A stretch of DNA of 64,000 nt, taken from Bacteroides fragilis (GTDB taxonomy: Bacteria > Pseudomonadota > Alphaproteobacteria > Rs-D84). Under the pieces are notes generated by a model that saw only the letters and a list, made by a program, of their open reading frames with translations, was not told where the DNA came from and did not search any database. The translations under genes and the position numbers were made by a program. This document shows positions 1-64,000 of the stretch, piece after piece (the first letter of the stretch is position 1; each line of letters opens with the position of its first letter). The stretch is from the NCBI GenBank assembly GCA_963630775.1, contig CAVGNU010000003.1, positions 19,190 through 83,189 on the forward strand. The letters are read 5' to 3'.

Positions 1-482
1 TCAACCACACTCCATGAATTTAACTTTACAGGCCGTTTATCAAATACAACCGTCATGTGCCCCAGACCTTCTTGGCCGCGCAAATTCATCTTTAACGCAA
101 AGGTTTTATCCGACGCGCTTGTTTCAACAACATTGATATCGGCGTTTTTCAAATCAATATGTTTACGAATTAAAATACCCGCTGGTGTACTGGTCAACGG
201 CACGGTTGTAATCTGATCCAATGATTTATCAAAAAAATACAAATCCTGTCCATCGGCAATCAGTTGCACAGGCATATCGCGATAGTCCAAACGCACGCGC
301 CCCGGACGCAGCATTGCGAATATGCCACGCTGTTGTTTGCCCGATGCGGTTTGAATAAATTCGCCAGACAACCCAGTGATAGAATTTAAATATTTTTCCG
401 CAGAATTCACCAAATTGCTGTCGACCCCTGCATACGCCGAAATCGTGCACATACACAGAATTATCGTGAATAATTTTTTCAT
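1..482 (-). CDS. lolA: LolA-like outer-membrane lipoprotein carrier protein (3' end cut by window edge)
   Basis: Absent from the ORF track because it runs off the window. The ATG at 482-480 overlaps the TGA of the upstream gene (ATGA). My translation is MKKLFTIILCMCTISAYAGVDSNLVNSAEKYLNSITGLSGEFIQTASGKQQRGIFAMLRPGRVRLDYRDMPVQLIADGQDLYFFDKSLDQITTVPL... This gives a signal peptide plus the LolA-type pattern (RPG..R..Y..P....I..DG..L..FD..L.Q.T). Confidence 0.7.
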   Translation of the reverse strand, partial: MKKLFTIILCMCTISAYAGVDSNLVNSAEKYLNSITGLSGEFIQTASGKQQRGIFAMLRPGRVRLDYRDMPVQLIADGQDLYFFDKSLDQITTVPLTSTPAGILIRKHIDLKNADINVVETSASDKTFALKMNLRGQEGLGHMTVVFDKRPVKLNSWSVV

Positions 483-1441
483 AATTCCTCTCCCTTTAAC
501 AATTCCAACAGGCGTGCGCGAACATTTTCCAATGTGTCTGCAATAACCGCACCAGCGGCATACGTGTGTCCGCCCCCACCCAACGCAGATGCGATATGAT
601 CCACAGGATGCATGCGACCACGCAGTGATACACCAATTTGATTTTCTTTCTGCTGCTTTAACAGCGCAATCAGTTCAACACCCTTGATTTGCGCCAGCAA
701 ATTCAAAATCAATTCACCTCGCCCGTCCAGATGCTTGTAATCTTTCTTTTCAACCATAGCCAACGCAATTTTACCATGACGCAAAAATTCCGTGTTTGAA
801 ACAATGGCGGCCTCGGTCTGAACCGCGCGACGCGGTTTGTTATTCAGACCATCTGCCAATGTGGCAATATTGACACCGCCATCAACCAATCGCGCCATTA
901 TGCGCAACGCATCACCACGCCCTGCACGTACAAACTTAAAGAACCCGGTATCGGTCAATATTGCCACCGCCAACAGGTTCAAAACGGTCACGTCCGCCGT
1001 CCATGACAAAGCGTTCATCATTTGAAAGACAATTTCACCTGTGGCCGCCGCCGTATCGTCGTCGATGCACATTTCCGCCACATGCGCGTCATTAATATGA
1101 TGATCAATTTCAATCGTGTATTTGGCATTTTCCAGAATCTGGGACGGCCCACCGATATTGCGTGCCGTGCCATAATCCATAACAATCGCAACATCAAAGG
1201 GACGCGACAAATCAATACGCTGATAAAATTGGATTCTGTGTCTGTCGGGCACATTATCCAATGCATCTGGAATATTTCCATCATATACGCAAATCGGACG
1301 CCGACCAAAATTCAATTCAATCAATCGCGCCAGTGCCAACACGCTACACAACGCATCACCATCTGGATTTTTATGTGCAAATATTGCAACGCTGCGCGCC
1401 GTCTTGATTTTTTCGGCAAATTTTTTCAGATTTTCGTCCAT
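479..1441 (-). CDS. nrnA: DHH/DHHA1 phosphoesterase, NrnA-like oligoribonuclease/pAp phosphatase
   Basis: 320 aa. N-terminal AIFAHKNPDGDALCS, IEIDHH (DHH motif) and C-terminal GGGGHTYAAG (DHHA1 GGGH motif). Confidence 0.8.
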   Translation of the reverse strand: MDENLKKFAEKIKTARSVAIFAHKNPDGDALCSVLALARLIELNFGRRPICVYDGNIPDALDNVPDRHRIQFYQRIDLSRPFDVAIVMDYGTARNIGGPSQILENAKYTIEIDHHINDAHVAEMCIDDDTAAATGEIVFQMMNALSWTADVTVLNLLAVAILTDTGFFKFVRAGRGDALRIMARLVDGGVNIATLADGLNNKPRRAVQTEAAIVSNTEFLRHGKIALAMVEKKDYKHLDGRGELILNLLAQIKGVELIALLKQQKENQIGVSLRGRMHPVDHIASALGGGGHTYAAGAVIADTLENVRARLLELLKGEEL

Positions 1442-3247
1442 CTATATACCCTGTCCAACTGCAATATCTTCGACAAAGAACTGTGCACTCTTGCGACCGT
1501 TATACTCGTTTTCTTTCAGTTTGCCCAGCATTGTTATTGTAGTGTTTGTGTTTGCATCGTCCAGTAAAAAATCACCAACTGGCGTTCCGACCAAATTAAA
1601 GCCAACAAATGCCAACTGGCCGCCACTGGTTGCGACCGACCCGCGCAAATGAGCCCCGCCCCCCATAATGGTTGCGAAACGCAACATCGCACCATGCAAA
1701 ATAAATGTCGGTTCTGGATTCCCTTGGCCAAATGGTTCCAGTGCGTCCAGCGCAGAAATCAGTTTCATTGTTGCCGCACCCGCGTCCAGTTCGGCATCCG
1801 CCACGATTTCACATGTGGGCCTCTGCCCATTTAATTGCTGGCTGACCGCATGTTCCAGAAATTCGCGAAACGCTTCTTCGTTTGCCACATTCAGCGAAAA
1901 TCCCGCAGCGGCGGCGTGCCCGCCCCCCTCTGATATAACGCCAGCGGCCAATGCCTGATGTATAATATGCCCCAAATCAATTCCAGCAATCGAACGCCCA
2001 GAACCGTTTATAACGCCATCTGGGCCACGGGTCGCCACACACGACGGCAGGTTATATTTATCTTTCAGTCGTCCCGCAATAATCCCCATAACACCACCGT
2101 GCCAATTATCGCCACACACAAACAAACTGCACCGACCTGCACGACAAGATTGTTCGGCCTGCTCGCTGGCGTGCAACATAATTGCATTTTGAATATCAAT
2201 GCGTTCCTGATTCATATGATGCAACTTATTCGCCAAATCATTCGCAATAAGTGGATTATCAGTCAACAACAATTCCAACGCTGGTGTGGCCGAATCCAGA
2301 CGCCCTGCTGCATTCAGACGCGGCCCCAATGCGAATCCCGCCGCATAGACCGACGCATGTTTGATACCCGCCACGCCCATCAACGTGCGCAGCCCCAGAT
2401 TTTTTTTCTGATCCAGTATTTTCAGTCCCGTTGCCACAAACGCACGGTTCAACCCCATCAACGGCATCGTGTCACATATCGTACCCAACGCGACCAAATC
2501 CATAAATTCCATCAAATCCAATTTATCAACACGCGCACGCATATCGGACGATAAATTGCGATTTTTTAATTCACGCCGCACCGCAACCATCGTCATAAAC
2601 GCAACACCAACCCCCGCCAAATATGACAGACCCGATGTGTCATCTGTACGTTTTGGATTGACCACGGCTGCGGCCGCCGGCAATGTGGCATCGGGCGAAT
2701 GATGGTCGGTCACAACAACCTGCATTCCAATTTCAGATGCATGCGCAACGTCTGCCGCACCTGATATACCGCAGTCCACCGTTATCATCAGTTTCACGCC
2801 CGCCGCCGCAATTTCATCAATCGCATGCGGATTCAGACCATAACCTTCGCCATCGCGCGTGGGCAGGTGCCACATGCAATCAACCCCCAACGCCCGCAAC
2901 GATTTGATACAAATCGCCGTTGACGTAATTCCATCAACGTCATAGTCGCCATAAATCGCAATTTTATCCCCACGCAAAATACTGTCTGCAATTACGCGCG
3001 CCGCCACGTCCATATCTCGCAACACAGACGGATCTGGCATATAGTCCTTGATACAAGGATTCAGAAAACGCGCCTGTGACGCGGCATCAACAATGCCACG
3101 GGCAACCAAAATGTTTTTTACTAAATTATCTGCACCGATGGTGCCGTCATTCGACGTCGCCACCACCCATGCCCGTCCCAGCATGGACTTATCAACAACC
3201 CTTCTCACGCTATACTCTTTTTTTATTATCAAGGGTATTATAATCAA
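1442..3247 (-). CDS. recJ: Single-stranded-DNA-specific exonuclease RecJ
   Basis: 601 aa with IAIYGDYDVDGITS, VVVTDHH and SEGGGHAAAAG motifs. The true start may be the internal Met (MLGRAWVV..). Confidence 0.93.
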   Translation of the reverse strand: MIIIPLIIKKEYSVRRVVDKSMLGRAWVVATSNDGTIGADNLVKNILVARGIVDAASQARFLNPCIKDYMPDPSVLRDMDVAARVIADSILRGDKIAIYGDYDVDGITSTAICIKSLRALGVDCMWHLPTRDGEGYGLNPHAIDEIAAAGVKLMITVDCGISGAADVAHASEIGMQVVVTDHHSPDATLPAAAAVVNPKRTDDTSGLSYLAGVGVAFMTMVAVRRELKNRNLSSDMRARVDKLDLMEFMDLVALGTICDTMPLMGLNRAFVATGLKILDQKKNLGLRTLMGVAGIKHASVYAAGFALGPRLNAAGRLDSATPALELLLTDNPLIANDLANKLHHMNQERIDIQNAIMLHASEQAEQSCRAGRCSLFVCGDNWHGGVMGIIAGRLKDKYNLPSCVATRGPDGVINGSGRSIAGIDLGHIIHQALAAGVISEGGGHAAAAGFSLNVANEEAFREFLEHAVSQQLNGQRPTCEIVADAELDAGAATMKLISALDALEPFGQGNPEPTFILHGAMLRFATIMGGGAHLRGSVATSGGQLAFVGFNLVGTPVGDFLLDDANTNTTITMLGKLKENEYNGRKSAQFFVEDIAVGQGI

Positions 3248-3250
3248 AAA

Positions 3251-4894
3251 TTATTCAAATAGCAACGGCAGTATACTGTCCAGAATTTTTCCCGTTGTCG
3301 GCACAACATTCCACGCCGCCGTACGCAACCCCCATGATTCAGAGGTACCATGCGGTTCGTCCAAAACAACTAACATCACATACTGGGGCGCGGTCACAGG
3401 AAAGATTGCCACATACGCTGTCAAGTTACGTTTATTATCAACGCGACCATTTGTGTACTTTTCCGCAGTGGCGGTTTTACCACCAATCTGAATACCGGCA
3501 ACACGTGATTTACGACCACTGGTTTCTTCGGCGACACGCAACATAATTCCGCGCAAGCGCGCCGATATTTCAGGCGATAAAACACGCTGGCCTTGTACCG
3601 CACCAACATCACGCTTTTGCAATGTTGGGTAAATATAGATTCCGCCATTGGTCATCGCGTTGACCGCCAACAATACGTGCATCGGCGTCACCGATATACC
3701 GTGTCCATATGACATAGTTGCGCGTTCAACCGGCCACCAACGTTGTGGCAAATGTGTACGCGCCGTACGGCCAAATTCCAAATTCAAAGGTTCATCAAAA
3801 TGCAGGCGGTGGAAAAATTCTTGCTGTGTGCCATCGGGCAAATCCAGCGCAATTTGCGCACTGCCCACGTTACAAGAATGCAACATAATTTCTTCGACCG
3901 ACAGGTACGGACGCGGTGGTTTGAAAGTGCGCACATCACGCACGCTTTTGGCCACCCGACCGCGTTTATCATAAATCTTGAACGGTTCTTTGACATAATA
4001 TTCCTTGGTAATACCATTTTCCATCGCCATAGCGGTGTTAAAGATTTTGAAAATCGACCCCATTTCATAAGCATCGCCCATCGGCCGGAATTTAATATTT
4101 GTACTAATTTCGTTGTTTCTGATTTCAGGATCAAAATCTGGCAACGATACCATCGCCAACATTTCGCCCGTGCGCGAATTCATCAACACACCCATTGCAG
4201 ATTTTGCCTGATACTTTTGCATTGCTGCCGACAACTGTTCATAAAATACCGATTGAATACGCGAATCCAGCGACAGTCGCAATGGTGCAGTATTTTCACG
4301 CAAGTATGCATCATATATGCGTTCTGCCCCCTCTTGGCCACGCTGATTATTTTGGTCATCTTCGCTAACAAAACCAACCGCATGTGCAAACAAACGACGT
4401 TTTGGATATTTACGGGTTTGAACCTGTTTAACCTCTAGCCCTTCAATACGCGCATCGATAACTGCCCTGCGTTGATTTTCACTGGCGAACTTTTGCAAAT
4501 ACATAAAACCACGCCCCGAATCTACCAATTTCAATGCGTCAGACACACTGTATTGATACGGCAAAATTTGGTGTATCAGGTTCGCCGCCTTGTCCTTGTC
4601 TTTCTCGTTTATTTTATTTGGAAATATCTGAATATGTCCCGATACAATATTTTTAGCCAAAATGTCGCCATTTCTGTCCACAATGTCCGCACGACTAACA
4701 ACCCAGTTTCCCGACGAACCCGCATTACGCGTACGATCTGTTCCCTGAATCCCCAGATATAATGTTCGCGCCGCAAATATACACAGCCAAAAAACAAAGA
4801 ACCCATACACCACGCGCAGACGGCCGTAACCGCGTTTGCCTTCGCCCCCGCTAATAAACTTGTACTTTGAAATATCGTGCCCAACTTCAAACAT
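3251..4894 (-). CDS. ftsI: Class B penicillin-binding protein, FtsI-type peptidoglycan D,D-transpeptidase
   Basis: 547 aa with an N-terminal TM helix. Transpeptidase motifs are GSIFK (SxxK), HSCN (SxN) and GGKTATAE (KTG-like). It sits directly downstream of an FtsL-like gene. Confidence 0.85.
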   Translation of the reverse strand: MFEVGHDISKYKFISGGEGKRGYGRLRVVYGFFVFWLCIFAARTLYLGIQGTDRTRNAGSSGNWVVSRADIVDRNGDILAKNIVSGHIQIFPNKINEKDKDKAANLIHQILPYQYSVSDALKLVDSGRGFMYLQKFASENQRRAVIDARIEGLEVKQVQTRKYPKRRLFAHAVGFVSEDDQNNQRGQEGAERIYDAYLRENTAPLRLSLDSRIQSVFYEQLSAAMQKYQAKSAMGVLMNSRTGEMLAMVSLPDFDPEIRNNEISTNIKFRPMGDAYEMGSIFKIFNTAMAMENGITKEYYVKEPFKIYDKRGRVAKSVRDVRTFKPPRPYLSVEEIMLHSCNVGSAQIALDLPDGTQQEFFHRLHFDEPLNLEFGRTARTHLPQRWWPVERATMSYGHGISVTPMHVLLAVNAMTNGGIYIYPTLQKRDVGAVQGQRVLSPEISARLRGIMLRVAEETSGRKSRVAGIQIGGKTATAEKYTNGRVDNKRNLTAYVAIFPVTAPQYVMLVVLDEPHGTSESWGLRTAAWNVVPTTGKILDSILPLLFE

Positions 4895-4896
4895 GC

Positions 4897-5205
4897 TTAT
4901 TTATCGTCCGTAACGCCCCGCATTGGTAATTCGTCAATAGAAACACTTTTGTGAAAACTGATAACCTCTACCTTTGGGCTGACGGCATCAACCGAATTAC
5001 GTAAAATTTCTGGTCTGACATATGATGCAAAATTTGCCTGACGTGCGGCAATGTCTTGTTGTGTCTGGACAATCTGACGACGCACACGATTATGTGCAGA
5101 ATTTTGGGTGCGATAGCAAACCTGTAATCCGGTTGTCAGTATGATTACTGCAACCAATGACCACAGACCAATTTTGAACATTTTCTCGTCTTCGTTCATT
5201 CTCAC
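4897..5205 (-). CDS. ftsL: FtsL-like small bitopic cell-division protein
   Basis: 102 aa with one TM helix (LWSLVAVIILTTGLQV) followed by a polar, probably coiled segment. It lies immediately upstream of ftsI. Assigned from architecture and context only. Confidence 0.5.
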   Translation of the reverse strand: MRMNEDEKMFKIGLWSLVAVIILTTGLQVCYRTQNSAHNRVRRQIVQTQQDIAARQANFASYVRPEILRNSVDAVSPKVEVISFHKSVSIDELPMRGVTDDK

Positions 5206-5226
5206 CCCTTTATGCTCAACAGTGTA

Positions 5227-5589
5227 TCACAAATTCTGCAAAAAACGAATCATAGAATTTACGCCATTCAACCGCCCAGCCCCCAGTGGCAGCCCCAGCG
5301 CAGAAAACGCAGCCACCAAATCCATTTGCTTTATTTCGTCTGGCGTATGCCCGTCCACCATCGCGGTCATAATCGCAACAATGCCACGTACCAATGCCGA
5401 ATCGGCGCGTCCATAAAAGCGGTTACCCACACGACAAATTTCGGCATGTGACGCGCAACCAACAATATCGCCACATACCGCGTCCAGCGGCACGTCTGGC
5501 ATATGTGCGCCAAAATCCATTACCATTTCCAGTTTGTCTGCGGGCGCACTCACCATCGCCAACATATCCTTGATTTGTTCAAACGTCAT
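5227..5589 (-). CDS. sufE: Cysteine desulfuration protein SufE
   Basis: The ORF track gives 5227..5658. I prefer the Met at 5589 (MTFEQIKDML..), which abuts the stop of the upstream gene. It carries the conserved acceptor-Cys motif IVGCASHAEI and follows sufS and sufT. Confidence 0.8.
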   Translation of the reverse strand: MTFEQIKDMLAMVSAPADKLEMVMDFGAHMPDVPLDAVCGDIVGCASHAEICRVGNRFYGRADSALVRGIVAIMTAMVDGHTPDEIKQMDLVAAFSALGLPLGAGRLNGVNSMIRFLQNL

Positions 5590-5591
5590 AA

Positions 5592-5906
5592 TTACCACCC
5601 GTGTTCTGTTAAATCTAGTTCTAGGCGCGCCGCGTCTGACATACGCGATAAATCCCACGCTGGTGTCCAGACCAAATCAACACGCACGGGTACATCACCC
5701 GTAACGCCTTGCACGACATCACGTACTTGGCCCAATAATTCTTCCATCATAGGACATGTTGGGCTGGTAAATGTCATCTTGATTACAACCGACGCATCAT
5801 CAATCGCAATGTCATATACCAAACCCATATCCCAAATATTTACGGGTATTTCTGGGTCAAAGACCGTCTTTAACGCATCAATAATATCATCACGTGTAAA
5901 CGTCAT
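5592..5906 (-). CDS. sufT: DUF59/SufT-type Fe-S cluster assembly protein
   Basis: 104 aa. DALKTVFDPEIPVNIWDMGLVY...TFTSPTCP is the classic DUF59 signature. It lies between sufS and sufE. Confidence 0.8.
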   Translation of the reverse strand: MTFTRDDIIDALKTVFDPEIPVNIWDMGLVYDIAIDDASVVIKMTFTSPTCPMMEELLGQVRDVVQGVTGDVPVRVDLVWTPAWDLSRMSDAARLELDLTEHGW

Positions 5907-5907
5907 T

Positions 5908-6999
5908 TTATTTCACCACACTGTTTATAATATCAACCGCCGCAATCGCATCTGACATTGTATTATAAGAACCAACCGACAAACGCGCACTGCCCGTAAC
6001 ACCTAAATGATTATGAATCCATGTTGCACACATATTTCCCACGCGCAGACACAACCCGCGTGCACCAACCAACGCCCCAAAATCCAATACATGCATATCA
6101 GAAATAATAAACGACAAAATTGCTGCATCACGTGATGTCATGATTTTTATTCGCGGATTTTTTGACAGCGCATCATACATATATTTTATCAATGCCGTAT
6201 CAGGACGATGAAACGAAATATCTGCTATCGCGGCGGCCAATCCCGCAATCTGGGTCAATGGTAATGTTCCGGCCTCCCAACAATCGGGGGCTGGTTGCAC
6301 GGTAAACGTACCATCTGCATTCACGTGATTTACCATGCCACCACCAAATTTATCAGGACGAAACCGATTCGGATTTTTAATGTACATTATACCCAATCCG
6401 GTATCAGCACCAATTTTATGTGCAGACCAACACACAAAATCCGCCTCCCAATCTGCAACATCAATTTTGTTATGCACAACGTACTGCGCCGCATCAACAA
6501 CAGTTATAACATTTGGATTTTTTTCGCGCGCCGCACGCACAATCGCCGCAACATCTTGCGCACGTCCCAACACATTGGACATCGCGGTTATAACCAACAC
6601 ATCAACATTTGGTATGGCGCACACATCAATATTCATCGATGCGTCCAATGGGCATTCTATGATTTCACAGCCCGCTGCCACCCATGGCAGACGCGCACTG
6701 TGATGATCCAACGCCGACACCCCGACGCGCAAATTGGGCGCACCACCAATGATGCGACAAACACGATTCAGCCCATCGGTCGCACCTGACGTGAATATAA
6801 TACTGTCCGGCGCGGCACGCATAAATTCCGCCACCACCCGACGCGTCGCTGAAACCATTTCATCAACCGCCATCGCACGTGCGCAAATCCCGCGCCCCGC
6901 ATTCGCATACGAATCACGCATAAACGTAGTTTCCGCCGTAATTACCGTTTCAGATTTCAGTGCAGACGCCGCCGCATCTAAGTATATGATTTTATTCAT
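5908..6999 (-). CDS. sufS: Cysteine desulfurase (class V aminotransferase, SufS/CsdA-like)
   Basis: PLP-lysine motif SAHKIGADTGLG, active-site loop RVGNMCAT and N-terminal IYLDAAAS. The ORF extends to 7041, but the Met at 6999 (MNKIIYLD) or 7020 is more likely because the trxA promoter region lies beyond. Confidence 0.85.
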   Translation of the reverse strand: MNKIIYLDAAASALKSETVITAETTFMRDSYANAGRGICARAMAVDEMVSATRRVVAEFMRAAPDSIIFTSGATDGLNRVCRIIGGAPNLRVGVSALDHHSARLPWVAAGCEIIECPLDASMNIDVCAIPNVDVLVITAMSNVLGRAQDVAAIVRAAREKNPNVITVVDAAQYVVHNKIDVADWEADFVCWSAHKIGADTGLGIMYIKNPNRFRPDKFGGGMVNHVNADGTFTVQPAPDCWEAGTLPLTQIAGLAAAIADISFHRPDTALIKYMYDALSKNPRIKIMTSRDAAILSFIISDMHVLDFGALVGARGLCLRVGNMCATWIHNHLGVTGSARLSVGSYNTMSDAIAAVDIINSVVK

Positions 7000-7074
7000 T
7001 TTATATGTTTTCTCTTGCATTTTGTCTTGATTATAATACACTTGCCCAGAATATCAATAACTAAGGAGAAAAAG

Positions 7075-7392
7075 ATGGCTTTGGAACACGCAAACGACAC
7101 AAACTTTGATTCAATGTTGGGTGGCGGTATCACACTGGTTGATTTCTGGGCATCTTGGTGTGGCCCATGCCGTATGTTTGGCCCAATCTTTGAAACAGTT
7201 TCTGACGAGATTACTGACGTCAAATTTATAAAATTTGAAATTGACGAAACAAATCGACGCACACCTGCGAAATATGGCATTCGCAGCATCCCCAGCGTTC
7301 TGGCATTCAAGGGCGGTGAATTGATAGAAGCGCGCACAGGTCTGATGGACGCTGATACACTAACACAATGGATAAATGAATTAAAGGGTTAA
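7075..7392 (+). CDS. trxA: Thioredoxin
   Basis: WCGPC active site. AAGGAG RBS at 7063-7068 precedes the ATG at 7075. The ORF-track start at 7015 is rejected because it would overlap the divergent sufS. Confidence 0.93.
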   Translation: MALEHANDTNFDSMLGGGITLVDFWASWCGPCRMFGPIFETVSDEITDVKFIKFEIDETNRRTPAKYGIRSIPSVLAFKGGELIEARTGLMDADTLTQWINELKG

Positions 7393-7395
7393 AAA

Positions 7396-7827
7396 ATGGC
7401 GGCCAAGAAGAATTATAAGACATTGGAATTACCACCAAAGTATACACCGAAAAAGTCTGAACCATACATGTGCGAACAACAGTTGGCATATTTCTACCAA
7501 ATGTTGATGGCACAAAAAGAAGAACTGATGCACGACAGCGATTCGGTTTTAAGTGCGGTACGTTTAGCCGAAAAGACCGAGGCCGCGGGCGTCGGTGACG
7601 ATTCGGATAACGCAACATATGAACAAGATATCACAATGAATCTGCGTATGTCAGAACGCGACAACAACCTGTTGCGCAAAATCAATGCCGCCCTAGATCG
7701 CATTGAAAATGGCACATATGGGTACAGTGTTGTGTCTGGGGATGAAATTGGTCTGAACCGTATGATGGCGCGCCCATTAGCAACCATGACGATTGAAGAG
7801 CAAGAAGAATACGAACAACGCAAATAA
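7396..7827 (+). CDS. dksA: RNA polymerase-binding regulator DksA, Cys-less zinc-finger variant
   Basis: 143 aa with the coiled-coil tip motif DDSDNAT (D..D.A). The C-terminal GTYGYSVVSGDEIGLNRMMARPLATMTIEE aligns with the DksA C4 finger, but all four Cys positions are substituted. Confidence 0.85.
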   Translation: MAAKKNYKTLELPPKYTPKKSEPYMCEQQLAYFYQMLMAQKEELMHDSDSVLSAVRLAEKTEAAGVGDDSDNATYEQDITMNLRMSERDNNLLRKINAALDRIENGTYGYSVVSGDEIGLNRMMARPLATMTIEEQEEYEQRK

Positions 7828-7857
7828 AAAACGCGGGTTAAACCCGCGTTTTTTTTA
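7826..7857. terminator. Bidirectional Rho-independent terminator between convergent dksA and the Cys-rich gene
   Basis: AAAAA-CGCGGG-TTAAA-CCCGCG-TTTTTTTT. Perfect 6-bp GC stem flanked by an A-run and a T-run. Confidence 0.85.
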
Positions 7858-7872
7858 TTTGTGCCCCCCCAC

Positions 7873-8397
7873 TCACTTTGTATAGTAACAATTCTTGTTA
7901 TAAAACTGATACGTATGGCCTGAACTGTCTGTCATTTTTGTATTTGCAGGGATAAAGCAATCCGTTATGGACGATTTGTTGTAACCTGATGTTGTGCCAT
8001 TCACACCATCCAATGCCGGACACCGCGTACATCCGGTGGATACATTACCGTAATATCCAACCGCACACAGGCATGACGTTTTATCATTACTTGTTACCAT
8101 ACCATGTAAATCATTACACGACACGACATAGCACCCTGTTGGTTCACCCACCGCATGATAACTGCTGTCACAACATGGCGACATTTTATATGCAGCGCCA
8201 GACCCCGCCACAGAACATGACGTCGTTCCACCATTGGTAAAATTGCCACAATATATCTGGCCATTAATGGTGACGTAATACCCATAACAACGTGTACATA
8301 AACTGCCCGTGGTGCATGACACACCGGATGCACCCCCGCAAATTCCGGCGATTACAACACCGACAACCATGACACATGCTGTACGATTCCATTTCAT
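7873..8397 (-). CDS. Secreted cysteine-rich protein (family member 1)
   Basis: 174 aa with an N-terminal hydrophobic signal-like segment (MKWNRTACVMVVGVVIAG). About one residue in ten is Cys. The C-terminal module CAVGYYGNVSTGCTRCPALDGVNGTTSGYNKSSITDCFIPANTKMTDSSGHTYQFYNKNCYYTK is alignable with the protein encoded at 39497..39787. Confidence 0.7.
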   Translation of the reverse strand: MKWNRTACVMVVGVVIAGICGGASGVSCTTGSLCTRCYGYYVTINGQIYCGNFTNGGTTSCSVAGSGAAYKMSPCCDSSYHAVGEPTGCYVVSCNDLHGMVTSNDKTSCLCAVGYYGNVSTGCTRCPALDGVNGTTSGYNKSSITDCFIPANTKMTDSSGHTYQFYNKNCYYTK

Positions 8398-8687
8398 TTT
8401 CCCACTCCTTTATTGGGTTAAAAAAAAATACCGCCAAAGAATTGGCGGTCGGGGATTTGAAAAATCATAAGCAAAAATGACCCCGTGACTTTTGAACAAA
8501 ATATGTCCTTATCATCACAGACCCCCGACCGGAATACACACAGTCGGGTTAACAAAACACGGCGCGTAAAACACACCGATGTTTGTTCGGATTTACAACG
8601 CAAGAATGCGCCGTTTTGCTTACAGGATTTTCAAGTCCCAGAGCCAACATCCCTGTTGATTCAGGCAACAGTGTAGAAAATTAATAA
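8398..8687 (-). promoter_or_regulatory. Long structured 5' leader with terminator/antiterminator-like alternative pairings (leader L1)
   Basis: Read on the minus strand: CCCGAC (8548-8543), GGTCGGGGG (8530-8522), CCCCGACC (8454-8447), then CCGCC-AATTCTTT-GGCGG (8448-8431) followed by TA plus T9 (8428-8420), then AAGGAG and the ATG. Possible sigma70 promoter TTGTTT-17 nt-TACACT overlaps the tatA terminator tail. Confidence 0.5.
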
Positions 8688-8716
8688 TAAAAAAACAAGC
8701 GCGGATATCCGCGCCT
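8688..8716 (-). terminator. Rho-independent terminator of tatA
   Basis: Minus strand reads GCGCGG-ATAT-CCGCGC-TTGTTTTTTT, immediately downstream of the tatA stop. Confidence 0.8.
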
Positions 8717-8733
8717 GCCCAATAATGTATAAC

Positions 8734-18115: not shown

Positions 18116-18313
18116 ATGAAAAAAATATCTGTGTCTTTATCGGGTCATCACACCAGTATTTCACTGGAAAAAGAATTTGTTGACGCCTTGCATGAAATTG
18201 CCGCTGCGCGCGGCACAACCCCCAGTGGAATTATAAACCAGATTGACCGCGCACGCGGGTCGCGCAATCTGTCATCTGCAATTCGCGTTTGGATTTTGAA
18301 AAACTACAAATAA
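18116..18313 (+). CDS. Ribbon-helix-helix (RHH_4-type) small protein
   Basis: 65 aa. SVSLSGHHTSISLEKEFVDALHEIAAARGTTPSGIINQIDRARGSRNLSSAIRVWIL matches the conserved alphaproteobacterial RHH_4 family (..GH.TS.SLE..F...L..IA...G.S...L...ID..R...NLSSA.R.). Confidence 0.8.
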   Translation: MKKISVSLSGHHTSISLEKEFVDALHEIAAARGTTPSGIINQIDRARGSRNLSSAIRVWILKNYK

Positions 18314-18341
18314 AAATACCGGTGTTTACCGGTATTTTTTG
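18311..18341. terminator. Bidirectional terminator between the RHH gene and ybeY-lnt
   Basis: AAAAA-ATACCGGT-GTTT-ACCGGTAT-TTTTT. 8-bp perfect stem. Confidence 0.8.
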
Positions 18342-20332
18342 TTAAACAGTACTGACATCACACCTGCAAATGCCAATATGATTATCAACCAGCCATTGCG
18401 GCCAATCGCACGATACGGCGTCATATGCGCGCCCCATACAAATCCATCAACCGTGCCAGTAACCCCAATGTCTAACGATGAAATTATTTCACCGTTTGCG
18501 CCAACAAACGCACTAATGCCTGAATAGTTTGCACGAATAACCGGCAATCCACTTTCGATTGCATAACGACGCACCATGTCCAGATGCTGGTATGTCCCAG
18601 GGGTCGCACCAAACCAAGTATCATTTGTAATATTGATAATCGCATTCGGCGTTGTGCCACGCGGTATCAACGAATCTGAAAAAACAATTTCATAACAAAT
18701 TGCCGGCGCAAATGTAAAATCGCCATGCGCGGTATTTACAGTGATTGTGGTCGCACCAGCACCCGCCGTCAAATTTGCCGGCGATGGCAGGATGCCAAAC
18801 GGACTGTATTCACCAAATGGGACAAGGTGCGATTTATTATACACATCACGCACTACGCCGTCTGTGCCGGCCACAATCATTGAATTATACACACCCGATG
18901 CATCAACGTATGTTGCACCAATAATAATCGGTCGTGATAATTGCGATGCCATTTCCAACGTGTCATCTGGTACAATCGCAAACGGATATGTTGTTTCCGG
19001 AAATACAATTAAATCTGGTGCACTGGCGACATCCGCCAACGACACCAAACCACGCACATTTTCAACCGCATGAGCGATTCTGTCATTGCGCGATGAATAT
19101 AAAATCTTGTCCGATTGTGACCGCGCGGGCTGAACAATACGCACCATTACCGCATTGCTGTTTGCGCCCGCGTTTGACAGCGCAATATTACGTGCACCAT
19201 ACACGCCGCCACATACAGCCAGAATCACAAAAATAATCATCGGCAAAAATACTTTGCGATTACGCAAAAATTCAACCACCGCCGTGGCTACCCCCGTCAC
19301 AACAAATGTCAGCCCAAATGCACCCCACAGGGCCATAGAATTTGCAACAACCGGTATCGGCAATGTAATGTTTGCAATCGGATTCCATGGGAAACCAGTA
19401 CATACCCATTCACGCAGCCACAAAACAAGCGTCCAAAATCCAGCAAACACAAACGGACGTGCGGCGGGCGCGACACGCGTGCGGATTGCAAAAACAAACG
19501 GCCACACAAATACAACCGCCCCAAATAACGCCAACCCCAACAACGCTGGCAATGTCCAAATTGCAAATTGCGTTGCCAATTCTGGCACAACATATATTGA
19601 ATGCAGCGTCCACCAGAACATAGACACGCTGTATGCCGCGCCAAACGGTATCGCGCGCAACCACAGACGCCCCACCCCGTCGTGCGCACCCGCCGCGCGA
19701 CACATCAAATAGTACGCCATGCCAATAGAAATGGCGGTCAACCACCACATATTAAATGGTGCAAATCCAAATGATGCCGCCACACCCAGCACCGCCATCG
19801 CACTATATTGCATAATACCATTCTTACGAATCTTGAATTTTTCCAAAAATGCAATCAGCCGACTGCCAACACAACATTTTTCACTGTCGCACGCCGGTGC
19901 GGCGTCGTCCGCATACGGATTTTTATAGCCCAATTTTTTCATAATCTGGATCTCCAACGGTTCCATAACCGCGGCCTGCGCATCTGTAATATGGTCATAG
20001 CCCATCAGGTGCAATGTGCCATGCACCACCATATGCACGGTATGTTCCGCCACAGATATTTTTGCATCCGCCGCCTGACGCGCAACGGTATCAAATGATA
20101 TATATATGTCACCCAGCAACACCGAATCCCCCAGTTCAAATGACAAAACATTTGTCGGTTTATCAATTCCGCGATACTGGCGATTCAATGCATGAATTTC
20201 ATCATCATTGGTCAATGTAATAGAAACCTCTGAGTCCTTGTATGCAGGACCCGCCACCATGCACACGATTTTTTCAAAATCAATTTTATATTTTTTCCAA
20301 CGGTGATCGTTGTAATTTACCCAGACCTTCAT
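18326..20332 (-). CDS. ybeY-lnt: In-frame fusion of endoribonuclease YbeY (aa 1-140) and apolipoprotein N-acyltransferase Lnt (aa ~157-668)
   Basis: N-terminal YbeY motifs TNVLSF and HMVVHGTLHLMGYDH. After a roughly 15-aa linker (ADDAAPACDSEKCCVG) comes a full Lnt with multiple TM helices and the catalytic triad contexts VFPETTYPF (E), YNKSHLVPFGEY (K) and APAICYEIVF (C). There is no stop codon between the two parts. Confidence 0.85.
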   Translation of the reverse strand: MKVWVNYNDHRWKKYKIDFEKIVCMVAGPAYKDSEVSITLTNDDEIHALNRQYRGIDKPTNVLSFELGDSVLLGDIYISFDTVARQAADAKISVAEHTVHMVVHGTLHLMGYDHITDAQAAVMEPLEIQIMKKLGYKNPYADDAAPACDSEKCCVGSRLIAFLEKFKIRKNGIMQYSAMAVLGVAASFGFAPFNMWWLTAISIGMAYYLMCRAAGAHDGVGRLWLRAIPFGAAYSVSMFWWTLHSIYVVPELATQFAIWTLPALLGLALFGAVVFVWPFVFAIRTRVAPAARPFVFAGFWTLVLWLREWVCTGFPWNPIANITLPIPVVANSMALWGAFGLTFVVTGVATAVVEFLRNRKVFLPMIIFVILAVCGGVYGARNIALSNAGANSNAVMVRIVQPARSQSDKILYSSRNDRIAHAVENVRGLVSLADVASAPDLIVFPETTYPFAIVPDDTLEMASQLSRPIIIGATYVDASGVYNSMIVAGTDGVVRDVYNKSHLVPFGEYSPFGILPSPANLTAGAGATTITVNTAHGDFTFAPAICYEIVFSDSLIPRGTTPNAIINITNDTWFGATPGTYQHLDMVRRYAIESGLPVIRANYSGISAFVGANGEIISSLDIGVTGTVDGFVWGAHMTPYRAIGRNGWLIIILAFAGVMSVLFNKKYR

Positions 20333-22266
20333 GCCATATTACCTTTGTGTTCAATTCCGTAAACCAACAAATCGCCGCGCGATTGATTTTGCAATTTTGC
20401 ACGCGCACCAGCGAACGCTATACGTTTATCACGTGACGCGGCCTTGTTCATATTTTCACGTACACGTGTTATATCGCGCTGCACACGACGATTGCCATTT
20501 GCCAATGCCAGTTTATAGTTCGCCAATGCCTTTTGCAGATTCCCCAGTTGTTCATATGCAAATCCGGCATTATAGTACGCCGCCGCATATTGCCCCTTGT
20601 CCCCGATACGATGAACAATTTCACGAACCTGTGCGATGGCATCATCATACATACCCAGTTTATTGTACGTCGCCGCCAAATCGTTGTGCAACAACGCATT
20701 GTTCGGATACAGTAACAACATATTCTTGTATTTTTCCGACGCCGTGACAAAGTCCCCCGCCTTGTACGAAGAAATTGCATCGGCATACAATTCATCGTAT
20801 TCCAAGACATATGTCTTGACCGCGATATTGTCTGTGTTGCCGATTTCTGTATCCAGCGTTGGCACATGGCGGGCAATTTCGCGATTTCCCAATTCACACT
20901 TTCCCCCGCGACACAGTTCCACAATATCCGGCGGCAAATAATCACTAATTTTCTTCCACCGCGCCAACGATAAACCTCTTTTATTTACTGGATTTTCCAG
21001 CCATTTATAAAATTTTGCATACGTATCATGGTTGACACGACGGTTTTCTGAATCAACACCGATAAAGAATGCCTCTTTGTCTGCATCCATGCACCTATAA
21101 AATTCGTACATACCATTTGCCGGACAATCCAACAGCATATTTGGTGTAATCTCACCGGTGAACAGCCCCGCCTCTAACCAGCGTCGCCATTGCACACCAC
21201 GACCACCAGCCAAGAATCCGCCCAGTTTATCGCCCAACGTATTGGCTGTGCCCCCATGCAACCATTGACGCCCAAACGATGTTTCGTCTTTTTCCAGCAC
21301 AGGATACTGGGCAAAGCGTTTCAAAATCAAACTGTCCGGTGTTGCATAACCAAATTCATCAAAATCCGCACGCAATGCCGCAAAACGTTCACGGGTATTT
21401 CTGGCCTTTGGATTTTCAATCAATTTTGAATACGAATTATACACAATCGACCCTGTCCCCAGCGCACGTTCGGTTGTCGAAATATCAACATCTGGCACGG
21501 CCGTGTCATAACAGTACATAATAAAGTACGTTTCGCCCGCCTCCAAATGCCAACGCGCCAGTTCATATGCCTCGTCATTTGTGATTGGTTTTGTTTTTTT
21601 CGTCACGGGCGTTTTATCTTTCAACATCGTTGAACCGAAACCAATCGTCCAAACCCCACGCGAATCTTGGTACGGCACATGCATACCATTGCTGTCAACA
21701 TGAATACCCTCTTTGGCAATCAGGTCTGCAATCAAGAATGGTGTTATACTCTGCATCTTGTCCAGATACGCGGCATACGTTCCACGACGCGCCTCGGTCG
21801 CTTCACGCTCGGCACGCTGTTCTTGGACTGTTTGCACAATGTCCGGCCCATATTTCATTGTGGCCGCGCCCGCCCCTGCCAAGATGGACAGCGCGAAATA
21901 CCATTTCAAATGTGCAACAAAATTCGGATTCTTTTTTCTGAACTTGGACAATTTATTTTCCGTACCGTCTTTGTTCAGTTTTACATCTTTGGCTGCGCCC
22001 GTCTTTTCCATATGACGCAAAATCGCATTGTCAAATGCCGCCACACGCGCCAGCCACAGCATAAATTGCGTACCGCCCGCCGCCAACCATGCCGACCACT
22101 TTGCCGTGCCCAAGGCCGCGATACCGGCAACCGCGCCAGCATTTAATTTGTCGCCATCGGTGCGGGTGCGTACATATTCCACTGGACGCGTTGCGCCAAT
22201 TTTTTTACGTAGTTTTTTTGCGGCCTCTTCGGGACTGCGCACGATTTTTCTGAACTTTTCCGACAT
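20329..22266 (-). CDS. Membrane-anchored GH24 (phage-type) lysozyme domain protein with C-terminal TPR repeats
   Basis: I prefer the Met at 22266 (MSEKFRKIV), 1 nt after the mucR stop. The ORF-track start at 22380 would overlap mucR. It has hydrophobic segments near the N-terminus, the GH24 signature AKEG...PYQDSRGVWTIGFGST (E...D...T), and C-terminal TPR-like repeats (AISSYKAGDF...YNKLGMYDDAI...YEQLGNLQKALANYKLAL). Its stop overlaps the ybeY-lnt start by 4 nt. Confidence 0.75.
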   Translation of the reverse strand: MSEKFRKIVRSPEEAAKKLRKKIGATRPVEYVRTRTDGDKLNAGAVAGIAALGTAKWSAWLAAGGTQFMLWLARVAAFDNAILRHMEKTGAAKDVKLNKDGTENKLSKFRKKNPNFVAHLKWYFALSILAGAGAATMKYGPDIVQTVQEQRAEREATEARRGTYAAYLDKMQSITPFLIADLIAKEGIHVDSNGMHVPYQDSRGVWTIGFGSTMLKDKTPVTKKTKPITNDEAYELARWHLEAGETYFIMYCYDTAVPDVDISTTERALGTGSIVYNSYSKLIENPKARNTRERFAALRADFDEFGYATPDSLILKRFAQYPVLEKDETSFGRQWLHGGTANTLGDKLGGFLAGGRGVQWRRWLEAGLFTGEITPNMLLDCPANGMYEFYRCMDADKEAFFIGVDSENRRVNHDTYAKFYKWLENPVNKRGLSLARWKKISDYLPPDIVELCRGGKCELGNREIARHVPTLDTEIGNTDNIAVKTYVLEYDELYADAISSYKAGDFVTASEKYKNMLLLYPNNALLHNDLAATYNKLGMYDDAIAQVREIVHRIGDKGQYAAAYYNAGFAYEQLGNLQKALANYKLALANGNRRVQRDITRVRENMNKAASRDKRIAFAGARAKLQNQSRGDLLVYGIEHKGNMA

Positions 22267-22267
22267 A

Positions 22268-22684
22268 TTATTTTTCCTGCTTTGATTTTCCCAGACCTGT
22301 CTTCTTAGCAATCTTTGACCGGCGCGATGCATAGTTCGGCGCAACGAATGGATAGTTCGCCGGCAATCCCCACTTTGCACGATACGCGTCTGGTGTCAGG
22401 TTAAATTTGCGACGAACATAGCGACGCAACATGACATGCCATGTGCCATCTTCCAGACATTGAATTTTGTCTGGACGCACGGAATCCGCAATCTGGCGCG
22501 GGGACACTGACGCCCCACGCAATGTTTCGCGCGCAGACGCCACTGCCGACGCCATGGTCAATTCTGGATTTGCCGCCATTGCCGCCGCCGCCAGATTGGC
22601 AACCGCCAATGTAAATTCGGAATTTTTATCATCATTTACCAATTGATAAAACCTCTTTTTTCTAATACAATTATTATACCACAA
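22268..22684 (-). CDS. mucR: Ros/MucR family transcriptional regulator, zinc-ligand-deficient variant
   Basis: The C-terminal IQCLEDGTWHVMLRRYVRRKFNLTPDAYRAKWGLPANYPFVAPNYASRRSKIAKKTGLG aligns with the Ros/MucR domain (CLECG....LKRHL..HH.LTPEEYR.KWGLP.DYPMVAP.Y). Three of the four Zn ligands are substituted. Confidence 0.85.
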   Translation of the reverse strand: MWYNNCIRKKRFYQLVNDDKNSEFTLAVANLAAAAMAANPELTMASAVASARETLRGASVSPRQIADSVRPDKIQCLEDGTWHVMLRRYVRRKFNLTPDAYRAKWGLPANYPFVAPNYASRRSKIAKKTGLGKSKQEK

Positions 22685-22720
22685 AATAAACAGTAAATAA
22701 AATCAAAGTAAAATATAATT

Positions 22721-24004
22721 ATGTCCGACGAAACCAGACCTCTTGCTGATTTAATGCGACCACGCACGATCGATGAAGTTATCGGGCAAGCACAACTGTT
22801 GGGGGAAAATGGGCTGGTGCGTCGCATGGTCGATAATCACAAGCTGTCTAACCTGATTTTGTGGGGCCCCCCGGGGTGTGGCAAAACAACGATTGCGCGC
22901 GCATTGGCAAATTCTGTGGACGTGGATTTTGTACCAATGTCCGCGGTATTTTCCGGCACCGCCGATATAAAAAAGGCGATGGAAACCGCAAAACTAAATC
23001 GTAATTTGGGGCGCAACACTTTACTGTTTATTGACGAAATTCATCGGTTTAATAAGACCCAGCAGGATACGTTATTGCCATATTTAGAAGATGGCACTGT
23101 CGTATTTGTGGGCGCGACCACCGAAAACCCCAGTTTTAATTTGAACAATGCATTACTGTCGCGTTGCCATGTTGGGGTATTGTCGGGATTGTCACACGAT
23201 GATTTAATGGAATTGATAAATCGTGCTGAAAAATTTACAGATAAAAAGTTACCATTGAATGAAGATGCCCGTAATCATCTGGCCGATATTTCTGATGGCG
23301 ATGCGCGATTCTTGCTGAACACAATTGAATACCTGATAAACGCAAATTTCAAAACAGGTCTTGATGCCGATGGGCTGGACGCCGCGATACAAAAGCGCGC
23401 GCCCCTGTCCGATAAATCGGGCGACGAACATTATAACCTGATTTCAGCGGTACATAAATCATTGCGTGCATCAGACACCGATGCCGCACTGTATTGGACG
23501 GCACGCATGATGACATCAGGTCAAGACCCCATGTACCTGTTCCGCCGCTTGGCACGATTTGCAATGGAAGATGTTGGTCTGGCTGATCCAAACGCAATGC
23601 AGGTGGCATTGACCGCATGGCAACTGTACGAACGCATGGGCAGTCCAGAGGGGGACTTGGCCCTGACCGAACTGGTAATTTATTTGGGCACTGCGCCAAA
23701 AAGTATTGGGAATTATCGCGCACAAAATGCGGCGTATGCCGCCGCACGCGCCAGTGGCAGCGTTCCGCCACCAAAGAATATTTTGAATGCCCCGACAAAA
23801 ATGATGAAAAATATGGGATACGGCGCAGGTTATATTTATGACCCCGATACCGCATCTGGATTTTCGGGGCAAAATTGTTTCCCAGAATCCATGCCACGCC
23901 AGAAATTCTATACCCCCGTGGAACGTGGATTTGAACGCGAAATTAAAAAGCGTTTGGATTATTGGGACGCACTGCGCAAAAAGATAAATTCATCAAAAAA
24001 ATAA
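22721..24004 (+). CDS. rarA: Replication-associated recombination protein A (AAA+ ATPase)
   Basis: Walker A GPPGCGKTT, Walker B/sensor FIDEIHRFNKTQQD, and a MgsA C-terminal domain. Confidence 0.93.
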   Translation: MSDETRPLADLMRPRTIDEVIGQAQLLGENGLVRRMVDNHKLSNLILWGPPGCGKTTIARALANSVDVDFVPMSAVFSGTADIKKAMETAKLNRNLGRNTLLFIDEIHRFNKTQQDTLLPYLEDGTVVFVGATTENPSFNLNNALLSRCHVGVLSGLSHDDLMELINRAEKFTDKKLPLNEDARNHLADISDGDARFLLNTIEYLINANFKTGLDADGLDAAIQKRAPLSDKSGDEHYNLISAVHKSLRASDTDAALYWTARMMTSGQDPMYLFRRLARFAMEDVGLADPNAMQVALTAWQLYERMGSPEGDLALTELVIYLGTAPKSIGNYRAQNAAYAAARASGSVPPPKNILNAPTKMMKNMGYGAGYIYDPDTASGFSGQNCFPESMPRQKFYTPVERGFEREIKKRLDYWDALRKKINSSKK

Positions 24005-24006
24005 AT

Positions 24007-24993
24007 TTACCGCACATGATTCATGCCAGTTGCCAACGCGTCCAGCATTTTGCGCACGCCCGCGACATTATCAGTTGACGCCGCACGCGTACCAACGTCC
24101 GCACGCCTTATCAATTTAGATAACACAGCCCCTGGTCCCAATTCATATGATTGCGTAATTGAATACGTCGGAAATTTTTCCATAATTTCCAACCAGCGCA
24201 CACCATGCGTCATCTGGTCGGCCAACGCATCACGAACGTCCATCGGATTGGACATAAATGCCGCGGTCTGATTTGAAAACCAATTTGTCTTTGGCGCGTC
24301 CACCGGCGTCACGGCCAGTTGTGCGCGCAGCATACGTCCCGCATCACGCATCAATTCACAGTGTGCCGGCACAGACACATTCAGCCGTCGCGCCAACCGC
24401 GCACCAGCGTTTGATGCCGCACGTAACACCACGTCCAATGCATCGTTTTGACCACTGATAATAAATTGATCACGCGCATTATGATTTGATATTGCGGCAT
24501 ACCCATGACCATTTGCCGCCATCAAACAATTTTCCACAGCCGCACGATCCAATCCAACAATGCAGCCCATTCCGCCACCTGATTTGTCCGTCATGGACAT
24601 ATACGAACTGCGCGCGGACAGCAACCGCACCGCGTCTGCAAACGACAGCGCGCCAACACAATGCAATGCCGAATATTGCCCCATTGAATGACCCGCCATG
24701 GCGTACCCCACCTGATACAGCGGGCGGCCAAATTCCGCCTCTATTATTCTAGCAATCGCAACCGAATGCGCAAATGTCCCCAGTGATGTATTTTCTGGCT
24801 TGTTCAATTCGGATTCCGGCCCATTAAAACAAATGTCAGCAATGTCGCGATGCGCAATGTCTGAAACCTGTTGAAACGTATAACGCGCCACAGCAAATTC
24901 ATGAAATAACTCTTTGCCCATACCAACATACTGCGCGCCCTGCCCTGGGAAAACAAAAATAACTTTTTCTTGCATATTCAAAATATAGACCAA
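24007..24993 (-). CDS. fabD: Malonyl-CoA:ACP transacylase
   Basis: FPGQGAQYVGMG and the active-site GHSMGQYSAL. Confidence 0.93.
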   Translation of the reverse strand: MVYILNMQEKVIFVFPGQGAQYVGMGKELFHEFAVARYTFQQVSDIAHRDIADICFNGPESELNKPENTSLGTFAHSVAIARIIEAEFGRPLYQVGYAMAGHSMGQYSALHCVGALSFADAVRLLSARSSYMSMTDKSGGGMGCIVGLDRAAVENCLMAANGHGYAAISNHNARDQFIISGQNDALDVVLRAASNAGARLARRLNVSVPAHCELMRDAGRMLRAQLAVTPVDAPKTNWFSNQTAAFMSNPMDVRDALADQMTHGVRWLEIMEKFPTYSITQSYELGPGAVLSKLIRRADVGTRAASTDNVAGVRKMLDALATGMNHVR

Positions 24994-25056
24994 AAATAAA
25001 AATTGTCAACGCGGATAATAAGAAAAAGCCCCCGCATTCGTGCAGGGGAAAATTTA

Positions 25057-25779
25057 TCAGAACAAAATATTTATTTGCGCACCGACCTGAAAATCTTCGC
25101 TTTCAAATTCATAGTCAACATGCCCTATGTACTGCGTACGGCCATATTGGCGAACAAACTTGCCCCCAAGCCATTCTTGGTCATAGTCCGGATTTGTCGC
25201 CTTGCGCCATGTGAAATCAAAGCCCAAACGCATATCAGGATCCAAGCGGAAATAAACCTCTGGCGTCATGTCGATGTACGACATACCGCGGGTATCGTCA
25301 AAAATCCAATTTGATTTCACCGTTGCCGCCAATGTCACACCCGACCACTGGCGCCCAAACCGCAATCCAGCATAATATGTAGAATCCGCAAAATACGGTG
25401 TGCGCACATGCGATGAACCGCCAAACTTTAACCCAAACAGAACGTCTGATATCATTTGTGCATCATTATCAGAACCATTTGACATACGATACGCCCCACC
25501 AACATCAATCGCGGAAAATCCATCTTCGTCGCCATCAAAATCAATCTGATAATGTACATTTGCACCAATCGTTAAACGATCATTCATACCATACGAAACC
25601 GATTGCCCCGCACGTAATACATTGTCCCAAAACGTCAATGTTGTCTGGGACAGTGTCTCTTCGATACCCAGCATATACAGCGGATCAGACGTATCACGTG
25701 CCAAAGCATCATCTGCACGTGCACCACCCGCCACAACAAAAATCCCAATCAACCCGAACAGTAACTTGCGCATAACCAC
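25057..25779 (-). CDS. Small outer-membrane beta-barrel protein
   Basis: Signal peptide MRKLLFGLIGIFVVAGGARA, alternating hydrophobic beta-strand pattern, and a C-terminal aromatic residue (..AQINILF). Confidence 0.7.
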   Translation of the reverse strand: MVMRKLLFGLIGIFVVAGGARADDALARDTSDPLYMLGIEETLSQTTLTFWDNVLRAGQSVSYGMNDRLTIGANVHYQIDFDGDEDGFSAIDVGGAYRMSNGSDNDAQMISDVLFGLKFGGSSHVRTPYFADSTYYAGLRFGRQWSGVTLAATVKSNWIFDDTRGMSYIDMTPEVYFRLDPDMRLGFDFTWRKATNPDYDQEWLGGKFVRQYGRTQYIGHVDYEFESEDFQVGAQINILF

Positions 25780-25849
25780 ACCCCCACATTTGCAAAATTA
25801 TCGGCTGGCGCGATTTCACCACGCACCAGCCAAATATTTTCACCAGATA

Positions 25850-27088
25850 TTAAAACTGGAAAATCGCTTGCAGACCAACGGTTGTTTCTTTGTAATCGTT
25901 GATGTCTGCGTCGCCGTGCTTTACCCAACTGTCTTGATATACGCCACTGGACGTTTCTGCACCGTACACATAGTAATCCAATTTTTTATCATCGGCACTG
26001 TCATAGACGGCCATCTTGGCATACAGGTTCAGCGCAAACCAATCATTTGGCTGCCACTCCAACGCCGCCTTTAACGACGCCTGATTATGCCAGTCATATG
26101 TACCAAAGATACCCTCTAAATTAAATGTCCAATCTTCGTCCAACACACTGAACACGCCCAATCCGCCTTCGAAATAGAATGCGTTGCTGACGTCTGTCTT
26201 GTATGCCAAGAACAATGATTGTTCGTGACCGGATTCATTCTTGCCTTCGATACCATTACCATAAGAATTGCCATCAAAGTCAACATACCAACCACGTGCC
26301 AAACCATAGATTGTCGAACGTGCAACCTTGTACCCCGCCTTGATATCCAAGATGACGTTGTCCGAAATATCTTTCTGGTGCTGATAATATGCAGACGCCG
26401 TTGCAATCCATTTATCATTATCAACAAAGCGCCACTGGCCACCCAGACCGAACACGTTCAAATCATTGTCGTCCATTTCATCATCTGGCGCGGTCGTCCA
26501 ATCAAATTTGTATTTTGCAGAATCATAACGCAGCATACCCAACACCGCGATACGATCGGTTATACCATAACTGAAATCTTCTTTGACAGAAAACTGCTTG
26601 GTGTGCCATGTCGCCTTGGGATCAGAAATTGAAAATCCTGTCACAGGTGTCAGATTGATTTTATAAGAATTGTCTGTGTACGACAAATCTGTCACCGAAC
26701 CAAACTTGCCCCCCAATGGCTGAAAGAATGGGTGCGCCAAATAATATTTGCGTTGCAGTTCTGTGCGCAATGTTTCCGCGCGTGATGTACGAACCGTTGT
26801 TGTCTGGGACGTGCGACCAGAATCATATTGTTTATACAACGCGCTGCGGCTGGCCGGCTGTGTATAGTACAGGTTTTTGCCATCGTTTGAATTATACGTA
26901 CGTGTTGTTGTACGAGTTTGATATTTTTGATAGTTCACATTTGTACGCTCGCGCGTGGCGGGCTGTGACGATAAATCCACACTGGACGCGGCACGCGTAC
27001 CGCTGTTTGTGGCGGCCACCGCCGTATTCAGCCCCAGCACCGCCGCCACCAAAATAAACCAAGACATTTGTTTCTTCATAATAAACAT
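25850..27088 (-). CDS. Outer-membrane beta-barrel (porin-like) protein with T/R/Q/Y-rich N-terminal extension
   Basis: Signal peptide (MKKQMSWFILVAAVLGLNTAVAA), roughly 95-aa low-complexity region, then beta-strand periodicity ending in ..GLQAIFQF. Confidence 0.65.
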   Translation of the reverse strand: MFIMKKQMSWFILVAAVLGLNTAVAATNSGTRAASSVDLSSQPATRERTNVNYQKYQTRTTTRTYNSNDGKNLYYTQPASRSALYKQYDSGRTSQTTTVRTSRAETLRTELQRKYYLAHPFFQPLGGKFGSVTDLSYTDNSYKINLTPVTGFSISDPKATWHTKQFSVKEDFSYGITDRIAVLGMLRYDSAKYKFDWTTAPDDEMDDNDLNVFGLGGQWRFVDNDKWIATASAYYQHQKDISDNVILDIKAGYKVARSTIYGLARGWYVDFDGNSYGNGIEGKNESGHEQSLFLAYKTDVSNAFYFEGGLGVFSVLDEDWTFNLEGIFGTYDWHNQASLKAALEWQPNDWFALNLYAKMAVYDSADDKKLDYYVYGAETSSGVYQDSWVKHGDADINDYKETTVGLQAIFQF

Positions 27089-27126
27089 CTCCCTTTGAGT
27101 ATAATTATACCATAATCAGGCCATAT

Positions 27127-27163
27127 AAAAAAGAACAAAAAACACCGGCGTTCGCCAGTGTTT
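27127..27163 (-). terminator. Rho-independent terminator of ftsK
   Basis: Minus strand reads ACACTGGCG-AA-CGCCGGTGT-TTTTTGTTCTTTTTT. Confidence 0.75.
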
Positions 27164-27167
27164 TTTA

Positions 27168-29426
27168 CTATAAAATATGACGTTTATTATTGACGTCAGG
27201 TGGACTAACGATTCCCTCTTGCTCCATACGTTCCATAAATCCTGCGGCCTTGTTATAGCCAATTTGCAATCTGCGCTGAATATAGGAAATTGTCGGCTTT
27301 TTATCCCGCAAAACACATTCTTTGGCCTGAGCATATAAATCGGCATCTTTGTTACCCGCGGCCCCCACGCCCGACGACGTGCCACCCATCATCGGTACGG
27401 CACCATCACCACCATCGGTAAGGCCCGCAACATATTCTGGTTCGCATTGTGCGCGCAAGAAATCACCTATACGCTTCAATTCCTCGTCTGATATGAATGC
27501 ACCATGGATACGCACAGGCGGACGTCCGGCCTCGCTAAACAGCATATCACCACACGCCAACAATGTTTCCGCGCCTTTTTCACCCAATGTCGTCATAGAG
27601 TCAATAACACTGCGCGCTTGGAACGATACACGTGTTGGGAAATTCGCCTTGATAACACCAGTGATGGTTGTCGCGTCTGGACGCTGTGTCGCCATGACCA
27701 AATGAATACCCGCTGCACGCGCCTTTTGCGCGATACGCTGGACACATGCCTCAACATCTTTACGTGCCAAACTCATCAGGTCTGCCACCTCGTCAATAAC
27801 AATAACAATATACGGCATATCAGACAGGTCAACCTCTTGTGTTTCAAACAATAATTCGCCTGTTTCTTCATCTGTACCAACGGCAACCTGACGCGTGATT
27901 TTTTCACCTGATGCACGTTTGGCCGCGACAATTTCATTATAACTTTCGATATTACGCGCATTGACCAGTTGCAGTTGTTTATACCGTTCTTCCATTTCAC
28001 GCACGGCCCATTTCAACGCATTGACTGCCGCATTTGGGTCTAACTTTACAATGGGTGTAATCAAATGTGGAATATCATCCCAGAACCCAAAATCAACCCC
28101 CTTTGGATCAATGATTATCAATTTGCACTTGTCCGGCGTAAAGTGATAAACGATAGATGTAATGATGGATTGCACAAATACAGATTTCCCAGACCCCGTA
28201 CGCCCCGCAATCAGCATATGCGGCATTTTGGCCAAATCAAAGTACATATAATTACCGCCAATATCAACACCCAACCCCAATGGAATCTTGTATTTGGACG
28301 TTTGGAATGTATCGCTGGCAACCAAGCCACGAAAACGCACCGTCTGACGTTTCAAGTTCACCATTTCCACACCAATCAGTGGCGTCCCAGGAATCTGTGC
28401 AATACGAATATTTTCAGTCGCCATCGCACGCGTCATATCCTTGACGGTCTTGCTGACATCGGCCCAACGTGTACCACTTTCGGGCATCAGTTCATACAAC
28501 GTGACAATCGGCCCAGGGCGAATACCAACAACCTTGCCATGAACATTGTATTCGGCAAAATGTTCCTCCATCGCGACGGCATTACGCTTTAACTCGGGCG
28601 TCACAACATTTTTACCAAAATTAGAATCCTCCAGAAAATCTGGGTCTGGCAATTCAAATTCATCGTCACCAGACGCACGTGCAACCTTGGCTGTTGATTT
28701 CTTGGCCGCGGGCTTTGCACGACGACGCGTGGCGGTTTTGGAATCCGCCACAAGTATTTCTTCCTCAGCTTCTTCTGCGACGACTTCTTCGGTGTCATCT
28801 GCACATTCTTCCGCGACGGCGGGACGTCCCGACACCATCCGAAATACAGACAAAATCGCACCAATCACGCGACGCAATAAATTCAGCAACGCACGCACAT
28901 GCGCCCATTTAATATGCAATACGCGTGCCGCCAACCACACAAAAATCACCATTGCCGGCACACACAGTGCCGCCGCCCACGTACCAACCAACGCACCCAC
29001 GTCATGCGCCACAATCGCACCCGCAAACCCGCCAAACGTCGCGCTGGGCGCAATCAAACCAAACGCCGCCGCGCCCGCACACAGCGCAACAAAAATTCGC
29101 ATTAAATTATATTCGGGCGCATCATCATCCGTCCAATTCATTGCGCGTGATATTCCCGCCCGCATAATGCACAACAACAAAAACAACGCCGGCACAGCAC
29201 CCACACTGTACCGCAAAAACGCGACCACATTACCCATTGCGGACTGATTGCCAAACGTGCTGGCGGTAGCAAAACCGTTCAAATACGGATTAAAAAATAA
29301 CAACGCAAATATTGCCCAGCCCCCAACTAAAATCAGGGTTGTACCCCACGCGCGACGTGCGATATTCTTTAACGCCCACGAAACACTTTCTGGTAAAAAT
29401 CTTGATTGCCTTTCCATAACGCGCAT
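27168..29426 (-). CDS. ftsK: DNA translocase FtsK
   Basis: N-terminal TM helices and an acidic/basic linker. Walker A GRTGSGKSV, Walker B VIVIDEVADL, and a C-terminal gamma winged-helix (ISYIQRRLQIGYNKAAGFMERMEQEGIV). Confidence 0.93.
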   Translation of the reverse strand: MRVMERQSRFLPESVSWALKNIARRAWGTTLILVGGWAIFALLFFNPYLNGFATASTFGNQSAMGNVVAFLRYSVGAVPALFLLLCIMRAGISRAMNWTDDDAPEYNLMRIFVALCAGAAAFGLIAPSATFGGFAGAIVAHDVGALVGTWAAALCVPAMVIFVWLAARVLHIKWAHVRALLNLLRRVIGAILSVFRMVSGRPAVAEECADDTEEVVAEEAEEEILVADSKTATRRRAKPAAKKSTAKVARASGDDEFELPDPDFLEDSNFGKNVVTPELKRNAVAMEEHFAEYNVHGKVVGIRPGPIVTLYELMPESGTRWADVSKTVKDMTRAMATENIRIAQIPGTPLIGVEMVNLKRQTVRFRGLVASDTFQTSKYKIPLGLGVDIGGNYMYFDLAKMPHMLIAGRTGSGKSVFVQSIITSIVYHFTPDKCKLIIIDPKGVDFGFWDDIPHLITPIVKLDPNAAVNALKWAVREMEERYKQLQLVNARNIESYNEIVAAKRASGEKITRQVAVGTDEETGELLFETQEVDLSDMPYIVIVIDEVADLMSLARKDVEACVQRIAQKARAAGIHLVMATQRPDATTITGVIKANFPTRVSFQARSVIDSMTTLGEKGAETLLACGDMLFSEAGRPPVRIHGAFISDEELKRIGDFLRAQCEPEYVAGLTDGGDGAVPMMGGTSSGVGAAGNKDADLYAQAKECVLRDKKPTISYIQRRLQIGYNKAAGFMERMEQEGIVSPPDVNNKRHIL

Positions 29427-29477
29427 ATTTTATCATAAAAAAAAGAAAAATGCGCCATTTTTTTGACGCATTCTGAT

Positions 29478-30164
29478 TTATTCACAGCGACGTTTCAGCC
29501 ACCACTTTACCAAGTCCGCCATCACCATACCGATGAACGCCCCCAGTATAACGTCGGTTGGCCAATGCGCCCCTATCGCCACACGCGACACACCAATCAG
29601 TATCGCCAGCGACCACGTAAATGGCTTTATACGCGGGGCCAACATACCCAACATAACCAATCCTGCGAATGACGCAACCGTATGTCCCGACGGCATGGAA
29701 TTAAATGCCCAATCACTATGAAATGGGAAAAATCCCGTCATACCCAATGCTTCATAAAATATAGGACGCGCACGACCAATTATGACCTTTAATATCTGGG
29801 CAATTACGGACGCCGACAAAACAGAACAAAATGTAAAAAACGCATAACTATTCTTTGTTTTCAGTAAAAAATCAGACCAGAAACACATAATACTGAACCG
29901 ATTTTTATCATTTTTGAAACAAGGTTTTGATTCCAGTGTCTTTTTGCCATAAAATGCACACATAATAACAAACGATGCCCCAACCCATATTTTGGCATCA
30001 AACACCATATCAAACACGCCCCACAATCTGCAATTAAACCCACGCATCAACAAATACAGTGGCGCGTCAAACCACATCACCCCCAGTACAACAATCACCA
30101 TAACCACGGCGGCGGCATAGGCCAACAAATTCCATTTCATTTTATTGTCTGGGGTCAGAAACAT
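29478..30164 (-). CDS. PAP2 family membrane phosphatase (PgpB/LpxE-like)
   Basis: All three PAP2 motifs are present: KVIIGRARP, PSGH and SRVAIGAHWPTD. Confidence 0.85.
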   Translation of the reverse strand: MFLTPDNKMKWNLLAYAAAVVMVIVVLGVMWFDAPLYLLMRGFNCRLWGVFDMVFDAKIWVGASFVIMCAFYGKKTLESKPCFKNDKNRFSIMCFWSDFLLKTKNSYAFFTFCSVLSASVIAQILKVIIGRARPIFYEALGMTGFFPFHSDWAFNSMPSGHTVASFAGLVMLGMLAPRIKPFTWSLAILIGVSRVAIGAHWPTDVILGAFIGMVMADLVKWWLKRRCE

Positions 30165-30175
30165 CAGGTTGCCTT

Positions 30176-31690
30176 TTATTTTTCAATTAAAATATTATAG
30201 ATTTTTTTATCGGTTAAAATCTTGGCCGATACAGCCGCCGCCAAAGCATCTTCGTCACTGCCACTGGTTATCACAGGACAGCCACTGCGAATTGTAGCAA
30301 CGTCTGTATCTGGTTCTTGGTTAAAATCACGTGCATTAAAATCATCATTGATTACGTTCAAGAAAAACGCATTTTGTTGCGCACTGCTGCGAATATTAGA
30401 TAAACATACAATAGGGAAAATTCCGCGGCCATCAATATCACGCCCCTTACCCGTCTTGATTGATTTGTTCAACAATTCCAACGCACCGCCATCGGACAAA
30501 TCCAGACGTGTTGCGATACGTGCGCTGCCCGCAGTGGGCGTACCCACCAACACGCCACGATTGTATTCATAAAATGCGCTGGCAATCGCCTCGGCTGTAC
30601 CACGCGTCTGGTCAGAAATCAAAACAACAACTGGCACATCAGTTACGGCACGCCCCCCTGGGACAACCTCTACCTGATCGCGGGCAGTTTCCAATATACG
30701 CATAACTGGGCGCGCCCCAATAAACAGCCCCGCTAATTTTGCTGCGGCCCGTTCATCATCACCCGACGACGCACGTAAATCCAATACAATCCCGCCCAGA
30801 TTGTCGTATGTTGCCAACACCTCGTTCACGATGGCCACAGAATTGTCAGATACGTTGTGTACAACGATTTCCAACACATCATGCTCGTCCGCGCCAATGC
30901 CAGCGCGATGGATAATATCAGCGTCCGCCAAAACAATCGTCGCGCGCCGCAACACAACATCACGCGCACCAGACGGGGTCAGCAATTTAACCTTGGACGT
31001 ACCAGAATTAAAACCGGCCAAGAAGCTTTCAATATCATCATCTGACATTTTTGTAACTGGCGTGCCGTTTATTTCGGCAATCAAGTCCCCTTCGCGAATA
31101 CCGGCGATGTCGGCTGGCGCACCCTTGTACACACCGTGCACGCGCCAATTTCCACGCGCGTCACGCGCACCCGTCAAACCAACACCGGTCAATATACGGC
31201 CATCTTCGTTTATTTCAGCCGCACGCGAATAAATATAGCGACCATTTTCATCAATACCGTGCGTCAACGCATCAACAACCATCTGGTACATTTCAGACGA
31301 TGTTGCGCGATGTAACGCAGCGTCATTTTCACGCAATTTCAAAATCAACGCGGTTGTGATTTCGCCGAAGCCGTTCCAATCACCCGCACTGGGACGTGGA
31401 TAGTTTGCAATAATGCTGTCGCGCCAAACCAATACCACGCGATTGTCCGTTGCAGCGATATGTGCGTCCGCGCTCAGGTTTTCCAAGCTTTCAATCGCAA
31501 CGTTGATATTTTTACCAGCCCACTTGACACCGTCCAGTTTTTGATAAATTTCCGCAAAGGTCTTGGACATATCAAAAACCCGCAACCCATCTTGCACTGG
31601 TTCATCTTCGAAAAATAAACTGTCTGCGTGCGCCGCGGGCGAAATCACCAGAATCAATGCAACCAGCAAAAAGATTTGTTTTAATCTCAT
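30176..31690 (-). CDS. S41 (C-terminal processing) peptidase homologue with PDZ domain; catalytic dyad apparently substituted
   Basis: Signal peptide, PDZ-like segment (GAPADIAGIREGDLIAEINGTPV) and S41 core (IVLDLRASSG...VVVLISDQTRGTAEAIASAFYEYNRGVLVGTPTAGSA). Aligned by eye to SASASE...TFGKG, the Ser position is Gly and the Lys position is Ser. Confidence 0.8.
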   Translation of the reverse strand: MRLKQIFLLVALILVISPAAHADSLFFEDEPVQDGLRVFDMSKTFAEIYQKLDGVKWAGKNINVAIESLENLSADAHIAATDNRVVLVWRDSIIANYPRPSAGDWNGFGEITTALILKLRENDAALHRATSSEMYQMVVDALTHGIDENGRYIYSRAAEINEDGRILTGVGLTGARDARGNWRVHGVYKGAPADIAGIREGDLIAEINGTPVTKMSDDDIESFLAGFNSGTSKVKLLTPSGARDVVLRRATIVLADADIIHRAGIGADEHDVLEIVVHNVSDNSVAIVNEVLATYDNLGGIVLDLRASSGDDERAAAKLAGLFIGARPVMRILETARDQVEVVPGGRAVTDVPVVVLISDQTRGTAEAIASAFYEYNRGVLVGTPTAGSARIATRLDLSDGGALELLNKSIKTGKGRDIDGRGIFPIVCLSNIRSSAQQNAFFLNVINDDFNARDFNQEPDTDVATIRSGCPVITSGSDEDALAAAVSAKILTDKKIYNILIEK

Positions 31691-31726
31691 CTATATTCCC
31701 CCCGATATGGCGCGACACACAGATTA

Positions 31727-32590
31727 TCAATATTTTGTTTCACGCAGGTTAAAGTGATACAAAATAACGTTTGAAATATAAATACTGGTCAGTGTACCCA
31801 TCACGACCGAGAATGTCATAGCAATCGCAAATTCTTTCAACATCACCCCGCCCCAAAAATACAGACCAACCATCGCCAAAATCGTTGATACACTGGTCAT
31901 AATTGTACGATGCAACATTTCATTGACCGACAAATCAATCAGTTCTGTCATTGGCATCTTGTGATACTTTTTGATATTTTCATCAATACGGTCATAGTTC
32001 ACAACCTTGTCATTGATAGAATAACCAATACCCATCAAAATGACCGCAATGGACGTCTGGTTAAATTCCAAACCAGTAACAGAAAAGAACCCAAACATCA
32101 ATACAAAGTCCAAGACCAACGATACAAACGAACCAACCGCATATCCACCACGATAGCGAATCCAGATATACACACTCATCAGCACAAATGACACCAAAAT
32201 CGCCAAGATACCACCACGTACCAATTCGCCACCAATCTTTGGTCCAACGATTTGAACCTGTGAATATTGCACTTTGTCGCCCAGAATTTGTTTAATTTCT
32301 GCAACGCGAGTGTTTTGCTGGGCATCGGTTGCCCCCTTGGGCAGACCAACGCGAATCAAGATTGAATCATTGTCCACAGATTGCAATTCCGGACTGAATG
32401 CTGACAGGTCGCTGCGCATCTTGTCAATCGTGTAATTGGCCTCAATAGGTTTAACCTCCATCGAAATACCACCTGCAAAGTCAATGCCGTAATTCAATCC
32501 GTACGTCAGCAATGACACAATCGACAACGCCACCAAAATTCCAGAAACCCAGTACGACAGTTTCCGATATTTCATAAAATGAAATTTCAT
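31727..32590 (-). CDS. secF: Protein translocase subunit SecF
   Basis: 287 aa with GIDFAGGISMEV and six TM helices. It follows secD. Confidence 0.9.
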   Translation of the reverse strand: MKFHFMKYRKLSYWVSGILVALSIVSLLTYGLNYGIDFAGGISMEVKPIEANYTIDKMRSDLSAFSPELQSVDNDSILIRVGLPKGATDAQQNTRVAEIKQILGDKVQYSQVQIVGPKIGGELVRGGILAILVSFVLMSVYIWIRYRGGYAVGSFVSLVLDFVLMFGFFSVTGLEFNQTSIAVILMGIGYSINDKVVNYDRIDENIKKYHKMPMTELIDLSVNEMLHRTIMTSVSTILAMVGLYFWGGVMLKEFAIAMTFSVVMGTLTSIYISNVILYHFNLRETKY

Positions 32591-32602
32591 AACACAACCT
32601 TT

Positions 32603-34162
32603 TTATTTATCTTTAATGTAACTAATCTTTTTGTTTTTGCCACCCATGTACCAATCAATCAGTACGCGCGACAACGCCAAACATGTGAACAGTGTTGTAA
32701 TAACACCAATTGACAGCGTCACTGCAAACCCACGGATTGGCCCCGCACCAAACTGGAACAAAATCAAACTGCAAATCAGATTGGTCAGGTTACCATCCAT
32801 AACGGTCTTGGTCGAACGGGTAAAGCCCAAATCAACTGCACACAGAGTTGGAACACCTTCGCGTACCTCGTCACGGATGCGTTCAAACGGCAAAATATTA
32901 GCGTCCACCGCCATACCCAGCGTCAACACGATACCCGCAATTCCTGGTAACGTCAGCGTTGCACCCAAGAATGCAGATATGCCGATAATCATGGCCAAAT
33001 TCACCATTAAAACGATATCTGCAATCAAACCAAATGTGCGATAAGCAATCAACATAAACAAAATTACGAACAACACACCGACCGCTGATCCGACACGTCC
33101 TGCCTCAATCGCGTCCGCGCCCAAACCCGCACCAACTGTGCGTTCTTCGATAACCTGTAATGGTGCTGGCAACGCGCCACTGCGCAGCAATACCGCCAAA
33201 TCTTTTGCCCCCTGCAATGTGAAGCCACCAGAAATCTGGCCCCGCCCCCCTGGGATTGGCTCGCGAATTGTTGGTGCGGACAAAACCTTGCCGTCCAAAA
33301 CAATCGCAAAACGTTCGTTGACGTGTTCCGTGGTCAGACGCGCAAATTTACGCGCACCAGTTGCATCAAACGCCGTCGTTACAACCGGCATATTATTTTG
33401 GTCAAAATCTGCCTGTGAATCTTTCAGTGATTCACCAGATACCTCCACACGGCTGTACACTGGTACAACCTGCTGCGGATTTTCCATATATGGCAAGAAT
33501 TGTGTGCCGTTCGGCGCATGCCCCGATGCAATCTGTTCCTGCGTAACATTTTCATTTACCAAATGGAATGTCATCTTGGCTGTCTGACCAATCAAATCCT
33601 TGATGTGTTCTGGATTATCAACCCCTGGCAACTGAATCAGAATGTATTTTCCACCCTGTGACTGAATAGACGGTTCTTTTGTTCCCAACGCATCAATACG
33701 ACGACGCACAATTTCAATACTGCGCGTCAATGCGTCTTTGACCATTTCTTCTTTCTGCTTTTCGGTGTACTTTAATGTGATTGTGCGACCCGATGATGAA
33801 ATATCAACCCCAGATCCCAGAACACTCTTCAAGCGACCCTTGGCACGCGACACATCATCATCTTCGCGAACGACCAACGACACAACACCGTCAACATTAC
33901 GCAGGTTCGAAAAACGAATAACCCCACGATCGCGATCAATCATCGCACTGCGCGCTTCGTCATACAGTTGCGCTGCTTTTTCTTGGAACATGGTGTTTGT
34001 GTCCACTTCCAATAACAACTGCGCCCCACCCTTTAAATCCAATCCTAATGGAATCGGACGCGCCCACGATGGAAAATACGGAGCCAAGCGCGGTGAAATC
34101 GTCGGCACAGCCAGCAACACACCAAACACCGCAACAAAAATTATCGCCAGTTTCTTAAACAT
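32603..34162 (-). CDS. secD: Protein translocase subunit SecD
   Basis: 519 aa with GLDLKGGAQLLLEV, a large periplasmic domain and a C-terminal 5-TM bundle. Confidence 0.92.
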   Translation of the reverse strand: MFKKLAIIFVAVFGVLLAVPTISPRLAPYFPSWARPIPLGLDLKGGAQLLLEVDTNTMFQEKAAQLYDEARSAMIDRDRGVIRFSNLRNVDGVVSLVVREDDDVSRAKGRLKSVLGSGVDISSSGRTITLKYTEKQKEEMVKDALTRSIEIVRRRIDALGTKEPSIQSQGGKYILIQLPGVDNPEHIKDLIGQTAKMTFHLVNENVTQEQIASGHAPNGTQFLPYMENPQQVVPVYSRVEVSGESLKDSQADFDQNNMPVVTTAFDATGARKFARLTTEHVNERFAIVLDGKVLSAPTIREPIPGGRGQISGGFTLQGAKDLAVLLRSGALPAPLQVIEERTVGAGLGADAIEAGRVGSAVGVLFVILFMLIAYRTFGLIADIVLMVNLAMIIGISAFLGATLTLPGIAGIVLTLGMAVDANILPFERIRDEVREGVPTLCAVDLGFTRSTKTVMDGNLTNLICSLILFQFGAGPIRGFAVTLSIGVITTLFTCLALSRVLIDWYMGGKNKKISYIKDK

Positions 34163-34176
34163 ATCAAAAACCTTTA

Positions 34177-34485
34177 TTATTCAACACTGGCAACGGCGTT
34201 TTTATTTACCTCAATAACAACACCTTTGGCCACTTCTATTTCAATCGTTTTTTCGTTTATCTTTTTAATAGTGCCGTAAATACCCGCCGCCATGACGCGA
34301 TTACCAACCTTTAATGAATCCAACATTTTCTGGTATTCCGCCATTCTGCGTTTATTTGGACGCACCATAAACAGATAGATTATTCCAAACACAACCGCAC
34401 AATACAGCAACATTCCCCACCAATTCCCTGTTGCGGCCTGTGCAATGTTTGCACCATTTTCAACAACAACTGTTGTTTCTTCCAT
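34177..34485 (-). CDS. yajC: Preprotein translocase subunit YajC
   Basis: 102 aa with a single TM helix and the motif LKVGNRVMAAGIYGTIKKINEKTIEIEV. Order yajC-secD-secF. Confidence 0.88.
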   Translation of the reverse strand: MEETTVVVENGANIAQAATGNWWGMLLYCAVVFGIIYLFMVRPNKRRMAEYQKMLDSLKVGNRVMAAGIYGTIKKINEKTIEIEVAKGVVIEVNKNAVASVE

Positions 34486-34543
34486 GCTATTTCTCCTTGG
34501 TATTTATGCACAAAAGATAGTAAAAAAAAACGCACCTGTAAAG

Positions 34544-34572
34544 GCAAAAAACAAGGGCTGGCGCCCCCTGTT
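34544..34572 (-). terminator. Rho-independent terminator of mutL
   Basis: Minus strand reads ACAGGGGGC-GCCA-GCCCTTGT (imperfect stem) followed by TTTTTTG, starting 2 nt after the mutL stop. Confidence 0.6.
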
Positions 34573-34573
34573 T

Positions 34574-36325
34574 TTATACACGTTCAAACCATGCGTCCAT
34601 ATCGGCAATGGGAATAAATTTATACACCGGCCGACCGTGATTACACTGGCCCGCGCGCGCGGTATTTTCAATCGCACGCAGCAACGCATCACACGACGCC
34701 ATGTCTAACGTCTGACCCGCGCGAACACTGTGATGGCACGCGTAATTTGCCAGTTTCAAATGCAACCGTTCACCCAGTTGTGATGAATGGCCGTTGGCCC
34801 GAACCTCGTCCGCGATGTCGTGAAACAGGTTTGCCCAGTTCAAGTCCCAATCGGCGGGTTTTTCAAAAATGGCAATGGCATCATCACCAAATGCATCGAT
34901 ATGCAGACCCGACGCCCGCATTTCGTCCGCAACGGTCAACACGACCACCACATCATCACTGCGCATAGAAACAACAATCGGCGTCAACAGCGGTTGCGTC
35001 TTTATCGCGTGTTGTCGCAAACGTTCATACGTAATGCGTTCATGCGCAGCATGCTGGTCAACCACAACCAGATTATCGCCCGATGCCGCCAAAATATATT
35101 TGTTACCAATCTGACCAATCACGCGCCCCAATGGTTGCATTGCGTCGGTATCAGATGGTGCACTTGACGGTGCAGACATGGCGGGCTTAAAAACCTCGCC
35201 CTGCGCCGGCTGGTGCACGCGCATTGTGGCGGGCGTAATACCAAAATCCATACGTACCGTGGCGGGACTGGCCGGACTGATTGGCGTTGCGGCCGTCGCC
35301 ATTTCAAATTCACAGGGCGCGTGATGCACCACATCTATTTCCGGTGCATCATTCATTGTGCGCGCCAATGCTGCACGCAGAGTTTTGATAATGAATCCGC
35401 GAATATGCGCTGGCTCTAAAAAATGCACCTCTGTCTTGGCGGGCGAAACATTTACGTCAACACTGCGTGATGGCACGGTCAAATACAGCGCGCACAGCGG
35501 AAATTCACGCGCATGCATAACATCCATATACGCCGCGCGCAATGCGCCAACCAGAACCTTGTCCTTGACCGGACGCCCATTTACAAACAGATATTGATCC
35601 ACTGACGAGGCGCGCCGCAATGTTGGTTCTGAAATAAAACCGTGTAATTCAATGCCAGCATCTGATGTGCTGACCCCATCAACCGGTATCATACGTCCCG
35701 CGACATCATCGCCCATAACGGCGACAATGCGATCACGCATATTTTGATTTTTTGGAAATCGCCATTTATTATTTAACGTAAATCCAACATCGGGGCGCGC
35801 CATTGCCAAACGACGCACAACGTCCAACACAGAAATCATTTCCGCCCGATCCGTACGTAAGAATTTCAACCGTGCCGGCGTACGTGCAAACAGGTTTGCC
35901 ACACGAATACGCGTCCCCGCATCCCAATCAGACGGCCGCACATCACCGGTATTCGCATTCAGTTGCCAACCATTTTCGTCCGCGCCATTGCACGTATCAA
36001 TCGTCATATCAGACACAGACGCGATTGACGGCAACGCTTCGCCACGAAACCCCATAAAGTTTATATTCAACAAATCATCATCGGGCAACTTTGACGTTGC
36101 ATGGCGCGTAATACTGCGCGTCAGGTCATCACGCGACATTCCCGACCCGTTGTCGACGACCGTAATCAGCGTGCGTCCGCCATCGGCGACATCAATCATA
36201 ATCTGGTCTGCGCCCGCGTCCAGCGCATTTTCAACCAGTTCTTTGACCACGCTGGCGGGGCGTTCTACAACCTCGCCAGCGGCAATTTGGTTTATCAAAA
36301 AATCAGGCAAGATGCGTACAGGCAT
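34574..36325 (-). CDS. mutL: DNA mismatch repair protein MutL
   Basis: N-terminal GHKL ATPase motif INQIAAGEVVERPASVVKELVENALDAGA. 583 aa. Confidence 0.93.
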   Translation of the reverse strand: MPVRILPDFLINQIAAGEVVERPASVVKELVENALDAGADQIMIDVADGGRTLITVVDNGSGMSRDDLTRSITRHATSKLPDDDLLNINFMGFRGEALPSIASVSDMTIDTCNGADENGWQLNANTGDVRPSDWDAGTRIRVANLFARTPARLKFLRTDRAEMISVLDVVRRLAMARPDVGFTLNNKWRFPKNQNMRDRIVAVMGDDVAGRMIPVDGVSTSDAGIELHGFISEPTLRRASSVDQYLFVNGRPVKDKVLVGALRAAYMDVMHAREFPLCALYLTVPSRSVDVNVSPAKTEVHFLEPAHIRGFIIKTLRAALARTMNDAPEIDVVHHAPCEFEMATAATPISPASPATVRMDFGITPATMRVHQPAQGEVFKPAMSAPSSAPSDTDAMQPLGRVIGQIGNKYILAASGDNLVVVDQHAAHERITYERLRQHAIKTQPLLTPIVVSMRSDDVVVVLTVADEMRASGLHIDAFGDDAIAIFEKPADWDLNWANLFHDIADEVRANGHSSQLGERLHLKLANYACHHSVRAGQTLDMASCDALLRAIENTARAGQCNHGRPVYKFIPIADMDAWFERV

Positions 36326-36331
36326 ATGCGA

Positions 36332-36802
36332 TTATTCCCTGAATTTAACTTCCAAAATCTCGTACTCTTTTTCACCAGACGGCAATTTTACAATACATGT
36401 ATCACCAACGCATCGGCCAATCATGGCGCGCCCAACCGGCGATGTACACGAAATAACCTGCTTGCCATCAGATTCAATATCCGACAGAATCCGGCACTGC
36501 ATACGATTGCCGTCTTCGTCTTCGGCGACGACACGTGCGCCAAACACCACACGGTCACCGGTCAATGAATCCACATCAATAATCGCGGCGTTTTCAATAA
36601 CCCCTTCGATAAACTGAATCCGCTTGTCAATCTGGCGTTGTTTTTCCTTGGCCGCACTGTAATCGGCATTTTCAGACAAATCACCCAGCGAACGCGCCCA
36701 TTGGACGGTTTTCAATATTTCCGGACGCTGAACTTCTTTCAGGTCTTTTAATTCTTTCACCAGCGAGTCAAACCCCTCGCGCGAGATTGGTCTTTTATCC
36801 AT
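36332..36802 (-). CDS. greA: Transcription elongation factor GreA
   Basis: 156 aa with the GDLSENADYSAAKE coiled-coil tip motif and a C-terminal FKBP-like domain. Confidence 0.93.
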   Translation of the reverse strand: MDKRPISREGFDSLVKELKDLKEVQRPEILKTVQWARSLGDLSENADYSAAKEKQRQIDKRIQFIEGVIENAAIIDVDSLTGDRVVFGARVVAEDEDGNRMQCRILSDIESDGKQVISCTSPVGRAMIGRCVGDTCIVKLPSGEKEYEILEVKFRE

Positions 36803-36890
36803 TTTCGTAAATCCTATTTTTCGTACCCAAAATTATAAGCATTCATTTTAATTTTGCAATTATCAATTCAACAGGTTATACTTTTCAATT

Positions 36891-37952
36891 ATGGCACTAA
36901 AACCGTCTATTTTGACAAAATTCCTGTTGCGACGTTTCTTTTCGGGCGTCGGGCTGGTAATGTTGGTCGTATGTGGCATTATTTTTGCAATTACGTTTGT
37001 TGAACGTCTGCCGTCAAATCCAACGGCGGTGGCGGCATTAGCGGAATCATGGACACGCCTGTTGGAATATGTACCGCTGTTTTTGCCGCTGGCGGTGTTT
37101 ATGGGGACGCTGTTGGCGTCTTATAACCTGACAAAATCCAGTGAAAGTATTATTGTCGCCAGTGCGGGCCTGTCCCCGTACCAGTCGTCACGTCCGTTTT
37201 TACTGGGCGCAGTGCTGATTGGCATATTTGCAACCACGGTCGTAAATCCATATTCAGTTAAACTGAGCAATCAGACCATCACATCAGACCACCTGAAATT
37301 GATTGATGGGGCAATTTGGCTGCGTGAATCGTCCGATGCGGGTTACATCACGATGAACGCAACCGGCATGCGCAAATCAGGCGACGCGTTGGAATTCCAA
37401 AACGCAATCGTATACGCCCAAGATGCATCTTTCAAATTGACCGCTCGGGTCGAGGCCGAAAATATCACCCTGTCGGACGATGGATTAAATGCTGCACGCG
37501 CAAACGTATGGGACGCAAACGGTCAAATGACAACCCGCGCATGGCAAACAGAAACTCTGCTGAACCCGCGCACTGTTCTGGACAGGTACCTGCAACCAGA
37601 CCAAATTTCGTTCTGGCAATTACCATCATTTATTAAAAAGATGGAATCCATTGGTGCACCGGTACGCGGGCATTGGGTACAACTGTGGACATTGGTATTT
37701 TTACCGCTGTCATTGGTTGCGATGGCAACATTGGGTATTGCATTTTCCCTGACCCGTCAACGCCGTAATTACAGTTTTGGGACGAAATTTGCATTGGGCA
37801 TCATCACATGCTTTGCCCTGTACTTTATAACCAATATGTTTAACGCACTGGGGGCGACAGGCGCATTGCCACCAATACTGGCAATCGTTGCGCCACAGCT
37901 GATTATTATCGCCATGGCGGCAACATTTATCGCCAGTTTTGATACAATTTAA
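36891..37952 (+). CDS. LPS export ABC permease, LptF/LptG (YjgP/YjgQ) family
   Basis: 353 aa. Three N-terminal TM helices, a periplasmic beta-jellyroll-sized insert, and three C-terminal TM helices. The start L.RFFS... is typical of this family. I cannot tell LptF from LptG. Confidence 0.8.
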   Translation: MALKPSILTKFLLRRFFSGVGLVMLVVCGIIFAITFVERLPSNPTAVAALAESWTRLLEYVPLFLPLAVFMGTLLASYNLTKSSESIIVASAGLSPYQSSRPFLLGAVLIGIFATTVVNPYSVKLSNQTITSDHLKLIDGAIWLRESSDAGYITMNATGMRKSGDALEFQNAIVYAQDASFKLTARVEAENITLSDDGLNAARANVWDANGQMTTRAWQTETLLNPRTVLDRYLQPDQISFWQLPSFIKKMESIGAPVRGHWVQLWTLVFLPLSLVAMATLGIAFSLTRQRRNYSFGTKFALGIITCFALYFITNMFNALGATGALPPILAIVAPQLIIIAMAATFIASFDTI

Positions 37953-37964
37953 TGGGGAAATATT

Positions 37965-38102
37965 ATGCCACTGAACAACAGACGCAGTCACGCAACACGT
38001 AACAAAATTATAATTTGGTCACTGGTAATTATTCTGGTGGTGCTGATGATTGTATCATTTCCCGCCCCACAAAATATGACCGAAGTTGTATTGTATCCAT
38101 GA
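37965..38102 (+). CDS. Candidate 45-aa single-pass membrane protein translationally coupled to xerD
   Basis: Below the ORF-track size cut-off. My translation is MPLNNRRSHATRNKIIIWSLVIILVVLMIVSFPAPQNMTEVVLYP. GGGGAAA lies 5-7 nt upstream of the ATG. Its TGA overlaps the xerD ATG (ATGA at 38099-38102). Confidence 0.45.
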   Translation: MPLNNRRSHATRNKIIIWSLVIILVVLMIVSFPAPQNMTEVVLYP

Positions 38103-38971
38103 ACTATATAGATGTGTTTTTAGAGGCCCTGTCCGCCGAAAAAGGTCGCAGTGCCAAAACACTGGACAGTTATGGCGCGGATTTGCGCGCGGCCGATGCG
38201 GCGTTACCAAATGGCCTGATGTCGGCCACGGCGGACGACGTCCAGAATTATCTGGCGTCCCTGCCCGACAAGGCATCGTCCATCGCACGCCACGCCAGCG
38301 CACTGCGTGGGTTCTATAAATTTTTAATGCTGGAAAAAATCATCACAGAAAACCCAACGGCAAATCTGGAATTACCAAAACGATCGCGCGCCCTGCCCAA
38401 ATTTTTGACGGTGGACGAAATAGAATTATTGATTTCATCAGCGGGCGATGTAAAAAATTCGGTGCGCCTGCGCGCGATGATTGAATTGGTTTACGCGTCG
38501 GGATTGCGCGTGTCGGAATTATGCGAATTACCCATAACCGCAATTCTGGGCGATAAATTATTGATTCACGGCAAGGGGGCCAAGGAACGCATTGTTCCCA
38601 TGCACGCGGGCGCGGTCGCGGCATTGAATAAATGGCTGGCAATGCGTGACGACGAAAAATCAAAATATGTTTTTCCGTCTGGTGGCGCGTCCGGCCACAT
38701 CACCCGCGATGGATTTTTCAAGATACTTAAAAAGTGCGCTGTTTTGTCCGGCATTGACCCGCACCGCGTGTCGCCACACGTGCTGCGCCATTCGTTTGCA
38801 TCGCACCTGTTGGCGGGGGGTGCGAACCTGCGCGCGATACAAACCATGCTGGGACACGAGGATATTTCCACAACGCAAATTTATACCCATGTGATGCCAG
38901 AACAGTTACGCGAAACGGTTGTGGCGCATCACCCACTGGGACATGCAAAATCAATGGACGATATAAAATGA
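38099..38971 (+). CDS. xerD: Tyrosine recombinase XerD
   Basis: I prefer the Met at 38099 (MNYIDVFLEALSAEKGRSAKTLDSYGADL). C-terminal catalytic motifs HVLRHSFASHLL and LGHEDISTTQIYTHV. Confidence 0.85.
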   Translation: MNYIDVFLEALSAEKGRSAKTLDSYGADLRAADAALPNGLMSATADDVQNYLASLPDKASSIARHASALRGFYKFLMLEKIITENPTANLELPKRSRALPKFLTVDEIELLISSAGDVKNSVRLRAMIELVYASGLRVSELCELPITAILGDKLLIHGKGAKERIVPMHAGAVAALNKWLAMRDDEKSKYVFPSGGASGHITRDGFFKILKKCAVLSGIDPHRVSPHVLRHSFASHLLAGGANLRAIQTMLGHEDISTTQIYTHVMPEQLRETVVAHHPLGHAKSMDDIK

Positions 38972-39465
38972 TACGTAAATGTGATCATACGGGCTGTACC
39001 AAGGCCGGCACATGTCGCGCGCCAAAATCGCGCGACCTGCGTGATTATTGGTGGTTTTGTCAGGAACATGCAGCGGAATATAACAAGAATTGGAATTTCT
39101 ATGCCGACATGACGCCCGATGAAATAGAAGCAGATTGGGAACGCCAAACATTTGGCGCGCCCCTGAAAGACAAAGACACCGCCAACAAGGACGAAGCGGA
39201 CTATGTAAAATTCCTGAATGATTTTATCATGGGTCGCAGTGCATTTGACCATGTTGCGCCCAAACCGCGCCCGAACACCACCATCAGCAATGCGTTAAAG
39301 ACCCTGAACCTGCCCCCAACGGCAACGATGCGCGAAATTGGGGCAAGGTACCGCGCGCTCGCAAAAAAATACCACCCCGATACGGGTGGCACGGCAAACG
39401 CCACAGAATTTACCAAGGTAAATAATGCATACCAAACACTGAAAAAGCATTTTGACAAGAAATAA
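38968..39465 (+). CDS. J-domain (DnaJ-like) protein with Cys-containing N-terminal region
   Basis: C-terminal J domain with YRALAKKYHPDTGG (HPD motif). N-terminal CDHTGCTKAGTCRAP...WWFCQEHAAEYNKNWNFY is typical of a conserved alphaproteobacterial J-protein. Confidence 0.8.
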   Translation: MIRKCDHTGCTKAGTCRAPKSRDLRDYWWFCQEHAAEYNKNWNFYADMTPDEIEADWERQTFGAPLKDKDTANKDEADYVKFLNDFIMGRSAFDHVAPKPRPNTTISNALKTLNLPPTATMREIGARYRALAKKYHPDTGGTANATEFTKVNNAYQTLKKHFDKK

Positions 39466-39467
39466 CA

Positions 39468-39500
39468 GAACAGCGCGCCAATGGCGCGCCGATTCTTTAT
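39468..39500. terminator. Hairpin terminator between convergent J-domain gene and the Cys-rich operon
   Basis: GCGCGCC-AAT-GGCGCGC followed by CGATTCTTTATTTT. Confidence 0.6.
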
Positions 39501-39787
39501 TTTGAATAACAACATTTACTCTGTATCACTTGTACACCTGAACCGGTGGTGTCTTGGTAATCAAATTCCGTTCCTGCGGCAAAACAACACGATGTTATGT
39601 CGCCGGTATTTTTATCTGGCGTTGTTGGATACACACCCCCAGACGACGGACACTGGTAACAATTTGAACCACTCAGATAGTATCCTGCCTCGCACGAATA
39701 AGATGTTGTTGTCGTGCATGCCGCATGCGCAACATTCACAATAAATATAACAAATAATGCAGTAATAATTTTTTTCATATTTCTCAC
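39497..39787 (-). CDS. Secreted cysteine-rich protein (family member 3)
   Basis: 96 aa with signal peptide MRNMKKIITALFVIFIVNVAHA. The mature part, CEAGYYLSGSNCYQCPSSGGVYPTTPDKNTGDITSCCFAAGTEFDYQDTTGSGVQVIQSKCCYSK, aligns with the C-terminal module of the 7873..8397 protein. Confidence 0.65.
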   Translation of the reverse strand: MRNMKKIITALFVIFIVNVAHAACTTTTSYSCEAGYYLSGSNCYQCPSSGGVYPTTPDKNTGDITSCCFAAGTEFDYQDTTGSGVQVIQSKCCYSK

Positions 39788-39793
39788 TCTCGA

Positions 39794-40195
39794 TTACAAT
39801 TGATTACACGCCTCACAAGTACCTACCACTTTCCCGGATGCGACACTGCAACATGTACTACACGTGTTCGCATCACACAACCTGGCACAGTACCAATGTT
39901 CCTCGTCTGTGGTGCTGCACGAACCATACATTGCTGTTACATATCTGTGATTGGTGGTATCGTGGGTTGTGCCGGACGTACGTGTGCACGTACCGGAGTT
40001 ATTCGTCCACCCTGATGGACAACTGGCCTCTACCACAGAATAACACGCCCCCAACGAACAGTTTTGTGCGCAAAGAGACAATGATGCATAATACGGATCG
40101 AGCAGCGAAAAATCAGGATTTAATTTTGACGCATCTACCGCAAATGCGCACGGCATCATGACCAGTATCAGCGGAATTGCAAACAGTTTCTTCAT
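39794..40195 (-). CDS. Secreted cysteine-rich protein (family member 2)
   Basis: I prefer the Met at 40195 (MKKLFAIPLILVMMPCAFA signal peptide), preceded by AAGGGGG. 133 aa, about 10% Cys, with CxxC/CC pairs (CSTCC, CEAC). It lies 6 nt upstream of the next Cys-rich gene. Confidence 0.65.
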   Translation of the reverse strand: MKKLFAIPLILVMMPCAFAVDASKLNPDFSLLDPYYASLSLCAQNCSLGACYSVVEASCPSGWTNNSGTCTRTSGTTHDTTNHRYVTAMYGSCSTTDEEHWYCARLCDANTCSTCCSVASGKVVGTCEACNQL

Positions 40196-40330
40196 TTCAC
40201 ACCCCCTTATGTGTTTTGCAAACAAAAAACCACCGAAATAATTCAGGTGGTTGGAGGTTCGAAACAATTATCAAGAATTGTGGGCCTATTCAATATATTC
40301 AGCCACCCTCCAACCGCATGGTTGGGGGTG
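40196..40330 (-). promoter_or_regulatory. Conserved leader module L2 (alternative-pairing element plus hairpin/U-tract before the RBS)
   Basis: Minus strand: CCCCCAACC (40328-40320) atgc GGTTGGAGG (40315-40307), 49 nt, CCTCCAACC (40257-40249) overlapping AACCACC-loop-GGTGGTT (40252-40228), then TTTTTT, AAGGGGG and ATG. Near-identical to 60552-60690. Confidence 0.55.
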
Positions 40331-40338
40331 ACGGCATT

Positions 40339-40378
40339 GAAAAAACGAAACATCGCAAGGATATAAATCCATGCGATG
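40339..40378 (-). terminator. Intrinsic-terminator-like hairpin about 10 nt upstream of leader module L2
   Basis: Minus strand reads CATCGCATGGA-TTTATA-TCCTTGCGATG-TTTCGTTTTTTC. Confidence 0.5.
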
Positions 40379-40529
40379 CCGAAATCTCTACCGTCTGCAT
40401 TTTATGACGCGTAATGCGTTCATCTTGATAAAGGGTTTCGACACCCCGCCAATGGAACACCCATCGGCAATGGAATAATAAAATAAAAAAACACTATACA
40501 CAAGAGAAAAAAATATTTTGACCAAATTT

Positions 40530-40579
40530 GAATAAATTTAGAATGGCGGTAGATATGCGTGAGGCGGGTTGCGTAGTGT
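40530..40579. repeat. Half copy (left arm only) of a palindromic repeat, type B
   Basis: GAATAAATTTAGAATGGCGGTAGATATGCGTGAGGCGGGTTGCGTAGTGT matches 40705-40753 apart from one extra T. Confidence 0.8.
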
Positions 40580-40597
40580 CAGCGTGTCAGCCGACCG

Positions 40598-40706
40598 CGA
40601 ATAAATTATAATGGTGCAGATGACACGTGGGGCGAAGGCGAAGTGTACAACTAGTTACATGAGCCGCCGCCCCGCGCGCCAGATGTGCCATTATAACTTT
40701 ATTCGA
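40598..40706. repeat. Imperfect palindromic repeat element, copy A
   Basis: Termini are CGAATAAATTATAATGG...CCATTATAACTTTATTCG. Arms GGTGCAGATGACACGTGGGGCGAAGGCG and CCGCCGCCCCGCGCGCCAGATGTGCC flank the apex AAGTGTACAACTAGTTACATGAG. Confidence 0.75.
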
Positions 40707-40815
40707 ATAAATTAGAATGGCGGTAGATATGCGTGAGGCGGGTTGCGTAGTGTACAATCAGTTACATGAGCAACCCGCGTCGCACATAGATACCCCATTA
40801 TAATTTATTTAGGTA
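40704..40815. repeat. Imperfect palindromic repeat element, copy B (right end overlaps the trxB stop and last codons)
   Basis: Arms GAATGGCGGTAGATATGCGTGAGGCGGGTTGC and GCAACCCGCGTCGCACATAGATACCCCATTAT flank the apex GTAGTGTACAATCAGTTACATGAG. The terminal CCATTATAATTTATTT contains the trxB TAA (40800-40798). Confidence 0.75.
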
Positions 40816-41703
40816 TGCGATGGCGTCCATGGCCGCCGTACACCCCGTCCCGACGGCGGTTGCAATCTGCATTTTTATATCGGATTCAACATCGCCGGCA
40901 ACAAACATACCGGTGGGTAATGCAGATGGTGCAATGCGCCCCATATTGTCACGGGCGACATCTTCGGTCAGGTAATCTGTATTGGCCTCGTGCCCGATGG
41001 CGACAAAAATGCCGTCAACGGTAATGACATCACCAGTGGTGGTGGTTGCCGCCAAGCGGTCATCGGCGGTCTGTTCGATTTTGACCAAATCAGTATTGAA
41101 CAGGCATTCAATATTTTCACGTTCGGCAACGCGGCTGCGCACGATTGCCTCGGCACGGGTAAATGCCCCCTTGCGATATACGATTTTTACGGTCTTGGCA
41201 ATATCAGACAGATACAATGCATCGTTCAACGCACTGTTACCACCGCCGATAACAATGACCTCTTTATCATAATAGAAAAATCCATCACATGTGGCGCAAT
41301 ATGATACGCCATGGCCAAACAGTTCACGTGCACCCGCGATTTCCAATTTGCGTGGTGATGCGCCGGTGGCAATGATGACAGATTTACCAACGTATTTTTG
41401 ACCATTGTCACACGCAACATTAAACGCGCCAATCGCATCACCTGAAATACTTTTGGCAGATGTGAATACAACCTCTGCCCCGAATGATGTTGCCTGATTT
41501 TTCATAAATTCCGCCAGTTCTGCGCCATTGCCGGCCCACCCTGGGTAATTTTCCAATTTGGCAATGCCCGCCATTTGACCGCCCAGTGTATCACCACCCA
41601 GAACGATGGTCTTTTTCCCACCGCGCGCGCAATACAGTGCCGCCGTCAGACCCGCCGGCCCTGACCCCAGAATAATCACATCATACATAACAATATCGGT
41701 CAT
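40798..41703 (-). CDS. trxB: Thioredoxin-disulfide reductase
   Basis: I prefer the Met at 41703 (MTDIVMYDVIILGSGPAGLTAALY, FAD GxGxxG). Redox-active CATC in SYCATCDGFFY, plus an NADPH GGGNSA motif. Confidence 0.93.
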   Translation of the reverse strand: MTDIVMYDVIILGSGPAGLTAALYCARGGKKTIVLGGDTLGGQMAGIAKLENYPGWAGNGAELAEFMKNQATSFGAEVVFTSAKSISGDAIGAFNVACDNGQKYVGKSVIIATGASPRKLEIAGARELFGHGVSYCATCDGFFYYDKEVIVIGGGNSALNDALYLSDIAKTVKIVYRKGAFTRAEAIVRSRVAERENIECLFNTDLVKIEQTADDRLAATTTTGDVITVDGIFVAIGHEANTDYLTEDVARDNMGRIAPSALPTGMFVAGDVESDIKMQIATAVGTGCTAAMDAIAYLNKL

Positions 41704-41957
41704 GATACCCTTTCCTTTTTGTACTATTATTTTCGCACAGCATAGCATAACAGCACGGCGCACGCAAATCAAAGATTATATTGATTTTGCCCTGAAATAA
41801 AATTATAATATCCGCGTTATGTCAGATGGTTATGTGTTTTTCAGTCGCATCTCGTCCCCGTTGGGGGAATAATTTTGCATATTTAATTACATAAAATAAT
41901 TGCGATTTACGTCGCACAATCTTATTATTAGCACAGATAAAAAACAAGGATACAGAA

Positions 41958-43235
41958 ATGTTGGACATCAGATTTATTCGCGAAAACCCAGACGTGGTTA
42001 AAAACGCTTGCCGCGTCAAGGGGTTTGACGACCATGTTGATGAATTGTTGGCATTGGACGCACGCGTGCGCGAATTGAAAACAGCGACACAAACAATGAC
42101 GGCTGAAAAGAACAAGGTTACACGTGAAATTCCGACCGCAACCGACAAAGCCCCATTGATTGCACGCAGCAAGGAAATTGCTAACGAAATCGCCGCCGAT
42201 ATGGCAGAATTGGCAGACAAAGAAGCGTTGTTAAATGATTTAATGCACCGCGTACCACAAATACCCGATGCGTCCGCCCCAATCGGCCCAGACGACACTG
42301 CAAACGTAGAGGTTCGTCGTGTCGGCGCACCACGTAAATTTGATTTCACCCCACGTGCCCAGTGGGATTTGTTGGACATGAATGGTTGGTGGTTGCCTGA
42401 AAAAATCGGCAAGATTTGTGGCACGCGCACATACGCATTGGTTGGCGAAGCCACCGAATTGCAACTGGCGATTGAAACATATGTTATTCAGAAATTGATT
42501 GCAAAAGGGTTCACATTTATTGAATGCCCATCTATCACCAAACCACAAACGATTTTCGACGCGGGCCACTTTATGGGCTCTGACCTGTCGGTGATGGACA
42601 ACGACGTGTTTATGCTGGCGGGCACAGACCGTTGTTTGGCGGGCACGGCAGAAATCATTTTGAACTCGCTGCACGGTGGCGAAATTCTGAACGAACGCGA
42701 TTTACCAATTAAATACGCTGGATTTTCACCCTGCTTTCGCAAAGAAGCCGGCGCGGCGGGACGCGACACACGTGGGCTGGCCCGTTTCCACCAGTTTAAC
42801 AAGGTGGAACAGTACATCTATTGCACCCCAGCGCAGTCGAACGAAATGCACGAACACATTTTGAATAATCTGTGCGAGGTTATGGCCGACTTGGAATTAC
42901 CGTATCGCGTAATTGCAAATTCCACCGGCGACATGGGTTTCAACAAGGTTAAAATGAACGATGTCGAGGCATGGGTTCCATCTGAAAACGCATACAAAGA
43001 ATTGGGCAGTTGTTCGTCCATCGGTCAATTCCAAGCGCGCCGCACCAACACCCGTTATCGTGATGCAAACGGTGATGTACAATATGTTGCGACATTAAAT
43101 AACACGGGTATTGCCGTGCCACGTGCACTTGTGCCCGTCTTGGAAAATCACCAGAATGCCGACGGCAGTGTGAATATTCCAAAGAAATTGCAATCCCTGA
43201 TGGGTGGCCGCACCAAGATTGGTGGCAAGCATTAA
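41958..43235 (+). CDS. serS: Serine--tRNA ligase
   Basis: 425 aa with an N-terminal coiled-coil arm and class II motifs (GFSPCFRKEAG, NNTGIAVPRALVPVLENHQ). Confidence 0.95.
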   Translation: MLDIRFIRENPDVVKNACRVKGFDDHVDELLALDARVRELKTATQTMTAEKNKVTREIPTATDKAPLIARSKEIANEIAADMAELADKEALLNDLMHRVPQIPDASAPIGPDDTANVEVRRVGAPRKFDFTPRAQWDLLDMNGWWLPEKIGKICGTRTYALVGEATELQLAIETYVIQKLIAKGFTFIECPSITKPQTIFDAGHFMGSDLSVMDNDVFMLAGTDRCLAGTAEIILNSLHGGEILNERDLPIKYAGFSPCFRKEAGAAGRDTRGLARFHQFNKVEQYIYCTPAQSNEMHEHILNNLCEVMADLELPYRVIANSTGDMGFNKVKMNDVEAWVPSENAYKELGSCSSIGQFQARRTNTRYRDANGDVQYVATLNNTGIAVPRALVPVLENHQNADGSVNIPKKLQSLMGGRTKIGGKH

Positions 43236-43262
43236 AAAACGGGGCAACGCCCCGTTTTTTTC
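43234..43262. terminator. Bidirectional terminator after serS
   Basis: AAAAAA-CGGGGC-AAC-GCCCCG-TTTTTTTT. Confidence 0.85.
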
Positions 43263-43272
43263 TTTATGTAAT

Positions 43273-43746
43273 TTATTTCTGGAATTGTTTTTTTGCAGCA
43301 AAATATTTCGGCGACAAAAATCCAAAATACAAATCTTTGAATTTGTTTTTTGACACTACATAGTTCCATTCTTTTATCGCAACCAGTAAATCGTGCTGTT
43401 CAAAATCAAATTTTTCATTTTTGTAAAAACTGTCCAACACGCGCATTACATGCATATACGCCAAATATATCGTGTTATCCTGTGTGCCATATGGAATAAA
43501 CACATTGGGTGATATAAGCAGATTTTCTTTGACACGTGCGGCATAATCCGCATATTTGCGTGGGTTCGCCGCGATTGCGCGCAACTGGGCAAACGCCCGA
43601 TAGAATTCCTGCGCTTGTTCAGGGAATTTTTTGCCCGTTTTGTGCTGCCAGTGTTCAAAATTCGCTTTCAGTGCATTTTCCACCGATGTGAAAAATTTTG
43701 CCACCGTCGCATCCCAATCAACATACAATAAATCAAATCTGTCCAT
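43273..43746 (-). CDS. Hypothetical protein (predicted all-alpha, no recognisable motif)
   Basis: 157-aa ORF filling the gap between the serS terminator and the typA promoter. No competing ORF and no motif I recognise. Confidence 0.5.
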   Translation of the reverse strand: MDRFDLLYVDWDATVAKFFTSVENALKANFEHWQHKTGKKFPEQAQEFYRAFAQLRAIAANPRKYADYAARVKENLLISPNVFIPYGTQDNTIYLAYMHVMRVLDSFYKNEKFDFEQHDLLVAIKEWNYVVSKNKFKDLYFGFLSPKYFAAKKQFQK

Positions 43747-43823
43747 ATTAAATACCTCTTATTCTACATCTAATATAGACAAAATTATTAAAATGTCAAT
43801 TTTATAAGCATTTTTTATCATAA

Positions 43824-43853
43824 TTTCTTGAATTTTGAAAATTATGGTATAAT
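43824..43853 (+). promoter_or_regulatory. Candidate sigma70-type promoter of typA
   Basis: TGgTATAAT (extended -10, TATAAT at 43848-43853) lies 34 nt upstream of the typA ATG. The -35 is ambiguous: TTGAAT at 43828 is only 14 nt away, and TTTCTT at 43824 is 18 nt away. Confidence 0.35.
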
Positions 43854-43887
43854 CTAGCGTTTACGAAAAAATTTTTAAGGCAGACAG

Positions 43888-45720
43888 ATGAATATTCGCA
43901 ATATTGCAATCATTGCACACGTTGACCACGGCAAAACGACCTTGGTTGATAATATGTTGAAACAGGCCGGCACATTCCGCGCCAATGAAAAGGTTGAAGA
44001 TCGCGTTATGGACAGTGGCGATATCGAACGCGAACGCGGCATTACCATTTCGGCAAAACCAACCTCTATTTTGTGGCACGATTATAAAATCAATATCGTG
44101 GACACCCCAGGGCACGCGGACTTTGGGGGCGAGGTTGAACGTATTTTATCCATGGTTGATGGCGTTGTATTGCTGGTCGATGCGGCCGAAGGGCCCCTGC
44201 CCCAGACCAAGTTTGTATTGTCCAAGGCATTGAAACTGGGCCTGCGTCCAATCGTTTGCATCAACAAGGTTGACCGTTCCGATGCACGTCCCGATGAAGT
44301 ATTGAGCGAAACATTCGATCTGTTTGATAAATTGGGCGCAACCGATGAACAGTTGGATTTTCCATACCTGTACGCGGTGGGCCGCGATGGTTGGGCGGTG
44401 CGCGATTTGAATGACGAGCACAAAGATTTAACCCCACTGTTTGAACTGATTGTTGACCATGTGCCGGCCCCCGATTGCAATGGCACCCGTTGCCAGTTGG
44501 ACGCGCCATTTTCTATGTTGGCTACAACACTAGAGGCAGACCCGTATGTTGGTCGTATTTTAACCGGTAAAATTGAATCTGGCACGGTTCACGTTGGTCA
44601 ATCGGTCAAGGCAATCAATATGCAAGGCGAATTTGTTGAAAACGCCAAGATTACAAAAATCATTGAACATCGCGGTGTCGAGAAAATTTCACGCGACAGT
44701 GCATCTGCGGGCGACATTGTCGTTGTTGCCGGATTTTCCAAGGCAACCGTGGCGGACACCCTGTGCGACCCATCGGTTACCGAACCAATTCCTGCAATGC
44801 CAATTGACCCACCAACCCTGACCATGACATTCTTTGTAAACACATCGCCATTGGCGGGCAAATCGGGCAAGAAATTGACATCGCGTATGATTGGCGAACG
44901 CCTGTTCAAAGAAGCCGAAACCAATATCGCGTTAAAGGTCACACAAAGTGCGAATAATGAAGCGTTTGAGGTTTCTGGTCGTGGTGAATTGCAACTGGGT
45001 ATTCTGATTGAAACAATGCGCCGCGAAGGATTTGAACTGTCCGTGTCGCGCCCACGCGTTGTTATGCACGAAGATGAAGGCGGCGAAAAACTGGAACCAA
45101 TCGAAGAAGTCGTTATTGATGTAGATGACGAATTCTCGGGCGTTGTTATTGAAAAGATGACAAAGCGCAAGGCAACAATCACAGAAATGAAGGCGTCTGG
45201 TGCGGGAAAAACACGTATCGTATTTTCTGCGCCATCGCGCGGGCTGATTGGTTACCTGTCGGAATTTCGTACCGATACGCGCGGTACTGGTATTATGAAC
45301 CGCGTGTTTGATAAATATGGCCCGTATCGTGGTCCGATTATGCAGTATCGCCCAGGCGTGTTGGTTTCCATGGAAAATGGTGTCACTGCGACATATGCAT
45401 TGTTTAATTTGCAACCACGCGGGACATTGTTTGTTGGCCCCCAGACCGAGGTTTATTCTGGTATGATTATCGGCGAACACAGCAAGGAAAATGACTTAGA
45501 AGTAAATCCAGTAAAGGGCAAAGAATTGACCAATATGCGTAGCGTGACGGCCGATGAAAAATTGTTCTTGGCACCACCGCGCAAGATTTCACTGGAAGAG
45601 GCCCTGTCCTATATTCAGGACGACGAATTGGTAGAGATTACCCCCGCAACCATTCGCCTGCGCAAGAAAGAATTGGACAGCAACACCCGCAAAAAAACAC
45701 GTAAAAATGTTGAGATATAA
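43888..45720 (+). CDS. typA: Translational GTPase TypA/BipA
   Basis: 610 aa with G1 AIIAHVDHGKTTLVD, DTPGHADFGGEV and NKVDR. Confidence 0.95.
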   Translation: MNIRNIAIIAHVDHGKTTLVDNMLKQAGTFRANEKVEDRVMDSGDIERERGITISAKPTSILWHDYKINIVDTPGHADFGGEVERILSMVDGVVLLVDAAEGPLPQTKFVLSKALKLGLRPIVCINKVDRSDARPDEVLSETFDLFDKLGATDEQLDFPYLYAVGRDGWAVRDLNDEHKDLTPLFELIVDHVPAPDCNGTRCQLDAPFSMLATTLEADPYVGRILTGKIESGTVHVGQSVKAINMQGEFVENAKITKIIEHRGVEKISRDSASAGDIVVVAGFSKATVADTLCDPSVTEPIPAMPIDPPTLTMTFFVNTSPLAGKSGKKLTSRMIGERLFKEAETNIALKVTQSANNEAFEVSGRGELQLGILIETMRREGFELSVSRPRVVMHEDEGGEKLEPIEEVVIDVDDEFSGVVIEKMTKRKATITEMKASGAGKTRIVFSAPSRGLIGYLSEFRTDTRGTGIMNRVFDKYGPYRGPIMQYRPGVLVSMENGVTATYALFNLQPRGTLFVGPQTEVYSGMIIGEHSKENDLEVNPVKGKELTNMRSVTADEKLFLAPPRKISLEEALSYIQDDELVEITPATIRLRKKELDSNTRKKTRKNVEI

Positions 45721-45725
45721 TACAC

Positions 45726-45755
45726 AACTGCGCCCATAACAGGACGCAGTTTTTA
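45726..45755 (+). terminator. Rho-independent terminator of typA
   Basis: AACTGCG-CCCATAACAGGA-CGCAGTT-TTTAATT. Confidence 0.6.
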
Positions 45756-45812
45756 ATTGAATAATATTCTTTATCCTTTTAATATGTATTTATAAATACT
45801 CAAAGGAATCTT

Positions 45813-46736
45813 ATGTCATTGCCAACAATATCAAAAACCAGAAAATTTATATCTACAGCGTTGACATGGTGGATACCAATCAAATCATACCGACGTGCAT
45901 TTCGTGGTATATTACAACTGGGCGTCATGAATTATTTTCGTGTATTGCGAACTGACCGTAATACCACGTTTCCTGTTGAATTGGCCGTTGGTGCCATAAT
46001 GAAAGACGAAGGGCCATATTTGAAAGAATGGCTGGATTTCCATATTTTAGTTGGTGTCGGAAAATTCTATTTGTATGACAATGGTTCAACCGACAATACA
46101 GCCGATATTTTGAAACCATATATTGACCAAGGTATCGTTGAATACCATTATTTCCCAGGCCCCCGCATGCAGGCCCCCGCATATGTTGAGATACTGAACA
46201 ATCACGCCAATGATTCACGATGGCTGGCACTGATTGATTTGGACGAATTTCTTGTTCCCGTGAACCATAAAACCATACCGGAATTTTTGCACACAATGCC
46301 ACAAAATTTTGCCCAGTTGGTTGTGACATGGGTAATGTACGGATCGTCTGGACACATTGAAAAACCAGATGGATTGGTAATGGAAAATTACAAGTATCAC
46401 GCCGCCCGCCAAAGCGGAATTAAATCTATTATAAATCCACGTTTGTTCTTGAAATTGCACAGTTTACACGCCAATTTGGTTGGTGGTTTTACGATTGATA
46501 ACAACGGCAAAAAACTTGGTCGCATTGATCAAACCAACAATCCCCCCCCCTACAACCAATTACGTTGCAATCACTATTACACCAAATCTTTCAACGAATA
46601 TATGACAAAATTCAACCGTGGCACAGCCACGGGACAGAGCAATGCTTATCGTGGCCCAGACAAATTTCATCAATACGATTTGAACGATGTATATGATGAT
46701 ATTATGGACAAATATATAGAGCAGTTAAAAAAATAA
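45813..46736 (+). CDS. Glycosyltransferase, GT92/DUF23-like
   Basis: AIMKDEGPYLKEWLDFHILVGVGKFYLYDNGSTDNT followed by IDLDEF (DxD-like). This pattern is typical of the GT92 / Glyco_tranf_2_4-type family. Confidence 0.65.
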   Translation: MSLPTISKTRKFISTALTWWIPIKSYRRAFRGILQLGVMNYFRVLRTDRNTTFPVELAVGAIMKDEGPYLKEWLDFHILVGVGKFYLYDNGSTDNTADILKPYIDQGIVEYHYFPGPRMQAPAYVEILNNHANDSRWLALIDLDEFLVPVNHKTIPEFLHTMPQNFAQLVVTWVMYGSSGHIEKPDGLVMENYKYHAARQSGIKSIINPRLFLKLHSLHANLVGGFTIDNNGKKLGRIDQTNNPPPYNQLRCNHYYTKSFNEYMTKFNRGTATGQSNAYRGPDKFHQYDLNDVYDDIMDKYIEQLKK

Positions 46737-47581
46737 TGTCAAAACGTCTGTTTCTTTTGGCGGGTTATAATGCCCATGGTTTAATTGATGAATCACTGAT
46801 GTTTTATATTCAGGCATTGTCAAAATGCGGCGATGTCGTGCTGTGCATGGATTCTGATTGCAGTGATACCGAATTACAAAAATTGACCCCGTATGTTCTG
46901 CACTCGGTCGCGCAACGCCACGGTGAATACGATTTCGGTTCGTATAAACGTGCATATACGTATGCGACGGACGCCGACATTTTGAAAAATTACGAATTTG
47001 TGTATATGGTAAATGATTCTGTATATGGCCCACTGATGGATATTGAACCATCGCTGCGCCGTATGGAGGCATTAAATCGCGACACATTTGGTCTGGTGTA
47101 TAACGGGACATCATCGCGCCCACATATTCAATCGTGGTTTATCGGTATGCGCAAAAATGTATTCTTGTCACCATGGTACGATGAATTTATGCGCGCTATT
47201 ACGCGCCAAAATGACAAGGGTGCAATCACATACCTGTACGAACAGGGTTTCACCGAAATGCTGCGTGCGCACCACGTAAAATTTGCATGTTTGTATAATT
47301 GCCCTGGGCGCAGCGTATATAACAATGTTGCCGCCCTGTTCCGTCGCGGTATGCCATTTATGAAAAAGGTTGCCTTTACCCGCGCAGATGGTGCATTGGG
47401 AAATCGCATTTTGTATATCTTGCGTCACGCGTCGCCCGCGGTGCGCGATATGATTTTGGCATCGGCACGCCGCACATGGGGCGACGAATATATCAAATGG
47501 TTGTTGACACGCAATCCAATGAAAATCGCATATCGTCATATCAAACACGCTTTGCGCAAGATATTTATAGAGGGTCTGTAA
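46736..47581 (+). CDS. RgpF-like (rhamnan synthesis protein F family) polysaccharide biosynthesis protein
   Basis: Pattern HG.IDES..FYIQALSKCGDVV...RHGEYDFGSYK...MVNDSVYGPL...HIQSWF...YEQGFT matches my memory of the RgpF family consensus (..ReN.GyDFgsWk..NDSvyGP..HlQSYF..YEiG). Coupled to flanking genes (TAATG). Confidence 0.55.
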   Translation: MSKRLFLLAGYNAHGLIDESLMFYIQALSKCGDVVLCMDSDCSDTELQKLTPYVLHSVAQRHGEYDFGSYKRAYTYATDADILKNYEFVYMVNDSVYGPLMDIEPSLRRMEALNRDTFGLVYNGTSSRPHIQSWFIGMRKNVFLSPWYDEFMRAITRQNDKGAITYLYEQGFTEMLRAHHVKFACLYNCPGRSVYNNVAALFRRGMPFMKKVAFTRADGALGNRILYILRHASPAVRDMILASARRTWGDEYIKWLLTRNPMKIAYRHIKHALRKIFIEGL

Positions 47582-48433
47582 ATGCAAACAACACAACCGC
47601 AAAAAACAAGCATTCGTATTGCCGCCGTGACAATGGCGCGTAATGATGAATTTTTCCTGAACCGCTGGATTAAATATTACGGCGGACAAATCGGGTCTGA
47701 AAACCTGTATATCTATCTGGACGGATTGGATCAAAAAATTCCATCGGGCCATGCGAACGCCAACATAAAAAAATTACCGCATCGAGACGAAGAACGCCAA
47801 CGCGGGGACAAGACGCGCATATTGCTGTTATCTGATTTGGCGAAAAAATTATTCGCCGATGGCTACGACATTGTTATTGGTTGCGATTGCGATGAATTTC
47901 TGGTTGTTGACCCAGATACCGGTATGTCATTGGCCGAATATTTATCCAAAATAAAAAATCGCACAACGGTGTCTGGTCTGGGACTGGACGTCGGAATGGA
48001 TTTAGAATCTGAACACGCATTGGACACGCGCGCACCATTTTTAACCCAGCGCAAATACGCCGTTCTGTCCACACGCTATACCAAACCGGTGGTTTTGTTC
48101 CGCCCCCGCACATGGGGCAGCGGTTTCCACAGTGTCAAGGGCACAAATTTCCACATTGATAAAAACCTGTACCTGTTGCATTTCGGTGGCGTGGATTTAG
48201 ACATGATAAAAAATAAAATCGGCGACCGCACTGCATCATGGGGTGCGCACCTGAAAAAGCGCGCGCGCACGATTGACATTATCACGCACGCAAAAAACAA
48301 GAATCATTCAATGCGCGCGGCACGCATATTGCAGACATTCCTGCGCCCAATTTATGATTTGAACAAGCCCGCAATGCTGGGCCTGAAATGGGTTGCAACA
48401 ATCCCCGCACGTTTTGCAAAAACAGGAATATAA
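47582..48433 (+). CDS. Glycosyltransferase-like protein (GT2/GT92-like N-terminal pattern)
   Basis: IAAVTMARNDEFFLNRWIKYYGGQIGSENLYIYLDGLDQ and DCDEFLV (DxD). Third gene of a coupled + strand trio. Confidence 0.55.
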   Translation: MQTTQPQKTSIRIAAVTMARNDEFFLNRWIKYYGGQIGSENLYIYLDGLDQKIPSGHANANIKKLPHRDEERQRGDKTRILLLSDLAKKLFADGYDIVIGCDCDEFLVVDPDTGMSLAEYLSKIKNRTTVSGLGLDVGMDLESEHALDTRAPFLTQRKYAVLSTRYTKPVVLFRPRTWGSGFHSVKGTNFHIDKNLYLLHFGGVDLDMIKNKIGDRTASWGAHLKKRARTIDIITHAKNKNHSMRAARILQTFLRPIYDLNKPAMLGLKWVATIPARFAKTGI

Positions 48434-48450
48434 CACAAACGGGGCGAGTG

Positions 48451-48718
48451 TTAGAGAGCAAAGCGCAGAGAGCAGAGAGCAATGAATGTGTCCGCCAATG
48501 GCGGACAATTTTTATTTTCTGGATTGCTTCACTGCGTTTGCAATGAAACCGAGCGGTACGCGAAGGTTGCGGCAAGGACGTAAGTCCGCAGGCGACACAT
48601 GCACAAAACAACGTCATTGCGAGCGAGCGAGCGCAAGCGACGCGCGGCAATCCAGTTTATTTTATGTTGCGCGCAGCGCACAAACATTGCTCTCTGCTCT
48701 CTGCGCTTTGCTCTCTAA
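48451..48718. mobile_element. Nested palindromic MITE-like element with perfect 34-bp terminal inverted repeats
   Basis: Left TIR TTAGAGAGCAAAGCGCAGAGAGCAGAGAGCAATG (48451-48484) is the exact reverse complement of 48685-48718. Inside are the terminator hairpin GTCCGCC-AAT-GGCGGAC-AATTTTT (48490-48516) and a second inverted pair CTGGATTGC (48519-27) / GCAATCCAG (48647-55), with GCAATGA / TCATTGC nested within. No transposase. Confidence 0.7.
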
Positions 48719-48743
48719 ATAAAAATGCGCCGATGGCACATTT

Positions 48744-49895
48744 TTATTTTATCACTTTCATTATCTGTTCTGTGATTTTGGTGGCATCAAAACGCGACAG
48801 ATTTTCTGTGGCGACCGCTATCATTTTTTCTGTGTCCGCGCGTCGCGTCCATGCGTCCATCATACGCAATGCCAAATCCGTTGCGTCACCGGCGACAAAC
48901 AATAACCCTGCCCGTCCGTCCATCAGAATCTCGCGCGGGCCATTACGACAATCCGACGCAATATTCAATGTACTGACGGCCGCGGCCTCTATCAACACGG
49001 TGGGCAAACCTTCGGAATAACTGGACAATATATTTGCGCGGGCATGTGCCATATACCCAAACGGATTTGCGGCACGTCCCACAAATTCAATCTGGCGCGA
49101 TGCCGGCAATGTACGCGCAATCTGTTCATATTCAGCGCGCATATCGCCATCGCCAACAAACACCATTTTAATATTTGGCCGTCCCGCGTTTTGCCAGAAC
49201 ATATCAAACCCACGCAGCACCGTTTCAATATCTTTGTCACGTGTCAGCCGCGACACGCAAACGAAATAATCCCCGCGAATAAATTTACCCGCGGTCGCCA
49301 ATTCGCGCGCACGCGCAATATCAATCGGATTATAAATCTGAATAATCTTGTCAGAATATTCTGGATACTTTACGCGCAGTTCTGTTGCCGCGTCACGGGT
49401 CAGCATTACCAATTTATCATACATCGGCATATACCGCATGCGGCCACCCGCATACAGCGCATCAATCGATGAATGCCACCATGTGATTTTCTTGCCCTGA
49501 AACTTTTTGAACTCGCGTGCGAATGAAAAATTATAGTAATCAATAAACACATCAACGTCATCAAAACGATGCGATGACATCATCATATATTTACCAAATC
49601 GGTATATATCACGCGCCACGTGTTTTATAATTCGCCACAGGAAAAAGTGTGGCATCTGCGTTCCCAAAAACCGGCATGGGTACAATGCGGTCAATTTTAC
49701 ATCAGGGTGCGCCGCAAACCAATCGCGATATTGTGGAACGCTGATATTCGTGTATGTTATCACACGAATGTCCACGTCCCCGTGCGCCAACAGCGCGGCA
49801 ATCGTCTGAATCACCACGGATTCGACGCCACCCACCTGCATATCACGCAGACATATCGCGATTGTTTTACGTTTCATTTTATGCAACACCCACAT
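48744..49895 (-). CDS. Glycosyltransferase family 4 (GT-B, GT1/GT4 type)
   Basis: 383 aa with the C-terminal E-x7-E region SSYSEGLPTVLIEAAA and an N-terminal GGVE motif. Confidence 0.85.
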   Translation of the reverse strand: MWVLHKMKRKTIAICLRDMQVGGVESVVIQTIAALLAHGDVDIRVITYTNISVPQYRDWFAAHPDVKLTALYPCRFLGTQMPHFFLWRIIKHVARDIYRFGKYMMMSSHRFDDVDVFIDYYNFSFAREFKKFQGKKITWWHSSIDALYAGGRMRYMPMYDKLVMLTRDAATELRVKYPEYSDKIIQIYNPIDIARARELATAGKFIRGDYFVCVSRLTRDKDIETVLRGFDMFWQNAGRPNIKMVFVGDGDMRAEYEQIARTLPASRQIEFVGRAANPFGYMAHARANILSSYSEGLPTVLIEAAAVSTLNIASDCRNGPREILMDGRAGLLFVAGDATDLALRMMDAWTRRADTEKMIAVATENLSRFDATKITEQIMKVIK

Positions 49896-50905
49896 TTAAT
49901 AAATTCTGCAATTCCGCATCTGATTTTGCGTGCCCACCCGTATGGCGGCGTGTCCAGCGCACCGCAATTTTTCAAATTTGAAAAACATTTCTGTGCCAAC
50001 GCAACATCATCCGCATTGTCCAGATATTTAATCTTGCGATATGCCCACTTGATAAAGTACCAGCGGAAGCGTCGTGACCACGCGTCCATTTGATATGGGG
50101 TCGCCTGCTCTTTATACAACTTGTACGATGTTTCGATTCCGGTGCATAAACTCTGCATTATACGCAGTTGTTTCGCAGACAAAACAATTCCGCCAAAATT
50201 CGGCACATAGAAATACAGCGGCAACGGTGCAATCGTCACAACCGGATTTTTCAGCATAATCGCCGACCACCACGGGAAATCTTCGAACAAAATCCCCTTG
50301 ATAAACGGTGTGTCCGCAATCAAACTGCGACGATACAGATTCTTCCACACCTGACAGTGTTTAATCAGCCATTTGCGACGCGGGTTAAATGCATTATGCG
50401 CGCGTTCCGTTGCATATTTATATACATCATCGGTCAACAATGTTTTAATGCGCGTCACATCATACTTTTTGTGCATGCGATACGGCACAACAGAATCCGT
50501 ATCCATATGCAACACATGCCGCACCATCAGTTGCGGGCGATAAATTCTGTCATACGTGAACGACACAATATCAGAATTATCACGCATCGCCAGATAGTGC
50601 GTAATTTCCATCGTCTGGGGGTGAATAAAATCGTCACTGTCCAGATACAAAACATAATCACCCGTTGCCACCGCCATACCGGCATTACGCGCATCAGACA
50701 GGCCACCATTTGGTTTATTCACAATTTTGAATCGCGCATCACGGGCGGCATATTCAGACAAAATATCGGCAGATCCATCTGGACTGCCGTCATTGACACA
50801 AATCGCCTCCCAATCAGAAAAAGTTTGGTTTAATACACTGTCCAAACATCTGCGCAAATACTTTTCCACATTGTATATCGGTATTATCACAGAAATTGCA
50901 GGCAT
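49874..50905 (-). CDS. Glycosyltransferase family 2
   Basis: I prefer the Met at 50905 (MPAISVIIPIYNVEKYLRRCLDSVLNQTFSDWEAICVNDGSPDGS). DxD motif LDSDDF. Confidence 0.88.
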   Translation of the reverse strand: MPAISVIIPIYNVEKYLRRCLDSVLNQTFSDWEAICVNDGSPDGSADILSEYAARDARFKIVNKPNGGLSDARNAGMAVATGDYVLYLDSDDFIHPQTMEITHYLAMRDNSDIVSFTYDRIYRPQLMVRHVLHMDTDSVVPYRMHKKYDVTRIKTLLTDDVYKYATERAHNAFNPRRKWLIKHCQVWKNLYRRSLIADTPFIKGILFEDFPWWSAIMLKNPVVTIAPLPLYFYVPNFGGIVLSAKQLRIMQSLCTGIETSYKLYKEQATPYQMDAWSRRFRWYFIKWAYRKIKYLDNADDVALAQKCFSNLKNCGALDTPPYGWARKIRCGIAEFIKCGCCIK

Positions 50906-50922
50906 GTGTTTCCCTCCTGTTC

Positions 50923-51849
50923 TTATTTTTTGGTTTTCGTTTTGTACATGTGATTTATCATCTCGTCCGCGATGCTGCCTGGGATTGGGTTTTTCGCCCA
51001 CGGGCTGTTATACGTTGTTTTCTGAAAGAATGCACCCGACGTATATTCTTTGAACAACTTCTTGGTATATGGTTCATTCGCGACCGACCACCATAGTGCA
51101 TGCGTTGGGGCCTGATCAATATGTGGCATCATATCAAAATACTTTTTAGCAACAGGGTCGTGTTCAACCAATGATTTGAACATCAACTGGTGCATAAAAT
51201 AATCAAACTCGCGGGGTTCCGCCGTCCAGAAATTCAGAATCATCTGACGCCACGCCGCCAACAAATAAGACCCCTTGCGTGCACGAATGAAACAGTTCTG
51301 AATAAAACTGTACGCACTGCCAACCATATTGCCCGCCATATAGACAAAGAAGTCCTGATTTATAATTTCGTCTGGAATTGGCGCGGTTGCAAATCCGGTT
51401 GAATCCAACCAAATGCCACCATGTTCATACAACAATTCAACACGACAAATGTCGGCAAAATGCGCATGCTTTATCTGGCCCGCCTTGCGCTTTGCAACAA
51501 TTTCTGGGGGCAACGTGATATAGTCCCAAATGGTGTTTTCATCCAAGACAACCAATTCCTGTTTGCAATTTGCACGAATACTGCGGAAACATGCTTTGAC
51601 CAATGGTGGTGCCTTGTCTTCGCCCTGTAACCACAGTGTCCAAATCTTTTCACGTTTGTCGTTATGGGTGGGACGAACCTCTGGCACAGTGCCGGCGGTC
51701 GGCACATAACGCGCCATATACCGCGGAATTGCGGTTGCCGCAACATTACATCTATGTTCACGACGCTTGTCACGTGGCCACCACAATGGGTTCAAGATAT
51801 GCGCGCGCAACACAATGTCCGCCAACGCAAATGTTCTGGATAGTTTCAT
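50923..51849 (-). CDS. Capsular polysaccharide synthesis-type glycosyltransferase (Caps_synth / Gly_transf_sug-like)
   Basis: I prefer the Met at 51849 (MKLSRTF..), which avoids overlap with recA. Motifs IWTLWLQGEDKAPPLVKAC and HFADICRVELLYEHGGIWLDST. Confidence 0.7.
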   Translation of the reverse strand: MKLSRTFALADIVLRAHILNPLWWPRDKRREHRCNVAATAIPRYMARYVPTAGTVPEVRPTHNDKREKIWTLWLQGEDKAPPLVKACFRSIRANCKQELVVLDENTIWDYITLPPEIVAKRKAGQIKHAHFADICRVELLYEHGGIWLDSTGFATAPIPDEIINQDFFVYMAGNMVGSAYSFIQNCFIRARKGSYLLAAWRQMILNFWTAEPREFDYFMHQLMFKSLVEHDPVAKKYFDMMPHIDQAPTHALWWSVANEPYTKKLFKEYTSGAFFQKTTYNSPWAKNPIPGSIADEMINHMYKTKTKK

Positions 51850-51868
51850 TCCACACCCCTGGTTTTTG

Positions 51869-52951
51869 TTATTCCATTGTTGGCAACGCATCATCGCCCG
51901 CGTCGTCATCAGCTGGGCCGATGGTCATTTCTTCGGCAATGCCCGATGCGCGCGCCATAATTTTATCCAACAATTCCTGCTGTACATCCGCGTGATCTTT
52001 CAGCCACTGGCGGGCATTTGCCTCGCCCTGGCCCATGCGTTCATTGTTGTATGAATAAAAACTGCCCGCTTTTTCAATCAGGTCATATTTCACACCCATG
52101 TCCAAGATTTCGCTGATGCGCGATATACCCTCGCCATACATGATTTTGAAATCAACCGTGCGAAATGGTGGTGCAACCTTGTTCTTTACAACCTTGACAC
52201 GGGTTTCGTTACCAATAACGTTTTCTTTGTCTTTAATCTGGCCGGTGCGACGAATGTCCAAACGTACAGACGCATAGAACTTTAACGCATTGCCACCCGA
52301 CGTCGTTTCCGGATTACCAAACATAACACCAATCTTCATACGAATCTGGTTGATGAAAATCAGCAACGTATTACTGCGCGATACCGAACCCGCCAGTTTT
52401 TTCAAACTCTGCGACATCAGGCGTGCGGTTGTACCAACGAAAGAATCGCCGATATTCCCTTCCAGTTCTGCCTTGGGCACCAAGGCCGCAACCGAGTCGA
52501 TTACAACCACGTCAACCGCCCCAGATTTAATCAATGTGTCGGCGATTTCCAATGCCTGTTCACCCGAATCTGGCTGCGATATAATCAGATTTGCAACATC
52601 AACCCCCAATTTTTTCGCATAGGACGGATCCAACGCATTTTCGGCATCAATGTATGCGCATGTGCCACCTTTCTTTTGCGCCTCGGCCACGGCGTGCAAT
52701 GCCAATGTTGTTTTACCAGAACTTTCTGGCCCATAAATTTCAACAATACGACCACGCGGATACCCACCGATACCCAGCGCAATATCCAATCCCAATGAAC
52801 CGGACGAAATCGCCTCTATATTCTGTTGTGAACCATCACCCATTTTCATGATGGCTTCTTTACCAAACTGTTTTTGAATTTGTGCCAACGCCGATTCCAA
52901 CGCAGGATTCTTTGCGGGTACGGCGGTGGTTGCTGCTTCTTTCTTTGCCAT
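51869..52951 (-). CDS. recA: Recombinase RecA
   Basis: Walker [13 protein letters not shown], plus [37 protein letters not shown]. Confidence 0.97.
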
Positions 52952-53040
52952 AAAATTTTCCCCTTTTCCTTATACAGAAATCATACACAGAATCACGTGC
53001 GCACGCAATGAAAATAATAGGAATAAAGCACGTACAAATT

Positions 53041-54225
53041 TTACTTTTTGGCAACCAAAATAATTGATGTCAGCACACCAATCACCGCCGTCACAACCCA
53101 TACCGCCGACGTCCCACCAAACAGGGTAATACACCCTGCCGCCAATACCGGCGCAACCACATTCGGCAAATTCACACTGGTACGGAACACGCCATAGAAA
53201 CGCGTCTGTTCGGCTTTTTGTGTATTATCAAAGAACAGCAAATCATGCACCGATTCCATCAATGCGCCCGAAATCTGCCATGCGACAAAGATAACCAACA
53301 ACGGATACCCTGTCACAAATGTTGCCAGCACCGACAGTCCCGCAAACGACAACAGTCCAGACAACAACCAAATCTTTTTACCAAACGCGCGCACCAGATG
53401 GGCCATCGCCTCTGACAAAATCAGATACGGAATAATCCCCAGTGTCAAAACCCACCCCAGCGCATCATTTGAAAATCCGTTTTCAATAACCACAATCGGC
53501 ACATACAGGTAACGCATCGCCCGCAATGCATAGTACCCAAAATTCACAATATACGCACGCAACATTCCGGGCTTTCTGAAAAATGCAACCGTATTACGCC
53601 ACAGCGCACGTGCCGTGCGACGCGGGCTGACGGGCTTTATCTGTTTATCTTGCTGAACAATACGGAAATACTTAAAGAATCCCCACCCCGCCAAATAAAT
53701 TACCGCCGATGCAAAGAACGCCGCACGATTACCCGCCACATCTGAAATTGCAACCGCAATCATTGGCGCAAACAACGCCCCGATATTCAGCCACAAATGA
53801 TACCGCGAATTTAATCGTGCCATACCAATCCCACGCGAAAAATCAGACATAAACAACGGAATTAACATTGTCACCAACGTTGTCGCAATACCAGTTGTAT
53901 AGTCCAATATGATAAACGTACTGGGACGAATAGAAAAACTCATCATCGCATAACACACCGCCAACATCAGCATCACAAAATAAAACACGCGCACCTTGGA
54001 AAACTGGCGAAACAGTTCATTGGCAAACAGCCCCACAATCATACAGAAGGCCGCATACAGACCAACATATAGCCCAACCACCGCGGACGAACGAAATATT
54101 TCCAACAATACCAACGAATATACGGCATTATAAATACCGTCTGCAAACCCTGTGAACAGCCCCAGATTTGCAAACGAAAAACCACTGACCGAACTTCTGA
54201 CTGATAAATACGTATCCTTTGCCAT
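53041..54225 (-). CDS. MFS-type transporter
   Basis: 394 aa with about 12 TM helices in a 6+6 arrangement and a central basic loop (PRRTARALWRN). Confidence 0.7.
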   Translation of the reverse strand: MAKDTYLSVRSSVSGFSFANLGLFTGFADGIYNAVYSLVLLEIFRSSAVVGLYVGLYAAFCMIVGLFANELFRQFSKVRVFYFVMLMLAVCYAMMSFSIRPSTFIILDYTTGIATTLVTMLIPLFMSDFSRGIGMARLNSRYHLWLNIGALFAPMIAVAISDVAGNRAAFFASAVIYLAGWGFFKYFRIVQQDKQIKPVSPRRTARALWRNTVAFFRKPGMLRAYIVNFGYYALRAMRYLYVPIVVIENGFSNDALGWVLTLGIIPYLILSEAMAHLVRAFGKKIWLLSGLLSFAGLSVLATFVTGYPLLVIFVAWQISGALMESVHDLLFFDNTQKAEQTRFYGVFRTSVNLPNVVAPVLAAGCITLFGGTSAVWVVTAVIGVLTSIILVAKK

Positions 54226-54273
54226 AGTGGATAAATTTTATCACAAAAACGTAAAAAAAGCAAAGTACGGCAC

Positions 54274-54306
54274 AAAAAATAAAAACGCCCCGTATGGGAC
54301 GTTTTG
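54274..54306 (-). terminator. Rho-independent terminator downstream of secB
   Basis: Minus strand reads AACGTCCC-ATAC-GGGGCGTT (one mismatch) followed by TTTATTTTTTG. Confidence 0.6.
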
Positions 54307-54331
54307 TTGGAACGAAAAAGAACCAAATAAA

Positions 54332-54775
54332 TTATTTTGCGTTTGCTGCATTACCCTGCTGCTTTTGCGCATACAGTTCCGCAAAATCAACCGGCTGCAT
54401 CGCAAATGTTGGGAATCCAGATTCAGATGTCAGACGTACAATCAAACTGCGAACCGCTGGGAACAACAGCGTTGGTACATCAATCAACAATGTACGCTTT
54501 TTCGCTTCGTCATCTTTTTCTTCTTCCATTTGAACCAAACCAGAATATGTCGATTCAATCAAGAATATGGATTTATCGCCCGCGTCCAGTTTCGAATGAA
54601 CCTTGGTAATCAAATCAACCATAAACAGATTGTTTTCTGCGCCCTTGATTTGAATATCGATATTGATTTCCAATTTTGCCTGACCATTGTCCTGCTTAAA
54701 GAACAATTCTGGAACATTTGGGCTCTCAAACGAGATATCTTTCAGAAACTGTGAAATAATTTTGAATTTTGACAT
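54332..54775 (-). CDS. secB: Protein-export chaperone SecB
   Basis: 147 aa. The start KIISQFLKDISFESPNVPE is typical of SecB, with an acidic C-terminal region. Confidence 0.88.
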   Translation of the reverse strand: MSKFKIISQFLKDISFESPNVPELFFKQDNGQAKLEINIDIQIKGAENNLFMVDLITKVHSKLDAGDKSIFLIESTYSGLVQMEEEKDDEAKKRTLLIDVPTLLFPAVRSLIVRLTSESGFPTFAMQPVDFAELYAQKQQGNAANAK

Positions 54776-54868
54776 TATGCTTTACTCCTGTTGTACGCTG
54801 GGGGTAAAACCCGTCTGGACTTAGCCCCACCTTTTATGATAATATAGCATTATAAATTTATTTTACAA

Positions 54869-55990
54869 GTGGGGGGATTTACAAAAATGCTTATGCAGAT
54901 TTTTTTCAAACCAGCGCGATTGATTGCTGTGGTTCTGGGGGTTGTCGCGTTGGCGGCATGCGATCTGTCTGCGCCAACGCACAGTGGCGATAATTCCGTC
55001 GTCCCCAGCAATTTGCGCCGCGCGTCTTATGATGACCTGCCCGGGTGGCGTGATGACGACGTGCGCTATGCATTACAGGCATTCCGCAATTCGTGTCAGG
55101 CGAAAATCCAATACACCGGTCGCGTTGTGCCTGACCGCGAACTGTTCGCAGAAAAATGCCGTATGTTGCCATCTGCATCGGCGGATGTTGCAACCGTGCG
55201 CGCATGGTTTGAATCAAATTTCCAACCGTACAAGGTATATAATGACAACGGCACAGACCGCGGGACATACACTGGATACTATTCCCCAATTATCCCCGGC
55301 TGTCGCACCAAAACCGCCACATGTAACGAACCACTGATGGGCGTGCCAACCGATGGTCGCACGTACAAAGGCGTGGAAAAGAAAGACATTGTTGAAAAAC
55401 AAATTGGGCGCGTTCTGTATTGGGCAAACATCGTTGATGTTCAAAATATTCAAATTCAGGGCAGTGGTATGTTACAACTGGACGATGGCAAAATGGTCAA
55501 ATTGAACTTTGCCGCGGTCAATGATATGCCATTCAAATCCATCGGCGAAGAATTACGTCGCCGCGGCATTCGCCCCGAGGGTGGCTATTCAGCCGACGCC
55601 GTATGGACATATCTGAAAAAGAACCCTGCATTGGCCAAAGATGTGATTTATAAAAATCCACGCTATGTGTATTTCTATGAATCCACACCACCAGATGTGA
55701 TTGGTAAATTGGGTACGCCCCTGTCCAAGATTCGCTCTATCGCCATGGACGACAGCATTTATACATTGGGTATGCCGGTATATATCAGCACAAACCTGTC
55801 TGACGGTCGCCGTTTCCGTCGCCTGATGATCGCCCAAGATACAGGCAGCGCAATTCGTGGCTGGATTCGTGCCGATATCTTCTTTGGCAAAGGCGATGAA
55901 GCATATAAATACGCGCACGGTCAACATGCCCAAGGGGAAATGTTTATCTTGATGCCAAAAGAATACACCTATGTCAAACCAACCAGATAA
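54869..55990 (+). CDS. mltA: Membrane-bound lytic murein transglycosylase A
   Basis: Lipoprotein signal (..VVALAAC). MltA motifs LQAFRNSC, TGYYSPII, IQGSG and the 3D-domain AQDTGSAIRGWIRADIFFG. The start could be the Met at 54887. Confidence 0.85.
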   Translation: MGGFTKMLMQIFFKPARLIAVVLGVVALAACDLSAPTHSGDNSVVPSNLRRASYDDLPGWRDDDVRYALQAFRNSCQAKIQYTGRVVPDRELFAEKCRMLPSASADVATVRAWFESNFQPYKVYNDNGTDRGTYTGYYSPIIPGCRTKTATCNEPLMGVPTDGRTYKGVEKKDIVEKQIGRVLYWANIVDVQNIQIQGSGMLQLDDGKMVKLNFAAVNDMPFKSIGEELRRRGIRPEGGYSADAVWTYLKKNPALAKDVIYKNPRYVYFYESTPPDVIGKLGTPLSKIRSIAMDDSIYTLGMPVYISTNLSDGRRFRRLMIAQDTGSAIRGWIRADIFFGKGDEAYKYAHGQHAQGEMFILMPKEYTYVKPTR

Positions 55991-56300
55991 GTTTTCACAC
56001 CGCGTTGCACGTCCCCAGACACTGGCGGGGGCGATGGGCGGTTTGATGCGCCGTTTTGGTCTTCGCGCATCGGACGCGGACTTGACAGCACGCTGGACGG
56101 AAATCATGGGTTCTGACATCGCCGCGATTGCACAAATTGCCGCAATCAAAAAAATGCGCGACGGGCGGTATCACATTGCAATTCGTCCAAAAAATTCGGC
56201 ATTCACATTACAGTTGTCATACATGACCGACGAAATTACAAAGAAGTTGAATAACTATTTCGGTCGCGCGACAATCGGAAAAATCAGTTTCAGGAAATAA
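55971..56300 (+). CDS. DUF721 (DciA-like) protein
   Basis: 109 aa. L...M..L..RFG....DA.L...W.EI.G..IA is the typical DUF721 N-terminus. It overlaps the mltA end by 20 nt. Confidence 0.7.
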   Translation: MSNQPDKFSHRVARPQTLAGAMGGLMRRFGLRASDADLTARWTEIMGSDIAAIAQIAAIKKMRDGRYHIAIRPKNSAFTLQLSYMTDEITKKLNNYFGRATIGKISFRK

Positions 56301-56306
56301 ACGCAC

Positions 56307-56786
56307 ATGACACGTATTTTGGGCATTGACCCTGGGTTATTACATACTGGTTGGGCGGTAATCGATACCGCCGGCAGCAATCGCATATATATTGCCAGTG
56401 GTGTGATATTGCCCCCCACCCGCGACACGTTGCCGGTGCGATTGGCAAATATATTTCGCGGTGTGTCTGAATTGATTGATACCTTTTCACCCGACGTGTG
56501 CAGTATCGAAATCACATTTGTAAATAAAAATCCACAAACGACATTGACATTGGGACACGCCCGTGCGGCGGCAATCGTCGCTGTGTCATCGCGCGATATT
56601 CCAATATACGAATACGAGCCGAACAAGGTTAAAAAGGCACTGACGTCTGCAGGCCACGCCGACAAAGATCAGGTGTACAAAATGGTGCGCATATTGCTGC
56701 CGACAGCACACCCCAAAACACCAGACGAAAGTGACGCATTGGCCATCGCATTGACGCACGCCAATATGACTAAATTCAAATTCTAA
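56307..56786 (+). CDS. ruvC: Crossover junction endodeoxyribonuclease RuvC
   Basis: ILGIDPGLLHTGWAVID (catalytic D7 context), EYEPNKVKKALTSAGHADKDQV and DESDALAIAL. Confidence 0.92.
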   Translation: MTRILGIDPGLLHTGWAVIDTAGSNRIYIASGVILPPTRDTLPVRLANIFRGVSELIDTFSPDVCSIEITFVNKNPQTTLTLGHARAAAIVAVSSRDIPIYEYEPNKVKKALTSAGHADKDQVYKMVRILLPTAHPKTPDESDALAIALTHANMTKFKF

Positions 56787-56829
56787 AAAAACGCGCTATG
56801 TGCTATGATATCTAGCAAAGGGGGAAATT

Positions 56830-57111
56830 ATGAAAAAAGATTTTTATGAAATGATGAATGCAAAAATGGCGATGAAGCAAGGGACACTGTTTCGCGCATT
56901 TTTCATCAATTTAATTCTGGGTGTGATTGTTCTGGCACTGACATTATTTGTGCCACATTTTCTGTTGGCACTGGTGGTGCTGACTGGAATATCGCCAATG
57001 GTAATTTTCTTTTCCGCAATCAGTGGAATCGCCCTGTGGCAGATGCTGGGAATTTTATTCTTTCTGTGCCCTGCAATCGCCATCTGGTGGCAACGTAAAA
57101 AAATCCATTAA
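56830..57111 (+). CDS. Small hypothetical membrane protein (3 predicted TM helices)
   Basis: 93-aa ORF with GGGGAAA 4 nt before the ATG and strongly hydrophobic segments. No homology recognised. Confidence 0.5.
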   Translation: MKKDFYEMMNAKMAMKQGTLFRAFFINLILGVIVLALTLFVPHFLLALVVLTGISPMVIFFSAISGIALWQMLGILFFLCPAIAIWWQRKKIH

Positions 57112-57166
57112 AATAAGTGCGCCAAACAGCGCACCATCTATTATCTATTCTCTATTGTCTATGCTC

Positions 57167-57197
57167 TAAAAAAATGCCCCAATCGGGGCATTTTTTA
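57167..57197. terminator. Bidirectional terminator between the small membrane gene and yebC
   Basis: AAAAAAA-TGCCCC-AATC-GGGGCA-TTTTTT. Confidence 0.85.
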
Positions 57198-57914
57198 TTA
57201 CGCTGCTGCGGTAAATACTTTTTGAACGTCGTCGTTATCGTCCAGCGCATCTACCAACTTTTCCAGCTTGGCATACGCCTCGTCGTCCAAATCAACAGGC
57301 ATATTTGGAATCCATGTCAATTCCGCACTGTCTGGTTCACCCAGTACATCATTCAACGCCTTTTGCACGTTGATAAAATCATCTGGCTTGGTCGTGATAA
57401 TGAACCCTTCGTCCGCGGTTTCGATATTGTCCGCACCGGCTTCCATGATGATTTCCATCATTTCATCTTCGTTTTTGCCGATTGACGCTGGGTACATAAT
57501 CTGGCCAGCACGTGTGAACATAAATACAACGCTGCCCTCTTCGCCCATATTGCCGCCATTCTTCGCAAATATGTTGCGGATTTCTGGCACAGTACGACGT
57601 GGGTTATCGGTCAATGCCTCTACAATTACAGGAACTGCGTTCGGGCCGTACCCTTCGTAACGGACGGCAACATAACTTTCGGTGTTGCTGCCCGACGCTT
57701 TTTCAATCGCGCGTTTGATGTTATCGTTCGGCATAGAATTTTTACGTGCATTCAGAACCGCCAAGCGCAGACGTGGATTATTGTCCGGATTTTTATCGCC
57801 CAGTTTTGCGGCCATCGTGATTTCACGCGCCAGTTTTGTGAACAAACCGCTGCGTGCGGCGTCCACAGCACCCTTCTTGTGCTGAATATTGTGCCATTTG
57901 CTGTGTCCACTCAT
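57198..57914 (-). CDS. yebC: YebC/PmpR family DNA-binding transcriptional regulator
   Basis: MSGHSKWHNIQHKKG N-terminus. 238 aa. Confidence 0.93.
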   Translation of the reverse strand: MSGHSKWHNIQHKKGAVDAARSGLFTKLAREITMAAKLGDKNPDNNPRLRLAVLNARKNSMPNDNIKRAIEKASGSNTESYVAVRYEGYGPNAVPVIVEALTDNPRRTVPEIRNIFAKNGGNMGEEGSVVFMFTRAGQIMYPASIGKNEDEMMEIIMEAGADNIETADEGFIITTKPDDFINVQKALNDVLGEPDSAELTWIPNMPVDLDDEAYAKLEKLVDALDDNDDVQKVFTAAA

Positions 57915-57964
57915 ATTTGACCTTTTTATTTAATTAGGTTAAAATTACGCCAAAAGGATAACAA

Positions 57965-58546
57965 ATGATTGGCAAATTGCAAGGGGTTGTTGATTATATT
58001 GGCGACGGATACGTAATTTTAATGGTATCCGGCGTCGGATACAAGGTTTTTACCCCCGACGTGCTGTCCCCACGCGAAACGGTCGCATTGTGGATTGAAA
58101 CCGTCGTACGCGAGGATTCAATCCGCCTGTTCGGGTTCAAAACGCTGGCGGGACAAAACCTGTTTGTGCAACTGACGAGTGTGTCGGGCGTCGGGCCACG
58201 TGGGGCATTGTCTATATTGAACACACTGCCAACCGATACGCTGATGTCCGCGATTGCAACGGGCGATGCCAAAACCATCACCGCCGCCCCAGGCGTCGGG
58301 AAAAAGGTTGCCGAGAAAATCATTCTGGAATTAAAGAACAAAATCGCCGGCAACGCGTTTAACTGTGATGCGGCGACGGAAACCAGCGGATCTGCCCTGC
58401 CCGATTTGCTGGCGGCATTGGAATCATTGGGCTATCGCCGTCTGGACATTGTTGATATGGCGCAAAAATTGGTTGCTGCAAATCCGGAGGCGGACGTCGC
58501 CCGCCTTGTCCCATTAGCACTGAAAGAAATATCTGGAAATAAATAA
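57965..58546 (+). CDS. ruvA: Holliday junction branch migration complex subunit RuvA
   Basis: MIGKLQGVV start, an OB domain, and two HhH motifs (LTSVSGVGPRGAL, ITAAPGVGKKVAEKI). Confidence 0.9.
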   Translation: MIGKLQGVVDYIGDGYVILMVSGVGYKVFTPDVLSPRETVALWIETVVREDSIRLFGFKTLAGQNLFVQLTSVSGVGPRGALSILNTLPTDTLMSAIATGDAKTITAAPGVGKKVAEKIILELKNKIAGNAFNCDAATETSGSALPDLLAALESLGYRRLDIVDMAQKLVAANPEADVARLVPLALKEISGNK

Positions 58547-59853
58547 TGAATAATAATGACACGATTTTTGCCCTGTCGTCGGGCCACGGGAAAAGTGGCG
58601 TTGCCGTTATTCGCATTTCTGGTGACAACCTGCGCGATTTGTTTGCGCGATTGCTGGGGCGCAATAATTTTGAACCGCGCCGCACATATTTTGCAAACCT
58701 GACCGATAATGCGGGTGATTTGATTGACCAAACCATATTGGTATTCTTTGCCGCACCACATTCGTTCACCGGCACGGACGTAATCGAAATCTATTCGCAT
58801 GGCGCACCAGCGGTGATAAATAAAATCTTTGATTTTTTATCAGAAACCGGTGCGCGTATGGCAACCCGTGGGGAATTTTCGCGCCGCGCATTTCTGAACG
58901 GTAAAATGGATTTGGCCGACGTCGATGGTTTGGCCGCATTGCTGGACGCCCAGACCGAACGTCAGCGTCGCGCCGCATTACAATCAATGACCGGCCGCGA
59001 CAGTCGTATTTACGATACATGGCGCGCGCAGATGGTTGAAATCGCCGCATACGCCGCCGCAATCTTGGACTATGCCGATGATGAATTACCAACAAATATC
59101 GGCGAAAAAATTCGTGACAAAGTGCAAAAATTATACGGCGAAATAGACAATGCAATTTCGCGCTATGCCGCGTCCCGCGCCATCCGCAGCGGTTTTAACA
59201 TCGCACTGGCAGGCAACACAAATGCTGGTAAATCATCATTGTTTAATCGTCTGGTTGGTGAAAATCGTGCGATTGTATCTGATATCCCTGGTACCACACG
59301 CGATGTTGTGTCGTGCACATTGGACATTGATGGGTACATGGTAAACATTTCTGATACGGCCGGCCTGCGCGATACAGACGATGCGATTGAACAAATCGGG
59401 ATTCAGCGTACAAATGATGAAATTAAAAACGCCGATTTGATTTTGCATGTGATTGACGGCGGTCAAAGTTCAGAGTTCAAAGTTCAAAGTTCAAATAATG
59501 AAATTATCGTTATAAATAAATCCGACCTGTGTGATTGTAAAAATAAAAGCGATGCAATTTATGTATCTGCAAAAACAGGCGACGGTATTGATAACCTGAT
59601 GATTGCAATTCGCCGCCGTATCACCGAATTGGTGGGCACGTCCGAATCCCAACTGACCGTCAACGCGCGCACACGCGCATTACTGACAGACGCACAAAAC
59701 GAATTACACGATGCAATCGCCGCCGGTGATAATTATGATATTTTTTCAGAACATGTTCGTCGCGCCGCCGACGCAATCGGCAAAATCCTGGGAACCATCA
59801 CCGCCGCTGATGTAATGGACGCCACATTTTCACAACTGTGTTTGGGGAAATAA
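58546..59853 (+). CDS. mnmE: tRNA uridine-5-carboxymethylaminomethyl modification GTPase MnmE
   Basis: DTIFALSSGHGKSGVAVIRISG, G1 GNTNAGKSSLFN, DTAGLR and a C-terminal CLGK. The start overlaps the ruvA stop (TAATG). Confidence 0.93.
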   Translation: MNNNDTIFALSSGHGKSGVAVIRISGDNLRDLFARLLGRNNFEPRRTYFANLTDNAGDLIDQTILVFFAAPHSFTGTDVIEIYSHGAPAVINKIFDFLSETGARMATRGEFSRRAFLNGKMDLADVDGLAALLDAQTERQRRAALQSMTGRDSRIYDTWRAQMVEIAAYAAAILDYADDELPTNIGEKIRDKVQKLYGEIDNAISRYAASRAIRSGFNIALAGNTNAGKSSLFNRLVGENRAIVSDIPGTTRDVVSCTLDIDGYMVNISDTAGLRDTDDAIEQIGIQRTNDEIKNADLILHVIDGGQSSEFKVQSSNNEIIVINKSDLCDCKNKSDAIYVSAKTGDGIDNLMIAIRRRITELVGTSESQLTVNARTRALLTDAQNELHDAIAAGDNYDIFSEHVRRAADAIGKILGTITAADVMDATFSQLCLGK

Positions 59854-59880
59854 AAACACCGGCAAACGCCGGTGGTTTTA
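59852..59880. terminator. Terminator after mnmE, between convergent genes
   Basis: AAAAA-CACCGGC-AAAC-GCCGGTG-GTTTTA. Confidence 0.7.
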
Positions 59881-59888
59881 ATATTATC

Positions 59889-60551
59889 TTAAAATGTATG
59901 TCTCAATCCAAAATCAATGCTATATGCACCCTGCAGGTCAAAATCATCATCTGCATTCAAACCGATAAAGTTCAAACTCACATTCCAACCAAGTCCTTCA
60001 ACGGCGGTTTCGCCATTCAGGCCAAACTTTAATACCCCCGCGGCACCATTATCAGACATTGTTTCTTTGCCATATCCGTAAACCTTTACAGATTCATTTA
60101 CCCATGCATGACCCAAGCCGAATGAAAAAACAAAATCTAAACGCCGCCCTTCATTACCAGACAAACGAATATAATTATCGTATGTAAAATACAATGTTGT
60201 TAAATCTATTTTGCCATCCATGTTGACTCTATAAAAATTCCCATAGGAATCTTCCAAAATAAAATTTGGACCAGCGGTTAAATGACCTACCTGGGGCATA
60301 TACGATAATGTTGCACTGACACCACCATTATAAACACTGCTGTGTTCACCAAAACGCAGTCCGAATACCCCAGACCACGTTATGGTGACACCATCAGATT
60401 TTAATATATCGTCATCAATGGAATCTTCCACATCATCTGAAAATACTGGCCCAGCAAAACCAACTTTCATCCCCAGAAACAATTTTGTTTCTGCCATTGC
60501 TGGCATGGCCAAAATAGACAGCAACCCCGTTGTTAAAAATAATTTTCTCAT
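59889..60551 (-). CDS. Small outer-membrane beta-barrel protein
   Basis: I prefer the Met at 60551 (MRKLFLTTGLLSILAMPAMA signal peptide). Beta-strand periodicity and a C-terminal ..GLRHTF. Confidence 0.7.
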   Translation of the reverse strand: MRKLFLTTGLLSILAMPAMAETKLFLGMKVGFAGPVFSDDVEDSIDDDILKSDGVTITWSGVFGLRFGEHSSVYNGGVSATLSYMPQVGHLTAGPNFILEDSYGNFYRVNMDGKIDLTTLYFTYDNYIRLSGNEGRRLDFVFSFGLGHAWVNESVKVYGYGKETMSDNGAAGVLKFGLNGETAVEGLGWNVSLNFIGLNADDDFDLQGAYSIDFGLRHTF

Positions 60552-60690
60552 TTCACACCTCTGTTTATGTTCTGTTAAACAAAAACCACAATGGAATACC
60601 AAAGTGGTTGGAGGTTGAATACTATTATTTACGGAATAGTGTCGCTTATTCTAATATATCGCGACCCTCCAACCATCAAGGATTGGAGGT
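60552..60690 (-). promoter_or_regulatory. Conserved leader module L3 (same module as 40196-40330)
   Basis: Minus strand: CCTCCAATCC (60689-60680) ttgat GGTTGGAGG (60674-60666), 51 nt, CCTCCAACC (60614-60606) overlapping CCAC-loop-GTGG (60607-60586), then TTTTT, AGAGG and ATG. A TATAAT on the minus strand at 60765-60760 could be the promoter. Confidence 0.55.
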
Positions 60691-60805
60691 ATTTTTTGTC
60701 CCCACGGACACGTAAATAGAGGGTATTCACACCCTGCACCATTTCTGTGGTACACGTTGATTATATTCTATGGCACATTCAAATTCCAGATAAAATTTAC
60801 GCTGA

Positions 60806-60925
60806 TTTCAAAAACAAAAACCGCCCAGCGGGCGGTCTAAATATAAAGTAAACTGTTCATTGTGCCGACTGCGCGGGTTTAATGCGGCGTAAAAATAAAC
60901 CGCCCAGCGGGCGGTCTAAATTAAA
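60806..60925 (-). terminator. Two tandem copies of the same terminator hairpin (79-nt period) downstream of the acyl-CoA ligase gene
   Basis: CCGCCCAGCGGGCGG occurs at 60821-60835 and 60900-60914 inside a roughly 30-nt direct repeat (AAACCGCCCAGCGGGCGGTCTAAAT.TAAAG). On the minus strand each copy reads CCGCCC-GCT-GGGCGG followed by a T-rich run. Confidence 0.65.
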
Positions 60926-60928
60926 GAG

Positions 60929-61026
60929 AACGGTGCAGATACGCCGATGTCGGCAAGCGTAGTGTATATGTAATACATGAGCGCGCCGACATCAAGCAGA
61001 TGTGCTGTTATATTTAATTTATTCCT
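60929..61026. repeat. Imperfect palindromic repeat element, copy C (end overlaps the stop of the acyl-CoA ligase gene)
   Basis: Arms ACGGTGCAGATACGCCGATGTCGGCAAGC and CGCGCCGACATCAAGCAGATGTGCTGTT flank the apex GTAGTGTATATGTAATACATGAG. The right terminus TATATTTAATTTATTC is the reverse complement of the GAATAAATTA-type end seen at 40598 and 40704. Confidence 0.7.
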
Positions 61027-62599
61027 TTCTGATGGGGTATTTGCCATCTATCAAATTCTGCCGCACCACATGATGTTTCACTTTCTGTGTGCTGGTCATC
61101 GGCAGGTCATCTGTGGTCATGGCAAAGTGCGTCACCCATTTATATGACGCAACCTTTTTGTTCGCCTGGGCAATCGCGGCAGACAATTTTTCCAACGTCA
61201 TATCCGCGTCAACACTGAATACACCGTATGTCACGGTTTTATCCTTGACCCGATGTTCAAACACGGCAACGTTTTTAACCCCAGGGATTTTCATAAACAG
61301 GCCTTCCAGTTCATCTGGATAAACGTTTTTACCACTGTCCAAAACAATCACTTGTTTTTTACGGCCGGCAAAGTGCAATTCGCCATTTTTATCCATGGAT
61401 ACCATATCGCCTGTGTTAAAGAAACCGCGTTCATCAAACACCTGTTCATTAACCGTTGGGTTGTTCAGATACCCACCGAACACCTGGTGGCCGCGCAACC
61501 ACAGAACGCCAACACCGTCTTCGTTTTTATCGCGAATTTCGCATTCATTGTGTGATGTTGGCGCACCAAACGCAAACGGGAAACGTTTCTTGGTTGGTTT
61601 TGAAATACAGATTGGCCCAACGGTTTCTGTCAAACCATATCCCTGAATAAAAGTCAACCCTAAACGCTCATAGAACTTTTCCACCTCGGGCTTGGTCGCA
61701 GCACCACCAGCAACCAACAAACGCGCGCGACCACCAAATATTGCCAGAACTGGTTCTTGAACCTTGCGCACCAAAAATTCCAACCCCAATTTTTCCAATG
61801 TTTTTCCATATTTCAGGACAAACGATGCCATCCACCACATGTGCTTTTCTTTCAATGTGTCGATAATGCGGTTTCTGATAACCTCGAATAATCTGGGAAC
61901 TGCTGGAATAATTTGCGGCTGGTACTTTTTGAAATCCGTCATGATTTCTTTTGGGTTGACTGTTGATTGCAACAGCATACCCGACCCAAAATGCAGTGTA
62001 GCCAAGATTTCAACCGCAAAACCAAAGATATGATACATCGGCAAGAAACCATACATAATGTCGCCTGCTTTTATCCATTCCGCCATATCTTCCAACGAAT
62101 TTGCGCATTCAATCAGATTAAAGTGTGTCAGTGGCACAACCTTGGGCGTGCCGGTTGAACCCGATGTGAATGACAGCGTTGCAATTTCGGTCGATTCCAC
62201 TGGTGCCGCGGTCAAATCCGGATTTGGTTTGCCGTCTTTTTTCATAATGTCATAAAACTTGAATTTGTCTGTTTTATAGAAAAACGACTTTTCCGCGCAC
62301 ACCATTTTGCATTTTGTGATTTCTGCCATGTTGTCATATTCAAATGGTGTCAGGTTTGTATCCAACAACAACACGCGCCCACCTAAATACCAAATTGCAA
62401 ACATAGTAATTGGGAACTGTGGCACATTGTGCGACAGTACACCCACAACATCGCCACGGACAACCCCCGCCGCATGCAGTGATGCCGCGCGCGCTTTGAC
62501 CAAATCCAAGAACGCCGAAAACGTTACCTCTTCGCGAACCAGAATCAAATTGTCTGGCCATGTTACGACTGCCTTTTCCAGCAGTTGATACATATTCAT
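61019..62599 (-). CDS. AMP-dependent acyl-CoA synthetase/ligase (long-chain fatty acid-CoA ligase-like)
   Basis: I prefer the Met at 62599 (MNMYQLLEKAV). AMP-binding motif SFTSGSTGTPKVV, plus GYGLTE and GDMVSMDKNGELHFAGRKK. Confidence 0.85.
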   Translation of the reverse strand: MNMYQLLEKAVVTWPDNLILVREEVTFSAFLDLVKARAASLHAAGVVRGDVVGVLSHNVPQFPITMFAIWYLGGRVLLLDTNLTPFEYDNMAEITKCKMVCAEKSFFYKTDKFKFYDIMKKDGKPNPDLTAAPVESTEIATLSFTSGSTGTPKVVPLTHFNLIECANSLEDMAEWIKAGDIMYGFLPMYHIFGFAVEILATLHFGSGMLLQSTVNPKEIMTDFKKYQPQIIPAVPRLFEVIRNRIIDTLKEKHMWWMASFVLKYGKTLEKLGLEFLVRKVQEPVLAIFGGRARLLVAGGAATKPEVEKFYERLGLTFIQGYGLTETVGPICISKPTKKRFPFAFGAPTSHNECEIRDKNEDGVGVLWLRGHQVFGGYLNNPTVNEQVFDERGFFNTGDMVSMDKNGELHFAGRKKQVIVLDSGKNVYPDELEGLFMKIPGVKNVAVFEHRVKDKTVTYGVFSVDADMTLEKLSAAIAQANKKVASYKWVTHFAMTTDDLPMTSTQKVKHHVVRQNLIDGKYPIRKE

Positions 62600-62669
62600 C
62601 TTATAAAATTCCTTGTGTTTTTTATATTGGACTGCCAGTATTATATAACCAAAGGAAAAGATTGCAAAT

Positions 62670-63440
62670 ATGAAAATTCTGACATTAAATATAAATTCAA
62701 TCCGTGCCCATGCCGAGAGTTTTATTGATATTCTGCGGTCTGGTGAATACGACACGATTATGGTTCAAGAATTAAAGGTTGAAACCGCAGGATTTCCGCA
62801 TAACCTGTTTGACGAATATGGTTATAATATCAAGGTTTTTGGCCAAAAGAGTTGGAACGGCGTTGCGACCTTTTCCAAGTATTCTATCGAAGATGTGACG
62901 ATGGGACTGCCTACATATTCCGACGTGAACGCGCGATTCTTGGAATGCGTTGTTGATGGACGTGTGCGCCTGATAAACGTGTATATGCCAAATGGCGACA
63001 CAATCGATTCACCGAAATTCCCGTACAAGATGGAATGGCTGGTGGCATTTACAAAATACATTGAACAATATTTGCATTCCCCAGAACCCGTTATCGTCGG
63101 TGGCGATTTTAACATCGCATTGACTGATCGCGACGTATGGAAACCGGCAAACTATACCAACATCGCCATTGCCGCGCCGGCCGCGCGCGCCATAATGCAA
63201 TCGTGGATTGATGCCGGCTGGGCGGACGTATGGCGCACTATGCACCCAGACGAAATTGCATACACTTGGTTTGGATATCGCGGTGGTGATACGATTGGCA
63301 AAAACATGGGATTGCGTTTGGATTATTTCTTGGCAAATCCCACAGCAATGCAGATGATTAAAAATTGTGAGATTGATACCGCGCCACGTATGGCGACAAA
63401 GCCAACCGATCATTGCGGATTGATGTTGACCATTAAATAA
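62670..63440 (+). CDS. xthA: Exodeoxyribonuclease III
   Basis: MKILTLNINSIRAH, VQELK and a C-terminal DHCGL. 256 aa. Confidence 0.92.
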   Translation: MKILTLNINSIRAHAESFIDILRSGEYDTIMVQELKVETAGFPHNLFDEYGYNIKVFGQKSWNGVATFSKYSIEDVTMGLPTYSDVNARFLECVVDGRVRLINVYMPNGDTIDSPKFPYKMEWLVAFTKYIEQYLHSPEPVIVGGDFNIALTDRDVWKPANYTNIAIAAPAARAIMQSWIDAGWADVWRTMHPDEIAYTWFGYRGGDTIGKNMGLRLDYFLANPTAMQMIKNCEIDTAPRMATKPTDHCGLMLTIK

Positions 63441-63442
63441 TA

Positions 63443-64000: not shown

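Follow-up and report, generated by a model that had tools for sequence, protein, structure and literature searches.

The gene for a Cys-rich protein at 7873-8397 (minus strand) is preceded by a stretch in which four ordered segments can pair in mutually exclusive ways, and this raises the question of what kind of element the stretch is and whether it belongs to a wider class. A sequence-only reading had placed the element at 8398-8560 and regarded it as a third version of leaders seen at two other loci of the window, that is, the whole stretch of 64,000 nucleotides that was analysed. The element is real, but it had been drawn too short and reaches about 110 nt further upstream, to ~8672. It is proposed here, with a probability of about 60%, that the three leaders form one previously undescribed family of cis-acting 5' leader RNAs in which a two-fold switch controls transcription elongation into the downstream gene. 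Three members lie within the window, all on the minus strand: leader A at ~8420-8672, leader B at 40222-40470 and leader C at 60580-60755.

Members of the family are ~200-250 nt long and are placed before genes for secreted proteins and small regulators of tiny-genome gut Alphaproteobacteria. Their order from 5' to 3' is promoter, P0, HY, X, H0, s1, s2, P2, P3, Y', s3, intrinsic terminator, Shine-Dalgarno and gene. The HY loop segment Y pairs with the far-downstream Y' to give an H-type pseudoknot, the P3 loop is X', the partner of X, and P2 carries a conserved GAAUA...AAUAA loop that sometimes holds an inserted hairpin, the P2 of leader A being the counterpart of this element. The parts of leader A are as follows.

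8653-8671, minus strand: P0, the 5' hairpin (CUGUUG / CAACAG); the same position in the family has a hairpin directly after a sigma70-like promoter
8625-8639, minus strand: HY hairpin (GGGA ... UCC) with loop segment Y (UUGAAAA) at 8628-8634; the stem covaries in the family
8614-8622, minus strand: X (UAAGCAAAA), pairing with X' at 8468-8476; the helix is present in the unconstrained minimum-free-energy fold
8560-8613, minus strand: H0 hairpin (CGGCGC ... GCGCCG), followed by a U-rich linker at 8549-8559 that includes TGTTTTGTT
8543-8548, minus strand: s1 (CCCGAC), the anti-antiterminator strand, pairing with s2
8522-8530, minus strand: s2 (GGTCGGGGG; as RNA GGUCGGGGG), the switching strand, pairing with s1 or s3
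8483-8520, minus strand: P2 (CUGUGAU / GUCACGG); its internal loop is GAUAA / AAAA, and a distal hairpin spans 8494-8508
8463-8482, minus strand: P3 hairpin (GGUCAU / AUGAUU), whose loop is X' (UUUUGCUUA, 8468-8476)
8457-8463, minus strand: Y' (UUUUCAA), pseudoknot partner of the HY loop segment Y
8447-8454, minus strand: s3 (CCCCGACC), the antiterminator 3' strand, overlapping the terminator 5' strand
8420-8450, minus strand: intrinsic terminator, with stem ACCGCC-aauucuuu-GGCGGU at 8430-8449 and AU9 at 8420-8429, also found by a terminator scan
8405-8410, minus strand: Shine-Dalgarno AAGGAG, followed by ATG at 8395-8397 and the gene at 7873-8397

The same parts were located in leaders B and C (minus strand throughout).

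P0: B 40448-40468; C 60736-60753
HY hairpin with Y: B 40435-40447; C 60720-60735
X: B 40423-40430; C 60711-60718
H0: B 40330-40419 (expanded); C 60698-60709
s1: B 40320-40328; C 60681-60689
s2: B 40306-40315; C 60665-60674
X': B 40269-40276; C 60626-60633
Y': B 40259-40265; C 60616-60622
s3: B 40249-40257; C 60606-60614
Terminator: B 40228-40252; C 60586-60607

Leader B adjoins the genes at 39794-40195 and 39497-39778 and leader C the gene at 59889-60551, and these have been assigned as the controlled genes. The segments read earlier in leader A, namely s1, s2, s3 after a gap of 67 nt from s2, the terminator with its AT9, AAGGAG and ATG, were all found on the minus strand, and their order is the same at B and C. 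The proposed compensatory changes also held: the s2 of leader A departs from that of B and C at two positions (U4 to C and A7 to G), and both changes are compensated in s1 as well as in s3. A stem and U-rich run had been noted just upstream of s1. It is present at 8560-8613 and is refined here as H0; a hairpin occupies this position in nearly all members, so that it is at least part of the leader structure, its length being highly variable (~14 nt in C, 54 nt in A and ~90 nt in B). H0 sits between two long-range partnerships that were missed in the first reading, X:X' and Y:Y', and in A and B its U-run may in addition serve as an early terminator or a pause site. No consensus promoter passed in a scan upstream of leader A, and its 5' end is therefore inferred to lie just upstream of P0.

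Relatives were retrieved in large numbers. A pattern scan of one genome per species gave at least 118 stretches, and among the matches listed almost every one belonged to Ca. Enterousia or to uncultured Alphaproteobacteria of the gut; a second, independent pattern anchored on the P2 loop and P3 gave 120 metagenome stretches. Covariance-model searches returned 129 and 117 matches, of which ~240 were taken as genuine after removal of weak opposite-strand and chance matches. Six loci were judged to be chance pattern matches, five with no model match (L049, L054, L066, L067 and L116) and one, L114, with weak model matches only (21-24 bits). In all, more than 240 members were obtained, both genomic and metagenomic, from Ca. 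Enterousia and further gut Alphaproteobacteria of the order Rs-D84, and they support the earlier view of four mutually exclusive segments in which pairing is conserved over sequence. Viral contigs contributed only four members, in contexts not clearly phage.

The first covariance model (R1), built from canonical members, gave leader A only 12.2 bits, and a broader model (R2) was therefore needed, which was built from 117 metagenomic relatives. With filters off, R2 returned exactly three matches with E < 0.01 in the whole window, namely C (108.7 bits), B (85.0 bits) and A (25.6 bits, E ~8e-4), each covering the full model length; a covariance-model score of 123.6 bits was also recorded for C. 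Leader C is a canonical and leader B a complete member, and leader A is a diverged copy. The folding z-scores of the three leaders (-3.3 to -4.4), together with the three R2 matches, place the arrangement of segments far beyond chance. A comparison of leader A among strains (L001-L004) was uninformative given 99-100% identity.

This structured RNA class is large, well sampled and strongly covarying, and it is new in the sense of being absent from Rfam 15. At gathering threshold no Rfam family was found in the whole window, nor any tRNA, and in E-value mode, across the three leaders and eight related loci, sub-threshold sRNA-Xcc1 alone recurred and no known riboswitch family matched. Isolated weak Rfam matches to nqrA-II (22 bits, leader A only), Qrr, the L20 leader and the Trp leader were treated as chance. 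A literature search combining Rs-D84 or RF32 with riboswitch or noncoding RNA found no paper on the leader family.

Both folds are supported by covariation. Each retrieval pattern fixed part of the sequence, and each helix was therefore judged only in a member set whose pattern had not used it. In a set of 106 metagenome members, in whose selection s2 and s3 played no part, the antiterminator helix s2:s3 reaches 9-12 bp in 101. The two strands fall into at least seven sequence classes (GGUUGGAGG, GGUCAGGAGG, GGCAGGAGG, GGUUGGAGU, GGUUUGGAG, GGUUGGGGN and GGUUGGGAU); s3 matches s2 in these classes and s1 matches s2 in most members. The Y:Y' helix has 7-8 bp in 76 of 80 members, whereas permuted controls average 3.7 bp, and over 30 distinct sequences are used for it. 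X:X' keeps a constant position in 80 of 119 members and averages 7.7 bp, the controls averaging 6.05 bp. In a structure-blind MAFFT alignment of 61 members, the pairs of Fold 1 (the fold with s1:s2, X:X' and Y:Y') were 95.6% paired with 16 pairs changing on both sides, which none of 500 shuffles reached, and those of Fold 2 (s2:s3 with P2 and P3) were 95.7% paired, the P3 pair 146:164 being UA in 47 and AU in 11; many members are paralogues within related genomes, and such counts are of cells, not of independent events. The HY stem also covaries, one of its pairs being GC in 40, AU in 13 and GU in 5, as do four closing pairs of H0, a hairpin present at its position in the family.

RNAalifold on the MAFFT alignment returned HY and s2:s3 only, since the variable helices are out of register there. 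ViennaRNA preferred a pairing of the HY 5' strand (GGGG) with CCUC of s3, but this was rejected: that HY strand changes together with its local partner on the 3' side and does not follow s3 across the variant classes. The coexistence of P3 and X:X' as a pseudoknot was likewise rejected by inference from geometry; with only 0-1 nt between X' and the 3' strand of P3 (P3b), the two helices are assigned to different folds. For a possible extra helix between an A-rich linker and the U-run after P3a, the correlation was weak (rho 0.30, p 0.01, with no correction for relatedness).

G-U pairs are frequent, with UG in 11 and 14 sequences for s1:s2, in 11 for P2 and in 6 for H0. They would be A-C mismatches on the opposite strand, which fixes both the strand and the RNA level. 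A hairpin using the 3' half of s3 and followed by a U-run was found in 109 of 119 genome and 96 of 105 metagenome members (205 of 224 in total). The G-U pairs, the three-way covariation of s1, s2 and s3 and this terminator bear out the earlier argument for a base-pairing RNA mechanism that ends in an intrinsic terminator. A DNA-level element, whether protein-binding inverted repeats, a recombination site or a miniature mobile element, would be in keeping with the multi-copy and sometimes tandem occurrence. Such an explanation is nevertheless highly improbable, given the G-U pairs, an orientation that always matches the downstream gene, the position between promoter and terminator, and pairing that is kept by covariation while the sequence varies freely; no target-site duplications or terminal repeats were seen on reading the loci by eye.

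The surroundings of the leaders fit transcriptional control. A conserved promoter lies ~100 nt upstream of s2 in the family; a sigma70-like promoter (at least 9 of 12 matches) was found in 52 of 75 members compared with ~9% of shuffles, its -10 element ending 24-28 nt before HY, and the start codon follows ~45-60 nt after s3. The arrangement recalls attenuators of the trp or riboswitch type, with which the leaders share four ordered, mutually exclusive segments (s1:s2, s2:s3 and s3:terminator) and an intrinsic terminator ahead of the Shine-Dalgarno. They differ in an OFF state reinforced by two extra helices of long range, which target the P3 loop and a junction strand of the ON-state fold and of which one is a pseudoknot involving the loop of a 5' hairpin, and in a ligand that is only hypothetical. 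In trp-type attenuation a ribosome on a short ORF over the first segment would free the second, and the 1:2, 2:3, 3:4 logic is identical. However, an ORF with Shine-Dalgarno and ATG that ends near s1 or s2 was found in only 2 of 76 members, by which a leader peptide is effectively refuted, and the region before s1 is filled by covarying hairpins of very variable length.

For leaders A, B and C the unconstrained minimum-free-energy fold is Fold 1, including X:X' and Y:Y'. With regard to the alternative helices on which the sequence-only reading depends, s1:s2 and the terminator are both in that fold, but s2:s3 lies 13-20 kcal/mol above it; the antiterminator therefore rests on covariation and requires an effector or a kinetic route. 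In 69 of 70 members Fold 1 had the lower energy, with a lead of 11.3 +/- 4.3 kcal/mol over Fold 2 that exists already before synthesis of the terminator.

These results are best read as transcription attenuation in cis, with termination as the default and a putative effector that allows read-through. In the default state the nascent RNA would make the hairpins P0, HY and H0, and s2 would be captured by s1 once transcribed. X would then clamp X' and the HY loop would clamp Y' to give the pseudoknot, so that s3 is left free for the intrinsic terminator and a terminated RNA of ~200-250 nt is predicted. For read-through, s2:s3 would close a three-way junction with P2 and P3 and act as antiterminator, removing the 5' half of the terminator and allowing the gene to be transcribed. 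Of this, the anatomy, the pairings of both folds, the terminator, the family's promoter position and the gene associations are shown directly. Fold 1 is made first and has an advantage of 11-20 kcal/mol, so that an effector would have to favour Fold 2. This effector is most likely a trans-acting macromolecule, with a small ligand as the main alternative; the macromolecule would be an RNA-binding protein, either one whose target is the three-way junction with the conserved P2 loop or one by which the 5' clamp is held.

The small-ligand alternative corresponds to a riboswitch for a metabolite or second messenger, bound either by the pseudoknotted four-way Fold 1 (OFF) or by the three-way junction (ON). 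Its appeal lies in the large conserved RNA with pseudoknot and multi-way junctions, the nearly invariant unpaired P2 loop GAAUA-N5-AAUAA, a terminator/antiterminator platform typical of riboswitches, and many copies per genome before surface and regulator genes, a pattern also known for the cyclic-di-GMP classes. It is considered rather unlikely here, since the three-way junction has joining strands that are either short or variable, with Y', which covaries with Y, serving as J3/1, and since Fold 1 wins without ligand by the margin given above. The match to no known riboswitch family in Rfam also speaks against it, as do the regulated genes, which indicate no metabolite: across 107 downstream ORFs there was no link to the metabolism or transport of one compound, and only two ABC-type transporters were found. 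The bare junction modules described next, lacking an expression platform, are moreover not a riboswitch arrangement.

Two loci carry repeated units. At L134 there are four complete tandem units, every unit having a promoter and a terminator to itself, and an ORF comes only after the last. L138 (positions 160-560) has a chain of five bare junction modules, within which s2 and s3 covary, that begins directly after a promoter-like site and has no expression platform; such a chain was seen at this locus only. The chain supports the three-way junction as an autonomous module, and both loci fit an RNA that acts also, or mainly, in trans. The main product could then be the ~200-nt terminated RNA or the bare junction, serving as a protein sponge or base-pairing sRNA, with read-through secondary and cis control still compatible. 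This reading is improbable: a same-orientation gene with a Shine-Dalgarno follows within ~45-60 nt in ~90% of cases, so elaborate an s1/X/Y clamp and an s3 that overlaps the terminator are sensible only as a decision device, and each X or Y is matched to the X' or Y' of its own molecule rather than being a conserved seed.

The nearest shape in Rfam, sRNA-Xcc1 (RF02221), also lends some weight to action in trans. This RNA is known from Xanthomonas integron cassettes and other mobile elements; it is an 88-nt RNA with mapped ends, starting at P1 (PMC2996969), Xylella has five copies of it in tandem (PMC12189769), and it often lies upstream of symE or a gene for an ORF6N protein (bioRxiv 10.1101/2025.06.18.660453, 10.1101/2020.03.17.996009). 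It was the best Rfam match to the Fold 2 core, with 37.6 bits for leader B and 27.1 bits for A and no match for C, against a gathering score of 53. At related loci it scored 37.0 bits (L058) and 34.8 bits (L111), and the other instances in eight loci had no match; only 4 of ~15 tested instances matched at all, at 27-38 bits and all below the gathering score. Aligned to the model consensus, the match covers positions 1-87 and keeps P1, P2 and P3 in register. In both RNAs GGNNGGNGG / CCNCCNNCC closes a three-way junction, with ACC and a U-run after it; the P2 loop contains AAUA, and a UUNGA strand precedes the P1 3' strand; tandem arrays are possible in both, and both often lie upstream of genes for small nucleic-acid-binding proteins. 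They differ in that sRNA-Xcc1 begins at P1 whereas the leaders carry a 5' domain of ~100 nt (P0, HY, X, H0 and s1) that pairs with three parts of the junction, and in that sRNA-Xcc1 is an independent transcript of ~88 nt while the leaders have a conserved upstream promoter, only the L138 chain starting at the junction module. The leaders belong to another host clade and have no integron context, and the Rfam sRNA-Xcc1 consensus, used as a BLAST query against plasmids, gave no match. The leader family and sRNA-Xcc1 may or may not be homologous.

Protein-dependent antitermination with decoy RNAs has precedents in the ANTAR regulators with EutX/Rli55 and in CsrA with CsrB. The leaders resemble these systems in that one module occurs in many leaders as well as in one multi-copy chain able to titrate a factor; they differ in having neither ANTAR-type paired hexaloop hairpins nor an array of GGA loops, and in a partner protein that is only hypothetical. 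It is tentatively suggested, as a possibility well short of even odds, that the distantly sRNA-Xcc1-like three-way-junction module is the receptor of a dedicated trans factor, that the 5' triple clamp has made it the basis of a genome-wide regulon in Rs-D84, and that the bare chains are decoys. The triple clamp (s1, X and the pseudoknot-forming hairpin loop) would dismantle the junction unless the factor is present. If so, one signal would switch on much of the secreted and surface proteome together with XRE regulators in a symbiont whose genome has only 0.8-1 Mb, and the leaders would offer a first mechanistic handle on the sRNA-Xcc1-type RNAs of mobile elements.

The product of the gene behind leader A has 174 aa and is Cys-rich, with a signal-peptide-like N-terminus and no Pfam family. 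Its proposed paralogy with a gene of the B operon was substantiated, the C-terminal 70 aa being 37% identical (E 4e-7) to the second gene; comparison with the first gene of that operon gave no significant similarity. Among the 107 downstream ORFs, at least 58 have signal-peptide-like N-termini (Cys-rich, outer-membrane-like or adhesin-like, without a Pfam family) and ~30 encode small XRE-type HTH proteins. The secreted proteins presumably mediate host or microbe contact, and the leaders before them therefore give a direct way to ask which signal these uncultured organisms respond to. The attenuator proposed here would be an orphan riboregulator of unusual design, in which both alternative folds are elaborate and under selection and the OFF state attacks the ON-state fold at three places, one of them via a pseudoknot; the many natural leader variants represent ready-made compensatory mutants for experiments. 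Enterousia genomes, at 0.75-1.0 Mb, are among the smallest of free-replicating gut bacteria (PMC12306168), and three copies per 64 kb, with the density of extra matches in flanking DNA, would correspond as a rough inference to ~10-40 copies per genome.

Three leaders on the minus strand of the window, here called A (about 8420-8672), B (40222-40470) and C (60580-60755), belong to a new family: large, structured leader RNAs in which two folds are under selection, rated as a transcription attenuator or orphan riboregulator. Their strand s2 pairs with s1 (Fold 1, terminator) or with s3 (Fold 2, antiterminator); X:X' and Y:Y' are long-range pairings, and P0, HY, H0, P2 and P3 are hairpins. The segments that the sequence-only reading had described 5' of the 174-aa Cys-rich ORF at 7873-8397 were all read off the minus strand, and the modules at 40196 (leader B) and 60552 (leader C) show the same segment order. 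That reading was essentially right in its overall interpretation, and the finding is real.

Parts of leader A and its gene start, 5' to 3'
8653-8671, minus: P0, from the family model
8625-8639, minus: HY, with Y = UUGAAAA
8614-8622, minus: X, UAAGCAAAA
8560-8613, minus: H0
8543-8548, minus: s1, CCCGAC, followed by a 12-nt loop and s2
8522-8530, minus: s2, GGTCGGGGG, followed by 67 nt and s3
8483-8520, minus: P2, with distal hairpin
8463-8482, minus: P3, with X' = UUUUGCUUA
8457-8463, minus: Y', UUUUCAA, with s3 and the terminator next
8447-8454, minus: s3, CCCCGACC, overlapping the terminator stem
8430-8449, minus: terminator stem, ACCGCC/GGCGGT
8420-8429, minus: AT9, after the terminator stem
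8405-8410, minus: AAGGAG, ahead of the Cys-rich gene
8395-8397, minus: ATG, start of the Cys-rich gene

The compensatory changes proposed earlier are present, both s2 substitutions of leader A each being matched in s1 and s3. Paralogy also holds, with 37% identity (E 4e-7) between the C-terminal 70 residues of the A gene product and the second gene in the 39497-40195 operon. A terminator scan picked up the last hairpin and T-run of leader A, and also flagged the stem CGGCGC...GCGCCG with its tail TGTTTTGTT. This 'stem plus U-rich run' exists as claimed, but it lies inside the leader at the H0 position and not upstream of the module. In leaders A (8560-8578 and 8549-8559, minus) and B (40339-40378, minus) H0 has a U-rich tail and is flagged terminator-like; the tail is peculiar to these two, most family members having an A-rich linker there, and could be an early terminator or pause site.

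The family was retrieved in two independent ways. A first scan covered a single genome for each species, used the s2...s3 pattern taken from leaders B and C, and gave at least 118 stretches, nearly all in MAGs whose label was Candidatus Enterousia or uncultured gut, rumen, Alphaproteobacteria or Rickettsiales. The host order, Rs-D84, has genomes of 0.75-1.0 Mb without respiration and the TCA cycle (PMC12306168). A covariance model (R1) built from 61 of these stretches gave 129 matches in the first-scan loci, about 120 of those listed being strong and oriented like the downstream gene. Among six loci judged to be chance pattern matches, R1 had zero matches in five (L049, L054, L066, L067, L116), and in L114, the remaining one, its matches were only weak (21-24 bits). 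The second pattern used the P2 loop and P3 as anchors and took no account of s1, s2 or s3; it retrieved 120 metagenome stretches, and in the first 100 of these R1 found 117 matches, nearly all strong. A broader model (R2), built from the metagenome matches and run with filters off over both strands of the whole window, gave three matches at E <0.01, each covering the full model.

Matches to R2 in the window
Leader C: 108.7 bits
40245-40448: leader B, 85.0 bits
8443-8641: leader A, 25.6 bits, E about 8e-4

Leader A is therefore a diverged yet real member. Four full-scoring members (77-120 bits) lie on IMG/VR contigs classed as viral (L243-L246); by eye, the neighbours in L243 are DNA methyltransferase-like and phospholipase-D-type nuclease-like, the downstream gene encodes a secreted protein, and the context is not clearly that of phage.

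Family anatomy, 5' to 3', from reading of the aligned members
1: sigma70-like promoter, the -10 element ending 24-28 nt before HY
2: P0, 5' hairpin, mean folding energy -8.4 vs -3.5 kcal/mol shuffled
3: HY, GGGG/CCC stem, loop of 2 nt plus the 7-nt Y
4: X, 6-11 nt
5: H0, closed by GUC...GAC
6: linker, A-rich as a rule
7-8: s1, then s2
9: P2, loop GAAUA-N5-AAUAA, with an inserted hairpin in some members
10: P3, loop = X'
11-13: Y', s3, terminator
14: about 20-30 nt, Shine-Dalgarno site, gene

At least 9 of 12 promoter positions were matched in 52 of 75 members, compared with about 9% of shuffles. The P2 loop presumably takes the shape of a UAA/GAN internal loop. A 'TTCGAA' ahead of s3, considered as a conserved spacer, is actually Y'.

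Scored on a structure-blind MAFFT alignment, Fold 1 (HY, Y:Y', H0, s1:s2, P2) was 95.6% paired with changes on both sides at 16 pairs, a result that none of 500 shuffles and no slid register came close to, and Fold 2 (HY, H0, s2:s3, P2, P3) was 95.7% paired. At P3 pair 146:164, 47 members have UA and 11 have AU. In 76 of 80 members Y and Y' pair over 7-8 bp, with over 30 distinct sequences in use; the mean was 3.7 bp after upstream regions had been permuted among members. For X:X', 80 of 119 members have the longest complement at one constant position (mean 7.7 bp vs 6.05 bp in controls). Since s1, s2 and s3 were fixed by the first retrieval pattern, they were judged in the metagenome set, where s2 occurs in seven or more classes (GGUUGGAGG, GGUCAGGAGG, GGCAGGAGG, GGUUGGAGU, GGUUUGGAG, GGUUGGGGN, GGUUGGGAU). 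Across these s3 changes with s2, as does s1 in most members, and s2:s3 is 9 bp or longer in 101 of 106 members. The frequent G-U pairs fix the strand and place the pairing at the RNA level. The HY and Y:Y' pairings are established by these data, and together they would adopt a classical H-type pseudoknot geometry (2-nt first loop, 6-7 bp second stem, no spacer). As X' adjoins P3b, P3 and X:X' are mutually exclusive, and P3 therefore belongs to Fold 2 only.

Folding gives leaders A, B and C the same layout, with s1:s2, a pair of inner hairpins and a terminator (z-scores -3.3 to -4.4). The unconstrained minimum-free-energy fold of the 253-nt leader A RNA (-97.1 kcal/mol) contains Y:Y', X:X', H0, s1:s2, P2 and the terminator without comparative input, and leaders B (-105.1 kcal/mol) and C (-65.7 kcal/mol) likewise yield the same helices. 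The alternative helices proposed earlier fare unequally: s1:s2 is in the minimum-free-energy fold, but forcing s2:s3 costs 13.8 (A), 20.1 (B) and 13.2 (C) kcal/mol more than forcing s1:s2. A comparison over 70 members favours Fold 1 by 11.3 +/- 4.3 kcal/mol, already before the terminator is transcribed.

The 3' half of s3 is common to the terminator stem, and a hairpin using it, followed by a U-run, is found in 109 of 119 genome members and 96 of 105 metagenome members. This makes s2:s3 the antiterminator and s1:s2 the anti-antiterminator, in agreement with the roles first assigned. Given that Fold 1 is energetically favoured and its 5' elements are made first, termination should be the default outcome predicted for the leader. 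Read-through would need the clamp (s1, X, Y) to be blocked, or the three-way junction to be stabilised. A leader-peptide attenuator was rejected: the family has no leader peptide, a candidate ORF (Shine-Dalgarno site and ATG, with its end close to s1 or s2) being present in just 2 of 76 members. The three-way junction is an autonomous module: in L138:160-560(+), the sole such chain among the loci examined, five bare junction modules (s2-P2-P3-s3) lie head to tail about 8 nt apart, each with its own covarying s2/s3 pair, directly after a promoter-like TATAAT-like site and without the 5' clamp domain. Complete leader units occur in tandem in L134:123-1000(+) (four) and L105:754-1151(+) (two), each with a promoter-like site and terminator, and an ORF follows only the last unit. 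The L138 and L134 arrangements and the few conserved junction nucleotides make a macromolecule the preferred candidate for the effector, ahead of a small ligand.

No Rfam 15 family reached threshold within the window. The only recurrent sub-threshold match was sRNA-Xcc1 (RF02221), whose model aligned with the Fold 2 junction. It matched 4 of about 15 instances and scored 27-38 bits where the gathering score is 53; membership was rejected on this curated score. sRNA-Xcc1 is an 88-nt RNA beginning at P1 (PMC2996969), located upstream of symE or ORF6N genes and able to occur in tandem (bioRxiv 10.1101/2025.06.18.660453, 10.1101/2020.03.17.996009; PMC12189769). The shared shape and several shared conserved letters are suggestive, but the leaders' 5' clamp domain has no counterpart in the sRNA-Xcc1 description. 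In their logic the leaders are attenuators of the terminator/antiterminator/anti-antiterminator type; they are not demonstrably a metabolite riboswitch. A literature search combining the host clade with riboswitch or noncoding RNA found nothing.

Among 107 first ORFs downstream of leaders, about 30 encode small HTH proteins of the XRE type (Pfam HTH_3 or HTH_31) and at least 58 have signal-peptide-like N-termini. The latter include Cys-rich (with the A and B genes), outer-membrane-like (with the C gene) and adhesin-like proteins, none of which has a Pfam family.

Other elements were observed near the leaders. Palindromic repeats (GTCATTGCGAG...CTCGCAATGAC) recur in leader flanks (L019, L023, L098, L099, L138) and resemble a REP- or MITE-type element belonging to these genomes; the window shows no enrichment for them (5 matches vs 5.6 expected). 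Just upstream of the promoters of leader B (40600-40700 and 40712-40800, minus) and leader C (60928-61010, minus) lies another structured element, which has no sequence relation to the leaders and no Rfam match at gathering threshold. Its copies are 85-100 nt hairpins (z-scores -7.4, -6.8, -4.2) with a conserved apical GCUCAUGUA...UACAC, and their stems vary with pairing kept. Within the repeated hairpin units 5' of leader B is a 45-nt direct repeat (40535-40579 and 40709-40753), its copies sharing 98% identity at a distance of 174 nt. A terminator-like hairpin (AAACCGCCCAGCGGGCGGTCTAAAT) occurs in two copies (60812-60842 and 60891-60921), 94% identical and 79 nt apart, located between leader C and the gene upstream of it (61019-62755).

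Follow-up and report, generated by a model that had tools for sequence, protein, structure and literature searches.

A two-gene cassette for small, cysteine-rich, predicted exported proteins behind a structured leader in Candidatus Enterousia

A two-gene cassette, up followed by dn, lies on the minus strand of the 64,000-nucleotide stretch of DNA analysed here (the window). On balance, it is probably a leader-controlled unit of Candidatus Enterousia, a member of the order Rs-D84 of reduced-genome gut Alphaproteobacteria, whose products would act as one surface or contact complex. An operon of small Cys-rich secreted proteins had been predicted at this site, and the sequence analysis supports that reading, but it was understated in three respects, namely the size of the module family to which dn belongs, the existence of a second (up) family, and the presence of 35 leader-fronted units in the genome.

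The up gene (39794..40195, minus strand) starts with ATG at 40195, ends with TAA at 39796-39794 and encodes 133 aa; a strong Shine–Dalgarno sequence, AAGGGGG, is located 5' of it at 40208-40202. The dn gene (39497..39778, minus strand) encodes 93 aa. The spacing of 6 nt originally given for the two frames applies to a GTG start of dn at 39787, whereas the likelier ATG at 39778 (MKKIIT...) leaves a gap of 15 nt, in which the ribosome-binding stretch GAGAGTGAG is found. This ATG is the start common to all paralogues and orthologues compared, and is likely the better-supported one. The cassette is followed by a GC-rich bidirectional intrinsic terminator (39471..39491, both strands), with a 9-bp stem containing 8 GC pairs and T-runs on both strands, which dn shares with a convergent DnaJ-domain gene (38968-39465, plus strand). 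Both minus-strand frames of the proposed operon were confirmed, and up and dn are predicted with confidence to be real genes, co-transcribed as one operon.

Clear signal peptides had been noted on both proteins, and both are indeed of the n-h-c type with an AxA end, as read from the sequence. In up, residues 1-19 (40195-40139) read MKK-LFAIPLILVMMPC-AFA↓VD and leave a mature protein of 114 aa with 13 Cys; in dn, residues 1-19 (39778-39722) read MKK-IITALFVIFIV-NVAHA↓AC and leave 74 aa with 8 Cys. A Lys-containing n-region, a hydrophobic h-region, the AxA end and the lack of a lipobox Cys at +1 mark both proteins as substrates of Sec and signal peptidase I. No lipobox is present in either signal peptide, and a lipoprotein reading of the conserved Cys at +2 was ruled out, several paralogues having Asp at -1 and His, Arg or Tyr at -3. 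After export and cleavage, both proteins would fold by disulfide formation. A membrane-anchored DsbA-like protein with a CPYC motif is encoded elsewhere in the genome, which also encodes a secretin and three TolC-like proteins as potential export machinery; searches of the genome for DsbB and VKOR found neither. Since the Cys count is odd in up and even in dn, a disulfide link between the two is not the simplest reading.

The dn protein had been proposed as a paralogue of the C-terminal module of a single-chain protein of 174 aa (7873..8397, minus strand), in which a dn-type module occupies the last ~70 residues (7876-8085). Three comparisons agree on this relationship, each of them significant. 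BLASTP aligns dn with the C-terminal 70 aa at 37% identity over 70 aa (E=4e-7); the Smith–Waterman score is 104, against 40.9 +/- 7.3 in 1000 shuffles (z=8.7); and an HMM built without either window protein recovers both of them (E=1.6e-16 for dn, E=8.7e-15 for the 174-aa protein). Among the motifs listed at first, C.AGYY, C..CP, IT.C, the D.TG region and a C-terminal C[YC]Y[ST]x are features of the whole family, whereas the terminal K is not conserved. The family itself, defined in this analysis from our own alignments, is far from the small one dispersed over 30 kb that had been envisaged. The suggested genome-wide search for further members, performed with a profile, found the module at the C-terminus of 17 proteins in the 0.94-Mb genome, and the genus holds hundreds of members.

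The module occurs in 86 of 107 genomes of the genus, with 0 to 38 matches per genome, and in 94 of 121 genomes of the family. In the rest of the order, by contrast, 1 of 29 genomes contains it. Among 1.84 billion public representatives, 1,366 clusters match the module, and in about nine-tenths of the best 150 matched clusters it is C-terminal. Its six-Cys framework, C-x7-C-x2-GYY-...-C-x2-CP-...-IT-x-C-...-C[YC]Y, is complete in dn, and each of these Cys is conserved across 90% or more of the 117 aligned members. Mature positions 46 and 71 covary perfectly, with Tyr/Tyr in 94 cases, Cys/Cys in 7 and a mixed pair in 0. The tail is exactly four residues past the last Cys in 100 of the 117 members, and dn follows this majority. 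Besides the stand-alone form seen in dn, the module may be in tandem (P0146) or, rarely, followed by an acidic tail (P0155, P0194). It ends proteins of up to ~370 aa, and its first half is repeatedly, if more weakly, matched within the Flg_new repeats of adhesin-looking proteins of more than 1,000 aa. These features identify dn, at the level of sequence, as a stand-alone copy of the cap module found at the end of almost all members of a large Cys-rich repeat family.

The up protein had been described as Cys-rich and unrelated to dn, and both statements stand, given its 13 Cys in 114 mature residues and an hhalign probability of 7%. At this value, a distant homology between the two proteins, which have only a C-x-GY/GW hairpin in common, was rejected as unsupported. 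Instead, up belongs to a family of its own, likewise defined here from our own alignments, with 10 copies in the genome and the core CP-x-GW-...-C-x-R-...-D-...-YG-x-C, which up contains. In the genome search it matches the family HMM, which includes up itself, at E=6.4e-40, and its pairwise comparison with the paralogue from cassette C1 gives E=4.8e-5.

The two families are linked by gene order. Six of the ten up-family genes lie directly 5' of a stand-alone dn gene, all six stand-alone dn genes of the genome follow an up gene, and the other four up-family genes are without a dn partner. Cross-reading of two search results gives at least 33 further up-then-dn pairs in at least 17 other genomes. 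In cassette C1 the stop of up is overlapped by the start of dn, and over six cassettes the divergence of up correlates with that of dn (r=0.85). The two proteins may accordingly be imagined as partners that probably assemble into one extracellular or surface complex. Such a complex would correspond, in two separate chains, to the single-chain relatives, whose variable Cys-rich repeats and cap are joined in one polypeptide. This idea of a split version of a fused protein has no Rosetta-stone support, because the N-terminal domains of the single-chain proteins are not homologous to up (hhalign probability of 1.4% between the up family and the fused proteins).

The chromosomal order TrxB, cassette, DnaJ-domain gene, XerD is conserved. 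The cassette therefore occupies a fixed site with orthologues across species, which makes a comparison of evolutionary rates possible. A search for related loci with a single-protein query returned two loci. The orthologues of up are 78-36% identical to it; in relatives with a 99%-identical TrxB, identity is 67-77% for up and 75-78% for dn, at a dN/dS of about 0.3. Against the loci L028 and L029, dN is 0.004-0.007 for TrxB, 0.17-0.24 for up and 0.15-0.17 for dn, with a dN/dS of 0.24-0.37 for up and dn. Gene by gene, dN/dS is 0.27-0.35 for up and 0.16-0.37 for dn. The change is concentrated in the mature parts, which are only 63-76% identical in these two loci, as compared with 84-100% for the signal peptides. 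Within mature dn, residues 50-69 are 48% identical to those of L028 and residues 1-49 are 82% identical. Across relatives of up and dn, the cysteines and the signal peptides are conserved. The rate of change in the mature parts exceeds that of TrxB by a factor of 25-60, with fixed signal peptides.

These data leave next to no credence for the view that up and dn are chance or decaying frames that are not translated. The lack of database names for both would fit that view, but at least five other genomes have the frames unbroken at the corresponding site, strong Shine–Dalgarno sites precede the frames, their dN/dS (0.16-0.37) and the retention of the six-Cys dn framework speak against decay, and a confident fold of dn is predicted from coevolution. 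Both are, on this comparative evidence, evidently real coding genes under selection.

The same rates bear on where the proteins might act. They could stay in the envelope, as structural components of the periplasm or inner leaflet whose disulfides cross-link it or make it stiffer, like the chlamydial OmcA/OmcB complex. Their very high Cys content agrees with this, as do a leader common to OMPs and glycosyltransferases, which suggests co-regulation, and the fact that Sec signal peptides are the sole export feature, a lipobox, an autotransporter domain and recognisable outer-membrane targeting being absent. We nevertheless regard the envelope location as rather doubtful. Structural envelope proteins are usually conserved, and a fast-changing mature part behind a fixed signal peptide, as in up and dn, is typical of exposed proteins. 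Moreover, the copy number of the dn module varies from 0 to 38 per genome, and up and dn are without sequence or fold similarity to OmcA or OmcB.

Known protein families give limited guidance to the fold. Pfam and NCBIfam contain no match for up, dn or the 174-aa paralogue (Pfam searched to E<=10), and PDB sequence profiles yield nothing better than E=0.02 for up or dn. The AF2 model of dn (pLDDT 86.7, pTM 0.65) consists of two beta-hairpins, and mature dn is predicted to be a 74-residue protein with four disulfides, among them a 46-71 pair suggested by the covariation; the model of up has a mean pLDDT of 68.9, with a core at 77-90. Foldseek against the PDB returned no match at E<=0.001 for the dn model and none that was significant for the up model. 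The best, non-significant matches of dn are the ectodomains of the TNF receptors DR5 and DR4 and of EphA4 and EphA2 (E=3.2-6.5, TM 0.34-0.39). On Pfam PF07699 Ephrin_rec_like, whose cut-off is 23.1 bits, family members with one extra hairpin, P0058 and P0094 among them, reach 31.5-37.8 bits, which relates the family to this repeat type; dn itself has no match to PF07699. The first half of dn, C-x-AGYY-...-C-x2-C-P, would thus be a shortened, disulfide-pinned beta-hairpin of the Ephrin_rec_like (formerly GCC2_GCC3) or TNFR type. Its second half, IT.C[YC].P.GT...D.TG...C[YC]Y[ST]x-COOH, differs from those repeats as a family-specific cap at a fixed distance from the C-terminus, and dn differs further in being bacterial, Sec-exported and part of a two-gene cassette.

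Repeats of the Ephrin_rec_like, TNFR and VSP types are described almost only in eukaryotes, judging by Pfam names and by a literature search that returned eukaryote papers only. An acquisition of the family from a eukaryotic host or neighbour, as a Giardia VSP-like or protist surface protein mimicking eukaryotic receptor repeats, is nonetheless very improbable. The signal peptides, Shine–Dalgarno sites and leader are bacterial, the family is confined to one bacterial family and has deep internal diversity, and a VSP-type transmembrane tail is missing. Relatives score 18.5-28.3 bits on Pfam PF03302 Giardia VSP, below its cut-off of 31.4; dn has no VSP match and ends in ...KCCYSK with no hydrophobic stretch. 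The likeness to Giardia VSPs is that of large, CxxC-rich, fast-diversifying exported families whose C-terminal end is conserved and whose N-terminal repeats vary. The Enterousia family differs in lacking a transmembrane anchor and a CRGKA tail and in showing no sign of one-at-a-time expression; its control would be exerted by a transcription-attenuating leader, whereas that of VSPs is an RNAi-like silencing. A comparable arrangement, a conserved C-terminal domain of ~70 residues on exported proteins with variable N-terminal parts, is known from the T9SS C-terminal domain and autotransporter beta-domains. These differ from the dn module in having no sequence or fold similarity to it; the dn module also occurs alone or in tandem, and its cognate export machinery was not identified.

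Small size, disulfide-rich beta folds and fast-evolving mature parts would also suit released effectors, i.e., small disulfide-knotted toxins or bacteriocin-like peptides acting on neighbouring microbes or host cells, with up and dn as two components or as a toxin and its chaperone. The secretin and the TolC-like proteins of the genome could serve as exporters, and the partner-dependent lifestyle reported for Enterousia (PMC12306168) would agree with such a role. We consider this role quite improbable in view of the occurrence of the module at the end of ~370-aa proteins, the weak recurrence of its first half in the very long adhesin-like proteins, the lack of an immunity-like membrane gene in the cassette, and the lack of similarity to toxin families in Pfam or NCBIfam. 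A precomputed Toxin_12 label on one relative was not reproduced on re-scoring.

Upstream of the cassette lies a structured leader RNA of ~245 nt (40223..40468, minus strand), composed of a 5' hairpin, a hairpin A:B, an sRNA-Xcc1-like three-way junction and a terminator. Its putative promoter was placed by alignment with the cTTGt...17 nt...TATAAT promoters of other leader copies: a -35-like hexamer TTGTGT (40498..40503, minus strand) and, after a 17-nt spacer, a -10-like hexamer TATTAT (40475..40480, minus strand) located 6 nt before the first base of the leader. A simple promoter scan missed it because the -35 element is weak. Of 11 cassette upstream regions, 10 contain the conserved leader, which is also present at the orthologous loci L020-L027. 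As had been claimed, the loci of both the cassette and the 174-aa paralogue carry it, placed by nhmmer at 40330-40225 (E=2.2e-16) and at 8550-8426 (E=3.1e-15); the core before the 174-aa paralogue (8426..8550, minus strand) is of a diverged sequence class, GGUCGGGGG/AUCCCCGACC.

The predicted antiterminator core (40241..40315, minus strand) is formed by helix strand B (GGUUGGAGG) with strand C (CCUCCAACC), enclosing two hairpins. The B:C helix has 9 pairs with compensatory changes and 93% of cells paired, a result equalled by 0 of 500 shuffles. When counted register-free rather than by alignment column, a cognate B:C helix of 7-10 bp is present in all 35 genome copies. The terminator hairpin, AACCACC...GGUGGUU with a U-run (40223..40252, minus strand), was obtained from the ViennaRNA MFE structure, and its stem covaries; a simple scan missed it because the outer stem alone gives an 11-nt loop, the limit being 3-8 nt. 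Its 5' arm (40252-40246) is overlapped by strand C (40265-40246). A terminator directly 5' of the gene and a conserved alternative helix sharing its 5' arm bases give the leader the layout of an attenuator. The MFE in the terminator state is -105.3 kcal/mol; for this leader copy, the B:C state lies 20 kcal/mol higher. The MFE structure also contains a long-range helix of 40447-40435 with 40265-40253, which covaries by eye between sequence classes and scores 7.8 for cognate against 7.2 for non-cognate pairs in an alignment-free comparison, values that do not set the two apart. Attenuation by a leader peptide was rejected: a 6-codon ORF (ATG CGG TTG GAG GGT GGC TGA) over strand B is attributed to chance, other copies being without ATG there.

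No Rfam family reaches its gathering score on the leader, which lies outside any aptamer class described in Rfam and is thus not classed as a riboswitch. The only sub-threshold match is RF02221, sRNA-Xcc1, at 37.6 bits (E=2.9e-5, full model length 1-87; gathering score 53). In both RNAs a closing helix of 9-10 bp, with some sequence in common, encloses two hairpins, and ACC and a U-rich tail come next. The Enterousia core differs from sRNA-Xcc1 in its position within a ~245-nt 5' leader between promoter and gene, its upstream competitor strand, its overlapping terminator and its 35 copies per genome.

Taken as a mechanism, transcription from the sigma-70-type promoter would start the leader RNA, whose lowest-energy fold is predicted to end in the intrinsic terminator. 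The alternative B:C helix, in the Xcc1-like junction, could capture part of the terminator 5' arm. As the two structures compete, read-through probably needs some factor, ligand or kinetic condition. It would yield a bicistronic mRNA, up and then dn, ended by the bidirectional terminator.

The leader also extends beyond the cassettes, to 35 units in the genome. Among the genes behind it are those for an OMP beta-barrel, for family-2 glycosyltransferases, for an autotransporter carrying Chlamydia PMP repeats, and for two XRE HTH regulators, which would be candidates for shifting the balance between the leader states. Within the window, a leader core (60581..60690, minus strand; nhmmer E=1.6e-8, with a 9-bp cognate B:C helix) precedes the OMP-like gene 59889-60551, whose product has a signal peptide, ends in ...FGLRHTF and lacks a Pfam match. 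Most leader-fronted units are predicted to encode envelope or surface proteins, which points to a common regulon that includes this OMP-like gene.

A bolder extension, speculative and unlikely, sees the dn module as a universal handle that docks Cys-rich heads, either fused to it or supplied separately as up, to the surface, while the ~35 leaders switch the units singly to build a combinatorial coat, a bacterial counterpart of protozoan variant-surface-protein systems. If this were true, an organism with less than 1 Mb of DNA would possess a system of the variant-surface type.

Common in the gut and uncultured, Candidatus Enterousia and its relatives have genomes below 1 Mb, lack most biosynthesis and must live off other cells; ~900 genes are reported for genomes of such size (PMC12306168). 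Of roughly 900 genes, 17 encode the dn module and 10 belong to the up family, and there are 35 leader-fronted units. Two linked families of exported, disulfide-rich proteins are thus recognised, whose presumed exposed parts evolve tens of times as fast as housekeeping proteins. With its fixed site and orthologues in several species, the cassette offers a convenient entry point, comprising expressible proteins of 74 and 114 residues, binding that can be tested, and a reporter-ready leader. The up–dn complex may belong to a surface or contact repertoire that diversifies fast and, if the pairing and the surface location are true, the family would be a strong candidate for the contact or recognition layer of these bacteria.

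Two neighbouring open reading frames lie on the minus strand, an upstream gene (up) and a downstream gene (dn), with nothing intervening between them. The up gene extends from ATG 40195 to its TAA codon at 39796-39794, encodes 133 aa and carries AAGGGGG seven bases 5' of its start. The dn gene follows after a 15-nt gap, beginning at ATG 39778 behind the ribosome-binding stretch GAGAGTGAG, and encodes 93 aa. The original prediction had placed the frames 6 nt apart, with dn starting at GTG 39787. The tight pairing stands, but the start does not, as all dn paralogues and orthologues begin with MK(K/R)..., matching ATG 39778. Six bases 3' of the dn stop, a GC-rich hairpin at 39491-39471, with T-runs on both strands, is the predicted common terminator of dn and a convergent DnaJ-domain gene, so that the pair appears to form a terminated bicistronic unit. 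This DnaJ-domain gene overlaps the gene of a XerD-like recombinase by 4 nt (ATGA, 38968-38971). Across the remaining genomes inspected, these two genes again either overlap by 4 nt or abut with one shared coordinate, and so form an operon convergent with the up-dn cassette.

The signal peptides proposed earlier for both frames are of the textbook type, each ending in AxA. In up, MKKLFAIPLILVMMPCAFA is followed by cleavage and a mature protein starting with VD; in dn, MKKIITALFVIFIVNVAHA precedes a mature protein starting with AC. Lipoprotein identity was considered and ruled out, since the residue before the conserved cysteine in paralogues is Asp or another non-lipobox residue. Both proteins are therefore predicted Sec-exported substrates of signal peptidase I.

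The proposed paralogy between dn and the C-terminal module of the 174-aa product of 7873-8397 proved significant by three approaches. BLASTP aligned 70 residues at 37% identity (E=4e-7), and the Smith-Waterman score was 8.7 SD over composition-preserving shuffles. A leave-out HMM was built from family members after removal of the two window proteins and of the orthologues close to dn; searched against every one of the genome's 12,901 ORFs, it returned E=1.6e-16 for dn and E=8.7e-15 for the 174-aa protein. The module consensus is C-x7-C-x-AGYY-...-C-x2-CP-...-IT-x-C-[YC]-x-P-x-GT-...-D-x-TG-...-C-[YC]-Y-[ST]-x. The motifs noted earlier thus recur as the family framework, except for the terminal Lys, which is not conserved.

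Rather than a small family dispersed over 30 kb, the module defines a far larger one. In the genome holding the window, G000 (0.94 Mb in 34 contigs, 93.6% complete), the module HMM finds 17 proteins of 93 to ~370 aa, and the module is last in all of them. The longer members consist of additional Cys-rich repeats, without an enzyme domain, and two incomplete giant ORFs (>1,000 and >2,370 aa) with Listeria-Bacteroides repeats contain weaker copies of the module's first half. A search of 150 genomes from the order located the module in 86/107 of the same genus, 94/121 of the family and 1/29 of other families, with up to 38 matches per ~1-Mb genome. In a search of 1.84 billion representative proteins, its matches comprised 1,366 clusters at E<=1e-3, of which 332 reached E<=1e-10. 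The match reaches the C-terminus in about nine-tenths of the best 150 of these 1,366 clusters, and 100 of the 117 aligned members end exactly four residues past the last cysteine. Exceptions to the module-last rule are found among public relatives: P0146 (317 aa) carries five dn-type modules in tandem, while in P0155 and P0194 the module comes first and is followed by an acidic tail of 85-100 residues. The sources of relatives are named 'Candidatus Enterousia intestinigallinarum' and 'Alphaproteobacteria bacterium' MAGs, in agreement with a placement of G000 in Candidatus Enterousia (order Rs-D84). The Candidatus Enterousia group has genomes below 1 Mb that lack most biosynthesis (PMC12306168); up- or dn-type proteins are not mentioned in that paper.

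A profile of six up-type proteins yields 10 matches in G000. Six of these genes lie directly 5' of the six stand-alone dn genes (on C3, the window cassette, and on C1, C9, C4, C16 and C8); the remaining four up genes are monocistronic. The two genes of the C1 cassette overlap, the dn ATG sharing bases with the stop codon of up. Matches to the up family in the search across the order all fell within the same genus (26/107 genomes). Cross-reading the coordinates from the order-wide dn-module and up-family searches reveals no fewer than 33 cases, spread over at least 17 other genomes, in which an up match has a dn match within ~100 nt 3' on the same strand. Across the six G000 cassettes, the pairwise identities of up and dn correlate (r=0.85), and up diverges faster in every comparison (24-56% identity vs 42-68% for dn); the cassette has therefore been duplicated and retained as a unit. 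In line with the earlier description of up as unrelated in sequence, no homology between up and dn is detectable. Both families are specific to the lineage, and they are maintained as a pair. The N-terminal parts of single-chain relatives were tried as a fused up; they are not up-like and give no Rosetta-stone support, and conserved adjacency is the sole argument that up and dn may interact.

The gene order at the site (TrxB, cassette, DnaJ-domain gene, XerD, LptF/G) recurs in several other genomes, and up is present even in the most distant of them, though absent from its gene calls. Against two close relatives (L028 and L029), TrxB is 99% identical in amino acids (dN 0.004-0.007, dS 0.27-0.28, dN/dS 0.01-0.02) and XerD 98-99%. 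The corresponding values are 67-77% for up (dN 0.17-0.24, dS 0.59-0.68, dN/dS 0.29-0.35) and 75-78% for dn (dN 0.15-0.17, dS 0.44-0.63, dN/dS 0.24-0.37). Signal peptides retain 84-100% identity and mature parts 63-76%. The dn substitutions cluster in the C-terminal hairpin, with 48% identity to L028 at mature residues 50-74 vs 82% at 1-49. In a more distant genome, the flanks are 94-97% identical, dn 67% and up 53%. Non-coding ORFs are an unlikely reading: overall purifying selection, intact frames and conserved cysteines (each of the six in the shared dn framework is kept by 90% or more of the 117 aligned members) rule out chance ORFs. The scaffold is under purifying selection and the mature surfaces change very fast; the mature parts show amino-acid change in large excess, as is seen in exposed proteins. 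A purely internal envelope role is one of the two main rivals to such exposure. Elsewhere in the window, a 157-aa protein without a Pfam hit (43273-43746, minus strand), encoded between the seryl-tRNA synthetase and BipA genes, is also fast-evolving, with 70% and 38% identity to its L021 and L026 orthologues vs 90-97% for its neighbours.

The AlphaFold2 model of mature dn (117-row alignment) has a mean pLDDT of 86.7 and a pTM of 0.65, and consists of two beta-hairpins. An independent check on this predicted fold is offered by mature positions 46 and 71, each adjoining a framework cysteine, which are Tyr/Tyr in 94 members, Cys/Cys in 7 and mixed in none; these side chains must therefore touch. 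The window dn has Cys/Cys, predicting a fourth disulfide. Foldseek found nothing significant for dn in the PDB, the best weak matches being TNF-receptor family ectodomains and Eph receptors. While dn itself has no Pfam match, relatives with one extra hairpin pass the Ephrin_rec_like cut-off and show TNFR-like and Giardia VSP matches that remain sub-threshold. This suggests that dn is a shortened hairpin of the Ephrin_rec_like/TNFR-like repeat type joined to a family-specific cap. A eukaryotic origin of the family, as such likenesses might imply, is unlikely. For up, AlphaFold2 gave a mediocre model (mean pLDDT 68.9, core 77-90), and Foldseek found no significant structural match for it in the PDB.

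Mature up has an odd number of cysteines in all six dn-paired G000 copies (13, 9, 11, 11, 11, 11), whereas its dn partners have even numbers (8, 6, 6, 8, 6, 6). Orthologues of the window up have 13 in four of the five examined and 11 in the most distant. This difference points to a possible free thiol, homodimer or cross-link to something else. The only DsbA-like protein found in G000 (C8:1873-2760, plus strand) combines a CPYC active site with a membrane anchor at its N-terminus; a DsbB or VKOR partner was not detected in this 93.6%-complete genome. The organism is an anaerobe, reportedly without a respiratory chain. G000 also encodes a secretin and three TolC-like proteins; the second main rival is that up and dn are released effectors.

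The leader RNA described earlier at both loci belongs to a wider set, as 10 of 11 cassette or paralogue upstream regions align across ~200-250 nt, starting directly after a promoter-like site of the type cTTGt-17-TATAAT. At the locus (minus strand), putative promoter hexamers at 40503-40498 and 40480-40475 precede a leader at 40468-40223. It opens with a 5' hairpin (40468-40448), followed by strands A (40330-40320) and B (40315-40303); two small hairpins separate B from strand C (40265-40246), and a terminator with U-run (40252-40223) closes it. The minimum-energy fold contains hairpin A:B and the terminator (-105.3 kcal/mol), whereas forcing helix B:C gives -85.5 kcal/mol. Despite this lower predicted stability, B:C is the conserved helix and the one selected by RNAalifold. 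In ten copies, 93% of its cells are paired and 9 pairs show compensatory changes, a level reached by 0/500 shuffles, and slid controls collapse. In all 35 leader copies found by nhmmer in G000, the cognate B:C helix has 7-10 bp (mean 9.5, vs 6.2 for non-cognate combinations). The leader, which is retained at orthologous loci, is a predicted two-state element. Its B-to-C core matches Rfam sRNA-Xcc1 over the whole model length, yet below threshold (37.6 vs 53 bits). A six-codon ORF (MRLEGG*, 40299-40319, minus strand) over strand B is absent from other copies and is probably due to chance.

Behind the 35 copies lie genes for dn-module and up-family proteins, two OMP-like proteins, two XRE regulators, an autotransporter and family-2 glycosyltransferases. 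The OMP-like gene 59889-60551 has its leader core at 60690-60581; because the same leader fronts both, the suggested link between this gene and the locus finds support as far as shared control elements are concerned. The XRE regulators are paralogous small HTH proteins (C6:45031-45423 and C7:32930-33313), each with its own leader copy, and the C7 gene has two tandem cores (32620-32722 and 32859-32960). Both stand out as candidates, either for a feedback loop or as the factor acting on the leader. The autotransporter (C11:6920-10171, 1,074 aa) contains Chlamydia polymorphic-membrane-protein repeats, with a leader 127 nt upstream.

The repeat type of the first half of dn is already known. Searches of Pfam, NCBIfam, Rfam, the PDB and the literature found no description of the cap module or the up family, nor of the pairing of the two or of the leader. 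In the proposed working, the leader would keep the cassette off until something stabilises helix B:C. Both proteins would then be oxidised in the periplasm, may assemble with each other, and would reach the cell surface or the exterior, where they would belong to a variable contact layer.

What the first reader, a model, noticed from the sequence alone, without database searches (positions are those of the whole stretch)
40196..40330. Conserved ~125-nt leader module shared by two unrelated secreted/OM genes, with three mutually exclusive pairings ending in a hairpin plus U-tract at the RBS
Read on the minus strand, the region upstream of the Cys-rich operon is: CCCCCAACC-atgc-GGTTGGAGG-GTGGCTGAATATATTGAATAGGCCCAC...TTTCGAA-CCTCCAACCACC-tgaattatttc-GGTGG-TTTTTTGTTTGC...AAGGGGGTGTGAAATG. 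The region upstream of the OMP gene at 60551 is almost the same: CCTCCAATCC-ttgat-GGTTGGAGG-GTCGCGATATATTAGAATAAGCGAC...ATTCAA-CCTCCAACCAC-tttggtattccatt-GTGG-TTTTTGTTTAAC...AGAGGTGTGAAATG.

Segment 2 (GGTTGGAGG) can pair with segment 1 or with segment 3. Segment 3 overlaps the 5' half of a hairpin followed by a U-run, which sits about 25 nt before the RBS. That is the logic of a transcription attenuator or riboswitch expression platform. The small stem just after segment 2 also co-varies between the two copies (GTGGC/GCC(C)AC versus GTCGC/GCGAC). I do not recognise any known riboswitch or leader class in it.

Two alternative readings remain open. In the first, the conserved loop carries a promoter, since (G/A)ATAAT lies exactly 9 nt before CCTCCAACC in both copies, and the 9-mers are operator half-sites. 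In the second, the CCUCC segments act as anti-SD sequences against the GGGGG/GAGG RBS.
Basis: seen in the sequence. Interest (0 to 1): 0.8.

Follow-up and report, generated by a model that had tools for sequence, protein, structure and literature searches.

The report
Pseudoknotted attenuator leader RNA, sRNA-Xcc1 relative
The flagged stretch is the 3' half of a roughly 200-290-nt structured leader RNA with its own promoter, a pseudoknot and a terminator/antiterminator/anti-antiterminator switch; it is repeated upstream of many secreted-protein and XRE-regulator genes in reduced-genome gut Alphaproteobacteria and is a distant relative of the phage and integron 'sRNA-Xcc1' RNA.

Summary
The two quoted copies (A at 40195-40330, B at 60551-60690, minus strand) are about 78% identical. 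A third, diverged copy (C, 8397-8700, minus strand) lies in the same window. More than 100 homologues occur in MAGs of Rs-D84/'Ca. Enterousia' gut Alphaproteobacteria.

The unit is larger than reported. It runs: sigma-70 promoter, hairpin H1, hairpin H2, optional H3, seg1, seg2, P2, P3, linker J, seg3, terminator, SD, ATG. The H2 loop pairs with J about 140 nt downstream. All 6 pairs of this pseudoknot show compensatory changes, so the block is an RNA and not an internal promoter or operator.

seg1, seg2 and seg3 covary as a triple in variant copies, so both the seg1:seg2 and seg2:seg3 pairings are under selection. seg3 also overlaps a hairpin followed by a U-tract.

Most likely mechanism: a cis-acting transcription attenuator, off by default. 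Read-through occurs when the pseudoknotted three-way-junction fold captures seg3. The free CCUCC of seg3 probably also masks the SD. The trigger is unknown.

The seg2-to-seg3 core gives sub-threshold but reciprocal matches to Rfam RF02221 (sRNA-Xcc1), which sits upstream of phage anti-repressor genes. This is therefore a new, expanded variant of a known but poorly understood family.

The parts
40193..40503 (-). Copy A, whole unit: promoter through start codon of the Cys-rich secreted-protein gene (ORF 39794-40195)
   Evidence: R1 97.9 bits at 40216-40343
40475..40503 (-). Copy A promoter: TTGTGT-N17-TATTAT
   Evidence: read; the position matches the conserved TTG...N17...T(G)nTAnnAT columns of alignment A2
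40448..40468 (-). Copy A hairpin H1 (GCCGAUGG-GUGUU-CCAUUGGC)
   Evidence: H1 covaries in the family, with 6 of 7 pairs changed on both sides
40432..40447 (-). Copy A hairpin H2 (GGGG-UGUCGAAA-CCCU); loop nucleotides 40441-40436 (UCGAAA) are the 5' strand of the pseudoknot
40404..40423 (-). Copy A hairpin H3, followed by AAAAU
   Evidence: read; H3 is optional in the family
40330..40395 (-). Copy A-specific inserted hairpin; the inner stem CAUCGCA/UGCGAUG plus UUUCGUUUUUU resembles a terminator
   Evidence: absent from copy B and most homologues; a hairpin plus U-run sits at the same place in type II copies and in bona fide sRNA-Xcc1 members
40320..40328 (-). Copy A seg1 (CCCCCAACC): pairs with seg2 to form P0, the anti-antiterminator
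40307..40315 (-). Copy A seg2 (GGUUGGAGG): pairs with either seg1 (P0) or seg3 (P1)
40281..40306 (-). Copy A helix P2 with the conserved loop GAAUAUAUUGAAUA
40265..40280 (-).
40258..40264 (-). Copy A linker J (UUUCGAA): 3' strand of the pseudoknot, pairing with the H2 loop
40249..40257 (-). Copy A seg3 (CCUCCAACC): 3' strand of P1; its last 4 nt are also in the terminator stem, and its CCUCC can pair with the SD
40224..40252 (-). Copy A terminator: AACCACC-loop-GGUGGUU plus U6
40193..40206 (-). Copy A SD (GGGGG, 40206-40202) and ATG (40195-40193)
60549..60788 (-). Copy B, whole unit upstream of the OMP-like gene (ORF 59889-60551). Promoter TGGAAT-N17-TATAAT 60788-60760; H1 about 60754-60735; H2 60735-60720 with pseudoknot strand 60729-60724; H3 60709-60698; seg1 60689-60681; seg2 60674-60666; P2 60665-60641; P3 60640-60621; J 60621-60615; seg3 60614-60606; terminator plus U-run 60609-60581; SD 60561-60558; ATG 60551
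   Evidence: (R1 100.5 bits)
8395..8698 (-). Copy C (type II variant), whole unit upstream of a Cys-rich secreted protein (ORF 7873-8397). Promoter TTGTTT-N17-TACACT 8698-8670; H1 8662-8641; H2 8639-8624 with pseudoknot strand UUGAAAA 8634-8628; long H3-like hairpin 8612-8561; seg1 CCCGAC 8548-8543; seg2 GGUCGGGGG 8530-8522; P2/P3 8521-8464; J UUUUCAA 8463-8457; seg3 CCCCGACC 8454-8447; terminator plus U9 8449-8420; SD 8408-8405; ATG 8397
   Evidence: (R1 40.8 bits, E = 1e-9)

Best explanation
Each copy is the 5' leader of the gene that follows it. It is transcribed from its own sigma-70-type promoter and acts in cis as a transcription attenuator.

The nascent RNA first forms H1, H2 (plus H3 where present) and the seg1:seg2 hairpin P0. 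With seg2 locked in P0, seg3 is free. Its 3' end then nucleates the terminator hairpin, and RNA polymerase stops at the U-tract. This yields a short RNA of about 200 nt. In transcripts that escape termination, the free CCUCC of seg3 can pair with the SD.

In the alternative fold, seg3 displaces seg1 and pairs with seg2 to form P1. P1 closes a three-way junction with P2 and P3. It probably stacks on the pseudoknot formed between the H2 loop and linker J, which lies immediately 5' of seg3. This removes 4 base pairs from the terminator stem and sequesters the anti-SD, so the gene is transcribed and translated.

Shown: the helices, the pseudoknot, the three-way complementarity, the terminator features and the gene linkage. 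Inferred: that P0 plus the terminator is the default state, and that a trans factor shifts the balance towards P1. That factor could be a small ligand, a protein, or RNA processing. Its identity is unknown.

The family is a lineage-specific expansion of the sRNA-Xcc1 type of phage and integron leader RNA.
For: Evidence that it is an RNA rather than a DNA site:
- The pseudoknot (H2 loop with J) is paired in 96.9% of cells. All 6 pairs show double changes, and 0 of 500 shuffles reach the observed score.
- Without any alignment, the exact complement of the 6 nt before seg3 is found upstream in 77 of 86 copies, against 5.7 expected.
- H1, H2, P2, P3 and the terminator stem all covary.

Evidence for the switch:
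- Triple covariation of seg1/seg2/seg3 is seen in window copy C, L041, L057, L036, L064, L020 and L074.
- seg1 substitutions are mostly wobble-compatible.
- Terminator pairs that use seg3 nucleotides are 73-100% paired.

Evidence for the terminator and cis linkage:
- The terminator hairpin has dG of -9.6 +/- 2 kcal/mol, and 79 of 86 copies have at least 5 U in the next 8 nt.
- 74 of 86 copies have an SD-preceded ORF on the same strand. In 66 of these the start lies 0-40 nt beyond the model end, which leaves no room for another promoter.

Evidence for an off default: the P0-plus-terminator state is 9.6 +/- 5.2 kcal/mol more stable than the P1 state in 96.5% of 86 copies, with the pseudoknot not counted.

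Evidence for anti-SD masking: with P0 forced, SD nucleotides pair with the CCUCC of seg3 at P = 0.68. SD unpaired probability is 0.18 with P0 forced against 0.31 with P1 forced, Wilcoxon p = 8e-5.

Evidence for the promoter: the conserved upstream T(G)nTAnnAT and TTG columns are at least 90% conserved.

Evidence from relatives: the related sRNA-Xcc1 accumulates as a roughly 88-100-nt RNA in Xanthomonas by Northern blot and RACE (PMC2996969). Bona fide family members sit directly upstream of ant, BRO and symE genes.
Against: - There is no experimental data for this lineage: no mapped TSS, no 3' ends and no reporter assays.
- The trigger is unknown. The downstream genes show no metabolic theme (XRE regulators, orphan Cys-rich secreted proteins), which is atypical for metabolite riboswitches.
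- P0 forms before seg3 is transcribed, so switching on requires strand displacement or a factor. No such factor has been identified.
- In two MAGs the units occur in tandem with their own promoters and terminators and no ORF. Related RNAs are described as trans-acting sRNAs. The terminated RNA could therefore be the functional product.
- In phage relatives the terminator does not overlap seg3, so the switch may not be universal in the superfamily.
- The energy comparison ignores the pseudoknot and tertiary contacts.
Confidence: 0.6

Rival explanations
1. The unit is a gene for a stand-alone trans-acting small RNA, as sRNA-Xcc1 is described. It terminates constitutively at the hairpin plus U-tract. 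The downstream genes are only neighbours or are passively read through. The seg2:seg3 helix is simply the closing stem of the mature RNA.
For: - Sub-threshold but reciprocal similarity to RF02221, which is annotated as an sRNA.
- An RNA of about 88-100 nt is detected in Xanthomonas, and 7 copies are expressed in Xylella, 5 of them in tandem.
- Tandem ORF-less units occur in L074 and L031.
- The terminated state is thermodynamically favoured.
Against: - 74 of 86 copies have an SD plus ORF on the same strand. In 66 the start lies within 0-40 nt of the model end, with no room for a separate promoter.
- seg1 covaries with seg2, which is unnecessary for a simple closing stem.
- The terminator overlaps seg3, so the closed P1 fold and the full terminator exclude each other.
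Confidence: 0.2
2. It is an orphan riboswitch. The pseudoknotted junction (H2/pseudoknot/P1/P2/P3) is an aptamer for a small molecule or ion. Binding stabilises P1, giving an ON switch.
For: - A complex conserved fold with a pseudoknot, a three-way junction and conserved unpaired nucleotides: the P2 loop GAAUA...AAUAAG and G47.
- A classical expression platform.
- Many copies per genome, as seen for T-box or c-di-GMP regulons. This comparison rests on general knowledge.
Against: - The regulon has no coherent metabolic theme.
- Relatives sit in phage immunity-type contexts upstream of ant, BRO and symE.
- The 9-bp P1 and seg1 are sequence-conserved, and P0 forms first, which is unusual for ligand-gated ON switches.
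- No ligand can be tested with these tools.
Confidence: 0.2
3. It is an immunity-type processed RNA, analogous to P4 CI or P1 c4. The seg2-to-seg3 core is cut out of the leader, for example by RNase P at the 5' end of P1. It then acts on the complementary seg1/seg3-type sites of nascent leaders to enforce termination.
For: - The three-fold complementary segments mirror seqA/seqB/seqC of P4. This rests on recalled knowledge and is not tested here.
- The mapped 88-nt sRNA-Xcc1 has the length of the 87-position RF02221 model, whose first position is the first nucleotide of P1. That its 5' end falls exactly on the first nucleotide of P1 is inferred from this length match, not checked against the Xanthomonas sequence.
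- Relatives lie upstream of phage anti-repressor genes.
- An RCC follows P1 in many copies.
Against: - No Rfam hit to the C4 family RF01695 in the window.
- In the mature core seg2 is paired in P1, not exposed.
- No processing data exist for this lineage.
- The RCC nucleotides are explained by the terminator stem.
Confidence: 0.12
4. It is a DNA-level element: a promoter inside the block, with the 9-mers acting as operator half-sites for a regulator such as the XRE proteins.
For: - TTGAAT...TATAGT/GATAAT-like hexamers lie between seg2 and seg3.
- CCTCCAACC-N4-GGTTGGAGG is a perfect DNA palindrome.
- Many downstream genes encode HTH proteins.
Against: - The supposed -10 region is the 3' arm of P3 plus linker J; both covary with their RNA partners, J with a loop about 140 nt upstream.
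- Spacing is variable: the seg2-seg3 spacer is 45-65 nt and hairpins are inserted in the supposed -35.
- A well-conserved promoter lies upstream of H1.
- seg1 tolerates G-U-compatible changes that break the DNA palindrome.
- Triple covariation involves seg3, about 50 nt away.
Confidence: 0.03

Closest known systems
sRNA-Xcc1 (Rfam RF02221), an integron-, phage- and island-borne RNA of Beta- and Gammaproteobacteria
   Same: - Same core architecture: a 9-bp G-rich/C-rich closing helix (P1 = seg2:seg3), two hairpins (P2, P3), a U-rich linker J, and a short tail.
- The RF02221 model aligns end to end (positions 1-87) to copies A and C and to four other elements at 27-40 bits.
- My model R1 hits bona fide members (69-73 bits to RF02221) at 14-37 bits.
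- Type II copies keep the AUACAA internal loop and the P2b hairpin.
- Bona fide members also have an upstream hairpin whose loop is complementary to J. They also carry a hairpin plus U-run, sit just upstream of a gene on the same strand (ant, BRO, symE, ORF6N), and can be multi-copy or tandem. A short seg1-like hairpin was seen only in the three phage copies, not in the four bona fide plasmid and chromosome members.
   Different: - All scores are below the 53-bit gathering threshold.
- Type I copies (A and B) lack P2b and the AUACAA motif. They have AU-rich P2 and P3 and a fixed GGUUGGAGG/CCUCCAACC.
- seg1 is longer (7-9 bp).
- The terminator overlaps seg3 by 3-4 nt, so P1 and the terminator exclude each other. 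In the phage copies examined the hairpin follows seg3 without overlap and often lacks a U-tract.
- The Rfam model and the papers read here treat Xcc1 as an 88-nt trans-acting sRNA. The 5' domain, pseudoknot and switch are not part of that description.
- The host lineage (Rs-D84 Alphaproteobacteria) and the gene set (XRE regulators, Cys-rich secreted proteins) differ.
Classical 1:2/2:3/3:4 transcription attenuators (trp-type leader-peptide attenuators; PyrR and S-box anti-antiterminator logic)
   Same: Three overlapping complementary segments plus a terminator. seg1:seg2 acts as the anti-antiterminator, seg2:seg3 as the antiterminator, and seg3:seg4 plus the U-tract as the terminator.
   Different: - There is no conserved leader peptide. 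The reading frames over seg1 differ between A and B, no SD is present, and H3-less variants exist.
- The antiterminator closes a conserved three-way junction that is tied by a pseudoknot to a 5' domain.
- No PyrR-type binding loop is present, because the P0 loop is not conserved.
Riboswitches with pseudoknotted multi-helix junctions (for example the SAM-I/S-box architecture)
   Same: A conserved junction with a loop-to-linker pseudoknot next to P1. The 3' strand of P1 is shared with a terminator.
   Different: No Rfam riboswitch family matches, even at permissive E-values. There is no metabolic gene association. An extra upstream competitor (seg1) is present. The ligand is unknown.
Phage immunity RNAs P1 c4, P4 CI and N15 CA (Rfam C4, RF01695). 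The comparison rests on recalled knowledge.
   Same: Cis-encoded RNAs in leaders upstream of anti-repressor-type genes. They use repeated complementary segments to cause premature termination or translational block. They are multi-copy in mobile elements.
   Different: There is no sequence or model similarity in the window. Processing has not been shown. Here the complementary segments can act intramolecularly.

Membership tests
sRNA-Xcc1 (Rfam RF02221) | Covariance-model score at or above the curated gathering threshold (53 bits) | tested here: not met
   Copy A scores 37.6 bits and copy C 27.1 bits. Copy B is not reported at E <= 10. Other Rs-D84 elements score 32.7-39.7 bits. Bona fide members score 69-73 bits.
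sRNA-Xcc1 (Rfam RF02221) | Three-way junction: 9-bp P1 closing P2 and P3, with a U-rich linker before the P1 3' strand | tested here: met
   Full-length (1-87) model alignments. The RNAalifold consensus picks P1+P2+P3. Covariation is shown.
sRNA-Xcc1 (Rfam RF02221) | P2 internal loop AAUACAA/GGGGAAUAA with a GNRA-capped distal hairpin | tested here: inconclusive
   Present in type II elements (L020, L064, L074). It is reduced to the loop GAAUAUAUUGAAUAAG in type I copies A and B. Some type I copies carry an inserted hairpin at that spot. Copy C has a diverged version.
sRNA-Xcc1 (Rfam RF02221) | Reciprocal detection: a model built from the new elements finds bona fide members | tested here: met
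   R1 hits L264 (37.1 bits), L261 (32.1), L266 (21.2), L262 (19.4) and L265 (14.5) at the RF02221 positions.
Leader-peptide (trp-type) attenuator | Short translated ORF with an SD whose ribosome covers segment 1 | tested here: not met
   ORFs over seg1 are in different frames in A and B and lack an SD. The region upstream of seg1 is a covarying hairpin (H3) or is absent.
Leader-peptide (trp-type) attenuator | Mutually exclusive 1:2, 2:3 and 3:4 pairings ending in an intrinsic terminator | tested here: met
Riboswitch (metabolite- or ion-sensing) | Conserved structured aptamer supported by covariation, coupled to an expression platform | tested here: met
Riboswitch (metabolite- or ion-sensing) | Direct, selective ligand binding that changes the fold | not testable with these tools
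   Needs in-line probing, ITC or transcription assays.
Riboswitch (metabolite- or ion-sensing) | Downstream genes share a pathway related to the ligand | tested here: not met
   58 downstream proteins were scanned: 12 match HTH_31 and 12 HTH_19 (XRE type), there are a few Cys-rich repeat domains, and the rest are orphans.
P1 c4 / P4 CI immunity RNA (Rfam RF01695) | Match to the C4 covariance model | tested here: not met
   No hit in the window at the gathering threshold or at permissive E-values over the three copies.
P1 c4 / P4 CI immunity RNA (Rfam RF01695) | Processing of the RNA out of the leader (RNase P) and action on complementary leader sites | not testable with these tools
   The only indirect hint is that the 88-nt sRNA-Xcc1 has the length of the 87-position model that begins at P1.
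Sigma-70 promoter/operator inside the block | Two hexamers at fixed 16-18-bp spacing, conserved as sequence rather than as pairing partners | tested here: not met
   The seg2-seg3 spacer is 45-65 nt and hairpins are inserted in the supposed -35. The supposed -10 region covaries as P3 and the pseudoknot. The promoter scan finds nothing on the minus strand there.

The most novel reading that the evidence does not exclude
The leader is an orphan RNA sensor, either a riboswitch or a sensor dependent on a dedicated factor. It gates a large share of the surface and secreted proteome and the XRE regulators in the roughly 0.75-1 Mb genomes of Rs-D84/'Ca. Enterousia', with an estimated 20-40 copies per genome.

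The widely annotated 'sRNA-Xcc1' of phages, integrons and genomic islands would then be only the core of a much larger pseudoknotted cis-regulatory leader that controls anti-repressor, toxin and surface genes.
Probability: 0.3. Interest if true: 0.85.

Novelty: new variant of a known kind. Interest (0 to 1): 0.7.

Why it matters
Rs-D84/'Ca. Enterousia' are uncultured gut Alphaproteobacteria with reduced genomes that depend on a partner (PMC12306168). A single RNA device sits in front of many of their secreted Cys-rich proteins and XRE regulators, so it is probably a master switch for their cell-surface programme. It could be tested directly in vitro, because the promoters and terminators look like standard E. 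coli-type signals.

The comparative data also add a 5' domain, a strongly covarying pseudoknot and a three-segment switch to the poorly understood sRNA-Xcc1 family. That family is annotated in many pathogens and temperate phages, upstream of ant, BRO and symE genes. This suggests the family is a cis-acting leader rather than, or as well as, a trans-acting sRNA.

The three-fold complementarity also explains why a 9-nt helix sequence is frozen across species: any change needs three coordinated mutations.

Tried and rejected
1. Internal promoter or operator reading: rejected. See the fourth rival explanation.

2. Leader-peptide attenuation: rejected. There is no SD, the frames are inconsistent, and the H3 region is a covarying hairpin or is absent.

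3. A long-range helix between the H2 5' arm (GGGG) and the CCUC of seg3, which RNAfold proposes: rejected. The G-to-A change at alignment A2 column 120 is compensated within the H2 hairpin (13 A:U pairs at columns 120 and 135), whereas seg3 is invariant.

4. Known Rfam riboswitch, leader or ribozyme families: none at gathering thresholds. Only RF02221 recurs at permissive thresholds.

5. Metagenome scan for the type II pattern GGTCGGGG...CCCCGACC: unproductive. Of the first 100 of its 120 loci, the only ones I scanned with R1, one (L154) was a true element. The rest were mostly an unrelated palindrome spaced 79 nt apart.

6. A second internal promoter just upstream of seg1 (the A-rich TAAAAT-like stretch): no consistent -35 box, and it is absent from H3-less copies. 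This was judged by eye.

7. Literature searches for Enterousia, Rs-D84, RF32 plus riboswitch, anti-antiterminator, and XRE motif found no description of this RNA. The 2011 sRNA-Xcc1 paper (PMC3256417) is not held.

8. An exclusive link between the H3-less variant and XRE genes: only a tendency. The H2-to-seg2 distance is under 50 nt in 75% of small proteins without a signal peptide, against 42% of signal-peptide proteins.
Full report
**Observation.**
They align at 78% column identity over about 165 nt.
- CCTCCAACCAC with at most 1 mismatch occurs 5 times, against 0.81 expected; 0 of 100 shuffles reach this. Exact GGTTGGAGG occurs only inside the two copies.
- A profile of the two copies found a weak third site near 8400-8490. 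My covariance model later scored it at 40.8 bits, E = 1e-9.
- Both 3' halves fold far better than shuffled sequences, with z-scores of -3.8 and -5.2. The minimum-energy fold has a seg1:seg2 hairpin, small P2 and P3 hairpins, and a 3' domain in which the CCUCC of seg3 pairs with the SD around the terminator hairpin.

**Homologues.**
Most are MAGs labelled 'Candidatus Enterousia', uncultured Alphaproteobacteria or 'Rickettsiales bacterium' from gut and rumen. The rest are chance palindromes in unrelated phyla.
- nhmmer and then the covariance model R1 recognised about 100 true elements in these loci. Fourteen of them do not match the exact search pattern.
- The hosts belong to order Rs-D84, which has genomes of about 0.75-1.0 Mb and a partner-dependent lifestyle (PMC12306168).
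- The window holds three copies in 64 kb, and about 14 extra copies turned up in roughly 680 kb of flanking DNA. From these I infer roughly 20-40 copies per genome. This is an estimate, not a count.

**Anatomy.** Extending the alignment upstream shows that the reported 125 nt are only the 3' half. The conserved order is as follows.
- A promoter: TTGnnn-N17-T(G)nTAnnAT, with the T, A, A, T positions of the -10 box and a T of the -35 box at least 90% conserved.
- Hairpin H1.
- Hairpin H2 (GGGG-nGUCGAAA-CCCy).
- An optional hairpin H3 followed by an A-run.
- seg1 (CUCCAACC), a variable loop of 3-13 nt, and seg2 (GGUUGGAGG).
- Helix P2 with the conserved loop GAAUAUAUUGAAUAAG. Some copies carry an extra hairpin inserted in this loop.
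- Helix P3.
- Linker J (GUUUCGAA-like).
- seg3 (CCUCCAACC).
- A hairpin that reuses the last 4 nt of seg3 (AACCRCY...RGYGGUU), then a U-run, 10-35 nt of spacer, the SD and the ATG.

RNAalifold on 64 sequences chose H1, P1 (seg2:seg3), P2 and P3.

**Proof that this is RNA structure.**
- The H2 loop is complementary to J, about 140 nt downstream. On alignment A2 this pseudoknot is paired in 96.9% of cells. All 6 pairs show changes on both sides; for example, one pair is AU 27, CG 23, GC 5, UA 5. Over the whole structure given (36 pairs), 0 of 500 column shuffles reach the observed covariation, and versions slid by 1-3 columns fall to 33-50% paired.
- An alignment-free test agrees. The exact reverse complement of the 6 nt preceding seg3 occurs in the upstream domain in 77 of 86 copies, against 5.7 expected.
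- Other helices also covary: H1 (6 of 7 pairs), H2 (3 of 4), P2 (4 of 5), P3 (4 of 5-6) and the terminator stem (4 of 8).
- This rules out the reading in which the block is a promoter with operator half-sites. The seg2-seg3 spacer varies from 45 to 65 nt. A promoter scan finds no minus-strand site there.

**The switch.**
- My search pattern fixed seg2 and seg3, so the informative cases are the copies R1 found without that pattern.
  - L041 has CCUUCUGCC/GGCAGGAGG/CCUCCUGCC, and L057 has the same.
  - Window copy C has CCCGAC/GGUCGGGGG/CCCCGACC.
  - L036 has UCCCGACC/GGUCGGGAG/CUCCCGACC.
  - L064, L020, L074 and L154 are similar.
- All three segments change together, so both seg1:seg2 (P0) and seg2:seg3 (P1) are under selection.
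- In type I copies, seg1 departs from perfect complementarity mainly by C-to-U and A-to-G changes, which keep G-U pairs.
- The terminator stem uses the last 4 nt of seg3, and these pairs are formed in 73-100% of copies. A full P1 therefore leaves only 3-5 distal terminator pairs.
- The terminator hairpin averages -9.6 kcal/mol, and 79 of 86 copies have at least 5 U in the next 8 nt.
- With nearest-neighbour energies and no pseudoknot term, the P0-plus-terminator state beats the P1 state by 9.6 +/- 5.2 kcal/mol in 96.5% of 86 copies. I infer that 'off' is the default.
- J abuts seg3, so the pseudoknot helix and P1 share a continuous strand and could stack. This is an inference.

**Linkage to genes.**
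- 74 of 86 elements have an SD-preceded ORF on the same strand. In 66 of them the start lies 0-40 nt beyond the model end (median 18 nt), which leaves no room for a separate promoter.
- Among 58 downstream proteins, 12 match HTH_31 and 12 match HTH_19 (XRE-type HTH domains). Most of the rest are orphan signal-peptide proteins, often Cys-rich; Pfam hits include Ephrin_rec_like, the Listeria-Bacteroides repeat and Gly_rich_2. There is also one ABC transporter and one PLD nuclease.
- Copies without H3 tend to precede the small regulators.
- With P0 forced, SD nucleotides pair with the CCUCC of seg3 at P = 0.68. The SD is less accessible than with P1 forced (0.18 against 0.31, p = 8e-5). The anti-SD idea is therefore plausible as a second layer of control, although SD/anti-SD complementarity is partly trivial.

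**The three window copies.**
- Copy A:
  - Promoter TTGTGT-N17-TATTAT at 40503-40475.
  - H1 at 40468-40448 and H2 at 40447-40432.
  - H3, followed by a copy-specific 66-nt inserted hairpin with a terminator-like inner stem at 40395-40330.
- Copy B: promoter TGGAAT-N17-TATAAT at 60788-60760. It is the canonical type I form.
- Copy C: a 'type II' form.
  - Segments GGUCGGGGG/CCCCGACC and a longer P2.
  - Pseudoknot UUGAAAA:UUUUCAA.
  - A long H3-like hairpin.

**Relation to known families.**
- No Rfam family reaches its gathering score anywhere in the window.
- At permissive thresholds one family recurs with full-length alignments on the seg2-to-seg3 core. RF02221 (sRNA-Xcc1) scores 37.6 bits on copy A (E = 1e-5 locally), 27.1 on copy C, and 32.7-39.7 on four other elements. 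Its threshold is 53 bits.
- The model consensus has the same three-way junction: P1 GGCCGGGGG/CCCCCGGCC, P2 with AUACAA and a GNRA-capped hairpin, P3, and linker UUUUGAG. Type II copies retain the AUACAA motif.
- In the reverse direction, R1 hits bona fide RF02221 members (69-73 bits) at 14-37 bits.
- sRNA-Xcc1 was found as an RNA of about 88-100 nt in Xanthomonas.
- Related copies lie upstream of symE in integron cassettes, upstream of an ORF6N gene in APSE phages, and as seven copies in Xylella, five of them in tandem.
- I found bona fide members directly upstream of a BRO-family gene and a hypothetical gene on plasmids. blastn also found matching cores 40-270 nt upstream of anti-repressor Ant genes in Stx2, Aggregatibacter and Mannheimia phages. 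R1 hits all three phage copies (14.5-37.1 bits), but I did not score them against RF02221.
- By reading these sequences, the four bona fide members have an upstream hairpin whose loop is complementary to J:
  - L261 CGUCGAAA / GUUUCGA.
  - L262 CUUGAACA / UGUUCAAG.
  - L260 GUAAGAAC / GUUCUUAA.
  - L263 UAAGAAAC / GUUUCUUA.
- The Mannheimia phage copy (L266) shows the same (GUCGAAAC / UUUCGA). All of those read also carry a hairpin plus U-run. A short seg1-like hairpin is clear only in the three phage copies.
- The hairpin after seg3 often lacks a U-tract in the relatives. In the one phage copy I checked closely (L266) it does not overlap seg3.
- The Rs-D84 elements are therefore a diverged, expanded branch of this superfamily. 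In this branch seg1 is longer and the terminator overlaps seg3, which makes a genuine switch. None of the papers I could read describes the 5' domain, the pseudoknot or the switch. I could not read the 2011 paper.

**Mechanism and rivals.**
- I commit to a cis-acting attenuator that is off by default. It switches on when the pseudoknotted junction fold captures seg3. Confidence is about 0.6.
- The trigger is unknown. P0 forms before seg3 is made, so some factor or strand displacement is needed.
- Rivals are:
  - a stand-alone sRNA, supported by ORF-less tandem units in L074 and L031 and by how Xcc1 is described;
  - a true metabolite riboswitch, supported by the complex fold but weakened by the incoherent regulon and the phage immunity-type relatives;
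  - a processed immunity RNA like P4 CI or P1 c4, an analogy from memory whose only hint here is the length match noted above;
  - the DNA-level reading, which is rejected.

**Context.** Four IMG/VR contigs carry true elements, one of them beside P2-like tail and lysis genes. This fits a phage origin for the module.

**Verdict.** The finding is real. It is a new variant of a known but poorly understood RNA family rather than a wholly new class.

Noticed in passing
window 48514-48660: A REP-like inverted repeat (CTGGATTGC...TTGCAATGA / TCATTGCGAGCG...GGCAATCCAG). The same 'GTCATTGCGAG...GCAATCCAGTAAAT' element lies immediately upstream of the -35 box of many XRE-type leader copies in other MAGs (L009, L019, L069, L071, L074). 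It may be a mobile repeat that carries or abuts the promoter.
   Followed up: partly
window 40330-40395 (minus strand): Copy A has a 66-nt hairpin inserted between H3 and seg1. Its inner stem CAUCGCA/UGCGAUG plus UUUCGUUUUUU looks like an intrinsic terminator. Type II copies and bona fide sRNA-Xcc1 members carry a hairpin plus U6-8 at the equivalent position, so the leader may have two successive termination points.
   Followed up: partly
L074 1-1260 and L031 6844-7240: Tandem promoter-leader-terminator units with no ORF between or directly after them. The first unit of each pair lacks an obvious seg1. This resembles the five tandem sRNA-Xcc1 copies reported in Xylella (PMC12189769).
   Followed up: partly
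L123 7803-13164 (IMG/VR contig), also L124, L128, L129: True type I elements occur on predicted viral contigs. In L123 the element precedes a secreted protein and lies next to a P2 gpD-like tail gene, a lysozyme-like gene, a PLD-like nuclease and a DNA methyltransferase.
   Followed up: partly
L265 1380-1860 (Aggregatibacter phage S1249): Two consecutive Xcc1-type leaders, each with its own promoter-like sequence, precede the anti-repressor gene ant.
   Followed up: no
window 39497-40195 (minus strand): The gene after copy A (133 aa) and the next ORF (96 aa) are both small, signal-peptide, Cys-rich proteins with no Pfam match. Similar orphan Cys-rich proteins follow many copies in other genomes.
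   Followed up: partly
L064 4574-4951: An alphaproteobacterial two-piece tmRNA (RF01849, 148 bits) lies about 450 nt from a type II leader copy.
   Followed up: no
metagenome loci L140-L239: The pattern GGTCGGGG-N-CCCCGACC recurs with a constant 79-nt span in many soil and sediment contigs. This is an unrelated element, possibly tRNA-like. I did not examine it.
   Followed up: no

Follow-up and report, generated by a model that had tools for sequence, protein, structure and literature searches.

What kind of element is the cluster of imperfect palindromes that abuts the stop codon of trxB, and what governs where it lies? In the window (the whole 64,000-nt stretch of DNA analysed here), positions 40530-40815 hold two complete units of an imperfect palindrome of about 105-110 nt together with a half unit, and the coordinates, termini and apex given for them in a first-pass annotation were confirmed from the sequence. 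The full units, A (40596-40706 in model coordinates, about 109 nt; covariance model 86.8 bits) and B (40702-40813; 100.8 bits), lie head to tail on the plus strand and share a few bases where TTTATTC meets GAATAAA in a palindromic junction. Both begin with GAATAAATTA(T/G)AATGG and end with CCATTATAA(C/T)TTTATT, share the apex pattern (A/T)AGTGTA-N8-TACATGAG and place AGAT opposite AGAT, an arrangement proposed earlier for each copy that recurs family-wide, each arm having its AGAT in about 80 of 84 copies. From its base upwards, unit A consists of an outer A/T stem, TATAATGG/CCATTATAA, a CAGATG in either arm (yielding a tandem G.A), a variable GC-rich inner stem, which differs in unit B, and the apex GAAGTGTAC-loop-GTTACATGAG. 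Folded as RNA, unit A reaches -53.9 kcal/mol compared to -25.2 ± 3.1 for shuffled sequences (z -9.2; reverse strand -48.2), and the palindrome is therefore not a product of chance.

The half unit (40530-40579, plus strand) comprises a 5' arm (GAATAAATTTAGAATGG..TAGATA..) plus the start of the apex (..GTAGTGT); its 45 nt at 40535-40579 are 98% identical to the left arm of unit B at 40709-40753 (42/42 identical) and end within the apex. The linker that joins it to unit A (CAGCGTGTCAGCCGACCGC, 40580-40597, plus strand) lies outside the palindrome, and similar short linkers occur upstream of half units in close relatives and in one further genome (G021). Half units also recur in relatives, and it is the same arm every time.

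The host gene, trxB (thioredoxin-disulfide reductase, 40798-41772, minus strand; TIGR01292, E 1.4e-83), resides on the G-rich and presumably leading strand, as judged by contig skew and gene-strand bias. Its stop codon (40798-40800) is inside unit B, whose 3' terminus CCATTATAATTTATTTAG provides, on the opposite strand, the last codons and the TAA of trxB, as had been noted from the reading frame: the ORF ends CTA AAT AAA TTA TAA and overlaps the unit by 15 nt. Beyond the array, an inverted repeat at 40339-40378 (minus strand) forms a hairpin, CATCGCAAGGAT/ATCCATGCGATG, followed by a minus-strand T-run, which we tentatively take for the first canonical terminator 3' of trxB, although a simple consensus scan did not call it. 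A further full copy in the window (60915-61023, plus strand, G000:C3:80104-80212; model 107-111 bits) likewise has its 3' end over a stop codon, with a 4-nt overlap into an acyl-CoA-ligase-like gene (61019-62755, minus strand).

A repeat family of small-genome Alphaproteobacteria

BLASTN with whole units found the local copies only, since the stems diverge, and it was replaced by motif and covariance-model searches. The genome-wide census proposed in the first-pass annotation revealed that the elements are not confined to the trxB locus: there are 10 copies in the genome that harbours the window, and 31 of 36 congeneric genomes are positive, with 0 to about 20 matches each and five genomes lacking the element, counts in which related genomes are non-independent samples. 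Across the species collection, more than 120 stretches were recovered, all within the clade except for one chance match, and units range from 105 to 112 nt, each being one long hairpin. Core boxes are common to four genomes (G184, G249, G277 and G280) that belong to other small-genome alphaproteobacterial families. Applying the covariance model and apex pattern to samples of 150 and 400 genomes of the class uncovered nothing beyond a few unrelated small-genome lineages. A pattern match in Clostridium (L131) was discarded because the covariance model does not fit it, and a phage origin was likewise set aside, as the single pattern match in viral contigs is not hairpin-like. Comparison with Rfam returned no match on the element within the window at E values up to 10, and copies from outside the genus gave chance matches to miRNA models below threshold. 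Thus, the family is carried by Candidatus Enterousia, tiny-genome Alphaproteobacteria of the gut, and by a few other small-genome Alphaproteobacteria; the family itself is undescribed, while its kind, REP- or MITE-like, is familiar among bacterial repeats.

The fold is preserved and favours one strand

From the local units it had been argued that the arms differ between copies yet stay self-complementary, reflecting selection on a folded nucleic acid rather than decay of a simple inverted repeat. The many-copy alignment bears this out: pairing amounts to 96.3% across aligned copies (29-44% in slid controls), 21 of 38 pairs changed on both sides (10.3 ± 1.9 in shuffles), compensatory changes are also present among orthologous copies at the rpsM site, and pairing, GA/AG mismatch and apex are all preserved. 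The folded form may be RNA or single-stranded DNA, and complementarity could in part be kept by quasi-palindrome template switching without selection on the fold.

Sequence conservation is concentrated at the apex and at non-canonical positions. The apex helix is essentially invariant and GNAG is found in 83 of 84 copies, its second letter being T in 54-55, C in 13, A in 12 and G in 4 of the 84. Purine-purine juxtapositions are fixed at three sites, namely AGAT/AGAT, another G.A site located in the outer stem and a GNAG..RA internal loop that sits under the invariant TGTAC/GTACA apex helix, and through them one strand stands out as that which is folded or recognised. This is the forward strand, which has the better fold in 38 of 42 copies (mean -46.5 versus -38.5 kcal/mol) and at least as well in all 14 copies from outside the genus. 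Its helix positions contain 214 G.T versus 47 A.C, in agreement with the earlier remark that many other mismatches would be wobble pairs on one strand, and the wobble and G.A pairs gather in the lower stem near the UUAUAAUUUAUUU tail. Mutation bias was rejected by reasoning as the source of the G.T excess: the forward strand is the C/A-enriched one, so such bias would make A.C, not G.T. Both strands nevertheless remain very stable folders (reverse mean about -38 kcal/mol).

Elements end on stop codons of leading-strand genes in a single orientation

The 3' end of the element falls on the stop codon of a convergent gene in 75 of 86 copies (65 by the 3' end only and 10 by both ends; one by the 5' end only and 10 by neither). 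In 69 of 85 copies the convergent stop codon is within the 3' terminus, and it is TAA in 67. Ten of the 86 copies have a lagging-strand gene ending 0-19 nt before the 5' end, with no space for another terminator. The hosts represent 26 gene families, including rpsM, rpsK, rpoA, rplQ, efp, trxB, groEL and dnaN, along with an acyl-CoA ligase, an autotransporter and ftsK, for which there is no reason to expect high expression. Many elements are necessarily co-transcribed with their hosts; four are located between the cistrons of rpsM-rpsK-rpoA-rplQ. Outside the genus, the three copies of G249 obey the same stop-codon rule, and some other copies lie in 5' or divergent intergenic regions.

With GC skew and gene-strand bias as the only guides to the leading strand, the better-folding strand coincides with the C-rich strand in all 10 copies of the genome at hand, in 77 of 79 copies by raw skew and, after removal of the coding component, at 48 of 49 loci, compared to only about 65-69% of coding sequence being leading-strand. 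The host genes are thus leading-strand genes, and the foldable strand is the leading-strand template, antisense to the host mRNA. The mRNA accordingly carries the worse-folding strand, in which C.U/U.C replaces G.A and A.C replaces G.U. Orientation by replication alone, in which case the 5' end could also touch lagging-strand genes, is rejected by the count of 1 copy versus 75. The elements are therefore confined nearly absolutely to one orientation relative to the fork and to the stop codon of leading-strand genes.

Units turn over rapidly and no linked mobilising enzyme is found

The content of the trxB array varies among relatives whose TrxB proteins are 95-99% identical and whose flanking sequence is conserved. 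At empty sites CTGAAT runs directly into TCAAA..TAA and a canonical terminator straight after the stop, whereas occupied sites read CTGAAT-[array]-TCAAATTTG and often lack that terminator. The rpsM site is similarly empty in three genomes (G022, G031 and G033) and filled elsewhere, the same host sites are filled in many species, inner stems are swapped wholesale between units, and G021 carries identical elements on three unrelated genes as well as a second identical pair. Copies have thus spread or undergone exchange from locus to locus, and whole units are added, lost and swapped in the arrays over strain-to-species timescales. Identical copies at separate loci could stem from gene conversion rather than transposition. 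No consistent flanking direct repeat was detected in 60 copies; the trxB site permits a duplication of 0-2 bp (AT), and an AATAA repeat considered as target duplication at the rpsM site failed to generalise.

The first-pass annotation had stated that no transposase, RAYT/TnpA or integrase is present in the window. The part on integrases did not stand, as a XerD-like tyrosine recombinase (38015-38971; PF00589, 149 bits) is encoded 1.6 kb from the array; this gene is most likely a housekeeping Xer, being one of only two tyrosine recombinases in the genome. The remainder did stand and extends to the whole genome (93.6% complete), in which PF01797 (Y1_Tnp/RAYT), DDE_Tnp_1, rve and reverse transcriptase were absent, and self-BLAST gave no IS-like multicopy element with these ends. 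The search for IS200/IS605-type TnpA or RAYT that had been suggested turned up a Y1/RAYT gene in one of 121 congeneric genomes (G028); as no element lies beside it, this transposase was rejected as the mobiliser.

A non-autonomous, structure-dependent repeat is the preferred reading

Taken together, we consider the element to be a non-autonomous, structure-dependent repeat of the REP/REPIN/MITE kind that is co-transcribed with its hosts (probability roughly 0.6). Copies land at A-rich/TAA gene ends on the G-rich (leading) strand in a single orientation, so that the terminal A/T stem overlaps or supplies the stop codon; at trxB, the insertion took place within the last codons. The conserved non-canonical positions and the apex may form a recognition surface for a protein, and propagation could proceed via a single-stranded hairpin at the replication fork, which, combined with a strand-specific target, would account for polarity relative to both the fork and the gene. 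Persistence might be aided by harmlessness at these sites or by mild use as a transcript-end hairpin. What speaks against this reading is the failure to find a mobilising enzyme or a consistent target-site duplication, as well as the fact that the foldable strand is opposite to the one expected both from the IS200/IS605 single-strand paradigm and from a 3'-UTR role.

A functional alternative, unlikely in our estimate, is that the element serves primarily as the transcript end of the host mRNA, i.e. as a long 3'-UTR or intercistronic hairpin for termination or for protection of the upstream cistron from 3' exonucleases, selected at highly expressed genes whose leading-strand location is incidental. 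Hosts such as rpsM, rpoA, groEL and dnaN and the filling of their sites in many species fit this idea, as do the trxB locus, with its canonical terminator after the stop at empty sites that is often missing from occupied ones, and a G249 variant with an embedded sense-direction terminator hairpin and TTTT. REPs, too, are located downstream of ORFs and can donate the stop codon (PMC3733652). Nonetheless, the mRNA would hold the worse-folding strand, with A.C in place of G.U; congeners have anywhere between 0 and about 20 copies; tandem arrangements and half units occur often, and one operon contains four copies; and the hosts extend to the acyl-CoA ligase, autotransporter and ftsK genes. Moreover, an intrinsic-terminator consensus scan of 40200-40900 detected no terminator-like stem with T-run on either strand, and the hairpin, with its A/T-rich outer stem, spans about 105 nt, as opposed to the short GC-rich stem and T-run of a terminator.

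The strand asymmetry admits a more radical pair of explanations, to which we give low odds: the hairpin would be the substrate of a transposase-independent or novel-enzyme pathway at the fork (acting on the leading-strand template or the nascent lagging strand), or else a strand-polar terminator shielding leading-strand genes from head-on antisense transcription. If either is true, one DNA palindrome would act differently on each strand, with the purine-purine "mismatches" serving as the code, and there would be a new principle connecting how a repeat is built with the direction of replication and with gene ends, one that several small-genome alphaproteobacterial lineages have conserved.

Taken by itself, the polar terminator or insulator is improbable. 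Only the RNA made against the host gene, head-on to replication, would fold tightly, closed by G.U and G.A pairs and followed by a U-rich tail, and it would stop antisense or convergent transcription at the 3' ends of leading-strand genes, a weakened stem letting sense transcription read through. This would account for both polarities together, and it matches the wobble and G.A pairs in the lower stem beside the UUAUAAUUUAUUU tail, the 10 of 86 copies that closely follow a lagging-strand gene and the persistence of the asymmetry outside the genus. Yet both strands still fold very stably, an A/U-rich outer stem is atypical of intrinsic terminators, 5 of 36 congeners do without the element, and such a function calls for neither tandem arrays nor half units nor a fourfold presence within one operon.

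A site for a site-specific recombinase acting on folded single strands, of the integron attC or Xer/dif type (IMEX/CTX-like) with cassette-like arrays, is very improbable. Variable stems with conserved unpaired or mismatched bases, the strand asymmetry and fixed orientation to replication, the turnover of units in head-to-tail arrays whose chromosomal site is fixed and the xerD-like gene 1.6 kb away would all suit it; however, there is no IntI, the two tyrosine recombinases are consistent with XerC and XerD, would-be R boxes covary (AAY/RTT) instead of reading an invariant GTTRRRY, no ORFs separate the units, copies are scattered over more than 26 housekeeping gene ends rather than gathered on one platform, and inspection of the sequence disclosed no recognisable dif-like 28-mer. 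With no boxes to support it, the attC/Xer reading was rejected. Least probable of all are forward-strand small RNA genes with transcription of their own, in spite of RNA-like covariation with G.U tolerance on that strand and the 5' or divergent intergenic location of some out-of-genus copies, as promoter-like signals do not exceed shuffled expectation, abutting head-to-tail units leave no promoter space, Rfam has no match, and half units and inner-stem swaps better suit dynamics at the DNA level.

Relation to known repeats

The non-autonomous repeat proposed here resembles REP/BIME/REPIN sequences as imperfect palindromes that keep their structure, lie mostly 3' of ORFs with termini that may donate the stop, form arrays, persist vertically and are plausibly transcribed. 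Its apex carries GNAG (GTAG in 54 of 84) and then a short hairpin, reminiscent of the head of GTAG-tagged REPs, although the GNAG is at the tip of a longer palindrome and its second letter varies. It shares the lack of a dedicated transposase with alphaproteobacterial CGTC REP families (PMC3733652), CGTC/GACG being present in only 22 of 85 copies and at no fixed place. Unlike REPs (20-40 nt), the element measures 105-110 nt and is one long hairpin in head-to-tail arrays instead of inverted doublets; its leading-strand and stop-codon rule is very strict, and RAYT/Y1, found in a single one of the 121 congeners, is unlinked to it.

A single orientation to the fork, a short strand-specific target, the absence of a clear target duplication and dependence on hairpin rather than sequence recall IS200/IS605 elements and PATEs. 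IS608 and ISDra2 use the lagging-strand template, whereas here it is the leading-strand template that carries the better-folding strand; Y1 is absent, and where those transposons have a subterminal hairpin at either end, the element folds into a single hairpin throughout its length. Enterobacterial ERIC/IRU (about 127 bp) and the Correia/NEMIS elements of Neisseria (100-155 bp) are of similar size. They too are long imperfect palindromes that lie in transcribed 3' or intercistronic regions and share transcripts with their neighbours, and their orientation can matter for the mRNA; they differ in having no sequence similarity to the element, in which neither TA duplication nor IHF site was seen, and they insert in either orientation and are not known to be tied to replication strand or stop codons. 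RPEs, whose sequence families run from RPE-1 to RPE-8, are palindromic as well and about 100-150 bp long; they occur in reduced alphaproteobacterial genomes and can join coding sequence. By description they are set apart, as RPEs lie in frame inside ORFs and the element replaces the last few codons only; the samples of 150 and 400 class genomes, in which the presence of Rickettsia is not confirmed, gave no matches save for a few small-genome lineages.

Integron attC sites likewise keep structure while sequence varies, with conserved unpaired bases, strand asymmetry, a position after ORFs and an orientation to replication, but the element has no IntI, no conserved R''/R' boxes (GTTRRRY; AAC/GTT covaries with AAT/ATT) and no cassettes, and is dispersed at housekeeping genes. 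Compared to classical MITEs, its termini are inverted repeats because the whole is palindromic, and its own genome holds neither a parent IS nor a DDE transposase.

REP, ERIC, Correia and RPE sequences are common, and the spread and function of most are still debated. The present family stands out by placement rules that are near-absolute and easily measured, by a fold kept on the strand opposite the host mRNA, and by rapid array turnover without a known transposase in a genome below 1 Mb with very few candidate proteins. It thus offers a tractable case for hairpin recognition, for possible movement through single-stranded DNA and for strand-asymmetric pairing, with G.U/G.A on one strand and mismatches on the other, as a possible basis of direction-dependent palindrome behaviour. 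Of relevance to annotators of these gut bacteria, the elements interrupt MAG assemblies and alter how core genes end, both their C-termini and their stop codons.

An imperfect palindromic repeat array overlaps the trxB stop codon

Two full imperfect palindromes, unit A (40596-40706, +) and unit B (40702-40813, +; both in covariance-model coordinates), lie head to tail within the array at 40530-40815, joined at a palindromic TTTATTC/GAATAAA, together with a half unit (40530-40579, +) that matches the left arm of B over 45 nt at 98% by the repeat finder and at 42/42 positions by BLAST. Reading of the sequence (40300-41100) and the repeat finder agree on this arrangement, on the termini common to both units (GAATAAATTA(T/G)AATGG ... 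CCATTATAA(C/T)TTTATT), on their apex (AGTGTA-N8-TACATGAG) and on an AGAT opposite an AGAT in each of them, as the first-pass annotation had described. It had also proposed that unit B supplies the last codons and the TAA of trxB, and indeed the 3' end of this ORF (40798-41772, -; TIGR01292, E 1.4e-83), CTA AAT AAA TTA TAA, falls within the right terminus of B. Unit A folds at -53.9 kcal/mol compared to -25.2 +/- 3.1 in shuffles (z -9.2), well outside chance expectation. The element has no match in Rfam; just past the array, at 40241-40315 (-), there is a sub-threshold Rfam match to sRNA-Xcc1 (37.6 bits, E 2e-4).

The repeat family is widespread in Candidatus Enterousia

Since the stems differ between copies, BLAST with whole units is blind to other copies and returned none beyond the local ones. 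An apex motif search and a covariance model (R1) gave 10 copies in the window's own genome (G000; 939 kb, 34 contigs), one of them elsewhere in the window, at 60915-61023. Among 36 congeneric genomes, 31 have the element, and model matches per genome range from 0 to about 20; it occurs in one of four genomes of a sister family and in none of 20 genomes from four other families of the order; related genomes are non-independent samples in these and all other cross-genome counts, and gene calls are ORF-based throughout. The family proposed from the trxB array thus extends beyond this locus. Searched with an exact pattern, the species collection yielded >120 stretches; apart from one Clostridium match that the covariance model rejects, every one came from a MAG with the label Candidatus Enterousia, uncultured Alphaproteobacteria or "Rickettsiales". 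The host organism therefore belongs to the gut lineage Ca. Enterousia (order Rs-D84), whose genomes are <1 Mb and whose genomics paper does not mention repeats (PMC12306168).

Pairing, mismatches and strand asymmetry are conserved

Twelve copies were aligned without gaps over 109 columns, the register set by hand and then tested: 96.3% of cells were paired versus 81.4 +/- 1.1 in shuffles, 21 of the 38 pairs carried changes on both sides versus 10.3 +/- 1.9 in shuffles, and slid registers left 29-44% paired. On the forward strand (the one with CAGATG and AGTGTAC), a covarying A/T outer stem encloses a first purine-purine site (TAGAA/TTATA in 39/85 copies, AGATAA/TTAGAT in 20/85), a G.U-rich 5-bp stem and then NAGATN on each arm (~80/84 copies per arm), giving A-U, G.A, A.G, U-A. 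A small internal loop follows, then an inner stem of 9-12 bp that differs wholly in sequence among copies and is still complementary, a second internal loop, two covarying pairs, a G-N-A / R-A site (GNAG in 83/84 copies, GTAG in 54/84) and, innermost, an invariant TGTAC/GTACA helix with a variable loop of 5-6 nt. Pairing, the GA/AG mismatch and the apex are therefore kept across many copies, as anticipated from the trxB units, and the family is a structure-dependent repeat. Its fixed G.A sites and apex form a putative protein recognition surface. Quasi-palindrome template switching could contribute to the complementarity without selection, yet the conserved mismatches would be lost through it, not maintained.

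The forward strand folds better than its complement in 38 of 42 copies (mean -46.5 versus -38.5 kcal/mol), and its helix positions hold 214 G.T/T.G as opposed to 47 A.C/C.A in 85 distinct copies, several positions switching among G-C, G.U and A-U. Local mutation bias is ruled out as the source of this excess because the forward strand is C/A-enriched and the bias would create A.C.

Most copies are placed on stop codons of presumed leading-strand genes

In G000, seven of the 10 copies extend, at the 3' end of their forward strand, over the stop codon of a convergent gene, the hosts being trxB, an acyl-CoA-ligase-like gene, efp, rpsM, rpsK, rpoA and rplQ. The last four belong to one operon, with one copy after each cistron, so transcription necessarily covers these copies on their reverse strand; the element is co-transcribed with core genes. 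Elsewhere a convergent stop lies within the 3' terminus in 69 of 85-86 copies (TAA in 67); stops fall at the 3' end only in 65, at both ends in 10, at the 5' end only in one and at neither in 10. The 75 host genes represent 26 families, including S13 (x11), EF-P (x11), TrxB (x6), S11 (x4), FtsK, DnaN, DnaA, GroEL, ClpB, FabF, S18 and others.

Copies on the same contig nearly always share one orientation. GC skew has a coding part (~ +0.07 on the sense strand) and a replication part (~ +/-0.1), and the forward strand is the C-rich strand in 10/10 G000 copies, in 77/79 copies elsewhere by raw skew and at 48/49 loci once the coding part is removed. The G-rich strand, by comparison, carries just ~65-69% of coding sequence. 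The element thus attaches almost exclusively to leading-strand genes, "leading" here following from skew and gene bias, not a mapped origin. Its polarity is near-absolute with respect to replication fork and host gene alike.

Relatives occur outside the genus

The covariance model also matches a few other alphaproteobacterial families, whose copies have specific boxes and spacings in common with the Enterousia element. In one such genome, G184, the order is GCAGAATG-AGC-CAGATG ... GCGCAGTGTACA-loop-GTACATGAGC ... GTCAGATG-GCT-CATTCTGC, and the two copies there have GC-rich outer stems that covary from one to the other; G277 and G280 have 3-5 copies each. The strict apex pattern occurs in three of 401 genomes of the class, with zero control matches, and the strand asymmetry recurs in 14/14 out-of-genus copies. 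The core is thus a putative recognition module that is either ancient or spread horizontally. All three copies in G249, from another family, follow the same stop rule; a 129-nt variant there (L247, L250, L252) embeds in one arm a canonical terminator hairpin, CCCCAGC-loop-GCTGGGG then TTTT, in the host-gene (sense) direction. Some G277 copies (L251, L253) lie immediately 5' of tRNA genes, off stop codons, and the placement rule is therefore lineage-specific.

The element spreads between loci and its arrays turn over

Across the genus the trxB site is occupied in 11 genomes and empty in 18. Empty sites end in ...CTGAATTCnAAAnnnTAA, in most with a canonical terminator immediately after; occupied sites read CTGAAT-[array]-TCAAATTTG. 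The displaced original codons (TCAAA) thus persist past the array, which is the signature of an element inserted within the last codons and duplicating 0-2 bp; a consistent target duplication was looked for and not found. At rpsM the protein end is unaltered and the element starts directly after the TAA, where three element-free genomes have 7-12 nt in its place. In one genome, G021, three unrelated genes carry identical full elements on their stop codons and two others share a second identical pair, similarity beginning exactly at the element, showing recent spread between loci.

Among metagenome contigs whose TrxB is 95-99% identical and whose flanks are conserved, array content differs: [B][A][half-B] in the window, [B][A lacking one arm][half-B] in L199, [B'] only in L213, [B'][damaged A][remnant] in L209 and [A][C][remnant] in L214. 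Arrays thus turn over quickly, at strain level. Inner stems are exchangeable wholesale within an otherwise identical shell (B versus B'), and one inner stem found at efp sites also occurs at trxB sites in other species.

A small, GCAA-looped GC hairpin (CCCACCGCAAGGGGGTGGG, with variants such as TCCAGCGCAAGGAGTGGG) recurs right after full elements and between "half" units (G021 L234-L238; right flanks of many copies in L073-L152), giving an array period of ~91 nt; this hairpin is perhaps a compact terminator or else a second repeat module. Separately, a highly conserved GGTAGAGATTAACACGATAGTTAATTGAAGACATC precedes the rpsK start in the rpsM-rpsK spacer (G000:C7:31636-31694 and orthologues), with or without a repeat insertion, where it possibly serves as leader or regulatory hairpin of an r-protein operon.

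A REP-like repeat and the search for a mobiliser

By analogy the repeat appears to be of a familiar, REP-like kind: REPs lie downstream of ORFs, donate stop codons and form arrays (PMC3733652), as does the present element. Alphaproteobacterial CGTC REP families are likewise without a dedicated transposase (PMC3733652), and none was found here. Y1_Tnp/RAYT (PF01797) is absent from G000 and occurs in one of 121 congeners, as an ordinary IS200-like gene with no element adjoining; G000 also has no DDE_Tnp_1, rve or RVT_1, and PF07282 gives only a weak zinc-ribbon match in an 859-aa ORF. The first-pass statement that the window holds no integrase was inaccurate, as a XerD-like tyrosine recombinase (38015-38971, +; PF00589, 149 bits) lies 1.6 kb from the array; it is presumably housekeeping, and one of just two in G000 (the second at C10:8028-8483).

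The REP-like element would propagate via a single-stranded hairpin at the replication fork. The chief problem is which strand stays foldable: it is neither the mRNA strand nor the lagging-strand template, the latter being used by IS200/IS605 elements. This choice of strand would suit a candidate polar terminator acting against head-on or antisense transcription.

G000 (0.94 Mb) further encodes six serine-recombinase (Resolvase) domains, two within ~550-aa ORFs; the contigs concerned (C15, C21, C27, C4, C19) have a low GC (0.39-0.45), and these are probably prophage or island remnants. Self-comparison of G000 also revealed two tandem duplications with nearly identical copies, at C13:4588-9338 (2.4 kb, 99.8%) and C7:37331-41761 (1.7 kb, 99.9%).
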